A stretch of 64,000 nucleotides of DNA, taken from an uncultured Actinomycetes bacterium. GTDB lineage: Bacteria > Actinomycetota > Thermoleophilia > Gaiellales > Gaiellaceae. The stretch covers positions 173,087-237,086 of the forward strand of contig CAWHBM010000003.1 in NCBI GenBank assembly GCA_963827725.1, read 5' to 3'. The translations under genes were made by a program, and so were the position numbers. The notes under the pieces were generated by a model, which searched no databases, had not been told where the DNA came from, and was given only the letters and a program-made list of their open reading frames with translations. How positions within the stretch are numbered: the first letter of the stretch is position 1; each line of letters opens with the position of its first letter. Shown here in pieces: positions 1 to 64,000 of this stretch.

Positions 1-67
1 ACTCGCTGAAAGGGGGAGTGAGTGGTGGGAGTCAAGAGCAGTTGGTGGGACGGCCCGTAGGGGCGCT

Positions 68-1027
68 TCACCAGATCGAACGCAGTAGCTGAGCCACGGC
101 GTCCGATGCGGCGGGACGCGGGTTCGCCTGGGCCCCAGTCCGGGCGGCTGCTGCTTCTGCGACCTCCTCGAGCTCGTCCTCCGGCACGCCCACGTCGCGG
201 AGCCGCGCGAAGCCACCAAGACGCGCGAGCTCCTCGACGTGGCCGGCTGGATCAGTGGTTCCCATTGCCTCGCCGAAACGGGCGATCTCGGCTGCTGCCA
301 CGGCCGCGTTGAAGCGAAGAGCCGCCGGGAGCGCCAGCGCGTTCATCGCGCCGTGCGGAAGACCATAGCGCCCGCCGAGCGCCTGCGCCATCGCATGGCC
401 CAGCCCGAGGCCGGCTGCTGCGAGCGCAGCGCCCGCGTGCATCGCGCCCTCGAGAAGCGCCCGTCTCGCCTCCAGGTCGTGCGGATCGTCCACTACCTTC
501 GGCAGCCACTCTGAGATGAGCGTTGCGGCGGCCAGCGCCTCGCGGTCGCCCTCTTCGTTGCGCCCCTTCACGTAGAGCGCCTCGGCCGCGTGCGCCAGGG
601 CGTTCAGCGACGTGCCGACCGTCTCGGCTCGGGGCAGGTCGAGCGTGAGCTTCGGCTCGTAGACGATCCCCGCCAGCCGCGCACCCGAGCCGCCGCCTTT
701 CATGCGCTTGCCGTGGTCGCGAATGCCGAAGCTCGGCGTCCACTCGGCGCCCGAGTACGTCGTCGGGACCGAGACGATCGGGAGACCTGTCTCGACCGAG
801 ATTGCCTTGGCGAGGTCGATTGCGCTTCCGCCTCCGAGCGCGAGCAGCCCGTCCGCCCGTCCGGCAGCCGCAGCAGCGTCCTGAATTCGGTCCGACGGGA
901 CCTCGGACCAGGTTCCGGCCACGTCGACCGGAGCCTCCCAGCGCGGGCTTGCCACGAGGAACGGCCGCTCGATGTCCAGCTCGACGAGCAGGCCCGGCAG
1001 CTCCTCCAGGCCCCAGCGGACGATCAA
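68..1027 (-). CDS. iron-containing (group III) alcohol dehydrogenase / maleylacetate reductase-like oxidoreductase
   Basis: 319-aa ORF with LGGGSAIDLAK and HAMAQALGGRYGLPHG motifs typical of the Fe-ADH family. It overlaps the upstream LysR gene by 4 nt. Confidence 0.75.
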   Translation of the reverse strand: MIVRWGLEELPGLLVELDIERPFLVASPRWEAPVDVAGTWSEVPSDRIQDAAAAAGRADGLLALGGGSAIDLAKAISVETGLPIVSVPTTYSGAEWTPSFGIRDHGKRMKGGGSGARLAGIVYEPKLTLDLPRAETVGTSLNALAHAAEALYVKGRNEEGDREALAAATLISEWLPKVVDDPHDLEARRALLEGAMHAGAALAAAGLGLGHAMAQALGGRYGLPHGAMNALALPAALRFNAAVAAAEIARFGEAMGTTDPAGHVEELARLGGFARLRDVGVPEDELEEVAEAAAARTGAQANPRPAASDAVAQLLRSIW

Positions 1028-1914
1028 AGGCGTTCGCGCGCGAACTCGACGAAAGCGTCGGCCACGCGCGTCGAGACGCGTCCCGTCGCGCGGACGAGCG
1101 AGATCTCGCGGGACGGCTCGAGGCCCTCGACTGAAGCCGCAGCCAGCGTGCCTGCGGCAAGCTCGGGCTCGACGGCAGTGCGCGAGATGAACGTCACGCC
1201 GTGACCGGCCTCGACAGCGCTCTTGACGGACTCCTGCAGCCCGAGCTCGAGCCGCACGTCGAGGTCACGCAGGCGCGTCCCGGCCTGTCGCAGCTCGTCC
1301 TCGATCACTTGCCGGACGCCCGCGCCCTCCTGCATGACGATCAGCCGCTCGCCGCGGAGGTCGTCGAGGGTCACCGTCTTGCTTGCGAAACGATGCTCGG
1401 GCGGACAGACGAGGACGACCTCGTCCTGGAAGAAAGGCTCGTATGCAACGGAGCGGTTGCGCGGTGTCGCGCCGACGACGCCGAGCTCGAGCTCTCGGCG
1501 GGCGACGCGGTCTACGATCGTCTGCGTGTCCGAGATCGTGAGGTCGACCGTGACGTCGGGGTTCGCCTCTGCGAACTCGCAGAGGAGGACCGGGACGACC
1601 GTGCCGCCGGGGCCGGTGGAAGCGCCCATCGCCAACTGACCGCGCAGGGGGCCCTCGACCTCGCCGGCGACGTCCTCGAGCAGCTGTCGCTCCTGAGCCA
1701 GTAGGCGCTGCGCTCCGCGGTAGAGGCGCCGCCCGGCCTCGGTCGGCTCGACTCGTCGGCCTGACCGGTCGAGGAGCTGCTGCCCCAGACGCTCCTCGAG
1801 CGAACGCATCTGCTGGCTGACCGCAGGCTGGGTGACTCCAAGCCGCTCCGCCGCCTCCGAGAAGCTCTTTCGCTCGACGATCGCGCAAAAGGCGGCTAGC
1901 TGCCGCGTATCCAT
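1024..1914 (-). CDS. LysR-family transcriptional regulator
   Basis: 296-aa ORF. N-terminal wHTH (FSEAAERLGVTQPAVSQQMRSLEERLG) followed by a LysR-type substrate-binding region. Confidence 0.9.
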   Translation of the reverse strand: MDTRQLAAFCAIVERKSFSEAAERLGVTQPAVSQQMRSLEERLGQQLLDRSGRRVEPTEAGRRLYRGAQRLLAQERQLLEDVAGEVEGPLRGQLAMGASTGPGGTVVPVLLCEFAEANPDVTVDLTISDTQTIVDRVARRELELGVVGATPRNRSVAYEPFFQDEVVLVCPPEHRFASKTVTLDDLRGERLIVMQEGAGVRQVIEDELRQAGTRLRDLDVRLELGLQESVKSAVEAGHGVTFISRTAVEPELAAGTLAAASVEGLEPSREISLVRATGRVSTRVADAFVEFARERL

Positions 1915-1977
1915 AAGTAGAGCGGAAACTATGCACTTGACGAACCCAAGCGCCTGTCCCGACAGCCCTCCTTTCTC

Positions 1978-1992
1978 ATAAGAAGAGCTTAT
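1978..1992. promoter_or_regulatory. LTTR-box-like inverted repeat ATAAG-N5-CTTAT (fits T-N11-A)
   Basis: Perfect 5-bp arms about 65-80 nt upstream of the LysR start at 1914. The surrounding sequence is locally AT-richer. Confidence 0.3.
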
Positions 1993-2088
1993 CTAGTCAC
2001 AAGCCCTATCCGGCGTGGGATTTATCGTCGCCACTACGCCCCGAGACACATCGCGGGGTCGTGTGCCGGGTACGACGTCGTTCACGGA

Positions 2089-2340
2089 CTACGGGTCATC
2101 CTCGCGAAGGACGCTAATCCAACCCCACAATAGGAGGCCCATAAACCCACCGATCACGAAACCGACTATCACCCCGGCTATAAGACTGTCGAGGGGGTTG
2201 TAGTCCGTAGGCGTAGTCCCCGACGCGACCCCCGCGAAGCAGCCGCCAACGATTGCGCCGATCGTGGCGACTATGAAGCCTGGCAAGCACCCGGCTGACC
2301 CCTTCCCTCGCCCCTTCTCCTCGTCCGTAGTCATGGCCAC
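2089..2340 (-). CDS. small Gly-rich membrane protein (hypothetical)
   Basis: 83-aa ORF with two hydrophobic Gly-rich segments. I recognise no family. Confidence 0.4.
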   Translation of the reverse strand: MAMTTDEEKGRGKGSAGCLPGFIVATIGAIVGGCFAGVASGTTPTDYNPLDSLIAGVIVGFVIGGFMGLLLWGWISVLREDDP

Positions 2341-2405
2341 TCGTGCAAGTGCCGGTGCTCCGAGTAGAGCTTATCCGTGAGTGAGAGTTCTCGCCCTCGG
2401 GGCTG

Positions 2406-3222
2406 CTAGGGCTCCATCTGCATCGACGGGTTGGCCGGGTCCGCCGGATCCGTCAGCCCCGGCACGCTGCCCGGAGAGAACGCGATCCAGAGGCCGAGCG
2501 CTACGAACGCGACGGCGACGACCCTTGCCAGCCGCTCGCCGAACGGGAGCACCTTCTCCGCGAAGATCACGCCCGCAATCACCGCCATCCAGACGAGGCT
2601 CATCACGCCGAGGCTGAAGAGGACGATCATCAGGCCCCAGCAGCAGCCGACGCAGTAGAGGCCGTGCACGACGCCCATGCGCAGCGCGCCTCACCTTCCC
2701 CTCGTGCCAGGAGTGGAGGAAGAAATGGAGCGGCGTGCGGCAGTGGCGCAGGCAGACGTCCTTGATCGGGGTCAGCTGGTAGAGGCCGGCTGCGACGATC
2801 GCTCCGCCGGCGACGTAAGGCCCGGCGCGATCCCAGGCGAGCGCGCCGCCGGCCACGGCGTTCACGGCGCGGAAGACGCCATACGCGAGCAGGCCGTATG
2901 CGGTCCACGCCGCCAGGTAGCCCGCGACGAAGATCCACGTCGGCACGAATGACGCCTGCCCCCGGCTCGCGCGCTCCCGGCTCACCCTCGCGAACGCCAA
3001 CACCATCGGCGCCACCGACGGGAGCATCATCGCCGCCATCATCGTCACCCAGATGCCGATGAACCAGCTCAATCCGCCCAGGTCGGTGCCGGGGCCCGCG
3101 TCCATCCCGCGCATCCGGTCGAAAGTCACGATCCAGGCCACGAGGGCGGCGCCGAGCAGCACCACGGCGGCCGAGACCGGATCCAGACGGTGCCGCGGTG
3201 CCGGAGAAACGACCATCGGCAA
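2406..3222 (-). pseudogene. DUF2182 family metal-binding integral membrane protein with an apparent +1 frameshift near 2691
   Basis: The N-terminal frame (2371..3222 ORF) reads ...CLRHCRTPLHFFLHSWHEGKV and then degenerates. The C-terminal frame (2406..2678 ORF) reads GALRMGVVHGLYCVGCCWGLM.... Total length is 817 nt (3n+1). Removing one base at about 2691 joins the two parts. Confidence 0.7.
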
Positions 3223-3235
3223 GAATTAGAGCCCT

Positions 3236-3922
3236 GTGAGCCTGAGCATGCAAGGCGGAGCCAGCCTTGCCGAGCGCTATTCGCGGCTGGCCCAGGAAAT
3301 GCCGGACCGGCGACGGGTCGACTTCGAGCTTCGTGCGCTCGACATTCTGCTCTCGACGCTCTTCCTCGTCGTCGCGCTGCTGATCGCGGTACCGATCGGC
3401 GTCGGGATCGCCCTGACCTCGGGCCGACCGGTCTTCTACCGTGGGCAGCGGGTCGGCCGCGAAGGACGCGTCTTCACGATGACGAAGTTCCGCACGCTGC
3501 AGCCCGGGGCCGAAGCCAGGCTCGGACATAACCTCGGACCCGCCCTCGTCGAGCGGACGGAGGCCGAAGTCACGCGCATGGGACGCTGGCTCCGCGCGAC
3601 ACAGCTCGACGAGATCCCGCAGTTCTGGAACGTGCTGAAAGGCGACATGAGCCTCGTCGGGCCGCGCCCGATCCGCCCCCGCTTCTTCGAGGAGCTCGCA
3701 GCCGAGTTGCCCGCGTACTGGCAGCGACTCGTCGTGCGCCCGGGCCTGACCGGCTTCGCCCAGGTGCGGCGGGGCTACGAGACCTCGATGGTCGAGAAGC
3801 TCTCTCACGATCTCGAGTGGATCGCCGATCGCTCGCTGCGGCTCTACCTGCGCACGCTCGCGGCGACGGGCTGGCGTGTGCTCCGCCAGTCGCTGCAGGG
3901 CGTGTTCAGGCCCCGCGCATAG
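3236..3922 (+). CDS. small polyprenyl-phosphate sugar-phosphate transferase (PglC/WbaP C-terminal-domain type)
   Basis: Motifs KFRTL and LDEIPQFWNVLKGDMSLVGPRP, with one N-terminal hydrophobic helix. The start may instead be ATG 3299. Confidence 0.85.
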   Translation: MSLSMQGGASLAERYSRLAQEMPDRRRVDFELRALDILLSTLFLVVALLIAVPIGVGIALTSGRPVFYRGQRVGREGRVFTMTKFRTLQPGAEARLGHNLGPALVERTEAEVTRMGRWLRATQLDEIPQFWNVLKGDMSLVGPRPIRPRFFEELAAELPAYWQRLVVRPGLTGFAQVRRGYETSMVEKLSHDLEWIADRSLRLYLRTLAATGWRVLRQSLQGVFRPRA

Positions 3923-3932
3923 GCTTCGCGCC

Positions 3933-5823
3933 GTGTGTGGGATCTGCGGAATCGCAAGCGCTGCAGGCACGCCCGACCCCGGCCGCCTGGCCGGGATGAG
4001 CGCGACGCTCGTCCACCGCGGCCCCGACTCCGACGGGGCTTTCACCGACTCGGCGGTGGGGCTCGCGGCCCGACGGCTCGCGATCATCGACCTTGAGACG
4101 GGCGACCAGCCGATCTCGAACGAGGACGGCCGCATCACGGTCGTCCAGAACGGCGAGATCTACAACTACCGCGAGCTGCGGTACGAGCTCGAGCGCGCAG
4201 GGCATCGGTTCTCGACGAGCGGCGACACGGAGGTGCTCGCCCATCTCTACGAGGAGCACGGCGAGCGCTTCGCCGAACGGCTGCGCGGGATGTTCGCCGT
4301 CGCGCTCTGGGACTCCGAGCGGAACCGCCTCGTCCTCGCGCGCGACCGCTACGGGATCAAGCCGCTCTACTACCGAGAGACCGCCGACGAGCTGGCCTTC
4401 GCCTCCGAGTTGCGCGCTCTGCCCCGCGGCGAGGTCGATCTCGACGCGCTCGAAGCCTTCCTCGCGTTCAACTCCGTTCCCGGCCCGCTGACGATCTTTC
4501 GCGACGTGCGGAAGCTCCAGCCAGGGCACGTTCTCACCTGGGAGAACGGCCGGACCGAGTTGACGCGGTACGCTCGGCCGGCGCCGGTGCCGGCGTCCGA
4601 CGTGCGCAACGCGGAGGAGGCGGAGCTAGCTCGAGGAGCTGCGCGCCCGCCTGCGCGACTCCGTACGCGCGCACCTCGTCTCCGATGTTCCCGTCGGCGT
4701 GCTCCTGTCGGGCGGGGTTGATTCCTCCATGCTGGTCGCGCTTGCTGCGGAGGAAGCGGCGGAGCCCCTGCGCACCTTCTCGATCGGCTTCGAGGAGCGG
4801 AGCTTCGACGAGCTCGCCGATGCGCGGCTCGTGGCGGAGCGTTACGGCACAGAGCACCGCGAGCTCGTGCTGCGGCCCGACGCGGCGCTCCTCCTCCCCG
4901 CGCTCGCCGAGGCCTTCGACGAGCCCTTCGCCGACTCGTCGGCTCTTCCCACCTACCTCGTCTCCCGGCTCGCAGCCGAGGACGTGAAGGTGGCGCTTTC
5001 CGGCGAGGGCGGGGACGAGCTCTTCGGCGGCTACTACACGTACGCAGCCGATCTCCTCGCCCAGAGAACCGCGTGGACGGCGCCTCTCCTACGGCCCCTC
5101 GTCGAGCGGCTGCCGAGCTCCTCCAAGCGAGCGAGCTTCGATTATCGGGCGAAGCGGTTCGTCCGAGCTGCCCACCTGCCTCCACTCGAGCGCCATCACG
5201 GCTGGAAGGAGATCTTCTCGTCCGAGGCTCGGGCCGAGCTGACCGGCCGGCGGAGCGAGCTCGATCCGGTCGAGCTGCTCCGTGCGCGTTTCGGGGAAAC
5301 CGAGGGCGCCGAGCTCCTTGCCCGCCTCCAGGACGTCGACCTCGGCACCTACCTCGTCGACGACCTGCTCGTGAAGACCGACCGCGCCTCGATGGCGCAC
5401 TCGCTCGAGGCGCGCGTCCCGTTCCTCGACCCCGTGGTCACGAACTTCGCGCTCGCGTTACCCAGCCGCCACAAGGTCCGCGGCCTGCGCAAGAAGGTTC
5501 TGTTGCGGAAAGCCGCAGCTCCGCTCGTTCCGCCGGAGTTGCTCGAGCGCAAGAAGCGCGGCTTCTCGATTCCCGCGGCCGCCTGGTTGCGCGGCGAGCT
5601 CGAGCCGTTCGCCCGCGACACGCTCTCGGCCGAGACGCTTCACCGCCAGGGCTTCTTCCGCCCAGAGGCGGTCACGCGGCTGATCGACGACCACGTAGCC
5701 GGGCGCGAGGATCTGAGCCGCCAGCTCTGGGGCCTCCTCTCGTTCACGCTCTGGCACGAGCGGCACGTCGAACGAACACCCGGGCCCTTGCGCGAGCCCC
5801 GGCTCGAAGCGCTCGCCAAATGA
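3933..5823 (+). pseudogene. asnB: asparagine synthase (glutamine-hydrolysing)-like amidotransferase with an apparent +1 frameshift at 4626-4629
   Basis: GTG 3933 is followed by CGICGI, giving the N-terminal nucleophile Cys. The GATase domain lies in the 3876..4721 frame and the synthetase domain (LLSGGVDSS) in the 4699..5823 frame. Length is 1891 nt (3n+1). Deleting the A in gagctAgctcgag gives AELLEELRARL.... Confidence 0.85.
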
Positions 5824-6836
5824 AGGTCTGGATCGACATCTCGGCTCCCGCGCACGTGCTCGTCTTCCGGCCGCTGATGAAGCTCCTGCGCGAGCGAGGA
5901 GACGAGATCGAGGTGACGACGCGCGACTACGCGCAGACGCTCGAGCTGCTCGAGCGGCACGGGATCGACGCGACCGTGATCGGCCGGCACGGCGGACGGT
6001 CACGCGTGGGAAAGGCGGCATCCCTGGCGGGTCGCCTCCGCGCGCTCAGGCGCCATTCGCGCGACCGTGGCTTCGACCTCGCGCTCGCCCACGGCTCGCA
6101 CGAGCTGACGATCACCGCGCGGCGCCTTGGCATCCCGAGCGCAACCACGCACGACTACGAATACGCGACGCTCCAGCACCACCTCGGAGACCGCGCGGCG
6201 ACGAAGGTCGTCGTGCCCGAGGCGATCCCCCTCGAGCGAATGGCACGCTTCGGCGTCCGGCCGCCGAAGCTCCTCCAGTACCCCGGGCTGAAGGAGGAGT
6301 ACTACCTCCACGACTTCGAGCCGGACCCGACTGTGCTCGACGAGCTGCTCGTCAACAGGGAGCGGACGCTCGTGGTCGTGCGCACGCCCCCGGATGTCTC
6401 GCTGTACCACCGGCGCTCGAACCCGTTCTTCCCGCGTCTGCTCGCACACCTGGGCCGCCAGAACGACGTGCATGCGGTCGTCCTTCCTCGCAGCGCGGAG
6501 CAGCGCGAGTACGTTCGGGGACTGTCCCTCCCGTCGGTGATCGTCCCAGAGAAGGCCGTGGACGCACAGAGCCTGATCGCGCTTGCCGACCTCGTCGTCT
6601 CGGCCGGCGGGACCATGAATCGCGAGGCAGCGGCGCTCGGCGTGCCCGTCTACACGACGTACGGCGGCCGTCTCGGCGGCGTGGACGAGATGCTGCTTCG
6701 CGAAGGCCGGCTGCGGCCCCTCACCGACCCGCGTGCGCTCGCGCTGGAGAAGCGCCCGGTCGAAGGCGCCGAGCGGGTGCGGCGCCACCCGAAGCTCATG
6801 CTCGACCTGCTGCTCTCTGCCGCAGACCCCCTTTAA
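5820..6836 (+). CDS. DUF354 domain protein (glycosyltransferase-like, GT-B fold)
   Basis: ATG 5820 overlaps the asnB stop (ATGA). N-terminus MKVWIDISAPAHVLVFRPLMKLL.... The 587-aa track ORF is an upstream over-extension. Confidence 0.7.
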   Translation: MKVWIDISAPAHVLVFRPLMKLLRERGDEIEVTTRDYAQTLELLERHGIDATVIGRHGGRSRVGKAASLAGRLRALRRHSRDRGFDLALAHGSHELTITARRLGIPSATTHDYEYATLQHHLGDRAATKVVVPEAIPLERMARFGVRPPKLLQYPGLKEEYYLHDFEPDPTVLDELLVNRERTLVVVRTPPDVSLYHRRSNPFFPRLLAHLGRQNDVHAVVLPRSAEQREYVRGLSLPSVIVPEKAVDAQSLIALADLVVSAGGTMNREAAALGVPVYTTYGGRLGGVDEMLLREGRLRPLTDPRALALEKRPVEGAERVRRHPKLMLDLLLSAADPL

Positions 6837-6873
6837 ACTGGCGGCCGCAAGCAATCTTCAAAGGGGGAGAGAC

Positions 6874-8472
6874 ATGAGACGAAGGCTCTGGATGCTGCTG
6901 GCCGCAGCCGCCGCGATCGTGGCGATCGCAGCTCTGCCGGCCGGAGCCGGAGACAACGGCTCGGGGTTCCGCACCTCGGCGCCGTCGATGCTGACTCCGC
7001 TTACTCAAGGCTCGAGCGTCACACCGATCATGACGGTCGGCGAACAGCTCAGGGGATATCGGTTCGAGGCGATCCCGGACGGCATCTCGTTCACCCTGAA
7101 CGGCCGGGGCACGATGGACGTCTACCTCAACCACGAGACGTCGCTCGTCTCGTTCCCGGCGGGTCGAAGCGACTTCACCAACTCGCTCGTGAGCAAGCTG
7201 AGGCTGAACCAGCACAGCGCAGGCGTGCTGAAAGGCGAATACGTGATCCCGAACGACGCGAACTACCAGCGGTTCTGCTCCAACTTCCTCGTCGGGCCTG
7301 AGCATGGATTCGAACGCGAGCTCCTGCTCACGAACGAGGAGGCCCGTGACATCGTCCTGCGGGAGGGGTACGCATGGCATCCGCCGTCGGTGAGCCTGGA
7401 CGAGCCTTCCGCCGAGCAGGCGGGCGTCGTCGTCGCCATGGACCCAAGGAGCGGCGCGTATCGCTCGATCTACGGCATGGGACGCCATAACCACGAGAAC
7501 AGCGTCGGTGTTCCCGGCTACGGGCACCCGGTGGTGCTCTCGGGTGACGACACGTTCGACGCTCCCGCCTCGCAGCTCTACATGTATTCGGCCTCGAGTG
7601 GGCAGGCGGTCTGGAACGACCAGGGCACGCTGTATGCATTCGTCGCCGACGATCCGAATGTCAACGACTACGGTGACTTTCCGGCGGCTAACGGCGCTTC
7701 GGGACACTTCGTTCCGGTCCCGCGCATGATCGCGACAGGTAAGCGGGCCGACGGAACGGACGTGCGCGCGGCTGACTTCGGCTATCCGGACCCGCCCGGG
7801 TTGATCCCGGACGGGCCGCAGTGGGTGCTCGAGTACTGGAGCCACAACGTCGTGCGCGCATTGCAGTTCATCCGCGTCGAGGACATCGCCTACGACCGGA
7901 CGACGCCGAACGTCGTCTATTTCGCCGACACCGGCGAGCCGCGGGCGATCCCGGACGGCGCCGGGCGCCTTCGGCGGGGAGGCTCGGGCACACAGGGCCT
8001 CTATCCGAACGGCCGCATCTTCAAGATGGTGCTCGACCCGGATGAGCCGCTCACGGTGCAGAGCCTGTCGGTGCTGATCGACCACGATCCCCTCGGGTAC
8101 AACAACCCGGCCGCGATGCACCAGCCCGACAACATCGAGACGACGGCCGGGAGCCTGATGGTCCAGGAGGATCCAGGCGCGCACAACCAGGGCCCGGTCA
8201 ACGGGTACGCGAAGGTCTGGCGCTACAACTTCGCGACCACGGCCTTCGCGCCCGTCGCGCAGGTCAACCAGTCCCAGCGACCGGACCTTCCGATCGGCTC
8301 CTGGGAGTCGAGCGGGATCATCGACGCCTCGGCGGCTTTCGGCCCGGGTGCGTTCCTGCTCGACGTGCAGGCCCACGGCTGGGAGATCGAAACGGCGCCC
8401 AGCCCGTATCCGGGCATCGAGCTCAGGCGCGAGGCCGGGCAGATGATGCTGCTCCGGGTCCCCGGGTCCTGA
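6874..8472 (+). CDS. secreted PhoX/DUF839-like beta-propeller protein
   Basis: ATG 6874 is preceded by AAGGGGGAGA. Signal peptide MRRRLWMLLAAAAAIVAIAALPAGA. Motifs FCSNF...LLLTNEE, GRHNHENS and FIRVEDIAYD resemble the PhoX-like family as I remember it. Confidence 0.55.
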   Translation: MRRRLWMLLAAAAAIVAIAALPAGAGDNGSGFRTSAPSMLTPLTQGSSVTPIMTVGEQLRGYRFEAIPDGISFTLNGRGTMDVYLNHETSLVSFPAGRSDFTNSLVSKLRLNQHSAGVLKGEYVIPNDANYQRFCSNFLVGPEHGFERELLLTNEEARDIVLREGYAWHPPSVSLDEPSAEQAGVVVAMDPRSGAYRSIYGMGRHNHENSVGVPGYGHPVVLSGDDTFDAPASQLYMYSASSGQAVWNDQGTLYAFVADDPNVNDYGDFPAANGASGHFVPVPRMIATGKRADGTDVRAADFGYPDPPGLIPDGPQWVLEYWSHNVVRALQFIRVEDIAYDRTTPNVVYFADTGEPRAIPDGAGRLRRGGSGTQGLYPNGRIFKMVLDPDEPLTVQSLSVLIDHDPLGYNNPAAMHQPDNIETTAGSLMVQEDPGAHNQGPVNGYAKVWRYNFATTAFAPVAQVNQSQRPDLPIGSWESSGIIDASAAFGPGAFLLDVQAHGWEIETAPSPYPGIELRREAGQMMLLRVPGS

Positions 8473-8484
8473 CGGAAGCCTGCT

Positions 8485-8517
8485 TCGCCGCCGGGGCCGC
8501 TCAGGTCCCGGCGGCGA
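8485..8517 (+). terminator. GC-rich hairpin downstream of the PhoX-like gene
   Basis: 11-bp stem TCGCCGCCGGG/CCCGGCGGCGA with an 11-nt loop, starting 13 nt after the stop. There is no clear U-tract. Confidence 0.35.
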
Positions 8518-8620
8518 GCACCGTGGGCGCTGCGGACGATCTCGGCCAACGTAAGGCGTTACCTAGGCCCTGGCGGGGCCTCCGGCCTCCTTCGGCGCCT
8601 TCCACGTCGATAATCGGCCC

Positions 8621-9592
8621 ATGAAGCTGAGCGTTGTGCTGCCGGTGCACGACGAAGCTCCGGTCATCCCGGAGCTCGTTCGCAGGCTGACCGCCGTGCT
8701 CGAGGAGCTGGAGGGCGAGTGGGAAGCGGTGTTTGTCGACGACGGCTCCATCGACTCGAGCTGGGATCTGCTGCAAGCCGCCGCCGAGGGCGACGGGCGC
8801 ATTCGGGCGATTCGCTTCTCGCGTAACTTCGGTCACCAGATCGCATTGAGCGCCGGGTTGCACATGGCCACAGGCGACGCCGTGATCACGATGGACAGCG
8901 ACCTACAGCATCCGCCGGAGCTCATTCCGTCGCTCCAGGCCAGGGCCGGGGAAGGCTTCGACGTCGTCTATGCCGTTCGGAGCTCGTCCGACAGCGGCTC
9001 GTGGTTCAAGCGGCGCTCCGCAAGCCTCTTCTACTGGCTGCTCAACCGGATCTCGTCGCTCGAGCTCCCGCAGGCGGGCGGGGACTTCCGGTACATGTCG
9101 CGGCGGGTCGTGGACGCGCTGCTCGCGATGCCCGAGCGTCACCGGTTCCTCCGTGGGATGACCCGCTGGGTCGGCTTCGAGCAGGCGACGATCGAGTACC
9201 ACCGGCCGGCACGCGCCGGCGGAAAGTCCAAGTACACCCTGCGCAAGATGTTCGCTCTTGGCTGGGACGCGGTCGTCAGCTTTTCGTCGCTACCGCTTCG
9301 GGTCGCGAGCCTGCTCGGGTTCGTGTTCTCGTTCTTCGGACTGCTCTACCTCGCATACGTCGTCGCGGCCCGGGTCTTTACCGACAACACAGTGGCCGGT
9401 TGGACGTCCGTCGTCGCGACGGTGCTCGTGCTGGGCGGAGTCCAGCTGCTCTGCATCGGCATCATCGGGCAGTACCTGGGGCGCATGTACGAGGAGATGA
9501 AGGGCCGTCCGCTCTTCCTGGTCGCCGACGACACGGCCCGCCGCGAAGCGTCCGAGCTCAGCGAGCGAGAAGAAGCATCCCCGCGAAGATGA
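8621..9592 (+). CDS. family 2 glycosyltransferase, polyprenyl-phosphate sugar synthase type (ArnC/GtrB/DPM1-like)
   Basis: KLSVVLPVHDE, DDGSIDSS, FSRNFGHQ and DSDLQHPPE motifs, plus two C-terminal TM helices. Confidence 0.85.
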   Translation: MKLSVVLPVHDEAPVIPELVRRLTAVLEELEGEWEAVFVDDGSIDSSWDLLQAAAEGDGRIRAIRFSRNFGHQIALSAGLHMATGDAVITMDSDLQHPPELIPSLQARAGEGFDVVYAVRSSSDSGSWFKRRSASLFYWLLNRISSLELPQAGGDFRYMSRRVVDALLAMPERHRFLRGMTRWVGFEQATIEYHRPARAGGKSKYTLRKMFALGWDAVVSFSSLPLRVASLLGFVFSFFGLLYLAYVVAARVFTDNTVAGWTSVVATVLVLGGVQLLCIGIIGQYLGRMYEEMKGRPLFLVADDTARREASELSEREEASPRR

Positions 9593-9905
9593 CGAGGATG
9601 CCGGCGAGCCGCGTGGGAGACAGCGCTTCGCCGAGAAAGAAGTAGGCGCCAAGGACAATGCAGGCGTAGCCGACCCCGGCGAACGCGGGGAACGCGACAA
9701 CGACCTCCCAGCGCGTCAGCGCTACGAGCCACGTCAGGAAGCTGAGCGCGTAGAGCACGAACCCGAGCAGGAACGAGGGGTCGGCCAGGAGATCCTTCGC
9801 CGTGGCGACGGAGGCTCCGTCCACGTCCTTCAACGCCGTCCGCAGGAGCAGGACCCCGCCCGTGCCGAGCACGGCGTAGACGACGAGGTAGACGGCCATC
9901 GGCAT
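9558..9905 (-). CDS. small 4-TM EamA/SMR-like protein (ArnE/ArnF-like flippase subunit candidate)
   Basis: Real start is MPMAVYLVVYAVLG at 9905. About 115 aa with four hydrophobic helices. Convergent with the ArnC-like GT2. Confidence 0.55.
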   Translation of the reverse strand: MPMAVYLVVYAVLGTGGVLLLRTALKDVDGASVATAKDLLADPSFLLGFVLYALSFLTWLVALTRWEVVVAFPAFAGVGYACIVLGAYFFLGEALSPTRLAGILVIFAGMLLLAR

Positions 9906-9910
9906 GCGAG

Positions 9911-11735
9911 CTAGCCGCGCAGGGTCGCGAGCACCTCGTCGCCGTAGCGCTCGAGCTTGGCGGGGCCGATTCCGGGGACCGCGGCGAGCTCTTCGCGAGT
10001 CTGCGGAGCCCTGCGCACGATCTCGGCGAGCGTCGTGTTGTGGAAGATCACGTACGCGGGGCGCTCCTCTGCCTTCGCGGTGGCGAGCCGCCAGCGCTTG
10101 AGCGCTTCGTACGCTGGGTCGTCGGGCTCGAGGGGCTTGGGCGGAGGCGCTGCCTGGATGTCGAGCTCGGCCAGGAAGCGGCTGGGCTTGCCGGCCCACG
10201 TCACGGTCAGGTGGCGCTTGGCCCGCGTCAGGCCGACGTAGAGAAGCCGGCGCTCCTCGTCAATTGCCGCATCGGTCTTCGAGAGCTTCGACGGCAGCTC
10301 ACGCTCCTCGAGCCGCGGCAGGAAGACCGCGTCGAACTCGAGCCCCTTCGCGCGGTGATAGGTCAGGAGGTGGACGCCCTTGGTGGAGGTGGTCCCGAAG
10401 CGCTCCTCGAGTTGCGCGACGAACTGCGCGACGGTGCCCTCGCCGAACTCCTCGGCCAGCTTGACCAGACGCGCGAGATCGTTCTGGCGCGTTACCTCGC
10501 GCTCACCGAGCTTGTCGGGAATCACCTCGAGCATCCCCTGCTCCAGCGCGACGCGGCGAACCTCGGAGACCGATCCACCAGAACCTCGCAGCGCCTTCAA
10601 GAGCTGCTTGGCGCCCTGGCGCGAAAGGAAAGCCGCGCCCTGGAACGGAATGTGCGCGTCGGTCAGCGCCTCCTCGAAGTCGGCAGAGCGAGCGTTCGTC
10701 CGGAAGAGAAGCGCCATGTCCTCGTAGGGCGTCCCGGCCGCGTGCAGCTCGCGCATCCGCTCGACGATGAATCGCCGCCTCGAGCTCGGGGTCGCGGAAG
10801 GAGCGGGTGACCGGCGCGTCGCCTCCGGGAAGCGTGGCCCGCAGCACCTTCTCGGCGCCGCCGAGCCGCGGCACGAGCCGATTCGCGAACTCGAGCACCT
10901 CGGGAGTCGAGCGGTAGTTCTCCTCGAGCCGGACGACGGTCGCGCCCGGGAATCGCTCGGGCATCGAGAGCAGGTGCTCCGGGCTTGCTCCGGTGAAGGC
11001 GTAGATCGACTGGTAGTCGTCACCGACCGCACAGAGCTCGTCCCGGTCGCCGAGCCAGCGGTCGAGCAGCGTCTGCTGCAGCGTGTTGACGTCCTGATAC
11101 TCGTCGACGGTAAACGCGCGGTACCGGTCGCGCACCTGATCGAGGGCGCCCGCGTCGGCGTCGAAGAGCCGGATCGCCATCTCCAGCAAGTCCTCGAAGT
11201 CGACGTAACCCTGGTCGACCTTTCGCAGCTCGTAGTCGCGGTAGACCTTGACCATCAGGTCTTTGGGGATCGGGGGCTCGTGATCGCCGAGCGAGCGGAG
11301 GTACTCGCCGGGCGCGATGCGCCGGTTCTTCGCCCACTCGACCTCGGTCGCGAGGTCGGCCGCCGGCCGGAACTTGTACGGCGCCGGCAGCGAGTTCCCG
11401 ATGTAGCGAAGCGGCAGCGCCTTGGACGCCATGATCTTGCCGATCGGCTCCGGCGCGAAGAAACGAAGCTGCCCGAGCGCCGCGGAGTGGAACGTGCTTG
11501 CCCGCACGCCTGTGACGCCCAGCGCCTCCAACCGAGCCCGCATCTCGCCGGCGGCCTTGTCCGTAAAGGTGACAGCGAGGATCTGGTCGGACGCAAATGC
11601 CCCGGTCTTGACCTGGTTTGCGACTCGGTGCGTGATCGTCGTGGTCTTGCCGGACCCCGCGCCGGCCAGAATGCAAACCGGTCCGCGAACGGCCTCAACC
11701 GCGCGGCGCTGCTCCGGATTCAACTCCGAGGACAC
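9911..11735 (-). pseudogene. UvrD/PcrA-family ATP-dependent DNA helicase with C-terminal HRDC-like domain; apparent +1 frameshift near 10772
   Basis: GTG 11735. Walker A AGAGSGKTTTI and DEYQDVN lie in the 10503..11735 frame. FIVERMRELHAAG...LTYHRAKGLEFD...VGLTRAK and the C-terminal HRDC-like part lie in the 9911..11032 frame. Length is 1825 nt (3n+1). Confidence 0.85.
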
Positions 11736-11766
11736 GAGGCCACCCTAATTCGGGCGGCGGAGGACC

Positions 11767-13665
11767 TTAGTGAAGCGTCTGCTCCGAAACCGTGTCAGTT
11801 TGCGCGACCCCGACACGGCGCGGGGCTCGCACCATCGCGGAGAGCCGGGAGACGACATGGAGCGTCTCACCTTCCTCGACGAGCTGCTCGAGCGCGCCGA
11901 GCTCTTCCTCGAGCCAGACGCCGTCCACGGGCGGGCGCCGCGCGCGATGGATCTTCGGATGCGCGGTCTCGCCGACGGTCTCGTTCTCGCCCCAGAGCTC
12001 TTCGTGGAGCTTCTCTCCTGCTCGGACGCCGATGAACTCGATCGCGATGTCGCGGTCGGGCTCCTTTCCCGAGAGCCTGATCATCGACTGCGCCAGGTCG
12101 AGGATCTTCACGGGCTCGCCCATGTCGAGGACGAAGATCTCGCCGCGACCGCCGATCGAGCCTGCCTGGATGACCAGGGACACGGCCTCCGGAGTCGTCA
12201 TGAAGAACCGCGTCATCTCCGGGTTCGTCACCGTCACAGGCCCGCCCTTGGCGATCTGGCGCTTGAAGATGCGAATCACGCTCCCGGCCGAGTCGAGGAC
12301 GTTGCCGAAGCGAACCGCGACGAAGCGGGTCGAGACGTCCTCGCGCGCGCCGTAGGCCTCGACGATCCACTCGCAGAGGGCCTTCGACTGGCCGTAGACC
12401 GCTTGCGCGTTCAGCGCCTTGTCCGTCGAGACGAGCACGAAGCGCTTGGCCTCGAACTCGACGGCGACCTCGGCGACGACCTTCGTCCCGAGCACGTTGT
12501 TTCGCACCGACTCGAGCGGGTTCGCCTCCATCATCGGCACGTGCTTGTACGCGGCCGCGTGGAAGACGACGCTCGGCCGGTAGCGGTCGAAGACCTGGCG
12601 CAGCTTCTCCCGGTTGCCGATGTCGGCGATCACGGGCACGCTTGCCGGGAAGCCGCGGTCGTCCGTCAACTCGCGCTCGATCTCGTAGAGCGGCGACTCG
12701 GCCTGGTCGACGAGGATGAGCCTCGCCGCCCCCGCGCGCGCCGCCTGGCGGCAGAGCTCGGAGCCGATCGAGCCTCCGGCGCCGGTGATCAGCACCGTCT
12801 CGCCGCGCAGGTAGGCCGAGACCTCCTCGAAGTCGACCTCGACGGGCTCACGGCCGAGGATGTCCTCGACCTGCACGGGGCGAATCTGCGCCGCCAGGTT
12901 CGAGTCGCCGGCAATCAGCTCGTAGAGGCCCGGCAGCGTCTTCACCGGAACCTGCGCGTCACGAGCCTGCTCGACGACCTTCTGGCGCACCTCGCCCGAC
13001 GCTGAGGGGATCGCGATCAGGAGCTCGTCGGGCCTGTTGTCGTTGAGGATGTGCGGCAGCTCGGCTGTCGTCCCGAGCACGCGCACGCCCTGGATCCGGT
13101 CGTTGCGCTTGCGCGCGTCGTCGTCGACGAACCCGATCGGCGCGTAGCCGATCCGGCCGCGCTGCATCTCCTTCACGATCAGCTGGCCCGCGTCGCCGGC
13201 GCCGACGACGATCACTTCCTTGCCGCGTGCGACGAGGCCGGACGCAGCCGGCCGCTCGAAGATCGACCGCGCGAGCAGGCGTGTGCCCGCGACGAGCGCG
13301 AGCAGGAGCAGCCAGTCGATGACCGCGACCCCGCGCGGAAGGCGCGCAGTGTCCGCGAGCGGGAAGAAGTAGACGGCGAGGCTGGCCGCGAGGGAGGCGA
13401 CGGTGACACCGCGCAGCGCGCCCCACATGTCGCGGGTGGACACGTAGCGCCACCAGCGGTTGTAGAAGCCGAAGCCGGTGAAGACGAGGAGCTTGATCGC
13501 GACGACGAGCAAGACCATCCGCCAGCTGACGAGCTGCTCGTAGAAGGGCGGGATCTTCGCGTACGAGTCGAAGCGAATCTGGAAGGCGAGCAGCCAGGCG
13601 GCGGCGATCAGCGCGGCATCGGCAGCGAGCTGCCAGATCCGGTGCCGGTTGACCAGGCTACTCAT
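11767..13665 (-). CDS. membrane-bound polysaccharide biosynthesis protein CapD/PglF/WbpM type (UDP-HexNAc 4,6-dehydratase)
   Basis: Start MSSLVNRH at 13665 with four N-terminal TM helices. Rossmann motifs VVGAGDAG and TGAGGSIG. Catalytic-region motif YGQSKALCE. Confidence 0.85.
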   Translation of the reverse strand: MSSLVNRHRIWQLAADAALIAAAWLLAFQIRFDSYAKIPPFYEQLVSWRMVLLVVAIKLLVFTGFGFYNRWWRYVSTRDMWGALRGVTVASLAASLAVYFFPLADTARLPRGVAVIDWLLLLALVAGTRLLARSIFERPAASGLVARGKEVIVVGAGDAGQLIVKEMQRGRIGYAPIGFVDDDARKRNDRIQGVRVLGTTAELPHILNDNRPDELLIAIPSASGEVRQKVVEQARDAQVPVKTLPGLYELIAGDSNLAAQIRPVQVEDILGREPVEVDFEEVSAYLRGETVLITGAGGSIGSELCRQAARAGAARLILVDQAESPLYEIERELTDDRGFPASVPVIADIGNREKLRQVFDRYRPSVVFHAAAYKHVPMMEANPLESVRNNVLGTKVVAEVAVEFEAKRFVLVSTDKALNAQAVYGQSKALCEWIVEAYGAREDVSTRFVAVRFGNVLDSAGSVIRIFKRQIAKGGPVTVTNPEMTRFFMTTPEAVSLVIQAGSIGGRGEIFVLDMGEPVKILDLAQSMIRLSGKEPDRDIAIEFIGVRAGEKLHEELWGENETVGETAHPKIHRARRPPVDGVWLEEELGALEQLVEEGETLHVVSRLSAMVRAPRRVGVAQTDTVSEQTLH

Positions 13666-14750
13666 CGGACGGCCTCCAGCGATACCGCTTCTCTTACCGC
13701 TGCGACGACCTGTTCCTGCACGTCCGCGCCGATTCCCGACCACATCGGAAGCGCGAGATTCTCCCGCGCGGCGCGCTCCGTCTCCGGGAGCTCGGCGTCG
13801 GCCTGCCCGAGGAAGGCCAGCGCGGGCTGCCGGTGCAGCGGCGTCTCGTAGTAGGAGCTCGATGCGATCTCGTTGGCCGCGAGGTGCTCGGCGATCCGGT
13901 CGCGCTCGGGCGAGCGGACGGCAAAGACGTGGTAGACGTGGCCGGCCTCGTCGACGGGAAGCTCGCAGACCTCGCCGAGGCCCAGCTCGCCGTAGCGCGC
14001 GGCGGCCTCTCGGCGCGAGCGGTTCCAACCCTCGAGATGCGGGAGGAAAACGCGCAGGACGGCCGCCTGGAGCTCGTCGAGGCGCGAGTTGTAGCCGATC
14101 AGCTCGAACTGCTTCTTCGCCTTGGAGCCGTGGAAGCGGAGGAGACGCACGCGCTCCGCGAGGTCGTCGTCGTCCGTGGAGACGAGACCTCCGTCGCCGA
14201 ACGCGAACAGGTTCTTCGTCGGGAAGAAGCTGTACGTGGAGGCGATTCCGGTTCGCCCGGTGCCCTGCGCGCCGAAGGCCTGGGCAGCGTCCTCGACGAG
14301 CGGGACGCCCAGCTCGGAGAGCTCCCCGAGCGGGGCCGGCCGGCCGAAGAGGTGCACGGGGAGGATCGCCTTCGTCTTCGGCGTCACCTTCCGGCGCACG
14401 TCGCTCGGATCGAGGTTCATCGTCTGCGGGTCGATGTCCGCGAAGACGGGAGTCGCCCCGCGCTGGACGATTGCCTCTGCGGTCGCATAGAACGTGAAAG
14501 CCGGGCAGATGACCTCGTCCCCCTCGCCCACTCCGAGCGCGTCGAGGGCAAGCACGATCGCGTCGGTTCCGTTCGCAACTCCGATCGCATGCTTGACGCC
14601 GAGGTAGGCGGCGGCCTCCTCCTCGAAGGCGCGGACCTCTGGGCCGAGGATGAACCGGCCGGAGTCGAGGACCTCGGCGATTCGCTCCTTCAGCTCGTCC
14701 AAGAGCGGCGCGTACTGCGCCTTGACGTCAACGAGCGGGATCTGAGCCAC
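13662..14750 (-). CDS. DegT/DnrJ/EryC1/StrS-family PLP-dependent sugar aminotransferase (PglE-like)
   Basis: GTG 14750 (VAQIPLVDVKAQY...). Motifs GVANGTDA and SFFPTKNL, the latter containing the PLP Lys. ATGA overlap with the capD-like start. Confidence 0.85.
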   Translation of the reverse strand: MAQIPLVDVKAQYAPLLDELKERIAEVLDSGRFILGPEVRAFEEEAAAYLGVKHAIGVANGTDAIVLALDALGVGEGDEVICPAFTFYATAEAIVQRGATPVFADIDPQTMNLDPSDVRRKVTPKTKAILPVHLFGRPAPLGELSELGVPLVEDAAQAFGAQGTGRTGIASTYSFFPTKNLFAFGDGGLVSTDDDDLAERVRLLRFHGSKAKKQFELIGYNSRLDELQAAVLRVFLPHLEGWNRSRREAAARYGELGLGEVCELPVDEAGHVYHVFAVRSPERDRIAEHLAANEIASSSYYETPLHRQPALAFLGQADAELPETERAARENLALPMWSGIGADVQEQVVAAVREAVSLEAVR

Positions 14751-15421
14751 GGCGAGCCAGTTTAGTGCCCCGCCGACGGCGGACGTACCAGGCGACCGCG
14801 GCCAGCACGAGCAGCACGCCGACAGCGATGTCCACGTAGCGGAAGTTGTGGTGGAAGCTCTCGTAGCGGGACCCGAGCGCCAGGCCCGCGCCTGCGATCC
14901 CGAAGCACCAGACGGCGGTCCCGAGGAAACTGAGGACGGTGAACCGGCCCAGCGGCATCCGCGGCGATGCCGGCCGGGATGGATACGAACGAGCGCACGA
15001 CAGGTGTGATGCGCCCGAGGAAAACGGCCCAGTTCCCCCAGCGCTCGAACCAGCGCTCGGCGCGAACCAGGTTCTCGGGCCCGAGATGAAGCCAGCGCCC
15101 GTGACTCTCGATCAGCGGGCGGCCGCCGTAGTAGCCGATCCACCAGCCGAACACCGACCCGACTGTGTAGCCCACCACTCCGGCCATCGACATCGCGACG
15201 AACCCCCAGAAGTGCGAGTCGATCTGCGAGCCGAAGAAGACGACGTTCTGGCCCGCAAACGCGCCCGCCGCCAGCGCTCCGGCGTAGAGCATGACGAGCT
15301 CGCTCGCCGCCGGCAGCACAGCGTCGATCAACATCAGGAAGAAGACTGCATAGAGCCCGTGGTCTCCGATCAGCGAGGTCAGGGCGTCCGTCAGGGACGC
15401 GGTAACGGAGGCCAGAAGCAC
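14728..15421 (-). pseudogene. DedA-family membrane protein with an apparent +1 frameshift near 14960
   Basis: The N-terminal frame reads ...GRITPVVRSFVSIPAGIAA and the C-terminal frame MPLGRFTVLSFLGTAVWCFGIAG.... Length is 694 nt (3n+1). Confidence 0.75.
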
Positions 15422-15430
15422 CGCGGGAGA

Positions 15431-17152
15431 CTAGCGGCGCGCGCGGCGGACGAGGAAGCGGCGCTCGAGCTCGGAGAGGCCGAAGGAGTTCGACGTCTGC
15501 ACGCGTGCGACATACGTCCCGGAGAAAGCGCGAACGCCGTTTGCGTAGCGGCCGTTCCACTGGATGCTCGTCTGTCCGGCCCGTCGCCGCTGGCGAATCG
15601 TCCGGACGCGAGCCCCGCTCGCGGTCTCGATCGTCAACGTGACGGCTGCGCGATGGGCGAGCCGGAAGCCGACTCGCAGCTTGCCGCCGCGGCGACGGAC
15701 GACCACGCGCGTGGGACGCACTCTCAGGTAGCCGAGCGTGTTGTTGAGGTAGAAGACTCGCTCGACCCGCGACTGCTGCCCCTGGTCGTCGACCGCGTTG
15801 ATCACCCAGCGCCAGCGGCCTTCTGGCTCGGGCGCGCCCGCCGGCGTTCGGCCCGACCAGCCGAGCCGGTAAAGGCCGGGCTCACGCAGGCCCGTCTGCG
15901 TCTGCCGTGGGATCCGGTCGGGCCCGATGAGGCTCGCCGTAACCGTCGAGGGCCTCACGATCTTGTAGCTCAGCGCCTGCACCTCGGCGAAGCCGTCTCC
16001 GTTGGGCGAGAGGACCCGCTGGGCCGCCGGCGGCGCGTGGACGCCGTAGTAGAAGACGAAGAGACCGTCCGCGACCGCCCGCTCCGGCTCGGACGGCCGG
16101 TTCAGGAGCTTGCCGTCGAAAGCCATCGTCGTCGAGCCGCCCGCGTCGAGCGCGCTTGCGGTCACGGCACCCAGGCTGACCATCCTCTGCGCAAGCTCGA
16201 AGTTGGTGGCGCCGGTGCTGTAACCCGGCTGCCGCCCGTCGATCGCGACGAAGATGATGCGGCCGTCCGCTTTCTGGCCGACGGCCGTGCGCGGGTGTCG
16301 GAGCGAGAGCTGGCTGCTCGTGAACGATTCGAGCGCCCTGAAGACGGGCTGCCGGTCACGGACGATCAGCGGCCCGCCGCCGACCGCGTCGACGACGCCG
16401 GCCCACTCGGGGCGCAGAACGAGGCGGGCAGTCACGACCTGGCCGACCGGCGCCTCGGACGCGAGCCTGCTGGCCGAGGTCCCGCGGCCCACGAGCACCG
16501 CGCCGGTGGGCGGAATCGGCGTGCCACCTGCAGGCTTCACGGCGACCACCGTTCCGGTCAGATCCGTAGCCGGAGAGGCAGGTGGGAACGTGTCGAGCGT
16601 GACCTCGACGGTTCCCTGCGCGGCGGGGGTCGTCGGCCCCCACGCCGGTGTGAAGAGCGATACGCCTTGCTCGCCCGGTCGCTGGTTGAGCCCGTTGAGC
16701 GGGCGCCGCTGGGTCGAGCCCTGCCAGGTCCCGAGCATCTTCACCCGTTGGACGAGCAGGCGCCCGTCGTCGGTGATGCCAACGGTCGACCGCTTCGGAT
16801 GAGGTGGGGTCTTCATCACGCCGGATTCCATGAACATCCCGCTGGGCAGTCCCTCGTTCCAGGTGAAGAGATCGGCGTTGACCCCGCCGACGGTCGCGCT
16901 CGCCGAGGCGCTCCGCTGCATCGAGGTGACCGTCTCCCGGCCCTGAACGGAGTCGTTCGACAGCACCGGGCGCAGCGCGTAGAGGCCGCCCGGCTTGGGC
17001 GCGGTCATGATGTGAACGACCTCGGGCCCGTGCGGCGTGAACCACACCTGGCGCTCGTAGGTGACTCCCGGCGTCAGCGACACACGGCCCGCGGATGCGG
17101 ACGGCGCGAGGATGCCGGCGAGGACAGCCGCTATCAGGACTCTTCGGAGCAC
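15431..17152 (-). CDS. secreted phosphodiester glycosidase (DUF2233/NAGPA-like) protein with C-terminal FlgD-Ig-like domain
   Basis: Signal peptide MLRRVLIAAVLAGILAPSASA. Central RTAVGQKADGRIIFVAIDGRQ...ALDAGGSTTM region typical of the family. Confidence 0.65.
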   Translation of the reverse strand: MLRRVLIAAVLAGILAPSASAGRVSLTPGVTYERQVWFTPHGPEVVHIMTAPKPGGLYALRPVLSNDSVQGRETVTSMQRSASASATVGGVNADLFTWNEGLPSGMFMESGVMKTPPHPKRSTVGITDDGRLLVQRVKMLGTWQGSTQRRPLNGLNQRPGEQGVSLFTPAWGPTTPAAQGTVEVTLDTFPPASPATDLTGTVVAVKPAGGTPIPPTGAVLVGRGTSASRLASEAPVGQVVTARLVLRPEWAGVVDAVGGGPLIVRDRQPVFRALESFTSSQLSLRHPRTAVGQKADGRIIFVAIDGRQPGYSTGATNFELAQRMVSLGAVTASALDAGGSTTMAFDGKLLNRPSEPERAVADGLFVFYYGVHAPPAAQRVLSPNGDGFAEVQALSYKIVRPSTVTASLIGPDRIPRQTQTGLREPGLYRLGWSGRTPAGAPEPEGRWRWVINAVDDQGQQSRVERVFYLNNTLGYLRVRPTRVVVRRRGGKLRVGFRLAHRAAVTLTIETASGARVRTIRQRRRAGQTSIQWNGRYANGVRAFSGTYVARVQTSNSFGLSELERRFLVRRARR

Positions 17153-17251
17153 GACCCTGCACGAGGCTAGCGAAACGATCAGCGGGCCTGCGCAGGCTTT
17201 ACATCTTTCGAACCGGAATCAGCGGCGTCCGACGGGAAAAAGTGGAAGCCG

Positions 17252-18333
17252 CTAGTTCCAGGTCTTTACGTCGCGGTACAGCGTGTCGCGCTGCACCGGG
17301 GTCTTGCCGAGCGCCTTGATCGCGCGGATGAAGTCGTCTGTCGACGCGCGATGCGTTGTTCCGGCCGCCGAGACGACGTTCTCCTCGATCATCACCGAGC
17401 CGAGGTCGTCGGCCCCGAAGCCGAGAGCGACCTGGCCGACCTTCATCCCTTGCGTGACCCAGGACGACTGGATGTGGTCGACGTTGTCGAGGTAGATCCG
17501 GCTCACCGCCTGCGTGAGCAGGTACTCGAGCGACGTCGGGTGATGTGTGACGAGCGGGGCAAGTCGCGTGCCCTGCGGCTGAAACGTCCAGGAGATGAAG
17601 GCGCGGAAGCCGCGCGTCTCGTCCTGGAGCTCACGGATGCGCCGCATGTGCTCGATCCGTTCGGCGAGCGTCTCGACGTGGCCGTACATCATCGTGGCCG
17701 TCGTCGACATGCCCAGCCGGTGCGCGTGGCGCATGACGTTCAGCCAGTCGGCGGTCCTGGTCTTCTTCGGCGCGATCACGTCGCGGACGCGGTCGACGAG
17801 GATCTCTGCCCCGCCGCCGGGAATCGAGTCGAGGCCGGAGTCGCGCAAGCGGGTGAGCGTGGCCGGGATGCTGAGCTTCGACCGGCGCGCGATGTGCTGG
17901 ATCTCGGGCGGCGAGAGCGCGTGCAGGTGAATCGGGTAGCGCTCCTTGATCGAGCGGAAGAGGTCTTCGTAGTAGTCCACCGCGAGATCGGGGTGGTGCC
18001 CGCCCTGCATGAGGACGCCGGTGCCGCCGATGGCGAGGGTCTCCTCGATCTTCTTGAAGATGACCGTCTTCGGGAGCAGGTACCCCTCGGCGCGGTCGCC
18101 CGGCCGGCGGTAGAAGGCGCAGAAGTCGCAATCGGTGACGCAGACGTTCGTGTAGTTGACGTTGCGGTCGATGATGAACGTGATCCGGCCCGGGTCGGTG
18201 CGTCGTCCCCGGAGAGCCTCGGCCGCTTTGCCGATCGCGACGAGGTCTTTCGACTCGAGGAGCGCGAGAGCCTCGGTGTCGGTGATCCGCTCGCCGTCGA
18301 GCGCCTTCTCGAGGAATGTCCGCCGCTGCTCAT
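17252..18333 (-). pseudogene. mqnC: cyclic dehypoxanthinyl futalosine synthase (radical SAM), frame broken within the first ~6 codons
   Basis: The body frame is open from 18340 and encodes FLEKALDGERIT...NYTNVCVTDCDFCAFY.... It has no ATG/GTG/TTG before 18010. ATG 18333 forms an ATGA overlap with the mqnA stop but sits in another frame. Length is 1082 nt (3n+2), suggesting a 1-nt deletion. Confidence 0.75.
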
Positions 18334-19091
18334 GCCGGCACTACCTCTCCCTGGATGAAGCGGAGGTCTGGGATGCGCTCGAGCTGGCCTGCGTCGCGTG
18401 CGAGCTCCATGAACGTGAAGAGCCCGGCGCGCTCGCGCGGACCGAACCGGTAGCGCAGCTTCTCGAAGTAGCGCGCGAGGAAGCCCGGCGGATACCCGTA
18501 TCGCTCGCTTGCCTCGCGGGCGAGCACGTCCGGCTCGGCGCGGGCTTGGCGCACCGACGCGACGAGGGCGTCCTCCAGCTCGTTGATCCCTTCCGGCGGC
18601 GGATCGAGCGTTGCCCAGACGGCGAAGACCATCGGCAGGCCGGTGCGCTCCGTCCACATCCGGCCGAGATCGTGGTGCGGGGTCGGGTCCTCGAAGGCGC
18701 TGCGCAGCGCCGCATCGCCGATCAGCAGCTTGCCGTCTGCCTGCTCATCGAACGGAACCTGCTGGGCTTCGGGCAGGAGAACTCGAGCGAGCACGACAGA
18801 GGTCGCGCTCTCCGGCGTCACCGCGACGCTCCGGATGCGCTCGAGCGGCACCGAGGAGACGAGCTGGATCGAATCGACCGCCCCTTCCGAGGAGACGCAG
18901 AGCCGCGGGAGGAGCTTGAGACGGTCGGCGTTTCGCGCCCACTCGATCGACGGGATCGGCGCCACGTCCACCTCGCCGGCTAGCAGGGCCCGCGCAAGCT
19001 CGGTCGGCACGCCTGCGACCTCCTCCACGTCGGCATCGAGCCGGTGGAAGACCGGCGCCATGTTCACGTACGAGATGCGTCCGAGTCTCAC
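18330..19091 (-). CDS. mqnA: chorismate dehydratase (futalosine pathway)
   Basis: 253 aa starting MRLGRISYVNMAPVF, a periplasmic-binding-protein-like MqnA family signature. It lies between mqnE and mqnC. Confidence 0.8.
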   Translation of the reverse strand: MRLGRISYVNMAPVFHRLDADVEEVAGVPTELARALLAGEVDVAPIPSIEWARNADRLKLLPRLCVSSEGAVDSIQLVSSVPLERIRSVAVTPESATSVVLARVLLPEAQQVPFDEQADGKLLIGDAALRSAFEDPTPHHDLGRMWTERTGLPMVFAVWATLDPPPEGINELEDALVASVRQARAEPDVLAREASERYGYPPGFLARYFEKLRYRFGPRERAGLFTFMELARDAGQLERIPDLRFIQGEVVPA

Positions 19092-20146
19092 CAGCGACGG
19101 ACCTCGTTGTAGAGGGTGTCCCGCTGCACGGGAATCCGACCCGCTTCCTGCACGACACGGACGAGCTCGTCGATCTTCTGCTCCGTCTCGGTCTGCGCGC
19201 CCGCCGCGTGGAAGATCTCCTCCCGTACGACCGTCCCCTGCACGTCATTTGCGCCGAAATGCAGGGCAATTTGCGTCAGCGGGAGGCCCATCATGATCCA
19301 GTAGGCCTTCACGTTCGGGACGTTGTCGAGCAGCAGACGCGAGACGGCGATCACCTTCAGGTCGTCGGAACCGGCGGTGTGCTTCCAGCCGCGCTTCTCG
19401 AAGACGGTGTTCTCCGGGTGGAACGCGAGCGGGATGAACGCGAGGAAGCCGCCCGTCTCGTCCTGGAGATCGCGGAGCCGGAGGAGGTGGTCGACCCGCT
19501 CCTCGTAGGTTTCGACGTGGCCGTAGAGCATCGTGCAGTGCGTCGGGATCCCGAGCGCGTGTGCCGTGCGGTGGACGTGGAACCAGTTGTCGGGATGCTC
19601 CTTGCCGGGTGCGACGAGACGCCGCACGCGATCGGCGAAGACCTCGGCGCCGCCGCCCGGGAGCGAGCCGAGACCGACGTCGCGCAGCTCGCGCAGCACC
19701 TCTTCGTGCGTGAGGCCGGAGAGCTTCGTCATGTGATGGATTTCGCTCGCCGTGAACAGCTTCAGGTGCACGTCCGGCATCGCCTCGTGCAGCTGGCGGA
19801 CGATCTCGACGTAGTACGAAAAATCGACGTGAGGGCTCTCGCCGCCGACCATGTGGATCTCGGTGAACCCGGTCAGCTCGCGCTGGCGGAGCGCGTCCTC
19901 GACGAGCTCCTCGGCCGTGTAGGTGTACGCGGCCTCCTGCTTCTGCGTGACGGCGAAGGCGCAGAACTTGCACTTCACGCGGCAGACGTTCGTCTGGTTC
20001 AAGTACAGGTTCTGGACGAAGTAGACCTCGTCGTTGCCGCCCCGCTGTCGCCGCGCGAGGTCGGCGAGCTCTCCGATCCCGAGCAGGTCGTCGGACTCCA
20101 TCAGCGCGAGCCCGTCTTCGAGGCCGAGCCGCTCGCCGGCCTCCAC
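19088..20146 (-). CDS. mqnE: aminodeoxyfutalosine synthase (radical SAM)
   Basis: NQTNVCRVKCKFCAF radical-SAM motif and a C-terminus ending IPVQRDTLYNEVRRW, paralogous to mqnC. The true start may be ATG 20195 (TGATG overlap with the ids stop) with one extra base near 20170. Confidence 0.8.
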   Translation of the reverse strand: MEAGERLGLEDGLALMESDDLLGIGELADLARRQRGGNDEVYFVQNLYLNQTNVCRVKCKFCAFAVTQKQEAAYTYTAEELVEDALRQRELTGFTEIHMVGGESPHVDFSYYVEIVRQLHEAMPDVHLKLFTASEIHHMTKLSGLTHEEVLRELRDVGLGSLPGGGAEVFADRVRRLVAPGKEHPDNWFHVHRTAHALGIPTHCTMLYGHVETYEERVDHLLRLRDLQDETGGFLAFIPLAFHPENTVFEKRGWKHTAGSDDLKVIAVSRLLLDNVPNVKAYWIMMGLPLTQIALHFGANDVQGTVVREEIFHAAGAQTETEQKIDELVRVVQEAGRIPVQRDTLYNEVRRW

Positions 20147-20194
20147 CTTCTCGCGAATCGGCTCGAGCGTGGAGAGTGCGGTCGAGGACTGCCA

Positions 20195-21106
20195 TCACGC
20201 GGTCCTCTCCACGACTGCGTCGGCGATCGCGTCCAGCTCGTCACGCGATTCGACTCCGTCGAGACAGGCGCGGGCCTGTTCGGCGTACTCGCGGGCGACC
20301 TCTTGTGCCTGCTCGATCGCACCGCTTGCGGCGACGCGAAGGAGCGCTCCGTCGAGCGAACCGCCGGCGAGCGCCCGGCGCACGACTTCGTCTTCCTGGG
20401 CGGCCAGCAGGAGCGGGAGCGTCGGGATTCCCTCGCGCAGGTCGGTGCCGGCGATCTTCCCGGTTTCGACCGTCTGGCCCGCGCAGTCGAGGCAGTCGTC
20501 GATGATCTGGAAGGCGATGCCGAGCGCGAGGCCGAACGCTCCCAGCTCGGCGCGCCGGCTCCCGAGCAGGCAGGCCGCCTCGAAGAGCTTGGCGGTCTTG
20601 AGCGAACAGCGTTCCACGTACTCCTCGACGGTTGTGTCGGGGCGGCGCCGCTGTCCCCGTTCGAGCGCCTCGCCCTGGACGAGGGCGAGCGCTGACTCGG
20701 CGAGGATGCCGACCCCTTCGGCGTCGCCGGTCTCGGCGAGCTCGGCAAAGGCGCGGGCGAAGAGGTAGACGCCTCCCGCGCTCGCGGCCTCGGGCCCGTA
20801 CGCCGACCAGACGGACGCGCGCCCGCGCCGGAGCTCCGCTCCGTCGATCAGGTCGTCGTGGACGAGGCTCGCCATGTGGACGAGCTCGATCGCGACGCCC
20901 GCCGCGAGCGGTGGGTCATCCTCCGCGGGCGCCGTGAGAAAGACGAGCAGCGGACGCAGCCGCTTTCCGCCCGAGGAGAGCGCCTCGCTCCCGATCTCGG
21001 CGACGAGCCCCGGCCTGGCGGCAACTGCCATGGCGAGGTCGTCCTCGAGCCGGTCGAGGTAGGCGTCGAGGCCTGGCGTCGCACGCACGGTTGCGATCGC
21101 GCTCAC
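20195..21106 (-). CDS. polyprenyl diphosphate synthase (trans-IPPS, long-chain type)
   Basis: First and second Asp-rich motifs LVHDDLIDG and FQIIDDCLD. GTGA overlap with the ubiE stop. Confidence 0.85.
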   Translation of the reverse strand: MSAIATVRATPGLDAYLDRLEDDLAMAVAARPGLVAEIGSEALSSGGKRLRPLLVFLTAPAEDDPPLAAGVAIELVHMASLVHDDLIDGAELRRGRASVWSAYGPEAASAGGVYLFARAFAELAETGDAEGVGILAESALALVQGEALERGQRRRPDTTVEEYVERCSLKTAKLFEAACLLGSRRAELGAFGLALGIAFQIIDDCLDCAGQTVETGKIAGTDLREGIPTLPLLLAAQEDEVVRRALAGGSLDGALLRVAASGAIEQAQEVAREYAEQARACLDGVESRDELDAIADAVVERTA

Positions 21107-21741
21107 CGGGCCGTCCCCGTATGCAGAGCGACGATGCCACCGGCAAAGAGGCGCCAGCGGACCTCGTCGAAGCCGGCCTCGTCGAGCAGCTTCGCCAGGC
21201 CTTCGGGCGCGGGGAACCTGCGCACGCTCGCCGGGAGGTACGAATAGGCAGAGCCGCCGGGGAGCACCTTTCCGGCAACCGGAATGACCCCGTCGAACCA
21301 GAAGCGGTAGAAGGGAGCCATCAGCCCCTTCGGCCGCGTGATTTCGAGAATGGCGAGACGGCCCCCGGGCCGCAGGACACGGCGCAGCTCTTCCAGTCCA
21401 CGCTCGACGTTCGAGAGGTTCCGGAGCCCGAAGCCGATCGTGACGACGTCAAACGACCCGTCCGCGAACGGCAGCCCCAGCGCGTCGCCTTCGAGCCATT
21501 CGACCTCGTCCGACTTGCGGCGCGCGCGCTCGAGCATCGGCTCGGAGAAGTCGAGGCCCGTCACTTTGCCCCCGGCCTTGGCTGCGGCGATCGCGAGGTC
21601 GCCGGTCCCGCAGCAGGCGTCGAGCACCCGGTCGCCGGGCCGCACGACGGCAGCGGCGGTCGCGTCCCGCCAGCGGCGATCGAGCCCGGCGGTCATCAGC
21701 CGGTTCATCGAGTCGTAGACCGGGGCGATCCGGTCGAACAT
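21103..21741 (-). CDS. ubiE: demethylmenaquinone / ubiquinone C-methyltransferase
   Basis: MFDRIAPVYDSMNRLMTAGLDRRWR and the SAM motif VLDACCGTGD. Third-codon-position GC (GC3) drops upstream of ATG 21741, so I prefer that start. Alternatives are GTG 21816 and ATG 21849. Confidence 0.8.
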   Translation of the reverse strand: MFDRIAPVYDSMNRLMTAGLDRRWRDATAAAVVRPGDRVLDACCGTGDLAIAAAKAGGKVTGLDFSEPMLERARRKSDEVEWLEGDALGLPFADGSFDVVTIGFGLRNLSNVERGLEELRRVLRPGGRLAILEITRPKGLMAPFYRFWFDGVIPVAGKVLPGGSAYSYLPASVRRFPAPEGLAKLLDEAGFDEVRWRLFAGGIVALHTGTAR

Positions 21742-21792
21742 GCGCCGACGCCCTCGGGCGGCAGGGTCCCGGTCTGCTGCGTCACGCCGACC

Positions 21793-21817
21793 CCGGACAT
21801 GTCCGGTGTCTGACACC
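21793..21817. repeat. palindromic repeat copy (CCGGACATGTCCGG + GGTGTCTGACACC)
   Basis: A perfect 14-nt palindrome abutting a GTCTGAC-core palindrome. It lies in the ubiX-ubiE intergenic region. Confidence 0.6.
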
Positions 21818-21881
21818 AAGTCATGTCTGTTCTGGCCCGCCACCCGCATAGCTCTGCGGTTGTGACTGTCCCTGGAGGCCG

Positions 21882-21904
21882 TGTCCGGTGTCAGACGCCG
21901 GACA
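21882..21904. repeat. palindromic repeat copy (TGTCCGG-TGTCAGACG-CCGGACA hairpin)
   Basis: 7-bp perfect arms around a GTCAGAC core. It shares GTCWGAC(A/G)CC and the CCGGACA arm with the copy at 21793 (arm order differs between the two). Confidence 0.6.
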
Positions 21905-21921
21905 GGGGTGTTGGACACGGG

Positions 21922-22512
21922 TCATTCGTCGCCCCACGGCTTGACCAGGGTCGTGTCGAGGCCTAGCTGGGCCAGGCAGCGGCCGGCGACGAAGTCGACG
22001 AGATCGTCGATCGTCTCGGCCCCGTGGTAGAAGCCGGGGGCCGCGAAGAGAATGACCGCGCCCGCCTGGCGCAGCGTCAGCAGGTTCTCGAGGTGAATCG
22101 TCGAGAGCGGCGTCTCGCGCGGGACGAGGACGAGCTTCCGCCCTTCCTTGAGTGCGACGCCGGCCGCCCGGTGGATCAGGTTCGCCTCGCCCCCCGTCGC
22201 GATCGTGCCCGCGGTCGCCATCGAGCAAGGGCAGACGACGTAGCCGTCGACGGGGGCCGACCCGCTGGCGTACGGCGCGGAGTAGTCGTGCGGGTCATAG
22301 ACCGTCGCCGCGGCGCCGGCCCGCTCCGTGAAGCGCGCCAGGACCTCGTCCCGCGGCAGCCGCGGGTCGCCGTACAGCTCCGTGGCGAGCACCTGCACGC
22401 CCGCAGCGGAGGCACAGATCCCGACTTCGCATTCGGCGGCCGCCAGAGCATCGACGAGGCGCGCGGCATACGGCGCTCCAGAGGCGCCCGTAATCCCGAG
22501 GAAAACTCTCAT
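21922..22512 (-). CDS. ubiX: flavin prenyltransferase UbiX
   Basis: MRVFLGITGASGAPYA...CPCSMATAG.... The 504-aa track ORF is a frameshift-generated composite. Confidence 0.85.
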   Translation of the reverse strand: MRVFLGITGASGAPYAARLVDALAAAECEVGICASAAGVQVLATELYGDPRLPRDEVLARFTERAGAAATVYDPHDYSAPYASGSAPVDGYVVCPCSMATAGTIATGGEANLIHRAAGVALKEGRKLVLVPRETPLSTIHLENLLTLRQAGAVILFAAPGFYHGAETIDDLVDFVAGRCLAQLGLDTTLVKPWGDE

Positions 22513-23340
22513 TGCGGGCCCTGGGAGGCCTGGAGGAACTCGCCGAGCTTGCGCAGGTTCTCCTCGCCGAACCCGGCGTACTGCGGCATCACGCTGTTGC
22601 CGAACTCCGACGGGTCGGCCACGTACGCCGCGAAGCCCTCCACGCCGCGGTTCGAGGTCGCACCGATCTCGGACAGATCCGGCGCACCGAGGTTCGTTGC
22701 CCCGGAGCCCAGATACGTGTGGCAGTTCTGGCAGCCGACACTGGCGAAGATCGTTGCTCCCTCGACCGCGTCCGGATTGTCGGCGAAACCCTGGATCTCG
22801 GCCCACTCGCTCACCAGCTCGAGACTCGCGCCCGGCTCTTTCGCCGTCGCGCCGAGCCAGCTCAGCGTCCCCATCGAGATCACGGTCACTATGGCCGCCA
22901 CCATCGCAACCGGACGGCGCAGCGGCCGCCGCTCGCTGCCGCACGTCCAGGAACGGAAACGCGAGCAGAAGCACGAGAGCGATCGTCGGAACGCCGACCG
23001 TGCCGAGGATGACCGAGTCCGGCCACTTGAAGATCCGCAGCAGGTAGAAGAGGAAGTAGAAGTACCAGTCGGGCCGCGGAGTGAAGCTCGTCGTCCCGGG
23101 GTCCGCCTTGTCGTCGTAGAGCCTCCCGAACCAGCCGGAGCCCGACGCTCCTTCGGGATCGGTCGCTTCGTCGGCCGTGAACTTCCAGACGACCGTCATG
23201 GCGACGATCAGACAAACCACGAACAGGCTCATCACGGTGTCGTGGAACATCGCGAACGGGAAGAACGGCTTCCCCCGCTGCTTGACGTCCTTCTTGTACT
23301 GCTGGTACTCCGCGCGCCGCCGGTCGAGCCCCCTGCTCAT
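22509..23340 (-). pseudogene. qcrC: menaquinol:cytochrome c reductase subunit IV-cytochrome c fusion (QcrC, Bacillus type), apparent +1 frameshift near 22938
   Basis: The N-terminal part (start 23340) carries PRPDWYFYFLFYLLRIFKWP, the cytochrome b C-terminal/PetD-like region. The C-terminal part (22509..22904 frame) has the haem-c site CQNCH. Length is 832 nt (3n+1). Confidence 0.75.
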
Positions 23341-24125
23341 CGCTTGCGCCTCCCTCGTGAGCCGGGCGCGACCAATCCCTTGCGCGGCGGAGGCGGCGGG
23401 CCCGGGCGCGGCCTGCCGGCGGCCGTCGGCGACCACGGCGGCGAGGTCACGCCAAGGCGCACGACCAGGTAGAGGTGGAAAATGATCAGCCCGGCGAGGG
23501 CTCCCGGTATGACGAGCATGTGCAGCGTGTAGAACCGCGGCAGCGTCTCCGGACCAATTTCAGCCCCTCCCTGGAGAACTTGACCGAGAAACGGCCCGAC
23601 GAACGGCCCCGTCGCCTGCAGGTTGACGCCGACGACGGTCGCCCAGTACGCCGTCTGGTCCCAGGGCAGGAGGTAGCCGAAGAAGCCCTCCATCATCCCG
23701 AGCACGAGGATCAGGGCACCGACGATCCAGTTCAGCTCACGCGGGTACTTGTAAGCGCCGTAGAGGAACACCCGGCCCATGTGCAGGAAGAGCAGGATGA
23801 TGAAGACGCTCGCGCCCCAGCGGTGCATGCCGCGGACGAGCCAGCCGAGCGTGAGGTCGTCCGTGATGTGACGGATCGACTCGTAGGCCGAGTTCGGATC
23901 CGGCTTGTAGTACATCGCCAGGATCACGCCGGTGATGGCCTGGACGATGAAGGCGGTCAGCGAGGCCGAGCCGAGCGTGTGGCCCCAGCTGATGTCGCCG
24001 GGCACCTTGCGGAAGAGGAAGTACTTGACGCCGCCGATGAGCCCGGAGCGCTCTTCCAGCCAGCTCAGTGGGTACAGGAGCAGCATCAGGAGCTGCTTGC
24101 CTCGGCCTGGCTTCGACTTTGCCAT
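23337..24125 (-). CDS. qcrB: cytochrome b6-type subunit of menaquinol:cytochrome c reductase
   Basis: Start MAKSKPG at 24125 (TGATG overlap with qcrA). Motifs WGHTLGS, GMHRWGASVFI, YLLPWDQ and TLHMLV. Confidence 0.85.
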   Translation of the reverse strand: MAKSKPGRGKQLLMLLLYPLSWLEERSGLIGGVKYFLFRKVPGDISWGHTLGSASLTAFIVQAITGVILAMYYKPDPNSAYESIRHITDDLTLGWLVRGMHRWGASVFIILLFLHMGRVFLYGAYKYPRELNWIVGALILVLGMMEGFFGYLLPWDQTAYWATVVGVNLQATGPFVGPFLGQVLQGGAEIGPETLPRFYTLHMLVIPGALAGLIIFHLYLVVRLGVTSPPWSPTAAGRPRPGPPPPPRKGLVAPGSRGRRKR

Positions 24126-25069
24126 CAGCGGGGCGGCTGGACCGGATAGAGCAAGCCCGAGACGCCATCGACGTGCTGCCCGGGGCCGCTGAGCGGGTAC
24201 GCATGGATCATCGCCTCGGCTCCCATCCCGTCCACTTCGGAGACGGAGTAGGTCTTGCCGAGGAGGAGCCGACCGTCCTCGATGCGGAACAGGTAGCGGT
24301 CGAGCGCGCGCACCGGCGGGCCGGCCGTGCGATTCCCTTCGTTGTCGTACTGACCTCCGTGACACGGACAGCCGAAGCCGGCGGCGGCCTCGGTCGGGAT
24401 GAGGTCCACGTTCTTAACGGTCGTCTTCTCGTCGTCGAGCGGCAATCCGTTCACCTGAACGGGGCAGCCGAGGTGGACACACCGGTTCGAAAGGATCGTG
24501 AAGCTCGGGTTGCCTTCGAGCAGGCCGTTGTTGCGGATGTACGCAGTTCGCCGCGAGACCTCGCCTTGCTCGGGGTCGAGCAGGAAGGTCGCGATCACGA
24601 ACTTGTTCAACGGGAAGTCGTCGACGGCGCCGACGTCGACCTCAGGATGGTCCTGAGCGATGAAGGGCGGCAGCATGGTGAAACCAAGGATGGGCGCGGT
24701 GATGATTCCGCCGATCACCGCGCCCAGACCGAGCGTCGAGGCCTCGAGGAACTTCGACCGCGGGTAGCGGACGATCTCGCCTTCGTCCAACTCCGACAGG
24801 GCGGGCTCTGCCTTGTGGGCTGGGATCGGCTCAGGCTCCGCGGGCTCCTGCACCGGCCCTGCTCGGTACCCGCTCGTGACGTCGCGGATCCAGAGGAAGC
24901 CGAAGATCGCCGTGAGCACCGCGCCGACTGCCAGGACGATCGTGCCGAGGATCAGGCCGACGAGGATGCAAGCGATGCCGACGGCAAAGCCAACCGGCCA
25001 GATGGTCGGCGCAGGCTCGTGCTGAGTGCCGTGACCGCCGTGCGGATCCACGTCGTGACGCGGATTCAA
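24125..25069 (-). CDS. qcrA: Rieske 2Fe-2S subunit of menaquinol:cytochrome c reductase
   Basis: CVHLGCP and CPCHGGQY cluster-binding boxes, N-terminal TM helices, TTG start at 25069. Confidence 0.85.
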   Translation of the reverse strand: MNPRHDVDPHGGHGTQHEPAPTIWPVGFAVGIACILVGLILGTIVLAVGAVLTAIFGFLWIRDVTSGYRAGPVQEPAEPEPIPAHKAEPALSELDEGEIVRYPRSKFLEASTLGLGAVIGGIITAPILGFTMLPPFIAQDHPEVDVGAVDDFPLNKFVIATFLLDPEQGEVSRRTAYIRNNGLLEGNPSFTILSNRCVHLGCPVQVNGLPLDDEKTTVKNVDLIPTEAAAGFGCPCHGGQYDNEGNRTAGPPVRALDRYLFRIEDGRLLLGKTYSVSEVDGMGAEAMIHAYPLSGPGQHVDGVSGLLYPVQPPR

Positions 25070-25088
25070 TCGGTCTCCGGACTCATCG

Positions 25089-26588
25089 TCAACGACGTAG
25101 CAATTGGCGCAACGGCCGCGACAGGCGGCCGTCGATATCGTCGGGAGCTTCGTCGAGCCCGTACTCGGCCCAACGGCGGTCGACGAGGGAGCGGATCTCG
25201 TCGCTCATGACGATCTCGTCTGGCCACTCGCGGGTGCCCTCGTCCGGGCCCTTGTGCGTCGCGTCGATGCCGATCTTGCCGCCGTAGAACTGGCGCGTCG
25301 GGGCGTGGTCGAGGTGGTCGAGCGGCCCCTCGCTGAGCATGACGTCGCGTTGTGGATCGACGTTCGCGGTCACCCGGAAGAAGACCTCCTCGTAATCGTG
25401 GACGTTCACGTGCTCGTCCACGATGACGACCGACTTCGTGAGGCTGAGGAGGCCGAGGCCCCAGATCGCGTGCATCACCTTCTGGGCCTGGCCGGGAAAG
25501 CTCTTGCGGATCGAGACGATCACGCAGTTGTGGAACGCACCCGCGACGGGCAGGTCGTAGTCGACGATCTCGGGCACGCTCATCTTGATCGCCGGCAGGA
25601 AGATGCGCTCGGTTGCCTTGCCGAGCCACGCGTCCTCGGCGGGCGGCTTGCCGACGACGATCGACGGGTAGATCGCGTCGGCGCGCATGGTCATCGCGGT
25701 CACGTGGAAGACCGGGAACGGCTCGGCCGCCGAGTAGTAGCCGGTGTGGTCGCCGAACGGGCCTTCGAGCGTCTCGTCCCCTTGCTCCACGTAGCCCTCG
25801 AGCACGATCTCTGCGTTCGCGGGCACCTCCACGTCCACGGTCTTGCCTTTCACGAGCCCAACCGGTTCTCCCTTCAGGAACCCGGCGAGCATGAACTCGT
25901 CGATGTGCTTCGGGAGCGGCGCGGAGGCGGAGTAGGCGCTCACCGGATCGAGGCCGAGCGCGACGGCGACCTCGAGACGCCCGTCGGTGGCGAGGTAGTC
26001 CATGCGCCCGTCCTTGTGCAGCTGCCAGTGCATCGCGGTCGAGCGCGGGCCGAGCTTCTGCATGCGGTACATGCCGACGTTCCGCGTGCCGGTCTTCGGA
26101 TCGTGGGTGATGACGGCCGGGAGCGTTATGAAAGGCGCGGGGTCGCCGGGCCAGCAGTGCTGGATCGGCAGGAGGTCGAGATCGACGTCGTCGCCTTCGA
26201 GCACGACGTCGTGGTGGGCCGCGCGGCGAACCGTCTTCGGACGCGAGTCGGCGATCGACTTGAGCGTCTTCAGCCCGCGGACCTTCTCGGCCAGGCCCTG
26301 CGGGGGTTGCATCTCGAGGACGGACTCGAGCTTCGCGGCCGCATCGTCGAGCCGCTCGACCCCGAACGCGAGGCACATGCGGCGCTCGGTGCCGAACTGG
26401 TTGATCAGCAGCGGGTGGCTCGAGCCCGTCGGGTTCTCGAAAAGGAGCGCCGGCCCTCCTGCCCTGACCGTCCGGTCGACGATCTCGGTCACCTCGAGGT
26501 ACGGGTCGACCTCGGTGGTCACGCGAACGAGCTCGCCTTCAGTCTCGAGGAGCCCGATCCACTCCCGCAGGTCACTCGGCGGCGTCAT
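25089..26588 (-). CDS. UbiD-family (prFMN-dependent) decarboxylase, menaquinone-associated
   Basis: Start MTPPSDLREWIGLLE at 26588. Motifs MYRMQ and GPFGDHTGYY. The 619-aa track ORF over-extends at the 5' end. Confidence 0.85.
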   Translation of the reverse strand: MTPPSDLREWIGLLETEGELVRVTTEVDPYLEVTEIVDRTVRAGGPALLFENPTGSSHPLLINQFGTERRMCLAFGVERLDDAAAKLESVLEMQPPQGLAEKVRGLKTLKSIADSRPKTVRRAAHHDVVLEGDDVDLDLLPIQHCWPGDPAPFITLPAVITHDPKTGTRNVGMYRMQKLGPRSTAMHWQLHKDGRMDYLATDGRLEVAVALGLDPVSAYSASAPLPKHIDEFMLAGFLKGEPVGLVKGKTVDVEVPANAEIVLEGYVEQGDETLEGPFGDHTGYYSAAEPFPVFHVTAMTMRADAIYPSIVVGKPPAEDAWLGKATERIFLPAIKMSVPEIVDYDLPVAGAFHNCVIVSIRKSFPGQAQKVMHAIWGLGLLSLTKSVVIVDEHVNVHDYEEVFFRVTANVDPQRDVMLSEGPLDHLDHAPTRQFYGGKIGIDATHKGPDEGTREWPDEIVMSDEIRSLVDRRWAEYGLDEAPDDIDGRLSRPLRQLLRR

Positions 26589-26598
26589 CGCGGTCAGT

Positions 26599-29154
26599 CT
26601 AGGTCGACATTGCCTCTGACACTGCGGCATCGATCGAAAGCGCACGACCCTCGGCGCGGAGTGCATCGAGCCGGTCGTCGCCGAGACCTGCGCGAAGATC
26701 GTCCTCGAGCTTGGCCCGCACCCTGTCCGCGTACGCCTCGAATCTGAGAGGAAGCTCGTGCTGGAGGCGTTCTGCTTGACCGAGGAGACGTGCCGCCCGA
26801 TCGGGGTCGCCCGCGGCGAGGGACAGAGCACCGAGCCCGACGAGGCAGTACGCAATGTTCTCCTTCCACTCCATTCGCACCGCAGCAGTAGTGGCTTCTC
26901 CAAATCGCTCTCGCGCCTGATCGAACCGTCCCTCCCCGAGTTCGGCAAAACCGAGATCGCACATGCCGTTGGCGATGAAAATGTCCCACTCGTGCTTCTG
27001 CGCGATCGCCAGCGCCTCTTCGAGCGCCGGTCGAGCGTGCCTGTAATCAGCCTGGTTCAGCGCCAGCAAGCCGAGGTTGTGCATCGAGGTTTGTGCGCCG
27101 GCCTCGTCGCCAATGCGTTCGCGAACCGACTTCGCCCGCTCGAGCAGATCACGCGCCTCTTCATAGCTGCCGTCGCCCACGGCGATCACGCCGAGCAAGT
27201 TGAGGGCCTCCCCCGAGCTTCTCTCATCGTGCGTTTCCGCATTAAGGCGAACGAGTTGCTCGGCGAGGTCGCGAGCCGTTGCGTAATCGCCCTGCTTGTA
27301 CGCGATCAGCCCCGCGGCGCTCAAAGCGCGGGCGCGGACCTCGGCCGGCGCCTCAGGATCACGGTCGAGCGCCTCCACGATGCGGCGCAATCCCTCTGCG
27401 AGATGGCCATGGAGTTCCCAGAACCTCCCGGTGAGAGCCACGAGCCGCAGCTCGAGCCTCGGGTCATCGAGCCTTCGCGCAAGCTGAATTGCCGCCCGGA
27501 GGTTGTCCTGCTCGGAACCCACGCGCTCGAGCCAGTCAGACGTCACGCGCCGGAAACTGGATTCCTCGTCGACACCGGAGTCCTTGACGCTCACGAAGCC
27601 CAGGAAGAACTCGATGTGGCGGCGGGCGACCCGCTCGACTTCGCCGCTCTCCTCTAGGCGCTCGAGCGCGAACTCCCGGATCGTCTCGAGCATCCGAAAG
27701 CGCTCCTCGTGGTGCCGGACGAGGCTCTTCTCGACGAGCGACGTGAGCACGTCGAGATCCGCGTCGCAGACCTGCTCGGCCGCGGGGAGCGTGAACCCGC
27801 CCACGAACAAGGCGAGCCGTGCGAAGAGTCTCTGCTCGCCCTCGTCGAGCAGCTCGTAGCTCCAGGCGATGGTGTCCCGCAGCGTCCGCTGCCGGTCGGG
27901 CAGGTCGCGAGCGCCGACGCTCAGCATCGGCAGCCGCTGCTCGAGTCGCTCGAGCAACGCCGTGGGGGAGAGAACTTTCGCGCGCGCAGCGGCCAACTCG
28001 ATCGCAAGCGGTAGGCCGTCAAGCCGGCGGCAGATCTCGCCGACGGTGGTCGCGTCGCCGTTCAGCCGGAAGTCCGGCTTGATCGCCTCCGCCCGTTCGC
28101 AAAAGAGCGCAACCGCGTCCTCGTCGGCAAGCTCCGGGATCGGATACTCCCACTCGCCCGAGACCCGCAACGGCGCCCTGCTGGAGGAAATCGCCTTGAG
28201 AGCCGGAGCGTTGAGCACGAGCTGGTGGATCTGCGGCGCGGCATCGAGGACGTGCTCGAGGTTGTCGAGCACGAGCAGCACCTCCCGCTCATGCACGAAC
28301 CGCTCGAGAGCCTCCTCCGCTGACAGACCGCCGGACTCCTTCACTCCGAGCGTCTGGGCGATAGCCGGGATCACCAGCGATGGCTCGGCGACACCGACCA
28401 GACTGACGAAGAAGACGCCGTCGGCGAAGTCGTCGAGCAGATCCGCCGCGGCCTGCAATGCGAGCCTCGTCTTGCCCGCGCCGCCCGGGCCCGTCACGGT
28501 GAGGAGGCGTACGTCGACACGGCGGAGGAGCTCGCCGACCTCAGCCAGCTCCTGCTCGCGTCCGATCAGGCGTGTCGGCTGGGGCGGAATGTTGGTCGGC
28601 CGAGTCTCGAGCGTCGCGAGCGCCGGAAACTCCCTCTCTAGCCCTTCGCCGACGAGCTGGAAGATCGGCTGCGGCGCGCTGAGGTCCTTGAGCCTGTGCT
28701 CGCCGAGATTGTCGAGCGCGAGGTCTGCCGGGAGATCCGCCTCGACGAGATCTCGGGCCGATTGCGAGATGAGGACCTGGCCGCCGTGACCAACCGCGGC
28801 TATGCGCGCAGCTCGGTGAACGTCCATCCCGACGTAGCCCTCGTCCGTCCGCAGCGGCTCGCCGGTGTGGATACCGATGCGAACCTGGATCGGCCCTGCG
28901 GCGAGACCGCGCTGAGCGCTGGCGGCGGCCGCGACGGCGTCCGTGGCTCGGGCGAACGCGACAAAGAACGCATCGCCCTGGGTGTCGACCTCGACGCCGC
29001 GGTGGGCGGAAAACGCGTCCCTGAGCAGCGCGCGATGCTTCGCCAGTGCATGTGCGTATCCATCACCGAGCTCGCTCAGCAGCCGCGTCGAGCCCTCGAT
29101 GTCTGTGAACAGGAAGGTGACGGTGCCGGTAGGCAGCTCGGCCATGCCGGTCAA
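26599..29154 (-). CDS. class III nucleotidyl cyclase domain - STAND/AAA ATPase - TPR protein
   Basis: The N-terminal cyclase homology domain has VTFLFTDIEGST, DTQGDAFFVAF, IGIHTGEP and VHRAARI. A P-loop VTGPGGAGKTRLAL follows, then a C-terminal half of TPR-like repeats. I see no HTH. Confidence 0.8.
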   Translation of the reverse strand: MTGMAELPTGTVTFLFTDIEGSTRLLSELGDGYAHALAKHRALLRDAFSAHRGVEVDTQGDAFFVAFARATDAVAAAASAQRGLAAGPIQVRIGIHTGEPLRTDEGYVGMDVHRAARIAAVGHGGQVLISQSARDLVEADLPADLALDNLGEHRLKDLSAPQPIFQLVGEGLEREFPALATLETRPTNIPPQPTRLIGREQELAEVGELLRRVDVRLLTVTGPGGAGKTRLALQAAADLLDDFADGVFFVSLVGVAEPSLVIPAIAQTLGVKESGGLSAEEALERFVHEREVLLVLDNLEHVLDAAPQIHQLVLNAPALKAISSSRAPLRVSGEWEYPIPELADEDAVALFCERAEAIKPDFRLNGDATTVGEICRRLDGLPLAIELAAARAKVLSPTALLERLEQRLPMLSVGARDLPDRQRTLRDTIAWSYELLDEGEQRLFARLALFVGGFTLPAAEQVCDADLDVLTSLVEKSLVRHHEERFRMLETIREFALERLEESGEVERVARRHIEFFLGFVSVKDSGVDEESSFRRVTSDWLERVGSEQDNLRAAIQLARRLDDPRLELRLVALTGRFWELHGHLAEGLRRIVEALDRDPEAPAEVRARALSAAGLIAYKQGDYATARDLAEQLVRLNAETHDERSSGEALNLLGVIAVGDGSYEEARDLLERAKSVRERIGDEAGAQTSMHNLGLLALNQADYRHARPALEEALAIAQKHEWDIFIANGMCDLGFAELGEGRFDQARERFGEATTAAVRMEWKENIAYCLVGLGALSLAAGDPDRAARLLGQAERLQHELPLRFEAYADRVRAKLEDDLRAGLGDDRLDALRAEGRALSIDAAVSEAMST

Positions 29155-29179
29155 GTGAAGCGCGTCGGGGACGAGCCGT

Positions 29180-29347
29180 CTAGTGCGGGCTGCGGCCGCG
29201 ACGGTGGTACTTGAAGTACATGTACGTCTCGCCGAGGAGGGGCGGCGCCGCGAGGATCAGCCCGATGACGAGCATCCCGATGATCACCTTCTTGCCCTCC
29301 GCGGCTGCGTCGGCGAGGACGAAGGCAGCTGCAAGCACGTGACCCAT
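29180..29347 (-). CDS. small single-TM protein (hypothetical)
   Basis: 55 aa, MGHVLAAAFVLADAAAEGKKVIIGMLVIGLILAAPPLLG.... It is tightly packed between neighbouring genes. Confidence 0.35.
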   Translation of the reverse strand: MGHVLAAAFVLADAAAEGKKVIIGMLVIGLILAAPPLLGETYMYFKYHRRGRSPH

Positions 29348-29358
29348 GGGCTGCGACT

Positions 29359-29853
29359 TTAACGAACCCGCTGGCGATGAGCTTCGAGCGCGCGATCGAC
29401 GGGCTCCGGCCCGGCTACCTCTTTCGCGCGCGAGACGAGGGTCTCCGGGTCGTCGGTCTCCTTGAGAACCCCTTTGCCGAGCAGGGCAACGCTCGCCGCC
29501 CAGGCCGGCCCGTCCTCGCTCGATCCCTCGGCACGCAGCTGGGCGCAGAGCGAGATCAGCTCCCCCATGTCCGCGACTGCCTCCACCGATCCCGCCTTCG
29601 CGAGGCGCACGAGCCCGTGCGCATAGAGGTAGTCGCCGAGAAGGAGGATCGTGTCGTGGTCGCCGGACGTGAACAGGCGAGGGCGGCCGTAGTGGACGAG
29701 GTACCCCTCGTAGATGGTCTCTACGGCGAGCGCGAAACGAGACTCTGCCAGCGTCGAGAAGACCAATTCTCGGTCGCGTGCCCCCCGGGGCCGGAGCGCT
29801 TCCCGCCAGAGCGAGCCCTCGCGCTCGGCGTCGAGCGCGATCTCCTGCCACAG
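29359..29853 (-). CDS. hypothetical protein (start uncertain; CTG 29853 or TTG 29766)
   Basis: High GC3 coding signal begins directly after the hemL stop. There is no ATG or GTG in frame near it. I recognise no family. Confidence 0.4.
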   Translation of the reverse strand: MWQEIALDAEREGSLWREALRPRGARDRELVFSTLAESRFALAVETIYEGYLVHYGRPRLFTSGDHDTILLLGDYLYAHGLVRLAKAGSVEAVADMGELISLCAQLRAEGSSEDGPAWAASVALLGKGVLKETDDPETLVSRAKEVAGPEPVDRALEAHRQRVR

Positions 29854-29854
29854 G

Positions 29855-31114
29855 TCAAGTGGCTGCGAAGAACTCAGCGGCGGCCTCCACCGTCCGGTCG
29901 ATCTCCTCGTCGCCATGAGCAAGGGAGACGAACATCGCCTCGAACTGCGAAGGCGGCACATAGATGCCCCGCTCGAGCATGTGCCGGAAGTACTCGCTGT
30001 AACGGGCCGTGTCGCACGCCGAGGCCTGTGCAAAGTCCGTGACAGGGACTGTCCCTGTAAAGAGGGTGGCCATCGCGCCGACTCGCTGGAACGTGCCAAG
30101 GCTGCTGAGGCCGGCCTCCAGGCGCGCTGCCTTGCGCTCGAGCTCCTCGTAGACGGCCGGATCGCGCAGGCGGCGGAGGACGGAGATGCCCGCGGCCGTT
30201 GCGAGCGGGTTCCCGGAGAGAGTTCCCGCCTGGTAGACCTCGCCGACGGGCGCGAGGTGACGCATGAGCTCCGCGGAACCGCCGAAGGCGCCGACCGGCA
30301 ACCCGCCGCCGATGATCTTCCCGAGGATCGTGAGGTCCGGCGTGACGCCCAGGCGCTCCTGCGCGCCCCCGCGCGCGATCCGGAACCCGGTGATCACCTC
30401 GTCGAACACGAGCAGCGCGCCCGAGGCATCGCAGAGCTCACGAAGCGCCTCGAGGAAGCCCGGTGCCGGCGGGACGACGCCCATGTTCCCGGCGACCGGC
30501 TCGACGATCACGCAGGCCAGCCCCTCGCCGTAGCGCGCGACGGCAAGGGCCGCCTCCTCGATGTCGTTGTAAGGAGCGACGATCGTGTCCGCCGTTGCAC
30601 CGGAGGGGACTCCGGCGGTTGCGGGCACACCGAGCGTCGCCGGGCCGGAGCCCGCCTCGGCGAGCAGCGCATCGGCGTGGCCGTGGTAGCAGCCGGCGAA
30701 CTTGAGGATCCGGTCGCGCCTCGTCGCTCCCCGCGCGAGCCGGACGGCGCTCATCGCCGCCTCGGTCCCCGAGCTGACGAGCCGCACCTGCTCGATCGAG
30801 GGGAACGCGTCGACGATCTCGGCCGCGAGCTCCACCTCCCGCTCGGTCGTCGCGCCGAAGGTCGTCCCCTCGTCGGCCGTCTGCTGAACCGCCTCGACCG
30901 TCTCCCGGTCCGCATGGCCGAAGACGAGCGGGCCGAACGACATCACCCAGTCGACGTAGCGCTCGCCGCCGGCCGTCGTCACGTACGCGCCCTTCCCCTT
31001 GCGCACGAAGAGCGGCTCGTCGAGCCCCACCGCCTTCATCGCGCGCACCGGCGAGTTGACGCCGCCCGGGATCAGGCGCTCGGCCTCCCGTGCAAGCTCG
31101 GACTTGGACTTCAG
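29855..31114 (-). CDS. hemL: glutamate-1-semialdehyde 2,1-aminomutase
   Basis: [25 protein letters not shown]-terminus and the FDEVITGFR motif. The only initiation candidate at the conserved N-terminus is CTG 31114, which forms a CTGA overlap with the hemB stop. Confidence 0.85.
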
Positions 31115-32074
31115 AGCCAGGCGGCGAGCTCCTTGGCCCAGTAGCTGACGACGAAGTCGGCGCCTGCGCGCTTGACGGCCGTCAGACGACTCGATCGCCG
31201 CCTGGCGCTCGTCGAGCCAGCCGCGCGCCGCGGCGGCCTTCACCATGGCGTACTCGCCGGAGACGTTGTACGCGGCAACCGGCAGGTCGAAGCGCTCGCG
31301 GACGGCACGGATCACGTCGAGATTCGGGAGCGCCGGCTTGACGATCAGCGCGTCGGCGCCCTCCGCGACGTCGAGCTCGCACTCGCGCAACGCCTCCCGC
31401 ACGTTCGCGGGATCCATCTGGTAGCCGCGGCGATCGCCGAACGAAGGCGTCGACTCGGCCGCCTCGCGGAAGGGCCCGTAGAAGGCCGAGGCATATTTCG
31501 CCGCGTACGAGACGATCGCTGTCTCGGCAAACCCGCCCTCGTCGAGCGCTGCGCGGAGAGAAGCGACGCGCCCGTCCATCATGTCGCTCGGCGCGACCAC
31601 GTCCGCGCCGGCCTCGACATGGCTGACCGCGGTGCGGCCGAGCAGCTCCAGCGTCGCGTCGTTTGCCACCTCGCCGTTCTCGATCAGGCCGCAATGGCCG
31701 TGCGAGGTGTACTCGCAGAGACAGACATCCGTGATCAGCACGAGATCCGGATAGCGCTCACGCAGCGACCGCAGAGCCCGCTGGACGATCCCGTCCGACG
31801 CGTACGCGCCCGAGCCCTCGTCGTCCTTCTCCTCGGGGATCCCGAAGAGGATGACGGCGGAGAGCCCTAGCCCCAGCAGCTCCTCGGCCTCCCGCGAGAG
31901 GTCGTCCACCGAGAAGCGCCCGAGCGCGGGCAGCTCCTCGTTCGCCTTCGTGTCGGGGCCGACGAAGAGCGGATAGACGAAATCGTCGAGGTCGAGCTTC
32001 GTCTCGCGCACGAGCGAGCGAAGCGCACCGGTGCGGCGCAGCCTGCGCAATCGCGTTGTCGGAAACGCACTCAC
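31111..32074 (-). pseudogene. hemB: porphobilinogen synthase (delta-aminolevulinate dehydratase), apparent +1 frameshift near 31185
   Basis: RLRR...[21 protein letters not shown] and [11 protein letters not shown] motifs. After ...DERQAAIES the restored frame reads [27 protein letters not shown](31111). As given, the sequence reads through in frame into hemL, which produces the 739-aa track ORF. Confidence 0.85.
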
Positions 32075-33294
32075 GGGGCCACCTTAGCCTCGGGGGGTTC
32101 CTCCGGCGGCACGGGCTTGATCGGGCGCGTCTCTTCGATATCGACCTCGACAGGCACCACTCCGCCCTTCCAGTCCTCGAGCTCGACGCGCTCGCTGAAG
32201 AACTCGTACCCGGAACGCATCACGGCGAGCAGCGGCAGCGCGACGAAGATCCCAGCCAGCCCGTAGAGCTCTGCTCCGGCGAGCAGGCCGAAGATGACCA
32301 TCAGCGGGTGGAGCCGCAACGCGCTTCCCATCACCTTCGGAACGACGATGTGCCCTTCGATCTGGTGGATCCCCAGGAAGAGCAGGAACACCCAAAGCGC
32401 GGAGAGCGGGTCGACGGCGAGGGCATAGATGACGGGCAACGCCCCGCCGAGCCAGGGACCCAGGTAGGGAATGAGCTCGGTGAAGGCAACCCAGGCGCCG
32501 AACAGCACGGCGTACGTGTCCGCACCCGGCACCAAGCCGAGCGTGCCGAGCAACCAGAGCCCGACACCCGCGCTCGTACCGATGATCGCCGACAGCAGGA
32601 ACTGACCGCGCACGTAGCCCGCGACCGCATGCTCCATCCGGATGACGAGCCCGGAGCTGCCGGGCCTCGGCGGGAAGCGCCGGTCGGCCGCCCTTTTGAG
32701 GCGGCCCATGTCGAGGAGCATGTAGATCGAGACGACGATGATCAGCACCACGCTGAAGACGAGCTGGAAGATCGAGATCGCGGCGCCGCTGACGAAGTCG
32801 ATCGCCGTCGATGTGTACTTCTCCACATCCTGGCCCTTGATGTTGGCCGCGAAGTCCTGGCCCTGCTCGCGGATGTCGACCCGCTCGAGGTTGTGTGTGT
32901 CGAGCCAACTCTGTAGGCGATCGACGTCCTGCTCGAAGCCGGTCTGCGAGCTCTGTCCGTCCTCCTTCGTAAGGTAGGAGTCGATCCTGTTCGCCGCCGA
33001 CTGCGTCTGGTCGCTGACGATCACGCCGATGGCGATGGCGACAACCGCCAGAGCAGCGGCAAAGCTGAGGTAGACGATCGCAATAGAGAAACCGCGCGGA
33101 ATCCGGAGCCGTTCGAGGGCGCGCACCAGCGGGTCGAGCAGCAGCGCGATCAACCCCGCCACGACGAACAGGAAGACCGCGTGAAAGACCTTCCCCGCGA
33201 GCAGGATCGCGATCAGCGCGAGCACGGGAAGGCCGACCAGCTGAATCCAGCGCGGGATCTGAATCGTCGGCGTCCCGCCGGACATGGAGGCCAT
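32071..33294 (-). CDS. AI-2E family (PerM/UPF0118) transporter
   Basis: 407 aa, multi-TM, typical PerM-like topology and length. Confidence 0.7.
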
Positions 33295-33447
33295 CGTACC
33301 GCGCAGGTCGTGTCGCTCAGGCCACCCGCGTGGGATTGGTCAGCCTTCGAGGACGGTGCGCTTGCTCTCGACCCTTACGAGCTGTGGGAGGAAACGGAGC
33401 CGTCTCCGCGGCTCGCCCTCCTGCGCGGGCGCGCGGAGGGTGCGGCG

Positions 33448-34263
33448 ATGCAAGATGCGGACACATCGGTTACGGTGCCGACCATGCCCCCGCCCCGGAC
33501 CCCAGGGCAGGCGCGCCGCACGTCCAAGGCTCGAGCCGCCGCGAGACGAAGAGCCCGGCGAATTGCCGGTCTGACGGCCGTTTCCATCGCTGTCGTCGTT
33601 ACGTTTGCCCTCACCGCCTTCGGCTCAGGCTCGCCTGCGCAAACCCAGACCCGGCCCGCGCCGGCCAACCGGCTCCTGCCGGCCGGCCAGCCGCGGCTTC
33701 AGGCCGTTGCGCTGTACGGCGCTCTCCGGCTGCAGTTGCCGATCGAGCAGAGCCGCGTGACGGCGATCGGGTACCACGCGGTCGGCGGCGGCGCGCTCGC
33801 GCTCGAACCGGTCGGGCGCCAGGCAAACGAGGGGATCCTCACGCGGGTCGCGCGGAAGCTCTTCGGCGGAGGCACGAACGGACTGACGTACTACTTGCTC
33901 GGAGGCGATGAAGGCCCGAGCACGGCGGCGCTCGACGTGGGCGCGGCCCCCGGCACCGACGTCTACTCGCCGGTGGACGGGACGGTCGTCGGCATCACTC
34001 CGTTGATGCTGCGGGGCAAGGTGTTCGGAGCCCGCATCGACATCCAGCCGATGAACGAGCCCGCGCTCGTCGTCCGGCTGACCCACCTGCGTCCGGACCC
34101 CTCGCTGACGGTTGGCTCCTCAGTCGGGGAGGCGATCTCGAAGGTCGGCACGGTGATCGACTTCTCCCAGGTCGAGCGGCAGGCGCTCGCGCGCTATACG
34201 CAGGACGCGGGCAACCACGTCTCGGTCTCGCTGGCTCGCCCCGCAACACTCGCCATCCCCTGA
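33448..34263 (+). CDS. membrane-anchored protein with LytM/M23-like C-terminal domain (catalytic motifs not evident)
   Basis: One TM helix (IAGLTAVSIAVVVTFALTAF) and a DVYSPVDGTVVGI beta-barrel-like segment. An alternative start is GTG 33310. Confidence 0.4.
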   Translation: MQDADTSVTVPTMPPPRTPGQARRTSKARAAARRRARRIAGLTAVSIAVVVTFALTAFGSGSPAQTQTRPAPANRLLPAGQPRLQAVALYGALRLQLPIEQSRVTAIGYHAVGGGALALEPVGRQANEGILTRVARKLFGGGTNGLTYYLLGGDEGPSTAALDVGAAPGTDVYSPVDGTVVGITPLMLRGKVFGARIDIQPMNEPALVVRLTHLRPDPSLTVGSSVGEAISKVGTVIDFSQVERQALARYTQDAGNHVSVSLARPATLAIP

Positions 34264-35039
34264 GAATCCTCTTCGTCGCCGACGTCAACGGTCATCCGGG
34301 CCGCCGCGCGGTCGAGGAGCGTCTGCCGTCTCTGCGCGAAGAGCTGGACATCGACTTCTGCGTCGCCAACGGCGAGAACGTCGCGGACGGGGTCGGCATC
34401 ACGCCGAAGCTCGCGGACGTGCTCCTCGCTTCCGGCGTGGACGTGCTCACACTCGGCAATCACACGTGGCGGCGGCGCGAGATCGTCCCCTACCTCTCGG
34501 GGAGCGAGCGGCTGATCCGGCCCGCGAACCTCTCGGCCCAGGCGCCCGGGCGCGGCATGACCGTCGCCACCGCCCGGGACGACACTCCGGTCGCGGTGAT
34601 CAACCTGCTCGGCGATCTCTTCATGCAGCCCGCCGTGGCACCGTTCGAGGTGATCGACGAGCTCGTCGAGGACGCGCGCCGCGAGACGCCGGTCGTGCTC
34701 GTCGACTTCCACGGCGAGGCAACGAGCGAGAAGGTGGCGATGGCCCACTATCTCGACGGCCGGGTGACCGCCGTCTTCGGCACGCACACGCACGTCCAGA
34801 CAAGCGACGCGCGGGTGCAGCCCGGAGGGACGGCTGCGATCACGGACGCGGGCATGACCGGCCCTCACGACTCCGTGATCGGCGTCAAGGCCGAGCAGGC
34901 GATCCAGCGGATGCGGACCGGGATGCCGGTCAGGTTCGAGACGGCCGAGGGCGGCATCCGCCTGGAGGGTGCGATCGTCGAGTGCGACGCCTCAGGCCGC
35001 GCGACGAGCTGCGAGGCCGTTCGCGTCTCGGTGACGTAG
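34260..35039 (+). CDS. ymdB: YmdB-family metallophosphoesterase (2',3'-cyclic-nucleotide phosphodiesterase-like)
   Basis: The conserved N-terminus (L)RILFVADVNGHPGRRAV...ANGENVADGVGIT is in frame with the track ORF (34419..). It has no ATG/GTG/TTG, so CTG 34260 (CTGA overlap with the upstream stop) is the only candidate. 259 aa fits the family length. Confidence 0.8.
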   Translation: MRILFVADVNGHPGRRAVEERLPSLREELDIDFCVANGENVADGVGITPKLADVLLASGVDVLTLGNHTWRRREIVPYLSGSERLIRPANLSAQAPGRGMTVATARDDTPVAVINLLGDLFMQPAVAPFEVIDELVEDARRETPVVLVDFHGEATSEKVAMAHYLDGRVTAVFGTHTHVQTSDARVQPGGTAAITDAGMTGPHDSVIGVKAEQAIQRMRTGMPVRFETAEGGIRLEGAIVECDASGRATSCEAVRVSVT

Positions 35040-36272
35040 AGGGAGCGCCAAAACGAGCAGGAGCGCGATCAGCACGAGGTCGCGCACGAGCACGAGCCAG
35101 GACTGGAGCGCTCCGAAGTGGAGTGCGAGCTCCCAGTAGCGGTACGGGAACCAGAGCTGCGTGAGGACGAGCGCGGCGCCGAGCAGCACCGACGCATTGA
35201 GGCCGCGCCGGCCACGGACGAGCGGAACAACCGGGATCAGCCAGATCAGGAACTGCGGCGAGAGGACTTTGCCGAGCGCGATGAAGGCGACGAGCGCGGC
35301 CCCGCTCGCCAGGATGAGCCGGTCGCGCCGAGCCGGGCCCCGGGCGAACAGGACCCAGACGGTGACGAGCGCGGCGACCTGTAGGACGGACTGCGCGGCG
35401 GCGAGCACGTCAGGCGCCGATCCGACGAGGTTCTGAGAGCCGTGGCTCGATTCCATCGTGATCCCGGTCCCGAACACCTGATGCGCAACCAGCAGGAAGC
35501 CGGCGCCGAGGCTCTCGATCTGCAGCGGGCGCAACGCCTGATCCCAGAGGCTGTGCCAGAGACCGCCCGGCGCGAGCACGAGAAACGGCACGAACGCGAG
35601 CGCGGCCGTCGCCGCCAGGGCGGCGGCACAGATGAGCGCCTCGCGTCTGCCCTTGCGCCGCCAGACGTAGGCGACCGCGATCGGAACGAGCACGACCGGG
35701 TAGAGCTTCGCCGCGACCGCGGCCCCGAGCGCGACGTGCCCGAGGCGTAGCCGCCCCGTGATCAGCGCTGCAAGCGCAGCCACAGTCAGCGCTGCGGGCC
35801 ACAGGTCGAAGCGCGAGACAACGACCGGGCCGAGCGCGAGCGGAGCCAGCGCGACGAAGCCGAGCGCTCCCACGAGCCACGTCCTGCCGGCCCCGAGCGA
35901 GACGAGCGCGATCGCGACACAGACGATGATCGCCTCGCCGAAGAAGGCCATCAGCGCCTCGAAACGCACGCGGAACGTCTCGGAGCCCACGTCGCCGAGC
36001 GCGGGCACCGCGAAGACCGGAAGCGCACCGGGCGGGTACTCCACCTTGAAGTCGCGGTAGGGCAGCTTGCCGTCGTCCATCGCCGACCCGTATCGCTCGT
36101 AGACCGGCGTGTCGACGATCAGGTGACTCGTGAAGTACCCGCGGTGCAGCACGCCCCAGACGACGAGAAAGAGGACGAGCGCAGCGAGCGTCGCCGCCAG
36201 GGCGAACGCGCTATCAGCGGGCGGGGAGGACGAGCTCTGACTCTGGGGCTTCGCTGTCACCGGGAGGAGCAT
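34992..36272 (-). CDS. DUF2029/GT87-like integral membrane glycosyl(mannosyl)transferase
   Basis: 426 aa, more than 9 TM helices, YRDFKVEYPPGALP loop motif typical of GT87/DUF2029. Confidence 0.6.
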   Translation of the reverse strand: MLLPVTAKPQSQSSSSPPADSAFALAATLAALVLFLVVWGVLHRGYFTSHLIVDTPVYERYGSAMDDGKLPYRDFKVEYPPGALPVFAVPALGDVGSETFRVRFEALMAFFGEAIIVCVAIALVSLGAGRTWLVGALGFVALAPLALGPVVVSRFDLWPAALTVAALAALITGRLRLGHVALGAAVAAKLYPVVLVPIAVAYVWRRKGRREALICAAALAATAALAFVPFLVLAPGGLWHSLWDQALRPLQIESLGAGFLLVAHQVFGTGITMESSHGSQNLVGSAPDVLAAAQSVLQVAALVTVWVLFARGPARRDRLILASGAALVAFIALGKVLSPQFLIWLIPVVPLVRGRRGLNASVLLGAALVLTQLWFPYRYWELALHFGALQSWLVLVRDLVLIALLLVLALPLRHRDANGLAARRAA

Positions 36273-37998
36273 GACGCCGTCGCCGTGGAGCCAGCACGAC
36301 GAACGCGACGAACGGGAAGAACCACGGGATGTAGAGGTAGAACCAGTGGGTGAGCGCGAGCTCGAAGCCGATCAGGAGCGCGGCGGTGAGCGCCGCGAGC
36401 TGGAGCGGCGTCTTGCGCCGCGGCACGAAGTAGCAGGCGACAGCGCCGACCGCGAGCAGGCCGAGGAAGACCTGCTGGGCAAAACCGAGGTCCGGGATCC
36501 CCTCGGCGTGGTACTGGCCCCACCCCCAGATCGAGAAGGGCGAATCGCGGCCCACCTGCCAGCCGAACGTGCGATCCCAGAAGACCCTGGCCGCGTGCGC
36601 GGGATTCGGCTCGAGCAGGAGGATCCAGAAGGCGGCGAGTGTGGCCGCGACAAAACCCCCTGCAAACGCGATCTTTCCGGAGAAACGGCGTCCCTCGGGA
36701 TAGCCGGCCCACAGCGGCACCAGGAGGAGCGCGGCGAACTTCGTCCAGCCGGCGAGCGCGACAAACGCGCCGCGCGCGAAATCAGACGTGACGAGCCAGA
36801 AGCCGAAGATGAGCAGCACGGGCATGATCGTGTCGTTCGTGTTCGAACTGGACACGTACTGCGTGAACGGATACGCAGCCCAGGCGAACGGGAGCATGAC
36901 AGCGAGCCGCATGCCCCCGAACCGCCGGCCGAGCAGCATCAAGCCGAGGAGCGCCAGCAGGTCGAACGCGATCGCGGTCGCGTGCGCCGCCGGCAACTCG
37001 TCCCAGCGGCCGCTCCATCCGAGCACGGCCCACGCAGGCACGTATGCCTCGTACGCGACCGGCCCGTACGTATCGCCGCGCTCGTTCGCCGACTCGCAGC
37101 GCCCGTTCGTCTGAACCCGCTCGCGGATCTCCCCGTCGGCGTCCTCCGGGCCGCACGCCTTCAGCTTCCCTTGCGCGGGCATGTGGCCGTACGGCGACTC
37201 TCCGTGGGCGATCCGGTGCGCGCCGATCACGCCCGAGTAGCCGACGTCGATCACGTTGGAGTCGCGCACGTTGAGCCCGACGCGAAACCCGGTGAGGAAG
37301 ACCGCCGCAGCGGCGACGAGCCACAGCGGCCAGACCGATCGCGACGCGCCAGGCCCGCCTCGCCACGCGCACCAGACCATGCGACCGAACAGGTACAGAA
37401 GCGGCGGATAGACGAGCGGGACGCTCGTGAAGATGTCGCCGCGGTTGAAGAACCAGAGCGAGGCCGAGAACGAGAGCAAGACGAGGAGGTCGAGGTTCCG
37501 CAGGCTGAGCGGGCGCCTGAGATCGGCGAGGCCGAGCAGGAAGATGACGCAGAACGCAAGCCAGATGGCGACGTTGTTGATCTGCTGGCCGCCGAATGCG
37601 CCGCTGTAACCGCGGGCCATCTTCCAGGCGACCTGCGGCCCGGTCCACGCTTCGGTGACGGCGCCGGAGCCGTCGTCCACCCGGCCGACGGCGATCTGGC
37701 CGGCCGAGCCCCACCAGACCCCGAGCTTCCAGTCCCCGCGCTCCTTGTCGTAGGTCGCGTCCGTGACGCGGTCGCGCTGCGGGTAGCGGTCGAGCCAGTC
37801 GGCAACCTTGTCGTTGCGGAGAAAGATCGCCGTCGCGCGCTTCTCGGTCAGGCGCGCGCGATCCGCAACGGGGGCAAACGGAGCCTGGACGAGACGGCCC
37901 TTCGAGTCGTAGACAGGCCTGGTCGGAGTCGTCGTCGAGGCGTGCGCCGCCGGGGCGAGCACAGCCGCGGCGAGCAGGGCGAGGGCGACCCGCCTCAC
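36214..37998 (-). CDS. GT-C-fold integral membrane glycosyltransferase with N-terminal extracytoplasmic domain
   Basis: 594 aa with a signal/anchor sequence, a roughly 120-aa soluble domain and then more than 10 TM helices. It sits between GtrA and the GT87-like gene. Confidence 0.5.
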   Translation of the reverse strand: MRRVALALLAAAVLAPAAHASTTTPTRPVYDSKGRLVQAPFAPVADRARLTEKRATAIFLRNDKVADWLDRYPQRDRVTDATYDKERGDWKLGVWWGSAGQIAVGRVDDGSGAVTEAWTGPQVAWKMARGYSGAFGGQQINNVAIWLAFCVIFLLGLADLRRPLSLRNLDLLVLLSFSASLWFFNRGDIFTSVPLVYPPLLYLFGRMVWCAWRGGPGASRSVWPLWLVAAAAVFLTGFRVGLNVRDSNVIDVGYSGVIGAHRIAHGESPYGHMPAQGKLKACGPEDADGEIRERVQTNGRCESANERGDTYGPVAYEAYVPAWAVLGWSGRWDELPAAHATAIAFDLLALLGLMLLGRRFGGMRLAVMLPFAWAAYPFTQYVSSSNTNDTIMPVLLIFGFWLVTSDFARGAFVALAGWTKFAALLLVPLWAGYPEGRRFSGKIAFAGGFVAATLAAFWILLLEPNPAHAARVFWDRTFGWQVGRDSPFSIWGWGQYHAEGIPDLGFAQQVFLGLLAVGAVACYFVPRRKTPLQLAALTAALLIGFELALTHWFYLYIPWFFPFVAFVVLAPRRRRHAPPGDSEAPESELVLPAR

Positions 37999-38005
37999 GC
38001 CAACC

Positions 38006-38446
38006 TCAGCCGCGCCTGAAAGACCAGAGCTTGTTGCCCACGAAGTTGATGGGCGTCACGAGCACGACTGCGATCGCCTGCGCCACGACCTTCCCCACGC
38101 CGGCGGCGACGAACGCGGTCAGGAGCACCTCGTTCGCGGCGAGCGCGATCAGCGAGACGACGAAGAAGCGGAGGCCCTGGTAGCCGACATGTCCGCGCTC
38201 GCCCCGGAACGTCCAGAGTCTGTTCCACGTGTAGTTGTTCGTGACCGCGACGAGGAAGGAGCACGCCGCCGCGAGGTTGTAGTGCATGCCGGACCCGACC
38301 AGCGCCGAGTAGACGGCGAGGTTGACGGCGTATCCGACCGCGCCCACGGTGCAGAACTTCGCGAGCTGGACCCAGTTGCGAGACCTGCGCAGAGCGCTGG
38401 ATGCGCGGGCCCTCGCCGCGGCCATCGTCGAGGCTTCGTCGGTCAC
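38006..38446 (-). CDS. GtrA-family protein
   Basis: 146 aa, 4 TM. Motifs KFCTVGAVGYAVN and NFVGNKLWSF. Confidence 0.8.
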   Translation of the reverse strand: MTDEASTMAAARARASSALRRSRNWVQLAKFCTVGAVGYAVNLAVYSALVGSGMHYNLAAACSFLVAVTNNYTWNRLWTFRGERGHVGYQGLRFFVVSLIALAANEVLLTAFVAAGVGKVVAQAIAVVLVTPINFVGNKLWSFRRG

Positions 38447-38482
38447 GACGGGCGAGCGTAGCAGCGGGCTGGCAGCACTCCG

Positions 38483-38749
38483 TCAGGCGATCGAGAAGCC
38501 GTCTGCGCCCTCCGGCTCGACCCAGGCCACCTCGACCTCGTCGACCCGGGCACCGGCCGGTCCGCGCCGGCACCAGTCGACCATCGACTCCACCCGTTCG
38601 GCGTCGCCCTCGAACGCTGCCTCGACGGTTCCATTCCGGGCATTGCGGACCCAGCCTGCCAGCCCCAGCGAGCGGGCCCTGTCACGCGCCTCGACGCGAA
38701 AGAACACGCCTTGCACGGAGCCATGGACGACAACCGTCGCGCGCTTCAC
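38483..38749 (-). CDS. acyP: acylphosphatase
   Basis: VHGSVQGVFFR and GWVRNARNGTVE motifs. GTG 38749 forms a GTGA overlap with the pcm stop. Confidence 0.85.
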   Translation of the reverse strand: MKRATVVVHGSVQGVFFRVEARDRARSLGLAGWVRNARNGTVEAAFEGDAERVESMVDWCRRGPAGARVDEVEVAWVEPEGADGFSIA

Positions 38750-39399
38750 TTCTCGAAACCCTCCTGCCCCACCAGGGGGACGAAACGGCACGGGACCGAG
38801 CGGACGACCGCCGGCCCCTCGGGGCTGCGGACGATCAGCTCGAGGCGCTGTCCCCAGCGCCCACCGATCGGGACGGCGAGGCGCCCGCGAGGCTCGAGCT
38901 GCTCGTAGAGCGGCTGCGGCAGAGCGGGTGCGGCGGCCGCGACCGCGATCGCGTCGTAGGGGGCGTGCTCCGGCAAGCCGACCGACCCGTCCCCGACGTG
39001 GACCTCGACCTGCTCGTACCCCGCTGCAGCGAGGTTCTTCCGGGCCTCGATCGCGAGCTCCGGGATCCGCTCGATCGTGTGCACGTCCGCGGCGAGCTCG
39101 GCCAACACTGCAGCCTGGTAGCCCGAGCCGGTGCCGACGTCGAGCACTCGCTCGCGGCCGGTGAGGCCGAGGACCTCGCAGATGCGGGCGACCATGTACG
39201 GCTGCGAGATCGTCTGCTCGTGGCCGATCGGAAGTGCGGCGTCCGCGTAAGCCTTTCGTCGCGGCGCCCCCGGGACGAAGAGCTCCCGCGGCACACGCTC
39301 CATTGCCGCCAGCACCCGTTCGTCGACGATGTCGCGTGCGCGCAGCTGGTCGTCGACCATGCGGAGCCGCTCGGCGGAGAGGTCTTTCTCAGGCGTCAC
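38746..39399 (-). CDS. pcm: protein-L-isoaspartate O-methyltransferase
   Basis: QTISQPYMVA and VLDVGTGSGYQAAVLA motifs. GTG 39399 is the preferred start. Confidence 0.85.
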   Translation of the reverse strand: MTPEKDLSAERLRMVDDQLRARDIVDERVLAAMERVPRELFVPGAPRRKAYADAALPIGHEQTISQPYMVARICEVLGLTGRERVLDVGTGSGYQAAVLAELAADVHTIERIPELAIEARKNLAAAGYEQVEVHVGDGSVGLPEHAPYDAIAVAAAAPALPQPLYEQLEPRGRLAVPIGGRWGQRLELIVRSPEGPAVVRSVPCRFVPLVGQEGFEK

Positions 39400-40735
39400 G
39401 GTCGACGCCGAAATGGTCGAGCACGCGCGGTGCAACGTCGACGATCCGTGCAGGCGGGGCTCCCAGGCCGACCGAGAGCATCGGCACCTCCGAGTCGCCG
39501 ACCTCGAGAGAGCCATGCGAGCCGCCGCCGACGTGGTCGCGGCCGCCGAGGTCCGCGAACTCGACGCCGGAGGCGGCCGAGACGATCAGGTCGCCCGCGT
39601 TCGGGTTCTCGAGCGCCGCCCACGCCCGCTCGAGCGCGTTCGGCTGCGAGAGGACCTCCGTCGTCCCGCTCGTCTCCCAGCCTCCTTCACCCGGGGCGAA
39701 GCGCAGCTCTTCGCCGTCGCGCTGCGCAACGGCTCCCCCGTCCTCTCGGAAGAGAACGACGTGTGGGCTTCCGTGGAGCCGCTCGGCGAGCTCCTTCGGC
39801 TCGGCGGTGCACCCCGGGAGGCGGTAGACCATCCCCGCACGGTTGGAGGCGGTCACGACCAGTTCGGCACGACGCCCGTTCCCCGGGTGGAAGAGCCTGA
39901 AGCCGGAGAACGCGTCCTCGAGGCGGGCTGACTCGTCGACCCGCGTCTGTCCGTGGTCGGAGCAGAGCAGGACCGCGTAGCGCTCGAGGAACTCGTCCGG
40001 GCCGCCTGCCGCTGCGAGCAGCGAGCCGATTGCGTGGTCGGAGCGCACGAGCGCGGCGTGTGCCGCCTCCGGGCCGGCCGCGTGCGACGCGAAGTCGTAG
40101 TCGGGCAGGTAGAAGACGAGGAAGTCGAAGCCGTCTCGCGTCACGAGCCAGCGGCCGACGACGCCCGCGTACTCGTCGACCGAGCCGCGGGCGCGGGTAC
40201 GGATCGCAAGCGGCGAGCCCGTCACATCCGACTCGAAGAGGTTGTAGTAGAAGAAGCGGCGAGGGCCGAAGGCGGGGCCGATGCCGGGCACCGTCGACTC
40301 GTGCCGCGTCGGCCCGCGATAGCAGACCATGTTCACGGCACCCGTCACGAGGCCGGCGCCTTCGAGCGACTCGAAGAGCGTGACCGCATCGCGCGAGAGG
40401 TGCTGCGCGTTCATGTTGAAGACCGCGTCGCGAAGCGCACGGGTCGGCCCGGCAGCGCGGATGGCGCTGGGCGACGAGCCGTACTCCACGAGCCGTCGCT
40501 CGCCGCGGTGGTACCAGACGAGGTGAGGAATGCCGTGGACGTCGGGACCGACACCGGTCGCGAGGGACGAGAGGCACACCGGCGTCAGTGACGGGAAGGT
40601 CGTCACCGCCCGCCGATACTCACCGTTTTCGACGAGGAAGCGGAGCGCGGGGACGTCCTTCCGCTCGACCGCGTCTTCGAGCATCGCCGGCGTGAGGCCG
40701 TCGATGACGATCAGGACGAGCTTCTTCACCAGCAC
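39389..40735 (-). CDS. alkaline phosphatase superfamily protein (nucleotide pyrophosphatase/phosphodiesterase type)
   Basis: LIVIDGLTP...TTFPSLTPVCLSSLATG matches the metal/nucleophile region. C-terminal GGSHGSL. Confidence 0.7.
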   Translation of the reverse strand: MLVKKLVLIVIDGLTPAMLEDAVERKDVPALRFLVENGEYRRAVTTFPSLTPVCLSSLATGVGPDVHGIPHLVWYHRGERRLVEYGSSPSAIRAAGPTRALRDAVFNMNAQHLSRDAVTLFESLEGAGLVTGAVNMVCYRGPTRHESTVPGIGPAFGPRRFFYYNLFESDVTGSPLAIRTRARGSVDEYAGVVGRWLVTRDGFDFLVFYLPDYDFASHAAGPEAAHAALVRSDHAIGSLLAAAGGPDEFLERYAVLLCSDHGQTRVDESARLEDAFSGFRLFHPGNGRRAELVVTASNRAGMVYRLPGCTAEPKELAERLHGSPHVVLFREDGGAVAQRDGEELRFAPGEGGWETSGTTEVLSQPNALERAWAALENPNAGDLIVSAASGVEFADLGGRDHVGGGSHGSLEVGDSEVPMLSVGLGAPPARIVDVAPRVLDHFGVDRDA

Positions 40736-41152
40736 CTAGTCCCGCGCGAGCGTGCGAAGTCCCGCGTACCGCTTCCCGGCCCGGCGGCGGAGGCGCATCC
40801 CGAGCGCGGGCAGGGCGAGAGCCTCCACGTATCCGACCCCAGGCACGAACGCGAGCGCCGCGACAAGCGCTGCTGCGCCGACGACCAAAAGGCCCGTTGC
40901 CGCCCGCGTGCCCCCTCGATGAAGCGCGCCGCCGACGAGCTGCAACGCGCCCAGCGCCCCGAGAACCGCGCCCACGCCTGCGCCGACGGCTTCCGCCGCA
41001 TCGGCGAAGACGATCCCGAGCGCTACCGCTACAGCCGCAGCGAGAAAGGGTGCGAGGAGGCTCCAGCGCGTTCCCGCCAGACCTGCCGCTGCCACGATTC
41101 CGAGCGCGACTCCGAGGCCTGTGAAGACACCGATCCAGTACCAGCTCCCCAT
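40736..41152 (-). CDS. Ala/Gly-rich integral membrane protein (hypothetical)
   Basis: 138 aa with 4 hydrophobic segments. Confidence 0.4.
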   Translation of the reverse strand: MGSWYWIGVFTGLGVALGIVAAAGLAGTRWSLLAPFLAAAVAVALGIVFADAAEAVGAGVGAVLGALGALQLVGGALHRGGTRAATGLLVVGAAALVAALAFVPGVGYVEALALPALGMRLRRRAGKRYAGLRTLARD

Positions 41153-41210
41153 CCCGGCCAGTGTAGTTGGAGGGCGTTTCGCCTCAGCCCATGCGGGTAG
41201 TAGATGGGTA

Positions 41211-41543
41211 ATGAACGGTCGCTCCGGGGGGTCCGGCCGTGATCGTCGGAACCTCCTCGTGTTCTTTTCTGAGCTCCGCTCGGGCCCAGCTCGGCGGATG
41301 GACAGCCTGCTCGCTCAGCTCGCGCGCAGGGAACGCCACCGCCTGAAGGTCGCACGGGTCGACGTGGAAGAACAGCCCGAGCTCGCCCGGCGCTTCAAGG
41401 TTCGCAAGGTGCCGACCCTGGTGCTGGTGCAGGGAAAGCGCTCAGTGGCGCGGCTCGAAGGTCGTGCGAACGCGGCCGAGATCGAGGAGCTCGTCGAGGA
41501 GCACCTCGAAGGGTTCGAATCCAACCCACGGGAAAGCTCGTAG
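41211..41543 (+). CDS. thioredoxin-fold protein lacking the CxxC motif
   Basis: LLVFFSELRSGPARRMDSLLAQLA aligns to the WCGPCRxM region with both Cys replaced. KVPTLVLV cis-Pro region is present. Confidence 0.55.
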   Translation: MNGRSGGSGRDRRNLLVFFSELRSGPARRMDSLLAQLARRERHRLKVARVDVEEQPELARRFKVRKVPTLVLVQGKRSVARLEGRANAAEIEELVEEHLEGFESNPRESS

Positions 41544-41574
41544 AAGTGAAAGCAACCGACGGGGAGGCAGAAGC

Positions 41575-42139
41575 ATGCGCAAGTTCGCAGTTCTGATTTC
41601 CATCGTGGCCGCCGCTGGTCTGACACTCATCGCGGCCGCGGCACTGGCAGATCGCGGCAACGGCGACGGCGGCAATAGGTTCTCCGCCAGGCTGACCGGA
41701 TTCCAGGAGACGCCGTCAGAGTCGACGCCCGGCAACGGTTGGTTCCGGGCCCGCATCGTCGGTGGGGACACGATCCACTACACGCTCCACTACGAGGACT
41801 TCGAAGCCGGTGAAGGCGCCACCACGGCCGCGCACATCCACTTCGGCCAGCGCGGCGTGGCCGGCGGTGTCGAGTGCATTCCTCTGCGGCGGTGGAGACA
41901 AGCCCCCGTGCACGCCGACCGAGGGGACGATCGAAGGCGACATCGACGCCGCCGACGTCATCGGCCCCGGCGTCCAGGGCATCACCGCCGGGGAGATGGC
42001 CGAGTTGATCCGCGCAATGCGGAAGGGCTACACCTATGCGAACGTCCACACGGCGACCAACGGACCCGGCCTGATCCGCGGCCAGATCAGCAAGGGCCAT
42101 GGCCACGGTGGCAACCGCGGCCGGGGTAAGGGCCGCTAG
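41575..42139 (+). pseudogene. secreted CHRD-domain protein, apparent +1 frameshift near 41872
   Basis: GGGGAGG RBS, then ATG 41575 and a signal peptide. AAHIHFGQRGVAGGV is in the first frame and SAFLCGGGDKPPC...YANVHTATNGPGLIRGQI in the second. Length is 565 nt (3n+1). Confidence 0.65.
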
Positions 42140-42163
42140 TCCTTAGCAAGCCGCTTTCGCTCT

Positions 42164-42193
42164 GAAGAGCCCGGTCTAGCGGCCGGGCTCTTC
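42164..42193 (+). terminator. rho-independent terminator-like hairpin between convergent genes
   Basis: 11-bp perfect stem GAAGAGCCCGG/CCGGGCTCTTC followed by TCTTTC on the + strand. Confidence 0.6.
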
Positions 42194-42197
42194 TCTT

Positions 42198-43295
42198 TCA
42201 GGCGACGGTTCCCTCGAGCCGGCGGATGACCGCAAGCCCGAACTCCGCGGCGCGCGCGCCGTCGACGACGCGATGGTCGAACGTGAGCGAGACGTGGCCG
42301 GTCCGCGCGACGGCGAGTCCGCCGTCGCGAACGACCGGCCGCTCCTCGATGCGCCCGATGCTGAGGATCGCCACCTCGGGATGGTTGACGATCGGCGTCT
42401 GGAAGAGGCCGGCGAGCTTGCCGGCGCTCGTGACGGTGAAGGTCGAGCCGCGCAACTCTTCCGGCTTGAGACTCCCTGCGCGGGCACCCTCCGCCAGCCG
42501 GGCAACCTCGGCCGCAAGCTCGTCGATCGAGGCCGTGTCGCAGTTGCGGACGACCGGGACGACGAGCCCCTCGTCGGTCTGCACGGCAACGCCGAGGTCG
42601 TACCGCTCGAGGTAGACGATCTCGGCGCCTTCGAGCCGGGCGTTCAACTCGGGGAACTCCTTGAGCGACTCCGCGGCGCTCTTGAGCACGGTCGGCAGCA
42701 ACAGCTTGAGGTCGAGCCCGCCGAAGTTGCACTCCTCGACCCACGTCACGGCCGGCACCTCCCGGTGCGCGCGAGCCATGTGCTCGGCGATCACCCGGCG
42801 AATGCCTCTGAGCGGCTCGCGGCGTCCCTCCGAGCCATGTCCAGGGGTCTGACCCCCGGACGTGGCCGCTGCGCGCACGTCCGCTTCGGTCACGCGTCCC
42901 TGCTGGCCGGTGCCGGCCAGCGCTTCGAGGTCTACGTCGAGCTCTTGAGCGAGCCGCCGTACGAGCGGCGTTGCGCGGACACGTCCAGTCTCGCCATGTC
43001 CAGGGGTCTGACCCCCGGACGTGGCCGAAGGGGCCTGGGGCTGTGGAGAAGTGGCGCCGTCGCCCCCGATCACGACGAGGATCGTGCCGACCGCGACGAC
43101 GGTGCCCTCTTCGACGAGGATGCTCGCGACCTTCCCGGCGGCCGGAGACGGGATCTCGACGGTCGTCTTGTCCGTCTGGATCTCGACGAGCGGCTGGTCC
43201 TCCGCGATCTCGTCCCCTTCGGAAACGAGCCAACGGGCGACCTCGCCTTCGGTCAGGCCTTCGCCGAGGTCGGGAAGCTTGAACTCGTAGGCCAC
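42198..43295 (-). CDS. dihydrolipoamide acyltransferase (E2) of a 2-oxoacid dehydrogenase complex
   Basis: GTG 43295. Lipoyl domain (EIQTDKTTVEIPSP), a PSBD domain, and a catalytic domain with DHRVVDGA. The 472-aa track ORF is an artefactual N-terminal extension. Confidence 0.85.
   Translation of the reverse strand: MAYEFKLPDLGEGLTEGEVARWLVSEGDEIAEDQPLVEIQTDKTTVEIPSPAAGKVASILVEEGTVVAVGTILVVIGGDGATSPQPQAPSATSGGQTPGHGETGRVRATPLVRRLAQELDVDLEALAGTGQQGRVTEADVRAAATSGGQTPGHGSEGRREPLRGIRRVIAEHMARAHREVPAVTWVEECNFGGLDLKLLLPTVLKSAAESLKEFPELNARLEGAEIVYLERYDLGVAVQTDEGLVVPVVRNCDTASIDELAAEVARLAEGARAGSLKPEELRGSTFTVTSAGKLAGLFQTPIVNHPEVAILSIGRIEERPVVRDGGLAVARTGHVSLTFDHRVVDGARAAEFGLAVIRRLEGTVA
42834..42868. 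repeat. 35-nt palindromic repeat, copy A, in frame inside E2 linker 2
   Basis: GCCATGTCCAGGGGTCTGACCCCCGGACGTGGCCG. It encodes ATSGGQTPGHG on the minus strand. Confidence 0.9.
42993..43027. repeat. 35-nt palindromic repeat, copy B, in frame inside E2 linker 1
   Basis: Identical 35-mer, 159 nt (53 codons) from copy A. Confidence 0.9.
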
Positions 43296-43306
43296 CGCGG
43301 CGGAAT

Positions 43307-43616
43307 CTATCGGGGGCGGCCGACCCAGGCGTCGGCCGGGGCGATGAGGACGCGCAGGCCGCCCTCGACCCGCCAGAGCGAGACGGCCTGTTCGTCCCCC
43401 GCCAGCTGCGGCGCGGTCTCCCGACGGGACATAGCCGAGCTGGAGCGTTCGCTCTTCGTTCCAGACCGCGACGGCGTTCGAGTCGTGCGGGTTGTCGGGC
43501 TCGGGCACGAGGGCGAGCGCACGGCCGGGCTCGAACGAGGGGTCCTCGAGCGACTCGGGCCGAAAGGAAACGCCGGCGACCGGGACGACGAGAATCGCAG
43601 GGTCTTCCCAGCGCAC
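43307..43616 (-). pseudogene. stand-alone HIRAN-domain protein, apparent +1 frameshift near 43424
   Basis: VVPVAGVSFRP...ALALVPEPDNPHDSNAVAVWNEERTLQLGYVP, then in the other frame RETAPQLAGDEQAVSLWRVEGG...TAG(43307). Length is 310 nt (3n+1). Confidence 0.65.
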
Positions 43617-43691
43617 GACCTCGCCCGTCGCGGCGTCCCGGATCCGATAGCCCGACTCGGGCGCGCTCGAGCAGCAGGCGGAGGCGCTCGC

Positions 43692-44666
43692 TCAGAACTC
43701 GAGCAGCCGCTCGACGGCGTCCACGACCCGCTCGACCGAGGGCATGTACGCATCCTCGATCTGCCAGTACGGGTAGGGCACGTCGTAGCCGGTCACCCGC
43801 AGCACCGGTCCCCGCAGATCGAGCATCGCCTTCTCGGCGAGGATCGCCGCGAGCTCGGCTCCGTAGCCGGCGGTTCGCGGCGCCTCCTGGATGATCACGA
43901 CCCGCCCGGTCTTGCCTGCGGCAGCGAGCAGCGCCTCCTCGTCGAGGGGCTTCAGCGTCCGGATGTCGAGGATCTCGACGCTCGCGCGCCCGTCGAGCGA
44001 ATCGGCGGCCTGCTCGGCGAGCGGCACCATCGAGCCGTAGGCGACGAGCGTGACGTCGTCGCCCTGCCGCACGGTCCTCGCCTGGCCAAGCGGGACGACG
44101 TGCTCGCCCTCGGGAACCTCGCCGCGCATCGTCCGGTAGTGGAGCTTGGGCTCGAAGATGACGACCGGATCGGGATCGCGAATTGCCGCCGCCAGCAGGC
44201 CTTTTGCGTCGCTCGGGGTAGACGGGATCGCGACCTTCACTCCCGGCGTGTGCACGTAGTAGGCCTCCGGCGAGTCGTCGTGCAGCTCGGGCGCACGCAC
44301 GCCGCCCCCGTACGGCATCCGCACCGTGATCGGGAACTCCATCTTCCCGCCGGTGCGCCAGCGGTAGCGGCCCACGTGCGTGATCAGCTGGTCGAGCGAC
44401 GGATAGCTGAAAGCGTCGTACTGCATCTCGCAGACCGGGCGATAGCCGGCCATGCACAGCCCGACCGCGGTGCCCATGATCCCCGCCTCGGCGAGCGGGG
44501 TGTCGACGCAGCGGTCGGGGCCGTACTTGTCGAGGAGCCCCGCGGTCGCGCGGAAGACACCGCCCACACGGCCGACGTCCTGGCCCATGACCATCACGTC
44601 CTCGTCACGTCCGAGCTCGACGTGGAAGCAGTCGTTGATCGCCTCGAGCAAGGTGAGCTCACTCAC
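43692..44666 (-). CDS. 2-oxoacid dehydrogenase E1 component beta subunit
   Basis: GTG 44666. Transketolase-like pyrimidine-binding and C-terminal domains (DTPLAEAGIMG, PYGGG). Confidence 0.85.
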   Translation of the reverse strand: MSELTLLEAINDCFHVELGRDEDVMVMGQDVGRVGGVFRATAGLLDKYGPDRCVDTPLAEAGIMGTAVGLCMAGYRPVCEMQYDAFSYPSLDQLITHVGRYRWRTGGKMEFPITVRMPYGGGVRAPELHDDSPEAYYVHTPGVKVAIPSTPSDAKGLLAAAIRDPDPVVIFEPKLHYRTMRGEVPEGEHVVPLGQARTVRQGDDVTLVAYGSMVPLAEQAADSLDGRASVEILDIRTLKPLDEEALLAAAGKTGRVVIIQEAPRTAGYGAELAAILAEKAMLDLRGPVLRVTGYDVPYPYWQIEDAYMPSVERVVDAVERLLEF

Positions 44667-45726
44667 CGAGGACCCTCCGTAGCTCGGCGAGATCGGTCTC
44701 GAACGACGCGGGTGGGTCGACGAGAGCATGGTCGAAGACGAGCGACGAATCCGCAGGCGACTCGGCCTCCGCCGCTGCGATCCCGTCGCGCATCGCCTCC
44801 ATGGCCTCTCCGCGGATCGAATCGGCCATCTCGTCCGTCAGGATGCCCGCACGCCGCAGATAACCCTCGTAGCGGCCGACGCATTCCTTCTTTTTCTCCT
44901 CCTCGACGCGCTCGAGATCGATGTAGGCCCTCGGATCGTCGGCGGTGGCGTGCGGCGCGGCGCGGTAGCTCACGGCCTCGATGAAGGTCGGCCCTTCTCC
45001 CGCCCGCGCTCGCGCAACGGCCTCGCGCGTGGCCTCGTAGACGGCGAGGACGTCGAGCCCGTCCACCCGCAGGCCGGGCATCCCGTACCCGACCGCCTTG
45101 TCGGCGAGCGTCTCCGCGCGGGTCTGCGCCTCGACCGGTGTCGAGATCGCCCAGCCGTTGTTGTTGCAGAACAGGACGAGTGGCGCGCGCATGACGGCCG
45201 CGAAGTTCGCGCCCTCGTGGAACGAGCCTTCCGAGGTCGCGCCGTCGCCGAAATAGACGATCGCGCATGCCTTCTCACCGCGCAGCCGCTTGCCCCAGGC
45301 GAGCCCGGCCGCGTGCGGAACGTGCGTCCCGATCGGCACGCAGATCGATGCGACGTTGTACTCCGCCGGGTTCCACCAACCGGCGGGATGGCCGCGCCAC
45401 CAGGAGAGCACCGTCGAGGCCGGCAGCCCGCGCAGGAGGCCGATCGCGGACTCGCGATAGCTGGGAAAGATCCAGTCCGCGTCCTCGAGCGCGTAGGCCG
45501 AGCCCGCCTGCATCGCCTCGTGGTTCCAGAAGATCGCGTAGGTGCCGATGCGGCCCTGGCTGTGGTAGACGACCGAGCGCTCGTCGTAGGTGCGCAGGAG
45601 GACGAGGTCGCGGTAGAGCTCGACCAGGTCGTGGTCGGTGAGCCCCTCGACTTCGCCGTCCGGCACCGCGTCGCCGTCTCCGATCACACGCCGGAGATCA
45701 CGCTCAGCAGGGAGAACCTGGGCCAT
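44659..45726 (-). CDS. 2-oxoacid dehydrogenase E1 component alpha subunit (ThDP-dependent)
   Basis: ThDP motif YFGDGATSEGSFHEGANFAA...NNGWAIS. Confidence 0.85.
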   Translation of the reverse strand: MAQVLPAERDLRRVIGDGDAVPDGEVEGLTDHDLVELYRDLVLLRTYDERSVVYHSQGRIGTYAIFWNHEAMQAGSAYALEDADWIFPSYRESAIGLLRGLPASTVLSWWRGHPAGWWNPAEYNVASICVPIGTHVPHAAGLAWGKRLRGEKACAIVYFGDGATSEGSFHEGANFAAVMRAPLVLFCNNNGWAISTPVEAQTRAETLADKAVGYGMPGLRVDGLDVLAVYEATREAVARARAGEGPTFIEAVSYRAAPHATADDPRAYIDLERVEEEKKKECVGRYEGYLRRAGILTDEMADSIRGEAMEAMRDGIAAAEAESPADSSLVFDHALVDPPASFETDLAELRRVLGE

Positions 45727-46328
45727 TACGGCCCCGAATCTACCTCAGCCGCCGTGCGCCGGACCAGCACGGCAAGGAGGGCGAGCGCCCCAATCACGGC
45801 CGACACGCCGATCGCCTCGAGGACGACCCCGCCCCCGCCGGACGCCGCCGCGACGACGAGGACCACTGCCCCCAGGGCCATGGCCCCGACGGTGAGCGCC
45901 GCGAGTTTGGCGAGGCGCAGCTCGACGAGGCCCGGTGCGGTCCAGGCCGGCACACGCCGTTCGATCGACCAGAAGGCGAGCTCCGCAACCAGGACGAATG
46001 CTCCCGCGTACAGGGGAGCAAACTCGTCGAGTGCCGGCCCCTGGGCTACGAACAGGACCGTGTACTCCCCGCCGAGGGCGGCGAGCGCCCAACCGAGGGC
46101 CGGCCCCGAGCGAGCAGCGAGCCCGACCGCCAGCAGCGTCACGGCGAGCCCGCCGAGCGCCAGCGCGAGCCACCACAGCTCGATGTCCTGCACCGCGGGA
46201 TACGTCGCCAGACCAAAAGCCGCCGCGAACGCGGCGATCCCGGTGGCTAGACGCGCACGACTCGGGCGTGGCGCCTGAATGCCCTCACCTCCTCCACCAT
46301 CGCCTCCAGCGGCACACCTTCGCGCCAT
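45726..46328 (-). CDS. polytopic membrane protein (hypothetical), last gene of the MoxR operon
   Basis: Hydrophobic C-terminal part of the 597-aa composite track ORF. The start is uncertain; ATG 46328 overlaps the DUF58 3' end. Confidence 0.4.
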   Translation of the reverse strand: MARRCAAGGDGGGGEGIQAPRPSRARLATGIAAFAAAFGLATYPAVQDIELWWLALALGGLAVTLLAVGLAARSGPALGWALAALGGEYTVLFVAQGPALDEFAPLYAGAFVLVAELAFWSIERRVPAWTAPGLVELRLAKLAALTVGAMALGAVVLVVAAASGGGGVVLEAIGVSAVIGALALLAVLVRRTAAEVDSGP

Positions 46329-47519
46329 TCGACGATCGGCACGCCGAGCGACGCGTACTGCGAGCGAAGCGCTTCCCGGCGGAGACGCCAGAGCCGGTAG
46401 GCAAGCCGCTCGGTCTCGGTCTCGCCCTCGCTCGACGAACGGGAACGGCGAGAGCTCGATCACCGCCAGGTCGAAGCCGCGAGCCGGAAGGTCGAGCAGG
46501 GCGCGAACGGCCCGCTCGTCGAGCAGCGGGCTGAGGGCGATCACGAGAGCGCGCGGGGGCAGGGTCCGGGTCGGGATGACGTCGAGGTCCTTCCACGCGT
46601 AGCTGAGCAGGATCTGGGCGTCGAGCAGCGAGTCGACGATCCGGTAGAGCTGCGTCGTCCCGCTCGTCACCGTCAGCCAGTTGAGGACGCCGCCGAACGA
46701 CACGAGGCCGACGCGGTCCTTCTCCTTCAGATAGTGCGTCGCGAACGAGGCCGCGGCGCGGACGCCGAGGTCGAGCGTTCCGGTATCGCTGCGTCTCGCC
46801 TCGGCGAACGTGTCGAGGAAGAGGACGACGTCGGTGTTGCGCTCGGGATGCGCCTCGTTCACCCACGGGGCGCCCCGCTTCGCGGTGGCCCGCCAGTTGA
46901 CCCGCCGAATGCGATCGCCGGTCGTGAACGGCCGCAGGTCGGCGAACTCGATCCCCTCGCCGCGATGACGCGCGACCTGGTTCCCGGAATACACCTGCGT
47001 GTCGAGGGGCTGCAAGAGCCGCGCGAGCGTCTCTCCGCTGGGGTAGACCTTGAGCCGCCGAGGCTCGCCGACGGATCCTTCGAACACGAGCAAGCCGAAC
47101 GCGTCACGTGCGCGCCAGAGGGCTTCGCCAACCTCGTAGGTGCCCCAGTGAGCGCAACGGAGGGGGACGTGAAGCTCTCGCCGCTCGCGCGCGCCGAGAC
47201 GGATCAAGAGCGGATTCGGCTCTTCCGCGACGAGCCCGTCGGGAAGCCTCACGAGGAGCTCGAGGCGCCCAACGGCCTTCTCGGCGACGAGCTCGAGGTC
47301 GAGGCCGACGTGCCGGTCCTCGAGCTGACGCTCCCGGTCGAGCTCGACCTGCATCTTGAGCTGAGGAGGCCGAGCGAGAACGAGCCCGACTCCGACGAGG
47401 ACGGCAAACGGCGCCGCTAGAGCGGCGAGCTCCGGACGTCCGAACGCCAGCGCCCCGATCAGGCCGAGCCCCGCGAGCGCCGGATACACGCGAAGCTTCG
47501 CCGTCGCGGCGCGGGTCAC
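46247..47519 (-). pseudogene. DUF58-domain protein (MoxR-associated, vWA-like), apparent +1 frameshift near 46430
   Basis: FADLRPFTTGDRIRRVNWRATAK DUF58 signature. After ...SPFPFVE the restored frame reads (E)GETETERLAYRLWRLRREAL...RVVRV-TAG(46247). Length is 1273 nt (3n+1). Confidence 0.7.
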
Positions 47520-48484
47520 TTCAAAGCGGACTCGACCGCCGGCGTCGGCACCTGGTCGAGGAGCTCCCGGACGATGTCGTCCGAGCGCCGCCGCTCGACC
47601 CAGAGCTCGGGCCTGAGGGAGAGCCGGTGCGCGAGCGCGGGCACCGCGACCGCCTTCACGTCGTCGGGTGTCGCGAAATCACGGCCCGAGAGGGCGGCAC
47701 GGCCGCGGGCAAGCTTGAGCAGGGCCAGCGACCCGCGCGGGCTCGAGCCGACCTGGACGCCGGGAGCGCTCCTCGTCGCGGCGACGAGATCGACGATGTA
47801 GCGGCCGAGGGTCTCCTCCACGTGCACCTGCTCGAGCGACCGCTGCATCTCGAGCAGCGTCTGCCGCTCGGCCACCTCCATGAGCTCGACGTCCTCCTCG
47901 GCCCGCTCGAGCCGCCGCTCCAGCATCTCCCACTCGTGGTCCCGGGAGGGGTAGCCGACGCCCATCCGCAGCACGAAACGGTCGAGCTGGGCCTCCGGCA
48001 ACGGATAGGTGCCCTCGTACTCGATCGGGTTCTGGGTGGCGAGGACGATGAACGGCGGCTCGAGGATGTGCGTGGTGCCCTCGATCGTCACCTGGCGCTC
48101 CTGCATCGCCTCCAGCAGCGCCGCCTGGGTCTTCGGCGGCGCGCGGTTGATCTCGTCGCCGAGCAAGAGGTTGCCGAAGATCGGCCCCGGCCTGAACTCG
48201 AAGTCGCTCCGCTGCTGGTTGTAGATCGACGAGCCGGTGACGTCGGCCGGCATCAGGTCTGGGGTGAACTGGATGCGTGAGAACTTCATCCCTGTCACGC
48301 GGGCGAAGGAACGCGCGATCAGGGTCTTCGCGAGGCCCGGAAAGTCCTCGATCAGGACATGGCCGTCGGCGAGGATCCCCAGGAGCACGAGCTCGAGCGC
48401 CTCTCGCTTGCCGACGATCGCTCGCTCGACCTCCGCGAGGATCCGGTCAGCTTGCACGTTCAGCTCTTCGATGGTCATTGCCAC
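47516..48484 (-). CDS. MoxR-family AAA+ ATPase
   Basis: EDFPGLAKT Walker A-like, LLGDEINRAPPKTQAALLEAMQE and ATQNPIEYEGTYPLPEAQLDRF. Confidence 0.9.
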   Translation of the reverse strand: MAMTIEELNVQADRILAEVERAIVGKREALELVLLGILADGHVLIEDFPGLAKTLIARSFARVTGMKFSRIQFTPDLMPADVTGSSIYNQQRSDFEFRPGPIFGNLLLGDEINRAPPKTQAALLEAMQERQVTIEGTTHILEPPFIVLATQNPIEYEGTYPLPEAQLDRFVLRMGVGYPSRDHEWEMLERRLERAEEDVELMEVAERQTLLEMQRSLEQVHVEETLGRYIVDLVAATRSAPGVQVGSSPRGSLALLKLARGRAALSGRDFATPDDVKAVAVPALAHRLSLRPELWVERRRSDDIVRELLDQVPTPAVESALK

Positions 48485-48488
48485 GTGA

Positions 48489-49003
48489 TTAGAGACGTTC
48501 GAGGATCTCGACTGATTGGCGGAGCTCGGCGAAGCCGGGCCCCGGCGCCTGCCGATCGCTGGGCCGCTCGCGGTCCGGCCTCACGAGCTGCCACAGATCG
48601 TCTCCGAGGAGCTCTCGGACGGCTTCGCTCCCCGAGTCGAGCCTGAGGCCGCGGCGCTCGAGCCGGGAGAGGGCGATCTCGCGGACGACGGGGCGCAGCC
48701 GGTAGTGGAGGTCGAAGTCGCGCGAGGCGCCCAGGTTGAGCTCGCGCTCGAGACGGTCGAGCTCCGGGATGCGCTGGAGCTCCGGCGTCCGTGGCTCGAG
48801 CGCGGCGGCGAGCCGCGACACGCCTTCGCTCCGGACGAGCTGGCGCTGCCACGAGACCATCGCCAGGAGCGCCAGGGCACCGAGCACGAGCACGTAGATG
48901 TCGAGCTCGATCTCGTGCCGCCCCGGCGCAATGCTGCGCGCGGCCAGGAGCCCGAACGTGGCGAGCAGGGCGCCGAGCGCCCAACTGGTGGCGTGCCCTC
49001 TCA
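48489..49003 (-). CDS. two-TM protein of the MoxR operon (hypothetical)
   Basis: The track ORF starts at GTG 48893. High-GC3 (33/35 codons) hydrophobic coding, SWALGALLATFGLLAA, continues up to CTG 49003 (GGAGG-N7-CTG, CTGA overlap with the upstream stop). Confidence 0.5.
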
Positions 49004-49876
49004 GCGCGCCGCCTCCAGCTCGGCCCGCAGCCCGGAGAGCGCGTCGATCGCGTCGTCCTTCATGCCCGCGTCGATCTCGTGCGGGCTGAAGCGGGCGCGT
49101 TGGAAGAGCTGGGTGAGGGCCAGAACCGAGTGGCCGCTCGCCTGAACGACGTCGAGCACGCGTGCGAGGTACTCGAGCGGCGCCTCGGTCTCCAGCTTCG
49201 GGAGCCCCGTGGCTGCGAGCGTCCGCTCCATCCTCGCGTACGCGCGGATCACGGCTCGGCGTGGATCGAGTTCCCGGCGGAGATCGTCGAGCGTCTCGGC
49301 GAGCACCTCCGAGAGAGCCTCGACGACTGGGGCATTCTGAAGCTCCTGGCGCTTCCGCCGTACCGCGAAGACGGCCATCGCGCCGCCGATCCCGAGGATG
49401 AGCGAGCCGACCACGAACACGGGCACCCAGCGGAACTGGGGCTCGTACGAGTCCGGGCGCGCGGGTGCCGCGGTCTTCTCCTCGGGTTTGGGCTTCGCCG
49501 GCTGCGCGGCGGCCTTCCCGTCGTCTTTCCGCTCGTCCCGGCTGAGCAGGTCAGCCCACGGGCCCTGCGTGACGATGATCAGAGCCACGGCAAAGGCGAC
49601 GAGGCCCAGCACCGTTGAGCTCCTGCGGCTGCCTTTGTCCTTCTTCGTGTGCTGCACGCGGCCCGCGGCGAGCAGGAAGATGACGAGGATTGCTCCGAGC
49701 GGCATGAGAAGCGCAAGCGCCGTCGCCAGATAGTCGGTCACGAGGTCGGGCGCATCGGCGCTCGGCCTGCTCTCGCCCGCGCCGGGTGCGTGCCCGGCCG
49801 CCGCAACGGCCACGACGCCGACGAGCCCGAGCAACCCGCCGACAGCAGCCATCGTGCGCCAGGACCGCTGCCTCAT
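49001..49876 (-). CDS. DUF4129-like membrane protein
   Basis: TM helices plus a C-terminal ...EAPLEYLARVL...LTQLFQRARFSPHEID region typical of DUF4129 next to MoxR/DUF58. Confidence 0.6.
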   Translation of the reverse strand: MRQRSWRTMAAVGGLLGLVGVVAVAAAGHAPGAGESRPSADAPDLVTDYLATALALLMPLGAILVIFLLAAGRVQHTKKDKGSRRSSTVLGLVAFAVALIIVTQGPWADLLSRDERKDDGKAAAQPAKPKPEEKTAAPARPDSYEPQFRWVPVFVVGSLILGIGGAMAVFAVRRKRQELQNAPVVEALSEVLAETLDDLRRELDPRRAVIRAYARMERTLAATGLPKLETEAPLEYLARVLDVVQASGHSVLALTQLFQRARFSPHEIDAGMKDDAIDALSGLRAELEAAR

Positions 49877-49885
49877 AACGGAACC

Positions 49886-50752
49886 CTAGATGAGTACGAG
49901 CGCGGCGCCCCGCTCAGCCTCGAAAATGGCGGAGGTGGCGTCTCCCAGGTCCTCCCCGTCGGCCTGCAGGGGCATGGGCCTGTCACAGACGATCTCGATG
50001 CGGTCGAGATCGTGGCCATAGACGATGTCGCGTGCCCCCGGCTGACCGCGGCCGAGGACGGCGTACGCAAGCAGCCGAGGCATCGACATCGGCGAGACGG
50101 CGCGCGGCGCGACGAGGTCGATGCCGAGCTCGAACTGCGCTTCCGGCGCGATGCGGATCGGGACCGGCCCGGCGAAGGTGTACGGATCCCCGTTCGCGAC
50201 GAGAGCGAACGCCGCTCGGCCGCGTCCCAGGATCTCGAGGGCAGGCTCAAATCGGCCCCGATGCTCGGCGAGCAGGCGCGTGAACTCCCACGCGAAGACG
50301 AGGTTGCCCGCGCGGGCGCCGTCTTCCCCCCGTCCGCGCGCCTCGAGGCGACGGACCGCCTCGGCGTCGATGCCGATGCCCGCGGCGAACCCGAACCGCC
50401 GTCCGTTGACCCGCCCGAGCGAGATTCTCCGCGTGCGGCCGGCGACGAAGCGCTCGGCAGCGCGGACGGGGTCTCCCGGAAGGCCGAGCGCGCGAGGAAG
50501 CACGTTCGCGCCGCCGCCCGGGAGGAACCCGACCGGCGTCTCTCGGTCGATCCCGTTCAGGACCTCGTTGAAGCCCCCGTCTCCGGAGAAGACGTAGACG
50601 GCGTCGGCGCCACGGGCCTGGCGTGCTAGCTCGGTGGCGTGACCGCGGTGCTCGGTGCGGCGAACGCCGACATCGCCGAGCACTCGGGTCACCTGCTCGA
50701 TGCGCTCGTCGGTAACGCCGCTCGCGTAGGGATTGACGATCAGGAGCCGCAT
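49886..50752 (-). CDS. diacylglycerol kinase-family lipid kinase (YegS/BmrU type)
   Basis: VFSGDGGFNEV and LPGGGANV motifs. Confidence 0.8.
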   Translation of the reverse strand: MRLLIVNPYASGVTDERIEQVTRVLGDVGVRRTEHRGHATELARQARGADAVYVFSGDGGFNEVLNGIDRETPVGFLPGGGANVLPRALGLPGDPVRAAERFVAGRTRRISLGRVNGRRFGFAAGIGIDAEAVRRLEARGRGEDGARAGNLVFAWEFTRLLAEHRGRFEPALEILGRGRAAFALVANGDPYTFAGPVPIRIAPEAQFELGIDLVAPRAVSPMSMPRLLAYAVLGRGQPGARDIVYGHDLDRIEIVCDRPMPLQADGEDLGDATSAIFEAERGAALVLI

Positions 50753-50758
50753 GACCTT

Positions 50759-51262
50759 CTAGGAGTTGACGAGCAGCGTCAGCGTGACCGCGTCGGGGCA
50801 GTTCAGGATCCCGTTCACCTTCCACTTGCCGCGGATCCGCTCGCCGAGGAACAGGGCTTCGGCTTCGTCCTGTTCCGCATCGCCCGCTCCGAGCTGATAG
50901 CCGGCGGCGGGAAGCTTGGTCACGTAGAAGTCCACCGCGCTGCGAAATTTGAGCGGAATCACGCCCGTGACGAGCGTCCCCCGCTGCGGCAGGTTCGCTC
51001 GGGACGTGAGCACCGTTCCGGGAGGAAGCAGGTTGGCCGGCACCGCATCGGGTCGATCCACCGACTTGATCGGGCCTGCACAGGCAGGGCCCTGGACGTC
51101 TTTCGTCTGCGCTGAGCCGCCGTCGCCGCCACGGCCGGCTGCGATCCCGATCACCACCACGGCGAGTGCGGCGAGGAAGATCCCGGCGAGAGCCCGAGGC
51201 CCGAATCGACCGCGCAGGGAGAGCCGGTTTTCGCCGGCCCTCCCTGTCGGTTCCTCAGTCAT
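50759..51262 (-). CDS. membrane-anchored hypothetical protein
   Basis: 167 aa with one N-terminal TM helix. ATGA-type overlap with the upstream BNR gene. Confidence 0.45.
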   Translation of the reverse strand: MTEEPTGRAGENRLSLRGRFGPRALAGIFLAALAVVVIGIAAGRGGDGGSAQTKDVQGPACAGPIKSVDRPDAVPANLLPPGTVLTSRANLPQRGTLVTGVIPLKFRSAVDFYVTKLPAAGYQLGAGDAEQDEAEALFLGERIRGKWKVNGILNCPDAVTLTLLVNS

Positions 51263-54099
51263 TCGTGAAGTTGGATGTTGCCACTCCTCAGCGTTCCGCT
51301 TCGCGAGTAGCCGTCTGTCAGCGAGATGCTGAAGACGTCGGCGCTGCCCGGCTCACCGTTGTCGATCACCTCAACCGTGAATGTGACCATGTGTCCGTTG
51401 TTCGTCCCTTCGCCGCGAATTGTCGCGCTGTCAGAAGCGAAGTTGCAGCTCACCTCGGTCAGGCGGGTCGAGCGGAAGTCGGCAGCGGCGCCGTCGCGGT
51501 ACTGCACCTTCCCCTTCAGGTTCTGGTGCGGGTTCAGGCTGAACTGGCCCTCACTTCCTGGACCCGTGGAGATCGTGCCACCCCCAGTCACCCTGCAGCC
51601 ACCACCGCCGCCCCCAGGGGGAGGCGGCGGCTGTCCTCCGCCGGCGAGGCCGAAGTCGAAGGACGGCGTGGCGTCCACGTCGGCGTAGATGTCCGAGATT
51701 TCGCCGCCGAGATTCCCCCGACCGGCGCTGAGCGCCGTCACGTTGTAGATCGTGTTGCCGAAGATCGGCCTGTTCGGACCAAAGCCACCCTGCACGGGCA
51801 CGTCAATCGTGATCACGTTGCCGCTGACGCTGCCTGTCGCGGCAACCTCGCTCGGGTACTGGAGGATCTTGCAGTTCTCAGGCGTCGTCGGGGTGCAGCC
51901 GTTCCCGGGAACCGCGTCGATCGCCGACTTACCGCTACCGGCGAAGAACGTTGGTGCGCCGAAGCCTGCCGCCGATTCTGCGCCGACGTAGAAGATCCGG
52001 TACGACTCCTCGCCCTCGTCGCCGAGCGAGAGCGCCTGGAAGCGAGTGAGCCAGACGTTGCTCGTCTCGCCGGCCGGCACCGGACCGGTCGGCGGGGCCG
52101 CGAGTGTCATTTTCACGCGCAGAGTCCCCGTGTTCGGCTTGCTCAGCTCGAGCCTCGTGAAGTCGAGGTGGGGCTGGCTTGTGCCGGTGCCCAGGGGCGA
52201 GTAGTGCGGCGATTGTGCGTCGCCGGTCGGATCGGGCACCGGGCTCCTCGGAACCTGCTTGGAGATCGTCCCTCCGGTTGCGCTCGGCCCCCCGGTCTGG
52301 CGCACTTCGAACACGTGAGCCCCGTGATGCTGGCTCGTCGTGTCGTTGAAGACGATGCGCATGCTGCCGTCGAGGTCCAGATAGAGCGAGAAGTAGTCCG
52401 CCATGGTGCGGTCGCCCCCGGACACGGTGCAGAAGAGGCCCTGGTTGCAGATCTGGCCGTAGTGGGACGGCTGATCAGTGAACTTCGTCTGCGAGTAGTT
52501 CGGGGATCCGCTCGTTGCGTTTCGGATGACCGACGCGTAGCCGAACCACTTGAACTGGGTGGCCGCCTGACGGTTGTTGTACCAGGACGGCATGAAATCG
52601 CTGTCGAGGTGCGAGCTGTTGCCGAGCCATGCGACGGCGAGCGTGCCGGGGGCTCCGCCCTGCGCCCACATGAACTCGTTGGAGTTCGCGTCGTTCCCGT
52701 TGATCTGGCGCGCCGGGCCCCAGGTCTGGCCTTCGTTCGTCGAGGCCGCGTAGTAGACGTTGTGGTCGGTCTCGTCGATCCACACCGCATACAGGTTCCC
52801 CGCGGAGTCAGTGGCGACCGACGGGAAGATGTCCCCGACAGGCCCGCCGCCGGGCGATGCCGGCGCCTGCACGTTTGTATAGACGATGCCCGTGCGCTGG
52901 CCCGGATTGACGTGGCCCACGGTGATCTCGACGTGATTCCCCTGGTTGCACGGGTAGTAGATGTTTCGGTTGACCGGGTCGAAGCGCATCTGGCCGCAGG
53001 GCGCGCCCGTTGAGACCGGGTTCACCAAGTCCGCGGACGAATTCAGATAAAGGACGCCCCCGCCTGCGTCGTTGGGGTCGTCTGCGCCCGGCGTCGAGTA
53101 GATGAACGAGCCTCGCGGCGTCTGCCGGTAGGCGAGGAAGACCGTGTTGTTGTCCGGCCCACTATCCGTTCCGTTGTCCACGGCGAACCACTGCCGGTCG
53201 ACGACGGTGTCGTGGACGCACGCCTGGTTCGTCGTCCAGTTGTTGCCGTCGTCCTCGCTGACCGCGCAGCTGAGCTCCGCGAGCCCCTCGAGGTCGACGA
53301 AGTACGCGTCGTCCTGGTCGTCTACGACAACGTCGGTGTCTCCACCGCCCGGCGGCGCGTTGGGGCGCAGCCCGGCGAAGCTGACGATGTTGAACTGGTT
53401 GCCGCCGTCGGTGGAGCGATGCACCCATGACTGCCCCGTGCTGAAGCCGTACGGGCCCGAGTCCCAGTAGTTGCCGTCGTTGTCGATGTAGTTCAGAGGC
53501 TCGCCCTCGGTCCGCTGAGCGTCGACGATCGTCGCCGGCGGTGAGAATGCAAGCCCGTTCGTGCTCCGCACGGGGTTCGGCGCCGGACCGCCGGCTTGCG
53601 AGACGAAGGTCGCGGTCCCGTTGTACTGCGCGGTGGGTGAGGCGATCAGAAACGGGACGACCCGCACTTCGTAGGGGCTGCCCGCGCTGCTCGCGTTCTG
53701 GATGAAAGCCCGCTCCGACGCAGTGCCGCCGGACGCTGAGGACCCAACCAGCGTGCCGTTGACGTCGTACACGAAGAGGTCGAAATCGTCGTCAGGAGAT
53801 GTCCATTCGATCAGGACGTCAGCGCCGCCCGTGTTCGTGTCCCAGTAGGTCGACGGAACATTGACCGTCAAGAGGAAGTGGTCGCAGAGCACATTCCCCG
53901 GGTCGATCGCAGGTGGGCAGGCGTCGGGAACAGCGACCGAGTGCCCCACTGCATACGGCTGCCCCGCCCACGGGAATGACGTGCCGTTGGGAGGACCGAT
54001 GGAGCCGGCAGGCGGTGATGCCGCCGGCGAGGATGCGGCTCCGACCGCAAGCACTGCAACAAACGCGAACAGAGCCGAGACGCGCGCGAAGACCTTCAT
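51259..54099 (-). CDS. large secreted BNR/Asp-box (sialidase-fold-like) protein with N-terminal PPC-like domain and C-terminal beta-sandwich ending GNIQLHE
   Basis: GGGAGGG RBS and a signal peptide. DDDFDLFVYD (pre-peptidase C-terminal-like). Asp-boxes STDGGNQF, SEDDGNNW and STNEGQTW. PPPPPGGGGGG linker before the last ~110-aa domain. Confidence 0.65.
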   Translation of the reverse strand: MKVFARVSALFAFVAVLAVGAASSPAASPPAGSIGPPNGTSFPWAGQPYAVGHSVAVPDACPPAIDPGNVLCDHFLLTVNVPSTYWDTNTGGADVLIEWTSPDDDFDLFVYDVNGTLVGSSASGGTASERAFIQNASSAGSPYEVRVVPFLIASPTAQYNGTATFVSQAGGPAPNPVRSTNGLAFSPPATIVDAQRTEGEPLNYIDNDGNYWDSGPYGFSTGQSWVHRSTDGGNQFNIVSFAGLRPNAPPGGGDTDVVVDDQDDAYFVDLEGLAELSCAVSEDDGNNWTTNQACVHDTVVDRQWFAVDNGTDSGPDNNTVFLAYRQTPRGSFIYSTPGADDPNDAGGGVLYLNSSADLVNPVSTGAPCGQMRFDPVNRNIYYPCNQGNHVEITVGHVNPGQRTGIVYTNVQAPASPGGGPVGDIFPSVATDSAGNLYAVWIDETDHNVYYAASTNEGQTWGPARQINGNDANSNEFMWAQGGAPGTLAVAWLGNSSHLDSDFMPSWYNNRQAATQFKWFGYASVIRNATSGSPNYSQTKFTDQPSHYGQICNQGLFCTVSGGDRTMADYFSLYLDLDGSMRIVFNDTTSQHHGAHVFEVRQTGGPSATGGTISKQVPRSPVPDPTGDAQSPHYSPLGTGTSQPHLDFTRLELSKPNTGTLRVKMTLAAPPTGPVPAGETSNVWLTRFQALSLGDEGEESYRIFYVGAESAAGFGAPTFFAGSGKSAIDAVPGNGCTPTTPENCKILQYPSEVAATGSVSGNVITIDVPVQGGFGPNRPIFGNTIYNVTALSAGRGNLGGEISDIYADVDATPSFDFGLAGGGQPPPPPGGGGGGCRVTGGGTISTGPGSEGQFSLNPHQNLKGKVQYRDGAAADFRSTRLTEVSCNFASDSATIRGEGTNNGHMVTFTVEVIDNGEPGSADVFSISLTDGYSRSGTLRSGNIQLHE

Positions 54100-54280
54100 G
54101 TGTGCCCTCCCTGGGGATCGTTAGACCGAGGGGAATTACGTACCTGGAACGGCGGAAGTATGCGGAGAGTTACGCAAAAATGCAAGCATCGATTTTCTAT
54201 TCGATATACGTCGTATCAAGACGTGTTCTTTGCCGTATGACTGACAAGTCAATCGCGACGCAAAATTCTGTCCGAATTTA

Positions 54281-54302
54281 CGTGATTGATTCGTCAATCA
54301 CG
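54281..54302. promoter_or_regulatory. perfect 9-4-9 palindrome CGTGATTGA-TTCG-TCAATCACG in an AT-rich island
   Basis: It lies about 45 nt downstream of the TetR stop and about 180 nt upstream of the BNR gene start. Size and symmetry fit a TetR-type operator, but a weak terminator is also possible. Confidence 0.35.
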
Positions 54303-54345
54303 CAGGATCGACGGCGAAAGCTCTCCAAAACTGCCGAAAGCCGTG

Positions 54346-54924
54346 CTAGGTGCCGGGCGTCGAGTACCCGCGCATGCCGTCCACGAGCAACGCGTAGAAG
54401 CGGTCGGCGAGCTCGTCCGTGTCGCGGCCCGGCTGGAGCCACGTGTATGCCCAGTTGGCGGCCGAGAGCGTGAGCAGCGCGGCCGTTGCGTCGTCGAGGT
54501 CTGTGCGGAGGCCGCCGAGCTCACGCCCCTCTCGGAAGAGCGCTCGAACGCGGTCCTCGTAGCGTCTGCGCTCCACCAGGATCTCCTCGCGCCGCTCGCC
54601 CTCGAGGTAGCGCCACTCGCGCATGAACACCGTCGCGACGTCGAGTTGCTCGGCGACCACGCGGAGGTGCCCTCGCAGCGCGAGCCGGATCTTGTCGGTC
54701 GCCGGCACGTCGTCGGGGATCCCGTCGAGCGCGGCGTGGAAGGCATCCGCGCCGTCGCGCATGGTCTCGTAGAGGAGGTCCTCCTTCGACGAGATGTGCG
54801 CGTAGAGCGAGCCCTTCTGGACGCCCATCGCCTTCGCGAGGTCGCCGATGGAAGTGCCGTGGTAGCCCTTCTCGGCGAAGAGCCGCGCGGCCGTGCGCGT
54901 GAGCTCCGAGCGCCTAGTCGCCAT
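54346..54924 (-). CDS. TetR/AcrR-family transcriptional regulator (PaaR-like by context)
   Basis: N-terminal HTH TAARLFAEKGYHGTSIGDLAKAMGVQKGSLYAHISSKEDLL. Confidence 0.85.
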   Translation of the reverse strand: MATRRSELTRTAARLFAEKGYHGTSIGDLAKAMGVQKGSLYAHISSKEDLLYETMRDGADAFHAALDGIPDDVPATDKIRLALRGHLRVVAEQLDVATVFMREWRYLEGERREEILVERRRYEDRVRALFREGRELGGLRTDLDDATAALLTLSAANWAYTWLQPGRDTDELADRFYALLVDGMRGYSTPGT

Positions 54925-54943
54925 CCTCGCGACACTACACCGC

Positions 54944-55561
54944 GTGGAAGTCCACCAGATCGCTCCGGGGCTCTGGTACTGGCTCGCGCCGCATCCTGCG
55001 TGGCGCCCGGACGAAAACTGGCCCGAGGGCGTGCTGTGTGCCTACTACGAGGCGGCGGACGCGGTCGTGCTCTTCGACCCTTTGGTGCCGCGCGGCGAGG
55101 AGGACGAGTTCTGGCGCGCGCTCGACAGAGACGTGGAGCGGTTGGGCCGACCCGTCCGCGTGCTGCTCACGGCGCCGTGGCACGACCGCGACACGACACT
55201 CGTCGTCGAGCGATACGACGCGGACGTCTGGGCGCATCCCGAGGCACTCTGGAAAGGCCCCGTGTTGACGACGACCGACGAGCTCCCAGCGGGCGTCGAG
55301 ACCTTCCTCCCGGACGGGAACGACGAAGGTCAGGCCTTCTTCTTCATCCGCGAGCATCGGACGCTCGTCACCGGCGACATGTTCAGCGGCACGGGCGGCC
55401 GGTTCCACGTCTTCGTCTCCGAGGAAGACCATCGGGAGGCGTTCCTCGTGTCTCTGACGGCGTTGCTGGCACTCCCGATCGAGCGCGTCCTGATCGCGCA
55501 CGGCGAACCGGTGTTGACCGATGGCGCCGCGCGGATTCGCGAGGCGCTAGAATCTAGCTAA
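54944..55561 (+). CDS. MBL-fold-like protein with degenerate metal motif
   Basis: GTG 54944. VLLTAPWHDRD sits at the position of THxHxDH. Divergent from TetR with only a ~19-nt gap. Confidence 0.45.
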   Translation: MEVHQIAPGLWYWLAPHPAWRPDENWPEGVLCAYYEAADAVVLFDPLVPRGEEDEFWRALDRDVERLGRPVRVLLTAPWHDRDTTLVVERYDADVWAHPEALWKGPVLTTTDELPAGVETFLPDGNDEGQAFFFIREHRTLVTGDMFSGTGGRFHVFVSEEDHREAFLVSLTALLALPIERVLIAHGEPVLTDGAARIREALESS

Positions 55562-55585
55562 CGATCGTTCGGTAGGAGGCGTGGA

Positions 55586-56482
55586 ATGAGCCAGGAGCAG
55601 GACTTTCTCGAGTACGTGCAGTCCGGCGGCCAGGTCGAGACCGGCGACTGGATGCCCGACGACTACCGGGCGAAGCTGATCAAGTTCATCGAGATGCACG
55701 GCAACTCGGAGCTGATGGGAGTGCTTCCCGAGCGCGAGTGGATCCTCCGCGCGCCGACCCTGCAGCGGAAGCTCGCCCTCACCGCCAAGGTGCAGGACGA
55801 GGTCGGGCACTCGCAGCTCATCTACCGGGTCGTCGAGGACCTCGGCAAGCCTCGGGCGCAGTGCCTCGAGGACCTGATCTCGGGCAAGTCGAAGTTCCAC
55901 AACGTCTTTCACTACCCGACGAAGACCTGGGGTGACGTCGGCGTCATCGCCTGGCTCGTCGACGCCGCGGCGATCATCAGCCAGAAGGCGCTCCTCAAGT
56001 GCTCGTACGCGCCCTACGCGCGGATCATGAAGAAGATCTGCTGGGAGGAGTCGTTCCACATCCTCCACGGGCGCGACGTGATCCTGACGATGATGAACGG
56101 CACCAGCGAGCAGCGTGAGCTCGTCCAGGAGGCGCTCGACCGCTGGTGGGGCCCGCTGATGCAGTTCCACGGGAACCCGATCCCGTCGGAGGAGGACCCG
56201 ATGTACCTCTGGCGGATCAAGAGCCAGGGCAACGGCGAGGCACGCCAGCAGTTCCTCGACGGCTACGTGCCCCAGATCTGGGAGCTCGGCCTGACGGTTC
56301 CGGACCCGAAGCTGCGCAAGAACAAGGACGAGGTCTGGGAGTTCACCGAGCCGGACTGGGACGAGCTGAAGCACGTCGTCACGGGGCACGGGCCGATGAC
56401 CCAGGAGCGGCTCGACCTCCGGCGCACGACGCGGGACGAGACCGAGTGGGTTCGCCGTGCGCTGCTTGCCGAAGCGGCTTAG
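55586..56482 (+). CDS. paaA: 1,2-phenylacetyl-CoA epoxidase subunit A
   Basis: Di-iron ferritin-like motifs QDEVGHSQL and EESFHILHG. 298 aa. Confidence 0.9.
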   Translation: MSQEQDFLEYVQSGGQVETGDWMPDDYRAKLIKFIEMHGNSELMGVLPEREWILRAPTLQRKLALTAKVQDEVGHSQLIYRVVEDLGKPRAQCLEDLISGKSKFHNVFHYPTKTWGDVGVIAWLVDAAAIISQKALLKCSYAPYARIMKKICWEESFHILHGRDVILTMMNGTSEQRELVQEALDRWWGPLMQFHGNPIPSEEDPMYLWRIKSQGNGEARQQFLDGYVPQIWELGLTVPDPKLRKNKDEVWEFTEPDWDELKHVVTGHGPMTQERLDLRRTTRDETEWVRRALLAEAA

Positions 56483-56770
56483 ATGATCTGGGAGGTCTTT
56501 CGCCAGGAGCGCAAGGGGCAGCCCTTTGCGCACGCCGGCTCGGTCGAGGCGCCTGACGCGGCGTACGCCGACGGATACGCGCGCGAGCAGTTCGGCCGCC
56601 GCGGCGAGTCGGTGGCACTGTGGGTCGTCGCACGCGAGAACGTGCACGAGATCGACGAGTTCGTCGACGAGCTCGAGCGCAACTACCACCGCGTCGACGG
56701 CTATCCGCTGAAGGAGAAGCTGAAGGAGGCACGTGAGCGAGCGGGCACAGCTCCTCCTGCCGATCGCTGA
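56483..56770 (+). CDS. paaB: 1,2-phenylacetyl-CoA epoxidase subunit B
   Basis: MIWEVFRQERKGQPFAHAGSV... is a typical PaaB N-terminus. 95 aa. Confidence 0.9.
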   Translation: MIWEVFRQERKGQPFAHAGSVEAPDAAYADGYAREQFGRRGESVALWVVARENVHEIDEFVDELERNYHRVDGYPLKEKLKEARERAGTAPPADR

Positions 56771-57305
56771 CGACGAGCTCGTCCTCGGCTGGCGCAATTC
56801 CGAGTGGACCGGCATCGCGCCATTCCTCGAGGAGGACGTCGCCTTCTCGTCGATCGCCCAGAACGAGATCGGCCACGCGCGGGCGCTGTACCAGCTCGCC
56901 GCCGAGGAGCTGGGGACGACCGCCGACGAGCTCGCCTTCGACCGCAAGCCGGAGGAGTACCAATGCTCGAAGTTCGTCGAGCTCCGTTTCGTGCCCGACT
57001 GGGCGAAGACGATTGCGCGGCACTACCTCTACGAGCAGGCCGACGAACGGCGCATCCACGCGCTGATGGAGTCCGACGACGCCGAAGTCGCAGGCCTCGC
57101 GGCGAAGATCGACCGCGAAGAGGCATACCACCGGATGCACGCGCAGATGTGGTTCGACCGGCTGAAGGACGAGCCTCGGTTCATCGAAGCCGTCGAAGAG
57201 TTGCAGCCGTTGGTCGAGGAGCGGGGCGAGCACACACCCGAGTTCGCGGAGCTGTGGGACGAGATGACGATGGTGCGACGCTCGGTCGCGGGGGCGACGT
57301 GGTAA
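56733..57305 (+). CDS. paaC: 1,2-phenylacetyl-CoA epoxidase subunit C
   Basis: [43 protein letters not shown]. Confidence 0.85.
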   Translation: [190 protein letters not shown]

Positions 57306-57784
57306 CCGCCGAAGCCGTCTGGTCCGCGCTCGCGGAGATCCCAGACCCGGAGATCCCGCCGATCTCGATCGTCGACCTCGGCGTCGTACGCAGCGTTGCC
57401 GTCGAGAACGGAACCGTCCGAGTCGAGTTCACGCCGACTTTCCTCGGCTGCCCAGCGCTCGAGGTGATGCGCGACCAGATGGCCGACCGGATCCGCGAGC
57501 TCGGCGCCGAGCCGGAGGTGCGAGTGATCCTCGACGACTCGTGGTCGACCGACCGGATCACGCCCGAAGGTCGCGAGAAGCTCCGCGAGTCGGGTTTCGC
57601 CCCGCCTTCCCCACGAGAGGCCGGCGGCCCGCAGCTCGTCCAGCTCCAGAGCAAGTCGTTCCGGTGCCCGTACTGCAACTCGACCGAGACGCGTCTCGAG
57701 AACATCTTCGGCCCCACGCCGTGCCGCTCGCTCCGCTACTGCGAGAGCTGCCGCCAGCCGTTCGAGCAGTTCAAGACCATCTAG
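57299..57784 (+). CDS. paaD: phenylacetate-CoA oxygenase subunit PaaD (DUF59 + C-terminal Zn-ribbon Cys motif)
   Basis: GTG 57299. IPDPEIPPISIVDLGVV and CPYC...CESC. Confidence 0.85.
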   Translation: MVTAEAVWSALAEIPDPEIPPISIVDLGVVRSVAVENGTVRVEFTPTFLGCPALEVMRDQMADRIRELGAEPEVRVILDDSWSTDRITPEGREKLRESGFAPPSPREAGGPQLVQLQSKSFRCPYCNSTETRLENIFGPTPCRSLRYCESCRQPFEQFKTI

Positions 57785-57790
57785 CCAACC

Positions 57791-57864
57791 CTTAACAGGG
57801 TCTGACCCCGTAAACCTTTACAGGGTCTGACCCCGTGATCTTTACGGGGTCTGACCCCGTTAAG
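57791..57864. repeat. three tandem ~25-nt hairpin units, core GGGTCTGACCCC
   Basis: Cores lie at 57798-57809, 57823-57834 and 57847-57858. Each unit is TTAC/TAAC-(A/G)GGGTCTGACCCCGT. The array is flanked by CTTAAC ... GTTAAG. Confidence 0.85.
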
Positions 57865-57882
57865 AGGCGGTAGGTTTCCGGC

Positions 57883-58104
57883 GTGGCCAAGGTTTTGATC
57901 CAGTACTGCCCCGTCTGAGACAGCTACGACACACGGGCCGCGAGTCTCGCGGCCGAGCTGAACGACGAGACCGAGCACGAAGCGGGGATCGAAGAGGGCG
58001 CGAAGAGCCAGTACGACGTGCTCGCGGACGGTGAGCTGATCTTCTCCAAGCAGCACGAAGGACGGTTCCCGGAGCACTCGGAGATCCGCGCACTACTCGG
58101 GTAG
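57883..58104 (+). CDS. SelW/Rdx-family selenoprotein candidate (CxxU; UGA at 57916-57918 read as Sec)
   Basis: The reading is VAKVLIQYCPV-U-DSYDTRAASLAAELNDETEHEAGIEEGAKSQYDVLADGELIFSKQHEGRFPEHSEIRALLG-TAG. It matches the Rdx layout YCxxC/U...RA...G.y.V..dGelifSK...gRFPe..ei. It is absent from the ORF track because of the in-frame TGA. Confidence 0.65.
57921..57960 (+). other. bacterial SECIS-like stem-loop
   Basis: Upper stem GGCCGCG/CGCGGCC (57936-57942 / 57948-57954) with an AGUCU loop. Lower stem CAGCU/AGCUG (57921-25 / 57956-60). It begins 3 nt after the UGA. Confidence 0.5.
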
Positions 58105-58105
58105 C

Positions 58106-58417
58106 TCAGTGTCCGACGGAGAGAAAGAGCATCGCAACAAGCAGTAGAAGGGGAGCGACCGCCGCGGCAGGCCACACGAAGGGGCGCAAGCGAGCGCCCC
58201 GCGGTAGAGCGGCCAGGAGCAGACCGATGATGGTCGCGGCCACGATGGCGAGTGTCACGACGACGATGGTGGCTGCGCCCCCCTTGCTGGCGTGTTCCCA
58301 GCGAGAGACGTCACTGTTCCCGTAATACCCGTCGTTTCCGGAGGCGAAGAGCACGAGCCCGGCAAGTCCGGCCCCCAAAACGAGGGCGGTCACGACGTAT
58401 CTCATGTTTGCTATCAT
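58106..58417 (-). CDS. small 3-TM membrane protein (hypothetical)
   Basis: 103-aa ORF. An alternative start is ATG 58405 (MRYVVTAL). Divergent from the XRE regulator. Confidence 0.45.
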   Translation of the reverse strand: MIANMRYVVTALVLGAGLAGLVLFASGNDGYYGNSDVSRWEHASKGGAATIVVVTLAIVAATIIGLLLAALPRGARLRPFVWPAAAVAPLLLLVAMLFLSVGH

Positions 58418-58421
58418 AGCA
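58409..58421. promoter_or_regulatory. palindrome TGCTAT-C-ATAGCA between divergent genes
   Basis: Perfect 6-bp arms in the 14-26-nt gap between the membrane-protein gene and the XRE gene. Confidence 0.3.
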
Positions 58422-58431
58422 GAGGTGGTAT

Positions 58432-58716
58432 ATGCAGCCTGAAGCTTTCGAGCGGCTCCGCGAGCGCCTCGCGCACGTCGATCCCGACCAGGGGTGGTTC
58501 TTCGCCCGCGTCGCGAAGCAGGTCACGCAGCAGCGAAAGGCCCGCGGGCTCTCGCAAAAGGAGCTCGCCGAGTTGACCGGCACGACACAGTCCGCGATCG
58601 CGCGGCTCGAGTCTGGCGGGCGGCCCCCGCGCATCGATACCTTGCTACGCATCGCGGAGGCGCTCGACTGCGAGCTCGTCGTCGACCTGAAGCCGAGAGC
58701 CGCTAAGAGCCGGTGA
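58432..58716 (+). CDS. XRE-family helix-turn-helix transcriptional regulator
   Basis: AGAGGTGG RBS. HTH LSQKELAELTGTTQSAIARLESG. Confidence 0.8.
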   Translation: MQPEAFERLRERLAHVDPDQGWFFARVAKQVTQQRKARGLSQKELAELTGTTQSAIARLESGGRPPRIDTLLRIAEALDCELVVDLKPRAAKSR

Positions 58717-59473
58717 ACTCGGGCGGCCGCTTCTCGAGGAAAGCGGAGACGCCTTCCCGGAAGTCGTCCGTCTGAGTAGCTGCGGTCTGGAGCCCGGCCT
58801 CGAGCTCGAGCTGCTCCTCGAGAGTGTTGTGCGCCGCCTGGTCGAAGAGATGCTTGGTCATCCCCGCACCCCGGGTAGGCATCGCAGCGAGCTGCGCGGC
58901 GAGATCGGCCGTCCGCGCGACGAGATCATCGTCCTCCACGACCTCCGAGACGAGGCCCCAGGCCTGGGCCTCGGCCGCAGTGAGCTTCCGGCCCGAAGTC
59001 ATCCACTCGAAAGCGCGCGCGTAGCCGAGCAGGCGGGTAACGAAGAACGTCCCACCGGAGTCCGGCACGAGCCCGATGTTGATGAAAGCCGGCACGAAGC
59101 TCGCCGAGTCGGCGGCAATGCGGATGTCGCACGCGCAGGCAAACGAGAGCCCTGCTCCGGCGGCCGCTCCGTTCACGGCGGCGATCACCGGCTTCTCGAG
59201 CTGCCGGATCGCGAGCACGTTCGGGTGGTAGTTCTCGCGCAGGCGGCTGCCGATGTCGCCGGGCGCCTCGCGGAACTCGGACAGGTCCTGGCCGACGCAG
59301 AACCCACGTCCTGCACCGGTGAGGACGACCGCCCGCACGGCAGCGTCGGCGGCCTCTTCCAGCGCAGCGCCCAGGGCCTTGTGCATGGCCGCGTTGAAGG
59401 CGTTCAGGACCTCGGGGCGATTGAGCGTGATTGTCAGCACGCTTCCCTCGCGGCTTGTCTCCACCTCCGCCAT
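58703..59473 (-). CDS. enoyl-CoA hydratase/isomerase family protein (PaaG-like by context)
   Basis: Crotonase fold: VVLTGAGRGFCVGQDL, AAVNGAAAGAG, and a C-terminus FREGVSAFLEKRPPEF. Confidence 0.75.
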   Translation of the reverse strand: MAEVETSREGSVLTITLNRPEVLNAFNAAMHKALGAALEEAADAAVRAVVLTGAGRGFCVGQDLSEFREAPGDIGSRLRENYHPNVLAIRQLEKPVIAAVNGAAAGAGLSFACACDIRIAADSASFVPAFINIGLVPDSGGTFFVTRLLGYARAFEWMTSGRKLTAAEAQAWGLVSEVVEDDDLVARTADLAAQLAAMPTRGAGMTKHLFDQAAHNTLEEQLELEAGLQTAATQTDDFREGVSAFLEKRPPEFTGS

Positions 59474-59513
59474 CCGCCGCAGCCTACAAGCGCCTTGCTA
59501 GCTTCGAAGCCCC

Positions 59514-60482
59514 ATGCCGGAGCTGCATTTCATCGCGGAACCGCCAAACGAAACAGCGGCGCTCGACGCCTACTCGCGCGCGGTCACCTCGGTAGCGGAG
59601 CGGCTCGCTCCGTCGGTTGCAAGCCTGCGTGTCTCCCGCCGCGTTCGGGGAGGCCGACGGCTTGACGGAGGCGGGAGCGCCGTCGTCATCACACCTGACG
59701 GGTTCCTTCTCACGTCGGCGCACGTCGTCGCGCAGACCGACGGCTCGGGCCGCGCCTCGTTCGTCGACGGCAGCGAGCACGAGTTCACGCTCGTGGGCGC
59801 CGATCCGCTCTCGGACCTGGCCGTGCTTCGGCTCGACACGAACGGCCTCACGGCTGCGGAGCTCGGCGACGCGGATCGCCTGCGTGTCGGCCAGCTCGTG
59901 GTCGCAATCGGCAGCCCGCTCGGCTTCGGCGGAACGCTGACGGCAGGCGTCGTCTCGGCGCTCGGCCGCTCGTTGCCGGTTCCAGCGGGACGGGTCGTCG
60001 AGAACGTGATTCAAACCGACGCGGCGCTCAATCCGGGCAACTCCGGCGGAGCGCTCGCCGACGCAACCGCACAGGTGATCGGGATCAACACGGCGGTTGC
60101 CGGCCTGGGGCTTGGCCTGGCGGTGCCGATCGACGCGGCGACGCGCCGGATCATCGCTGCGCTCATGAGCGAGGGCCGCTTTCGACGCGCCTACATCGGC
60201 ATCGCCGGCGGCTCGCGGCCGCTTCCGCCCCGGCTCGCGTCCCGTCTGGGACGCCAGTCGGCGATCGAGGTCGTCGAAGTCGTCGACGGAAGCCCCGCCG
60301 ATGGTGCCGGCCTTCGGCCCGAGGATCTGATCGTCGCGCTCGACGGCGTCGCCGTCGAACAGGTGAACGATCTTCAGCGCCTGATGGCCGGCGAGCAAAT
60401 CGGTCGCACCGCCACGATGCAGGTCGTCCGCGGAGGCGAACCGATCTCGGTCGAGGTCGTCCCGGCCGAGCTCAGCGTCTGA
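59514..60482 (+). CDS. S1C (HtrA/DegP-like) trypsin-fold serine protease with PDZ domain
   Basis: TSAHVV (His), DLAVLR (Asp) and GNSGGAL (Ser) catalytic triad, plus a C-terminal PDZ-like region. There is no evident signal peptide. Confidence 0.8.
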   Translation: MPELHFIAEPPNETAALDAYSRAVTSVAERLAPSVASLRVSRRVRGGRRLDGGGSAVVITPDGFLLTSAHVVAQTDGSGRASFVDGSEHEFTLVGADPLSDLAVLRLDTNGLTAAELGDADRLRVGQLVVAIGSPLGFGGTLTAGVVSALGRSLPVPAGRVVENVIQTDAALNPGNSGGALADATAQVIGINTAVAGLGLGLAVPIDAATRRIIAALMSEGRFRRAYIGIAGGSRPLPPRLASRLGRQSAIEVVEVVDGSPADGAGLRPEDLIVALDGVAVEQVNDLQRLMAGEQIGRTATMQVVRGGEPISVEVVPAELSV

Positions 60483-60771
60483 GCGCGAACACCACACCGA
60501 CGAGGAAGGCCAGCCCGACGATGCGGTTGACGTCGACCGCCGGCACCCACCTCACGTCGCCGCCCTGGATCACGTAAGCGCCCACCGGCTTCGCCCCGAG
60601 ACCGAAGCCAGCGCCCCCGTCACCCTCGCTGTCGCCCCCTCCACCTCCGCCACCGCCGACCTTCGCGGCCGGAATGACGGTTACACCCTCGGACTCGATC
60701 GGATCGCCGTAGACACGCTTGACGGTAATCGCGTCCCTGGCACCTCCGAGCAGTTCATCGATGTTCGGCAT
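60472..60771 (-). CDS. GerW/YtfJ-family protein
   Basis: ATG 60771 follows a GGGAGG RBS. VYGDPIESEGVTVIPAAKVGGGGGGGG...PVGAYVIQGGDVRWVP. Confidence 0.65.
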   Translation of the reverse strand: MPNIDELLGGARDAITVKRVYGDPIESEGVTVIPAAKVGGGGGGGGDSEGDGGAGFGLGAKPVGAYVIQGGDVRWVPAVDVNRIVGLAFLVGVVFALRR

Positions 60772-60773
60772 CG

Positions 60774-61544
60774 TTACCTCCCTTTGAAATCTGGCTTGCG
60801 CTTTTCGAGGAAGGCGTTCAGGCCCTCCTTGGTGTCCTCGGACGCGAAGGCGAGATAGAGCAGCCGCCGCTCGTACTCGAGGCCGAGCTGAAGCGGTCCC
60901 TCGAACGACCTGTCGATTCCCTCCTTGGCGAGCCGCGTCGCGATGGGCGCCTTCGACGCGATCTCGTGCGCCACTTTCTTGGCCTCGTCTAGCCACGCGT
61001 CCTCGTCGACGACTCGCGCGACGAGGCCGGCTGCCAGCGCCTCCTGCGCGGACAGGAAGCGGCCGCTGAGGATCACGTCCATCGCCAGCGACTTCCCAAC
61101 GGCCCGTGTCAGCCGCTGGGTTCCGCCGGCGCCGGGAATCACGCCGACCCCGGTCTCCGGCTGGCCGAACTTCGCGGTCTCCGACGCGATGATCAGGTCG
61201 CAGGCCATGGCCAGCTCGCAGCCGCCGCCGAGGCAGTAACCCGAGACCGCGGCAACGAGCGGCGTCCAGAGCCCGCGGATCGCGTCCCAGCGCTCGATCC
61301 GCCGCTGGTAGTAGAGGTCGATCGCCGACGAGCGCGCCAGCTCGGCGATGTCCGCCCCCGCGGCGAAGGCTTTGTCGTTGCCGCCGAGGACGATGCAGCG
61401 AACGGCTTCGTCGCGGTCGAGCTCCTCGAGCGTGCCGACAAGTTGCTCCATCAGCTCGTCGGAGAGCGCGTTCAGCGCGTCGGGCCGGTTCAGAAGGACG
61501 ACCGCGACCGGACCGTCCCGCTCCCTAAGGACGAGCTCGCTCAT
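60774..61544 (-). CDS. enoyl-CoA hydratase (crotonase, PaaF-like by context)
   Basis: ATG 61544 (ATGA overlap). LNRPDALNAL, GGNDKAFAAGADI and SGYCLGGGCELAM. Confidence 0.8.
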   Translation of the reverse strand: MSELVLRERDGPVAVVLLNRPDALNALSDELMEQLVGTLEELDRDEAVRCIVLGGNDKAFAAGADIAELARSSAIDLYYQRRIERWDAIRGLWTPLVAAVSGYCLGGGCELAMACDLIIASETAKFGQPETGVGVIPGAGGTQRLTRAVGKSLAMDVILSGRFLSAQEALAAGLVARVVDEDAWLDEAKKVAHEIASKAPIATRLAKEGIDRSFEGPLQLGLEYERRLLYLAFASEDTKEGLNAFLEKRKPDFKGR

Positions 61545-62352
61545 TTCTCCTTGTCGAGAAAGCGGCGGATCGCGGCCTTCGGCTCCTCGGTCGCCATCGA
61601 CAGCGCGAGCCAGTCGCGGGCGTGGTTGATCGTCTCGTGCCAGGCGAAGTCCTTCCAGAAGTTCAGGTGCTGCTTCGCGTAGCGCGTCGTCTGCGGGAGC
61701 TTGCGCGCGAGGTTCTCGACCATTCGATCGACCTCCGCGTCGAGCTCGGCGGCGGGGACGACGCGGTTCACGAGCCCCCACTCCTCGCCTTGGCCGCCGG
61801 GATCTCCTCGCACATGAGGACGATCTCGCGAGCACGCCGATCGCCGACCATGATCGTCAGCCACTGCGTCGCACCGCCGGCGGGAACCGACCCGTGCTCG
61901 GGGCCGACGTGCCGGATGAAGGCGTCGTCGACCATGACCGCGAGGTCGCAGGCCATCTGGAACTCGTTCCCTCCGCCGACCGCGATGCCGTTGATCCGCG
62001 CGACGGTCGGCTTGCCGATCTCCCGCAGCCGATCGTGTGCGTCCTTGAAGGCGCCGAACCACTTCCAGTACTCGTTCGGCTTGTCGAGATAGTCGTCGCC
62101 CCAGGAGCTGAGGTCGGCACCGACGCAAAAGGCCCGGCCGGCTCCGGTCAGGACGACGACGCGGATCTCGTCGTCCCAGGAGGCATCCTCACACGCGCGC
62201 GCGAGCTCTCTGAGCATCTGGAAGTCGAACGCGTTGAGGATCTCGGGACGGTTGAACGTGATCGTCGCCCGCGGGGGAGCCTTCTCGTAGACGATCTTCT
62301 CGAAGCCGAGCTCGTCCGGCGAGCGCGGGCTCGGGTACGTGGGCTCAGTCAG
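61541..62352 (-). pseudogene. enoyl-CoA hydratase/isomerase family protein, apparent -1 frameshift near 61787; CTG start candidate
   Basis: FNRPEILNAF...LTGAGRAFCVGADL...NGIAVGGGNEF is in the first frame. EEWGLVNRVVPAAELD...FLDKEK is in the second. Length is 812 nt (3n+2). GGGAG-N5-CTG at 62362-62350, and GC3 rises sharply at the CTG. Confidence 0.7.
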
Positions 62353-62421
62353 TGGGACTCCCGGTGGGATTGGTGGATGCCAGGTTCGCGAGCACCAAGC
62401 CAGAGACTGCACTCGTCCGCG

Positions 62422-62442
62422 GCCAAGGCTAGAAGCCTTGGC
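62422..62442. other. perfect 9-bp hairpin GCCAAGGCT-AGA-AGCCTTGGC
   Basis: It lies in the intergenic region between the EthD stop and the hydratase start. There is no U-tract. Confidence 0.4.
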
Positions 62443-62509
62443 AAGGGCGAGGGCGGGCTCTGGCGCCGCGTGATCGCGGGCCTGGCGCCGCCGAATCTCG
62501 CCGGGATTC

Positions 62510-62794
62510 TCACGTGACTTCGGCGAAATGGACGTGGAATCGGACGCCCATCTCCATCGCGTCCTTGCCGGTTGCCATGAACTCCTCGGTTCGCGCCGCT
62601 GCCTTGAAGGCGTCCATGTCAGCGAACTCCCACTCGGCGTAGTAGCGGAACTGCGGCTCGCCCATCGGCGCCCCGAAGATCGGTCCATGCCGAAACGTCG
62701 AGCCGGGCACCTTGCGGCAGAGCTCGGCGTGCTGCTCATAGCGGCCGGAGTCCGGCTCGGACTCGTACACGACAAACGCTCTGACCATGCGCAC
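62510..62794 (-). CDS. EthD-domain protein
   Basis: 94 aa, dimeric alpha-beta-barrel type (FVVYESEPD...FHVHFAEV). Confidence 0.6.
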   Translation of the reverse strand: MRMVRAFVVYESEPDSGRYEQHAELCRKVPGSTFRHGPIFGAPMGEPQFRYYAEWEFADMDAFKAAARTEEFMATGKDAMEMGVRFHVHFAEVT

Positions 62795-62818
62795 TCCCTC
62801 TCGATTGACTGGGCGAGC

Positions 62819-63430
62819 CTACCGCGCCTGAGTGCGGAGGCCGACGTCCTCGAATGCCGCCTGGACAAGAGCGTCGTAGCGCTCGGCCTCGAGGTCGCCC
62901 AGCGGGTCGCGAGTGAAGCGGAGAAGCTCGCCGTACGGAAGCGAGAAAGCGGCGCGCATCGCCACCAGGCGGCGGCGCTCGGAGCTCTCCGGGTCGCCGA
63001 GCACCTTCGACGCTGCCGTCAGGCGACGGACGTGGTCGACTCGATCGGGAAGAGCGATGCCCAGCAGAAAGAGGGCCGGCAGGGCGAAGGTGATGAGGGC
63101 GAGCAGGTTGGCGAGCTGATGGGCTTTCTCCTCCCCTTGGATGCCGAGCTCGGCAAGGTTGCCGCCCGAGCCCTCACCTGCGTCCCGGAAACCGCGGGCC
63201 AGGTCGTCTCCCACGAGCGGCGCCGAGTCCACCGCGTCGGCGGCGGAGTCGAAACCGCTCTGGATCGACGAGCCCGCGCCGTGTACGCCCTCGCCCAGCA
63301 CAGCCAGGCCGTTTACGGCGTCGCGAACCTGGAGCGCAAGAAGCGCGAGCAGAACGAGGAGCAGGACCAGGAGGACGTCCTTCGCAAGCGTGGAAGCACG
63401 GCGCGACGGGATATCGGGATAAAAGCGCAT
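62819..63430 (-). CDS. membrane protein (hypothetical)
   Basis: 203 aa with two TM helices. I recognise no family. Confidence 0.4.
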   Translation of the reverse strand: MRFYPDIPSRRASTLAKDVLLVLLLVLLALLALQVRDAVNGLAVLGEGVHGAGSSIQSGFDSAADAVDSAPLVGDDLARGFRDAGEGSGGNLAELGIQGEEKAHQLANLLALITFALPALFLLGIALPDRVDHVRRLTAASKVLGDPESSERRRLVAMRAAFSLPYGELLRFTRDPLGDLEAERYDALVQAAFEDVGLRTQAR

Positions 63431-63515
63431 GCCTCAGCAATACCCACGGGGCCGGTTTCGGATCGCCGCGTACGTGGAATCACGAGGCTAACCTCGGAAA
63501 GGGGGTGACCCTCCT

Positions 63516-63593
63516 ATGAGTCTTATTTGGATCATCCTGATCGTCGTGCTCGTTCTCCTGCTGCTCGGTTTCTTCAGCCGCGGCCGCTTGTAG
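63516..63593 (+). CDS. 25-aa hydrophobic peptide (lmo0937/DUF3309-like small membrane protein)
   Basis: AAAGGGGG RBS. MSLIWIILIVVLVLLLLGFFSRGRL. Below the track length cut-off. Confidence 0.45.
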   Translation: MSLIWIILIVVLVLLLLGFFSRGRL

Positions 63594-63616
63594 GACCGGC
63601 AGAGCGCTGAACTAGG

Positions 63617-63638
63617 CCGCCCGGCCCTTGCCGGGCGG
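63617..63638 (+). terminator. hairpin CCGCCCGG-CCCTTG-CCGGGCGG after the small peptide gene
   Basis: 8-bp perfect stem starting 24 nt after the stop. The U-tract is weak. Confidence 0.35.
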
Positions 63639-63663
63639 TCGCCTGGTCCGGCACTGTTAGAGG

Positions 63664-64000
63664 GTGCAGGTAACCGGCCTTGCAGCTGTCCTCGCGCGGG
63701 CTGACGCCAGTCCGTTGCCGCTGCTCGGCGGCATGGCCAGACCCGACGGTGTCGTGATCGCGAGCGAGCGCTATTTCGCCTTCGCGGGCCGGGACGGATC
63801 GCTGCTCGAGGGCGACATGCCGGAGGTGCCCCGACTCGTGGCGCGCCTGCCGCTTCTGCGCGGGCTCGCCCGCCTCGCGATGTCGGTCTCTCCGCTGCTT
63901 CGGCGCGACGGCGTAGCCGGGGTGCGCGAGCGGATCTTGCTGACAGCCATGCTGTTGACGCCACTCTTCTTCGTCTTCCTCTCAGGCACCGCAACTCTCG
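63664..64000 (+). CDS. DUF1385 (YqhQ-like) membrane protein, 5' part (runs off the window)
   Basis: Open frame from GTG 63664: ...LPLLGGMARPDGVVIASERYFAF...RLPLLRGLARLAMSV. It is not in the track because no stop falls inside the window. Confidence 0.55.
   Translation, partial: MQVTGLAAVLARADASPLPLLGGMARPDGVVIASERYFAFAGRDGSLLEGDMPEVPRLVARLPLLRGLARLAMSVSPLLRRDGVAGVRERILLTAMLLTPLFFVFLSGTATL

What the first reader, a model, noticed from the sequence alone, without database searches (positions are those of the whole stretch)
57883..58104. Hidden SelW/Rdx-like selenoprotein gene: in-frame TGA in a CxxU motif with a SECIS-like hairpin
Reading the + strand from GTG 57883 gives VAKVLIQYCPV, then TGA at 57916-57918, then DSYDTRAASLAAELNDETEHEAGIEEGAKSQYDVLADGELIFSKQHEGRFPEHSEIRALLG and TAG at 58102-58104. 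This is the Rdx (SelW/SelT/SelH) layout. The TGA sits exactly where the second redox Cys or Sec lies (C-P-V-U).

Three nt after the UGA a two-tier stem-loop can form. The lower stem is CAGCU/AGCUG. The upper is a perfect 7-bp stem GGCCGCG/CGCGGCC with an AGUCU loop, about 24 nt from the UGA. That is the geometry expected for a bacterial SECIS.

The six-frame track lists nothing here, so a stop-codon-based caller would miss the gene. It also implies Sec-decoding machinery elsewhere in this high-GC genome.
Basis: partly seen in the sequence, partly recalled or inferred. Interest (0 to 1): 0.8.

Follow-up and report, generated by a model that had tools for sequence, protein, structure and literature searches.

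The report
Unannotated SelW-like selenoprotein gene
This is a real 73-codon gene for a small redox protein that reads an internal UGA "stop" as selenocysteine; gene callers miss it, but it belongs to a bacterial selenoprotein family known since 2005, so it is a correct but ordinary find.

Summary
Reading 57883-58104 (+) through the TGA at 57916-57918 gives a 73-residue protein. It passes the curated cut-offs of Pfam Rdx (44.7 bits vs 22.6) and NCBIfam TIGR02174 (36.7 vs 34.2), and the domain spans the TGA.

- **TGA conservation:** of 52 related genomic loci from several phyla, 49 have TGA at the CxxU column and never TAA or TAG, 2 have TGC (Cys), and 1 is degraded.
- **Coding upstream:** the 11 codons before the TGA evolve like coding sequence.
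- **SECIS hairpin:** an 8-bp hairpin with an A-GUC-U apical loop lies 25 nt after the UGA. It meets all four published bacterial SECIS criteria and shows compensatory changes across phyla. Its synonymous sites are frozen in the actinobacterial clade (3/125 minor codons vs 152/772 elsewhere).
- **Fold:** a confident model of a 93%-identical Cys homologue has the SelW/Rdx fold.
- **Not testable:** no selA, selB, selD or tRNA-Sec lies in the window or in relatives' flanks, and the rest of the genome was not available.

SelW-like CxxU proteins are a long-known, abundant bacterial selenoprotein family, so this is a new member of a known kind. Its main value is for annotation.

The parts
57883..58104 (+). 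Complete SelW-like/Rdx selenoprotein gene: GTG start, 73 codons with Sec (U) at codon 12, TAG stop
   Evidence: Translation. Pfam Rdx 44.7 bits vs cut-off 22.6, residues 3-71 on profile 1-71/74. TIGR02174 36.7 vs 34.2. GC by codon position 0.68/0.38/0.85, like neighbouring genes, on both sides of the TGA; the antisense ORFs lack this signature.
57869..57874 (+). GGTAGG, a possible ribosome-binding site 8 nt before the GTG start
   Evidence: Read directly from the sequence. The same cGGTAGGTTc string precedes the start in L001 and L004. Its function is inferred, not tested.
57907..57918 (+). Redox motif Cys-Pro-Val-Sec (TGC CCC GTC TGA)
   Evidence: Y-C-P-[V/T]-TGA is invariant in the actinobacterial relatives while Pro uses all four codons. 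It aligns to the YCxxC of the solved Rdx proteins 2LJK and 3DEX. In the model it lies between strand 1 and helix 1.
57916..57918 (+). Sec-encoding UGA
   Evidence: 49 of 52 related loci have TGA here, 2 have TGC, 1 is degraded, and none has TAA or TAG. A 93%-identical metagenome homologue has TGT.
57936..57954 (+). Bacterial SECIS core: 8-bp stem GGCCGCGA/UCGCGGCC with apical loop GUC (or 7 bp with loop A-GUC-U), 25 nt after the UGA
   Evidence: All four bSECIS criteria are met, with -14.7 kcal/mol for the hairpin alone. Across 43 distinct sequences the helix is 86% paired, 4 of 8 pairs have compensatory changes, and the covariation score is 0.21 against at most 0.09 for slid controls, with 0 of 500 shuffles as high. 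Synonymous sites are frozen: 3/125 minor codons against 152/772 elsewhere. Ser21 is AGT in 18/18 although AGT is 1.6% of Ser codons in confident genes here.
57921..57960 (+). Span of the optional lower stem CAGCU (57921-57925) / AGCUG (57956-57960) that encloses the SECIS core
   Evidence: It forms in the minimum-free-energy fold. It is only 69% paired across the family, has no compensatory change, and is not conserved outside the close clade. It is not required by the evidence.

Best explanation
The region 57883-58104 (+) is a functional gene for a 73-residue SelW-like (Rdx family) selenoprotein.

Proposed mechanism: translation starts at GTG 57883. When the ribosome reaches UGA 57916-57918, the mRNA hairpin 57936-57954 inside the coding sequence acts as a bacterial SECIS. 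It recruits SelB-GTP-Sec-tRNA(Sec) through its apical A-GUC-U loop, so selenocysteine is inserted instead of terminating. The product is a small thioredoxin-like protein with topology strand1-CxxU-helix1-strand2-strand3-strand4-helix2. Its Cys9-x-x-Sec12 pair forms a reversible selenenylsulfide and acts as a thiol/selenol oxidoreductase.

What is shown: family and fold membership, the Sec/Cys column, conservation of TGA and of the coding sequence on both sides of it, and the RNA-level constraint and covariation on the hairpin.

What is inferred: SelB-dependent decoding, presence of selA/selB/selC/selD elsewhere in the genome, and the redox chemistry. The physiological substrate is unknown, as it is for bacterial Rdx proteins in general.
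For: - **Family:** Pfam Rdx E = 1.6e-11, 44.7 bits (cut-off 22.6). The 11 residues before the TGA add about 13 bits over the C-terminal part alone. TIGR02174 CXXU_selWTH scores 36.7 against 34.2.
- **Fold:** AlphaFold2 of the 93%-identical Cys homologue P0001 gives pLDDT 92 and the expected topology. The top 23 Foldseek PDB hits are all Rdx structures, including V. cholerae SelW-related 2P0G, 2FA8, 3DEX, MIEN1 and mouse SelW, with TM 0.68-0.84.
- **Recoding signature:** 49 TGA, 2 TGC, 0 TAA/TAG at the CxxU column in 52 loci from Actinomycetota, Planctomycetota, Marinimicrobia and others. Most database homologues are 47-58-aa truncated calls. Entries with 'W' at this column are TGA translated under another code.
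- **Coding on both sides:** GC3 is 0.91 upstream and 0.85 downstream of the TGA. Upstream codons change synonymously while the YCP[VT] motif is fixed.
- **SECIS:** the published criteria are met (PMC13188914). Compensatory changes include third-position pairs (columns 30-36: CG 27, GC 13, UA 1). Synonymous sites are frozen, Fisher p about 7e-8, and a rare AGT codon is invariant at the loop.
- **No code change:** TGA is the ordinary stop of 28 of 40 confident ORFs, so there is no genome-wide reassignment.
- **Literature:** SelW-like CxxU selenoproteins with in-ORF SECIS are established in bacteria (PMC1088965, PMC1794560). Sec use is documented in Actinobacteria such as Rubrobacter (PMC1794560) and Mycobacterium (PMC13449736).
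Against: No selA, selB, selD or tRNA gene was found in the 64-kb window or in the 6-kb flanks of the 52 related loci. The rest of the genome could not be examined, so Sec-decoding capacity in this organism is inferred only.

The hairpin's stability is not significant from the single sequence (z = -1.63). No Rfam family matches it. The Fisher test and the shuffle control ignore shared ancestry. There is no expression or selenium-incorporation data.
Confidence: 0.93

Rival explanations
1. Pseudogene: a Cys-type Rdx gene that suffered a TGC/TGT to TGA nonsense mutation and is no longer expressed as a protein.
For: A single base separates TGA from the Cys codons. One 93%-identical metagenome contig has TGT at this position. 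No Sec machinery was seen in the window.
Against: The same TGA is present in 49 of 52 loci spanning several phyla and 36-93% protein identity, with intact reading frames and conserved residues on both sides. A decaying pseudogene would not keep GC3 at 0.85-0.91 or a frozen hairpin.
Confidence: 0.02
2. True termination at UGA: only an 11-residue peptide is made, or the C-terminal part is translated independently from a downstream start, and the hairpin is a regulatory or stabilising element.
For: Gene callers in public databases start many homologues downstream of the TGA.
Against: In this window the first in-frame ATG/GTG/TTG after the TGA is at codon 46, which leaves 28 residues. The downstream part alone lacks strand 1 and the CxxU motif of the fold. 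The upstream 11 codons are under protein-level selection and contribute to the HMM score. The downstream 'starts' used by callers differ from locus to locus.
Confidence: 0.02
3. Non-Sec read-through: the UGA is decoded by a near-cognate or suppressor tRNA (for example as Trp or Cys), with the hairpin acting as a read-through stimulator, in a genome that lacks the Sec system.
For: Sec machinery was not observed. The minimal bSECIS criteria are unspecific in this GC-rich DNA, where 43% of TGAs pass.
Against: The column is the catalytic Cys/Sec position of a family whose UGA members are accepted selenoproteins (PMC1088965). The apical loop keeps the G-U that the bSECIS model requires, across phyla and against codon bias. 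TGA is exclusive, which fits Sec. No such Sec-independent system is known for this family.
Confidence: 0.03

Closest known systems
Bacterial SelW-like selenoproteins (CxxU), as catalogued in the Sargasso Sea/GOS selenoproteomes and in sequenced genomes (PMC1088965, PMC1794560, PMC2398784)
   Same: Same Pfam/TIGRFAM family. Same CxxU motif near the N-terminus. Sec-UGA is followed within the ORF by a small-loop hairpin with a G in the apical loop. Cys homologues are rare (2 of 52 here), as reported for this family. Size is about 70-75 residues.
   Different: The lineage is uncultured soil Actinomycetota: the best relatives are Gaiellaceae and Solirubrobacterales MAGs. Here the gene is embedded in a phenylacetate (paa) catabolic cluster. 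I found no paper naming this clade.
Cys-type bacterial Rdx proteins with solved structures (V. cholerae 2P0G, A. tumefaciens 2FA8, S. avermitilis SAV_2001 3DEX, Pseudomonas 2OBK/2OKA, Bordetella 2OJL)
   Same: Same fold, TM 0.68-0.84 to the model of the close Cys homologue. The CxxC aligns with CxxU.
   Different: They carry Cys rather than Sec and are about 100 residues with extensions. Sequence identity is only 20-29%, and sequence-only E-values are weak at 0.01-0.1.
Mammalian selenoprotein W (mouse SelW, 2NPB) and MIEN1 (2LJK)
   Same: Rdx fold and a CxxU/CxxC motif in the same loop.
   Different: The eukaryotic SECIS lies in the 3' UTR and has a different architecture (PMC1088965, Fig. 7 legend). 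Here the element is inside the ORF, immediately after the UGA.
E. coli fdhF-type bacterial SECIS and the consensus bSECIS model (PMC13188914, Fig. 2A)
   Same: A hairpin directly downstream of the UGA, a small apical loop with G-U, and a UGA-to-loop distance within 16-37 nt.
   Different: There is no primary-sequence resemblance. SelB binding is untested. The element overlaps the codons for the conserved peptide R-A-A-S-L-A-A.

Membership tests
Rdx / SelT-SelW-SelH family (Pfam PF10262, NCBIfam TIGR02174) | Score above the curated HMM cut-off over the whole domain | tested here: met
   PF10262 scores 44.7 bits against 22.6, residues 3-71 on profile 1-71/74. TIGR02174 scores 36.7 against 34.2. 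U was replaced by C for scoring.
Rdx / SelT-SelW-SelH family (Pfam PF10262, NCBIfam TIGR02174) | CxxC/CxxU motif in the loop between strand 1 and helix 1 | tested here: met
   C9-P-V-U12 aligns with the YCxxC of 2LJK and 3DEX. In the model, strand 1 is residues 3-8 and helix 1 is residues 15-29.
Rdx / SelT-SelW-SelH family (Pfam PF10262, NCBIfam TIGR02174) | Thioredoxin-like strand1-helix1-strand2-strand3-strand4-helix2 fold | tested here: met
   AlphaFold2 model of the 93%-identical Cys homologue P0001 has pLDDT 92.1. The top 23 PDB matches are all Rdx structures. The window protein itself was not modelled because it contains U.
NCBIfam NF041051 SelTWH_Campy (equivalog) | Score above the equivalog cut-off | tested here: not met
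   57.2 bits against a cut-off of 88. It is the best-scoring model but the protein is not an equivalog member.
Bacterial selenoprotein gene (Sec-UGA plus bSECIS) | In-frame UGA at a column occupied by Cys in homologues, with conserved coding sequence on both sides | tested here: met
   49 TGA and 2 TGC in 52 loci (1 degraded), plus TGT in L055. Coding signature and synonymous change are seen upstream of the TGA.
Bacterial selenoprotein gene (Sec-UGA plus bSECIS) | bSECIS model: 3-9 nt apical loop, 4-16 bp upper stem, G in the first two loop positions, 16-37 nt from UGA to loop, MFE of -7.5 kcal/mol or lower (PMC13188914, Fig. 2A) | tested here: met
   Loop GUC (or A-GUC-U), 8-bp stem, 25 nt spacing, -14.7 kcal/mol. 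The minimal criteria are unspecific here, since 43% of TGAs pass them.
Bacterial selenoprotein gene (Sec-UGA plus bSECIS) | The hairpin is conserved as a structure (covariation) rather than only as protein-coding sequence | tested here: met
   4 of 8 pairs are compensatory, including third-position pairs, with covariation 0.21 against at most 0.09 for slid controls. Synonymous sites are frozen. The lower stem is not supported.
Bacterial selenoprotein gene (Sec-UGA plus bSECIS) | selA, selB, selD and tRNA-Sec present in the same genome | not testable with these tools
   Absent from the 64-kb window and from 52 loci of about 12 kb. Exact-match look-ups of three window proteins found no source contig.
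Bacterial selenoprotein gene (Sec-UGA plus bSECIS) | Selenium actually incorporated at the UGA position | not testable with these tools
   This needs 75Se labelling or mass spectrometry.
Any curated Rfam RNA family | Covariance-model match to the hairpin region | tested here: not met
   No hit at gathering score in the window. Only noise (E > 4, unrelated families) appears in a permissive scan of 57860-58120.

The most novel reading that the evidence does not exclude
In this Gaiellaceae-like clade the Rdx selenoprotein may be a working part of the phenylacetyl-CoA epoxidase system. It sits directly after paaABCD, where paaE normally lies, and in L004 it starts only 15 nt after the paaD stop. 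No PaaE reductase homologue occurs in the 64-kb window or in the relatives' flanks. PaaG- and PaaF-like genes follow. The selenoprotein might deliver or relay reducing equivalents to the oxygenase, or protect it. If so, a bacterial SelW-like protein would have a defined physiological partner for the first time.
Probability: 0.06. Interest if true: 0.6.

Novelty: new member of a known kind. Interest (0 to 1): 0.25.

Why it matters
The practical value is for annotation. This gene and more than a hundred homologues in public databases are either missed or recorded as 47-58-residue fragments that start after the UGA. A few are mistranslated with Trp at the Sec position.

The finding also implies that an uncultured, abundant soil actinobacterial lineage (Gaiellaceae/Solirubrobacterales-like MAGs) decodes selenocysteine. 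That is relevant to selenium use in soils.

The family provides a clean example of an RNA signal constraining synonymous sites inside a coding sequence. It does not change what is known about selenoproteins or SECIS elements.

Tried and rejected
- **Rfam:** no match at gathering thresholds on the whole window, and none in a permissive scan of the gene.
- **tRNA-Sec:** ARAGORN found no tRNA in the window or in 52 loci.
- **Sec machinery proteins:** tblastn with E. coli SelA, SelB and SelD against the window and all loci gave no hit at E <= 1e-3.
- **Source contig:** exact-match look-ups of three window proteins (HtrA-like, PaaA, XRE) found nothing on record.
- **Literature on the lineage:** a search for selenoproteins in Thermoleophilia, Gaiella, Conexibacter or Solirubrobacter found nothing relevant. 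BSepDB text has no mention of SelW or Actinobacteria.
- **Second selenoprotein gene:** a composition-based scan for read-through TGAs gave three candidates. One is this gene. The one at 24456 has non-coding-like GC2. The one at 43694(-) is the ordinary stop of an E1-beta gene followed in frame by the E2 gene.
- **Lower SECIS stem:** rejected as a conserved feature.
- **Upstream palindrome in metagenomes:** the scan hit more than 120 contigs, but most appear to be unrelated terminator-like hairpins that share a GC-rich 17-mer. I did not treat them as one family.
- **Antisense ORFs over the region (98, 77 and 83 aa):** rejected on codon-position composition.

Full report
**Observation.** GTG at 57883 opens a frame that reads VAKVLIQYCPV, then TGA (57916-57918), then 61 more codons to TAG at 58102-58104. 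No + strand ORF of at least 40 aa is listed here. After the TGA the first in-frame start codon is at codon 46, so stop-based gene callers find nothing. The stem-loop also exists: GGCCGCG(A) at 57936-57943 pairs with (U)CGCGGCC at 57947-57954 around a GUC loop, and an outer CAGCU/AGCUG stem can form. From this sequence alone the fold is not significant (z = -1.63).

**Protein family.** With U replaced by C, the 73-residue product matches Pfam Rdx (PF10262) at E = 1.6e-11 and 44.7 bits, against a cut-off of 22.6, covering profile positions 1-71 of 74. The part after the TGA scores only 32 bits on its own, so the domain spans the stop codon. NCBIfam TIGR02174 (CXXU_selWTH) is passed at 36.7 against 34.2. 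The Campylobacter-type equivalog NF041051 is the best hit but falls below its cut-off, at 57.2 against 88. Weak sequence matches in the PDB are all Rdx proteins, and they align their YCxxC with YCPVU. An AlphaFold2 model of P0001, a 93%-identical homologue with Cys at the Sec position, is confident (pLDDT 92.1). Its topology is strand1 (3-8), CxxC, helix1 (15-29), three strands, then a C-terminal helix. Its top 23 Foldseek matches in the PDB are all Rdx-family structures: 2P0G, 2OBK, 3DEX, 2FA8, 2OJL, 2OKA, MIEN1 2LJK and mouse SelW 2NPB, with TM 0.68-0.84. Thioredoxins follow.

**Is the TGA decoded?** A scan of one genome per species found 52 related loci. Thirteen come from uncultured Actinomycetota (Gaiellaceae and Solirubrobacterales MAGs) at 56-93% identity. 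The rest come from Planctomycetota, Marinimicrobia, Krumholzibacteriia, Vulcanimicrobiota, Synergistia and others at 36-46% identity. Forty-nine loci carry TGA at the CxxU column, two (both labelled Thermodesulfovibrio/Thermodesulfovibrionales MAGs) carry TGC, one is degraded, and none has TAA or TAG.

Most of the 121 database homologues are 47-58-residue fragments called from varying downstream starts. The few full-length entries were checked at the DNA level for P0001, P0073, P0061 and P0085. P0073 has W at the Sec column, which is TGA translated under another genetic code. P0001 has TGT. P0061 and P0085 have TCA and AGA on singleton contigs; the AGA one has about 1.5x coverage.

The frame has the codon-position GC signature of real genes in this 69% GC window (0.68/0.38/0.85, compared with PaaA at 0.65/0.38/0.95). 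This holds on both sides of the TGA (GC3 0.91 and 0.85). The three overlapping antisense ORFs do not have it. In the actinobacterial clade the 11 upstream codons change synonymously: Pro10 uses all four codons, and Val4 uses four. The motif Y-C-P-[V/T]-TGA is fixed. TGA is the ordinary stop of 28 of 40 confident ORFs in the window, so the code is not reassigned.

**SECIS.** The published bacterial model (PMC13188914, Fig. 2A) asks for four things:

- a 3-9 nt apical loop on a 4-16 bp stem;
- a G in the first two loop positions, typically N1-G-[G/U]-N-N2 with N1 and N2 pairing;
- 16-37 nt between the UGA and the loop;
- a minimum free energy of -7.5 kcal/mol or lower.

The window has an 8-bp perfect stem, an A-GUC-U loop, 25 nt spacing and -14.7 kcal/mol. 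These minimal criteria are weak in GC-rich DNA, since 43% of the window's 1,205 TGAs pass them. Only 0.75% have a stem as long as this one.

The decisive evidence is comparative. A hairpin with an AGUYU-type loop sits at the same offset in nearly all UGA-containing loci, with different stem sequences. On an alignment of 43 distinct sequences the upper helix is 86% paired. Four of its eight pairs show changes on both sides, including pairs formed by two third-codon positions (columns 30-36: CG 27, GC 13, UA 1). The covariation score is 0.21 against at most 0.09 for slid controls, and 0 of 500 shuffles reach it.

Within the actinobacterial clade, codons 18-24 (R-A-A-S-L-A-A), which form the hairpin, use a non-majority synonymous codon in 3 of 125 cases. 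Elsewhere in the gene the figure is 152 of 772 (Fisher p about 7e-8, ignoring shared ancestry). Two of those three variants are GCC to GCU, which keeps a G-U pair. Ser21 supplies the loop G-U and is AGT in 18 of 18 sequences, although AGT is 1.6% of Ser codons in ten confident genes of the window. No Rfam family matches the element.

**What could not be shown.** The window and the flanks of all 52 loci contain no tRNA gene and no SelA, SelB or SelD homologue. Three window proteins are not in the exact-match index, so the source contig could not be found or extended. Sec-decoding machinery in this genome is therefore inferred from the conservation pattern. It is also consistent with known Sec use in Actinobacteria: Rubrobacter xylanophilus is listed with five selenoproteins in PMC1794560, and the mycobacterial Sec machinery is described in PMC13449736.

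**Context.** Upstream lie paaA, paaB, paaC and paaD. Downstream lie a convergent 103-residue membrane ORF, an XRE-type regulator, a PaaG-like enoyl-CoA hydratase on the minus strand, an HtrA-like protease and a PaaF-like hydratase. This order is conserved in L001-L012. It is not conserved in the more distant L013 (no hits) or in L056, where the neighbours are HMA, proline racemase and ECH genes. No PaaE homologue occurs in the window or the flanks. In L004 the Rdx start is 15 nt after the paaD stop. A functional link to phenylacetate oxidation is possible, but it rests only on synteny among close relatives.

**Comparison with what is known.** SelW-like proteins with a CxxU motif and an in-ORF SECIS were described as a bacterial selenoprotein family two decades ago. 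They were the most abundant family in the Sargasso Sea data, with 48 genes (PMC1088965). [quoted passage not shown] JGI already labels fragments of close homologues 'predicted Rdx family selenoprotein'. The gene here is a new member of that family in an uncultured soil actinobacterial lineage.

**Verdict.**

- Novelty is low, so interest is 0.25.
- The main value is correcting annotation and flagging Sec use in this lineage.

Noticed in passing
window 57787-57865: Three tandem units of 24-25 nt lie between the paaD stop and the Rdx start. Each contains the palindrome ACrGGGTC-T-GACCCCGT. The spacer folds into a very stable extended structure (-53.2 kcal/mol, z = -4.9), with copy 1 pairing with copy 3. 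Copy number varies among relatives: 2 in L001, at least 1 in L003, none in L004. No sigma-70 promoter or T-tailed terminator consensus was found. Tandem copies of the same unit occur at unrelated loci in soil metagenomes (L089, L112, L120), so it looks like a dispersed REP-like element. It may terminate or stabilise the paa transcript.
   Followed up: partly
window 42836-42868 and 42995-43027: A 33-nt imperfect palindrome, CCATGTCCAGGGGTCTGACCCCCGGACGTGGCC, shares the core GGGTCTGACCCC with the spacer repeat. It occurs twice, 159 nt apart, inside the coding sequence of the E2 acyltransferase gene (42198-43616, minus strand). There it encodes a duplicated linker peptide ATSGGQTPGHG. It could be an in-frame insertion of a palindromic element into a flexible linker, or a coincidence.
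   Followed up: partly
window 58102-58108: The TAG stop of the Rdx gene (58102-58104) and the stop of the convergent 103-residue membrane ORF (58106-58417, minus strand) are separated by a single base, which leaves no room for a terminator between them. The membrane ORF has no Pfam match but is weakly conserved in relatives.
   Followed up: no
L056 980-1198, L057 419-637; proteins P0023, P0029, P0073, P0091: Public metagenome annotations list full-length homologues with Trp at the Sec position. For P0073, the one checked, the DNA has TGA, so the contig was translated under a TGA=Trp code. This is a recurring annotation artefact for short selenoprotein genes.
   Followed up: yes
L055 607-828 (JGI Ga0604525_089531): A 93%-identical homologue has TGT (Cys) in place of TGA while keeping the SECIS hairpin sequence unchanged. 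It is either a very recent Sec-to-Cys conversion or a sequencing error on a singleton 1.9-kb contig.
   Followed up: partly
window 55586-57784 and 58703-62304: The phenylacetate cluster here has paaA-D, a PaaG-like gene, a PaaF-like gene and a third enoyl-CoA hydratase. It has no PaaE reductase homologue anywhere in the 64-kb window or in the flanks of 12 relatives.
   Followed up: partly
52 loci L001-L052 (about 550 kb in all): ARAGORN reported no tRNA gene in any of the 52 loci or in the 64-kb window. Zero in roughly 600 kb of bacterial DNA seems low to me and may be worth checking against another tRNA finder.
   Followed up: no
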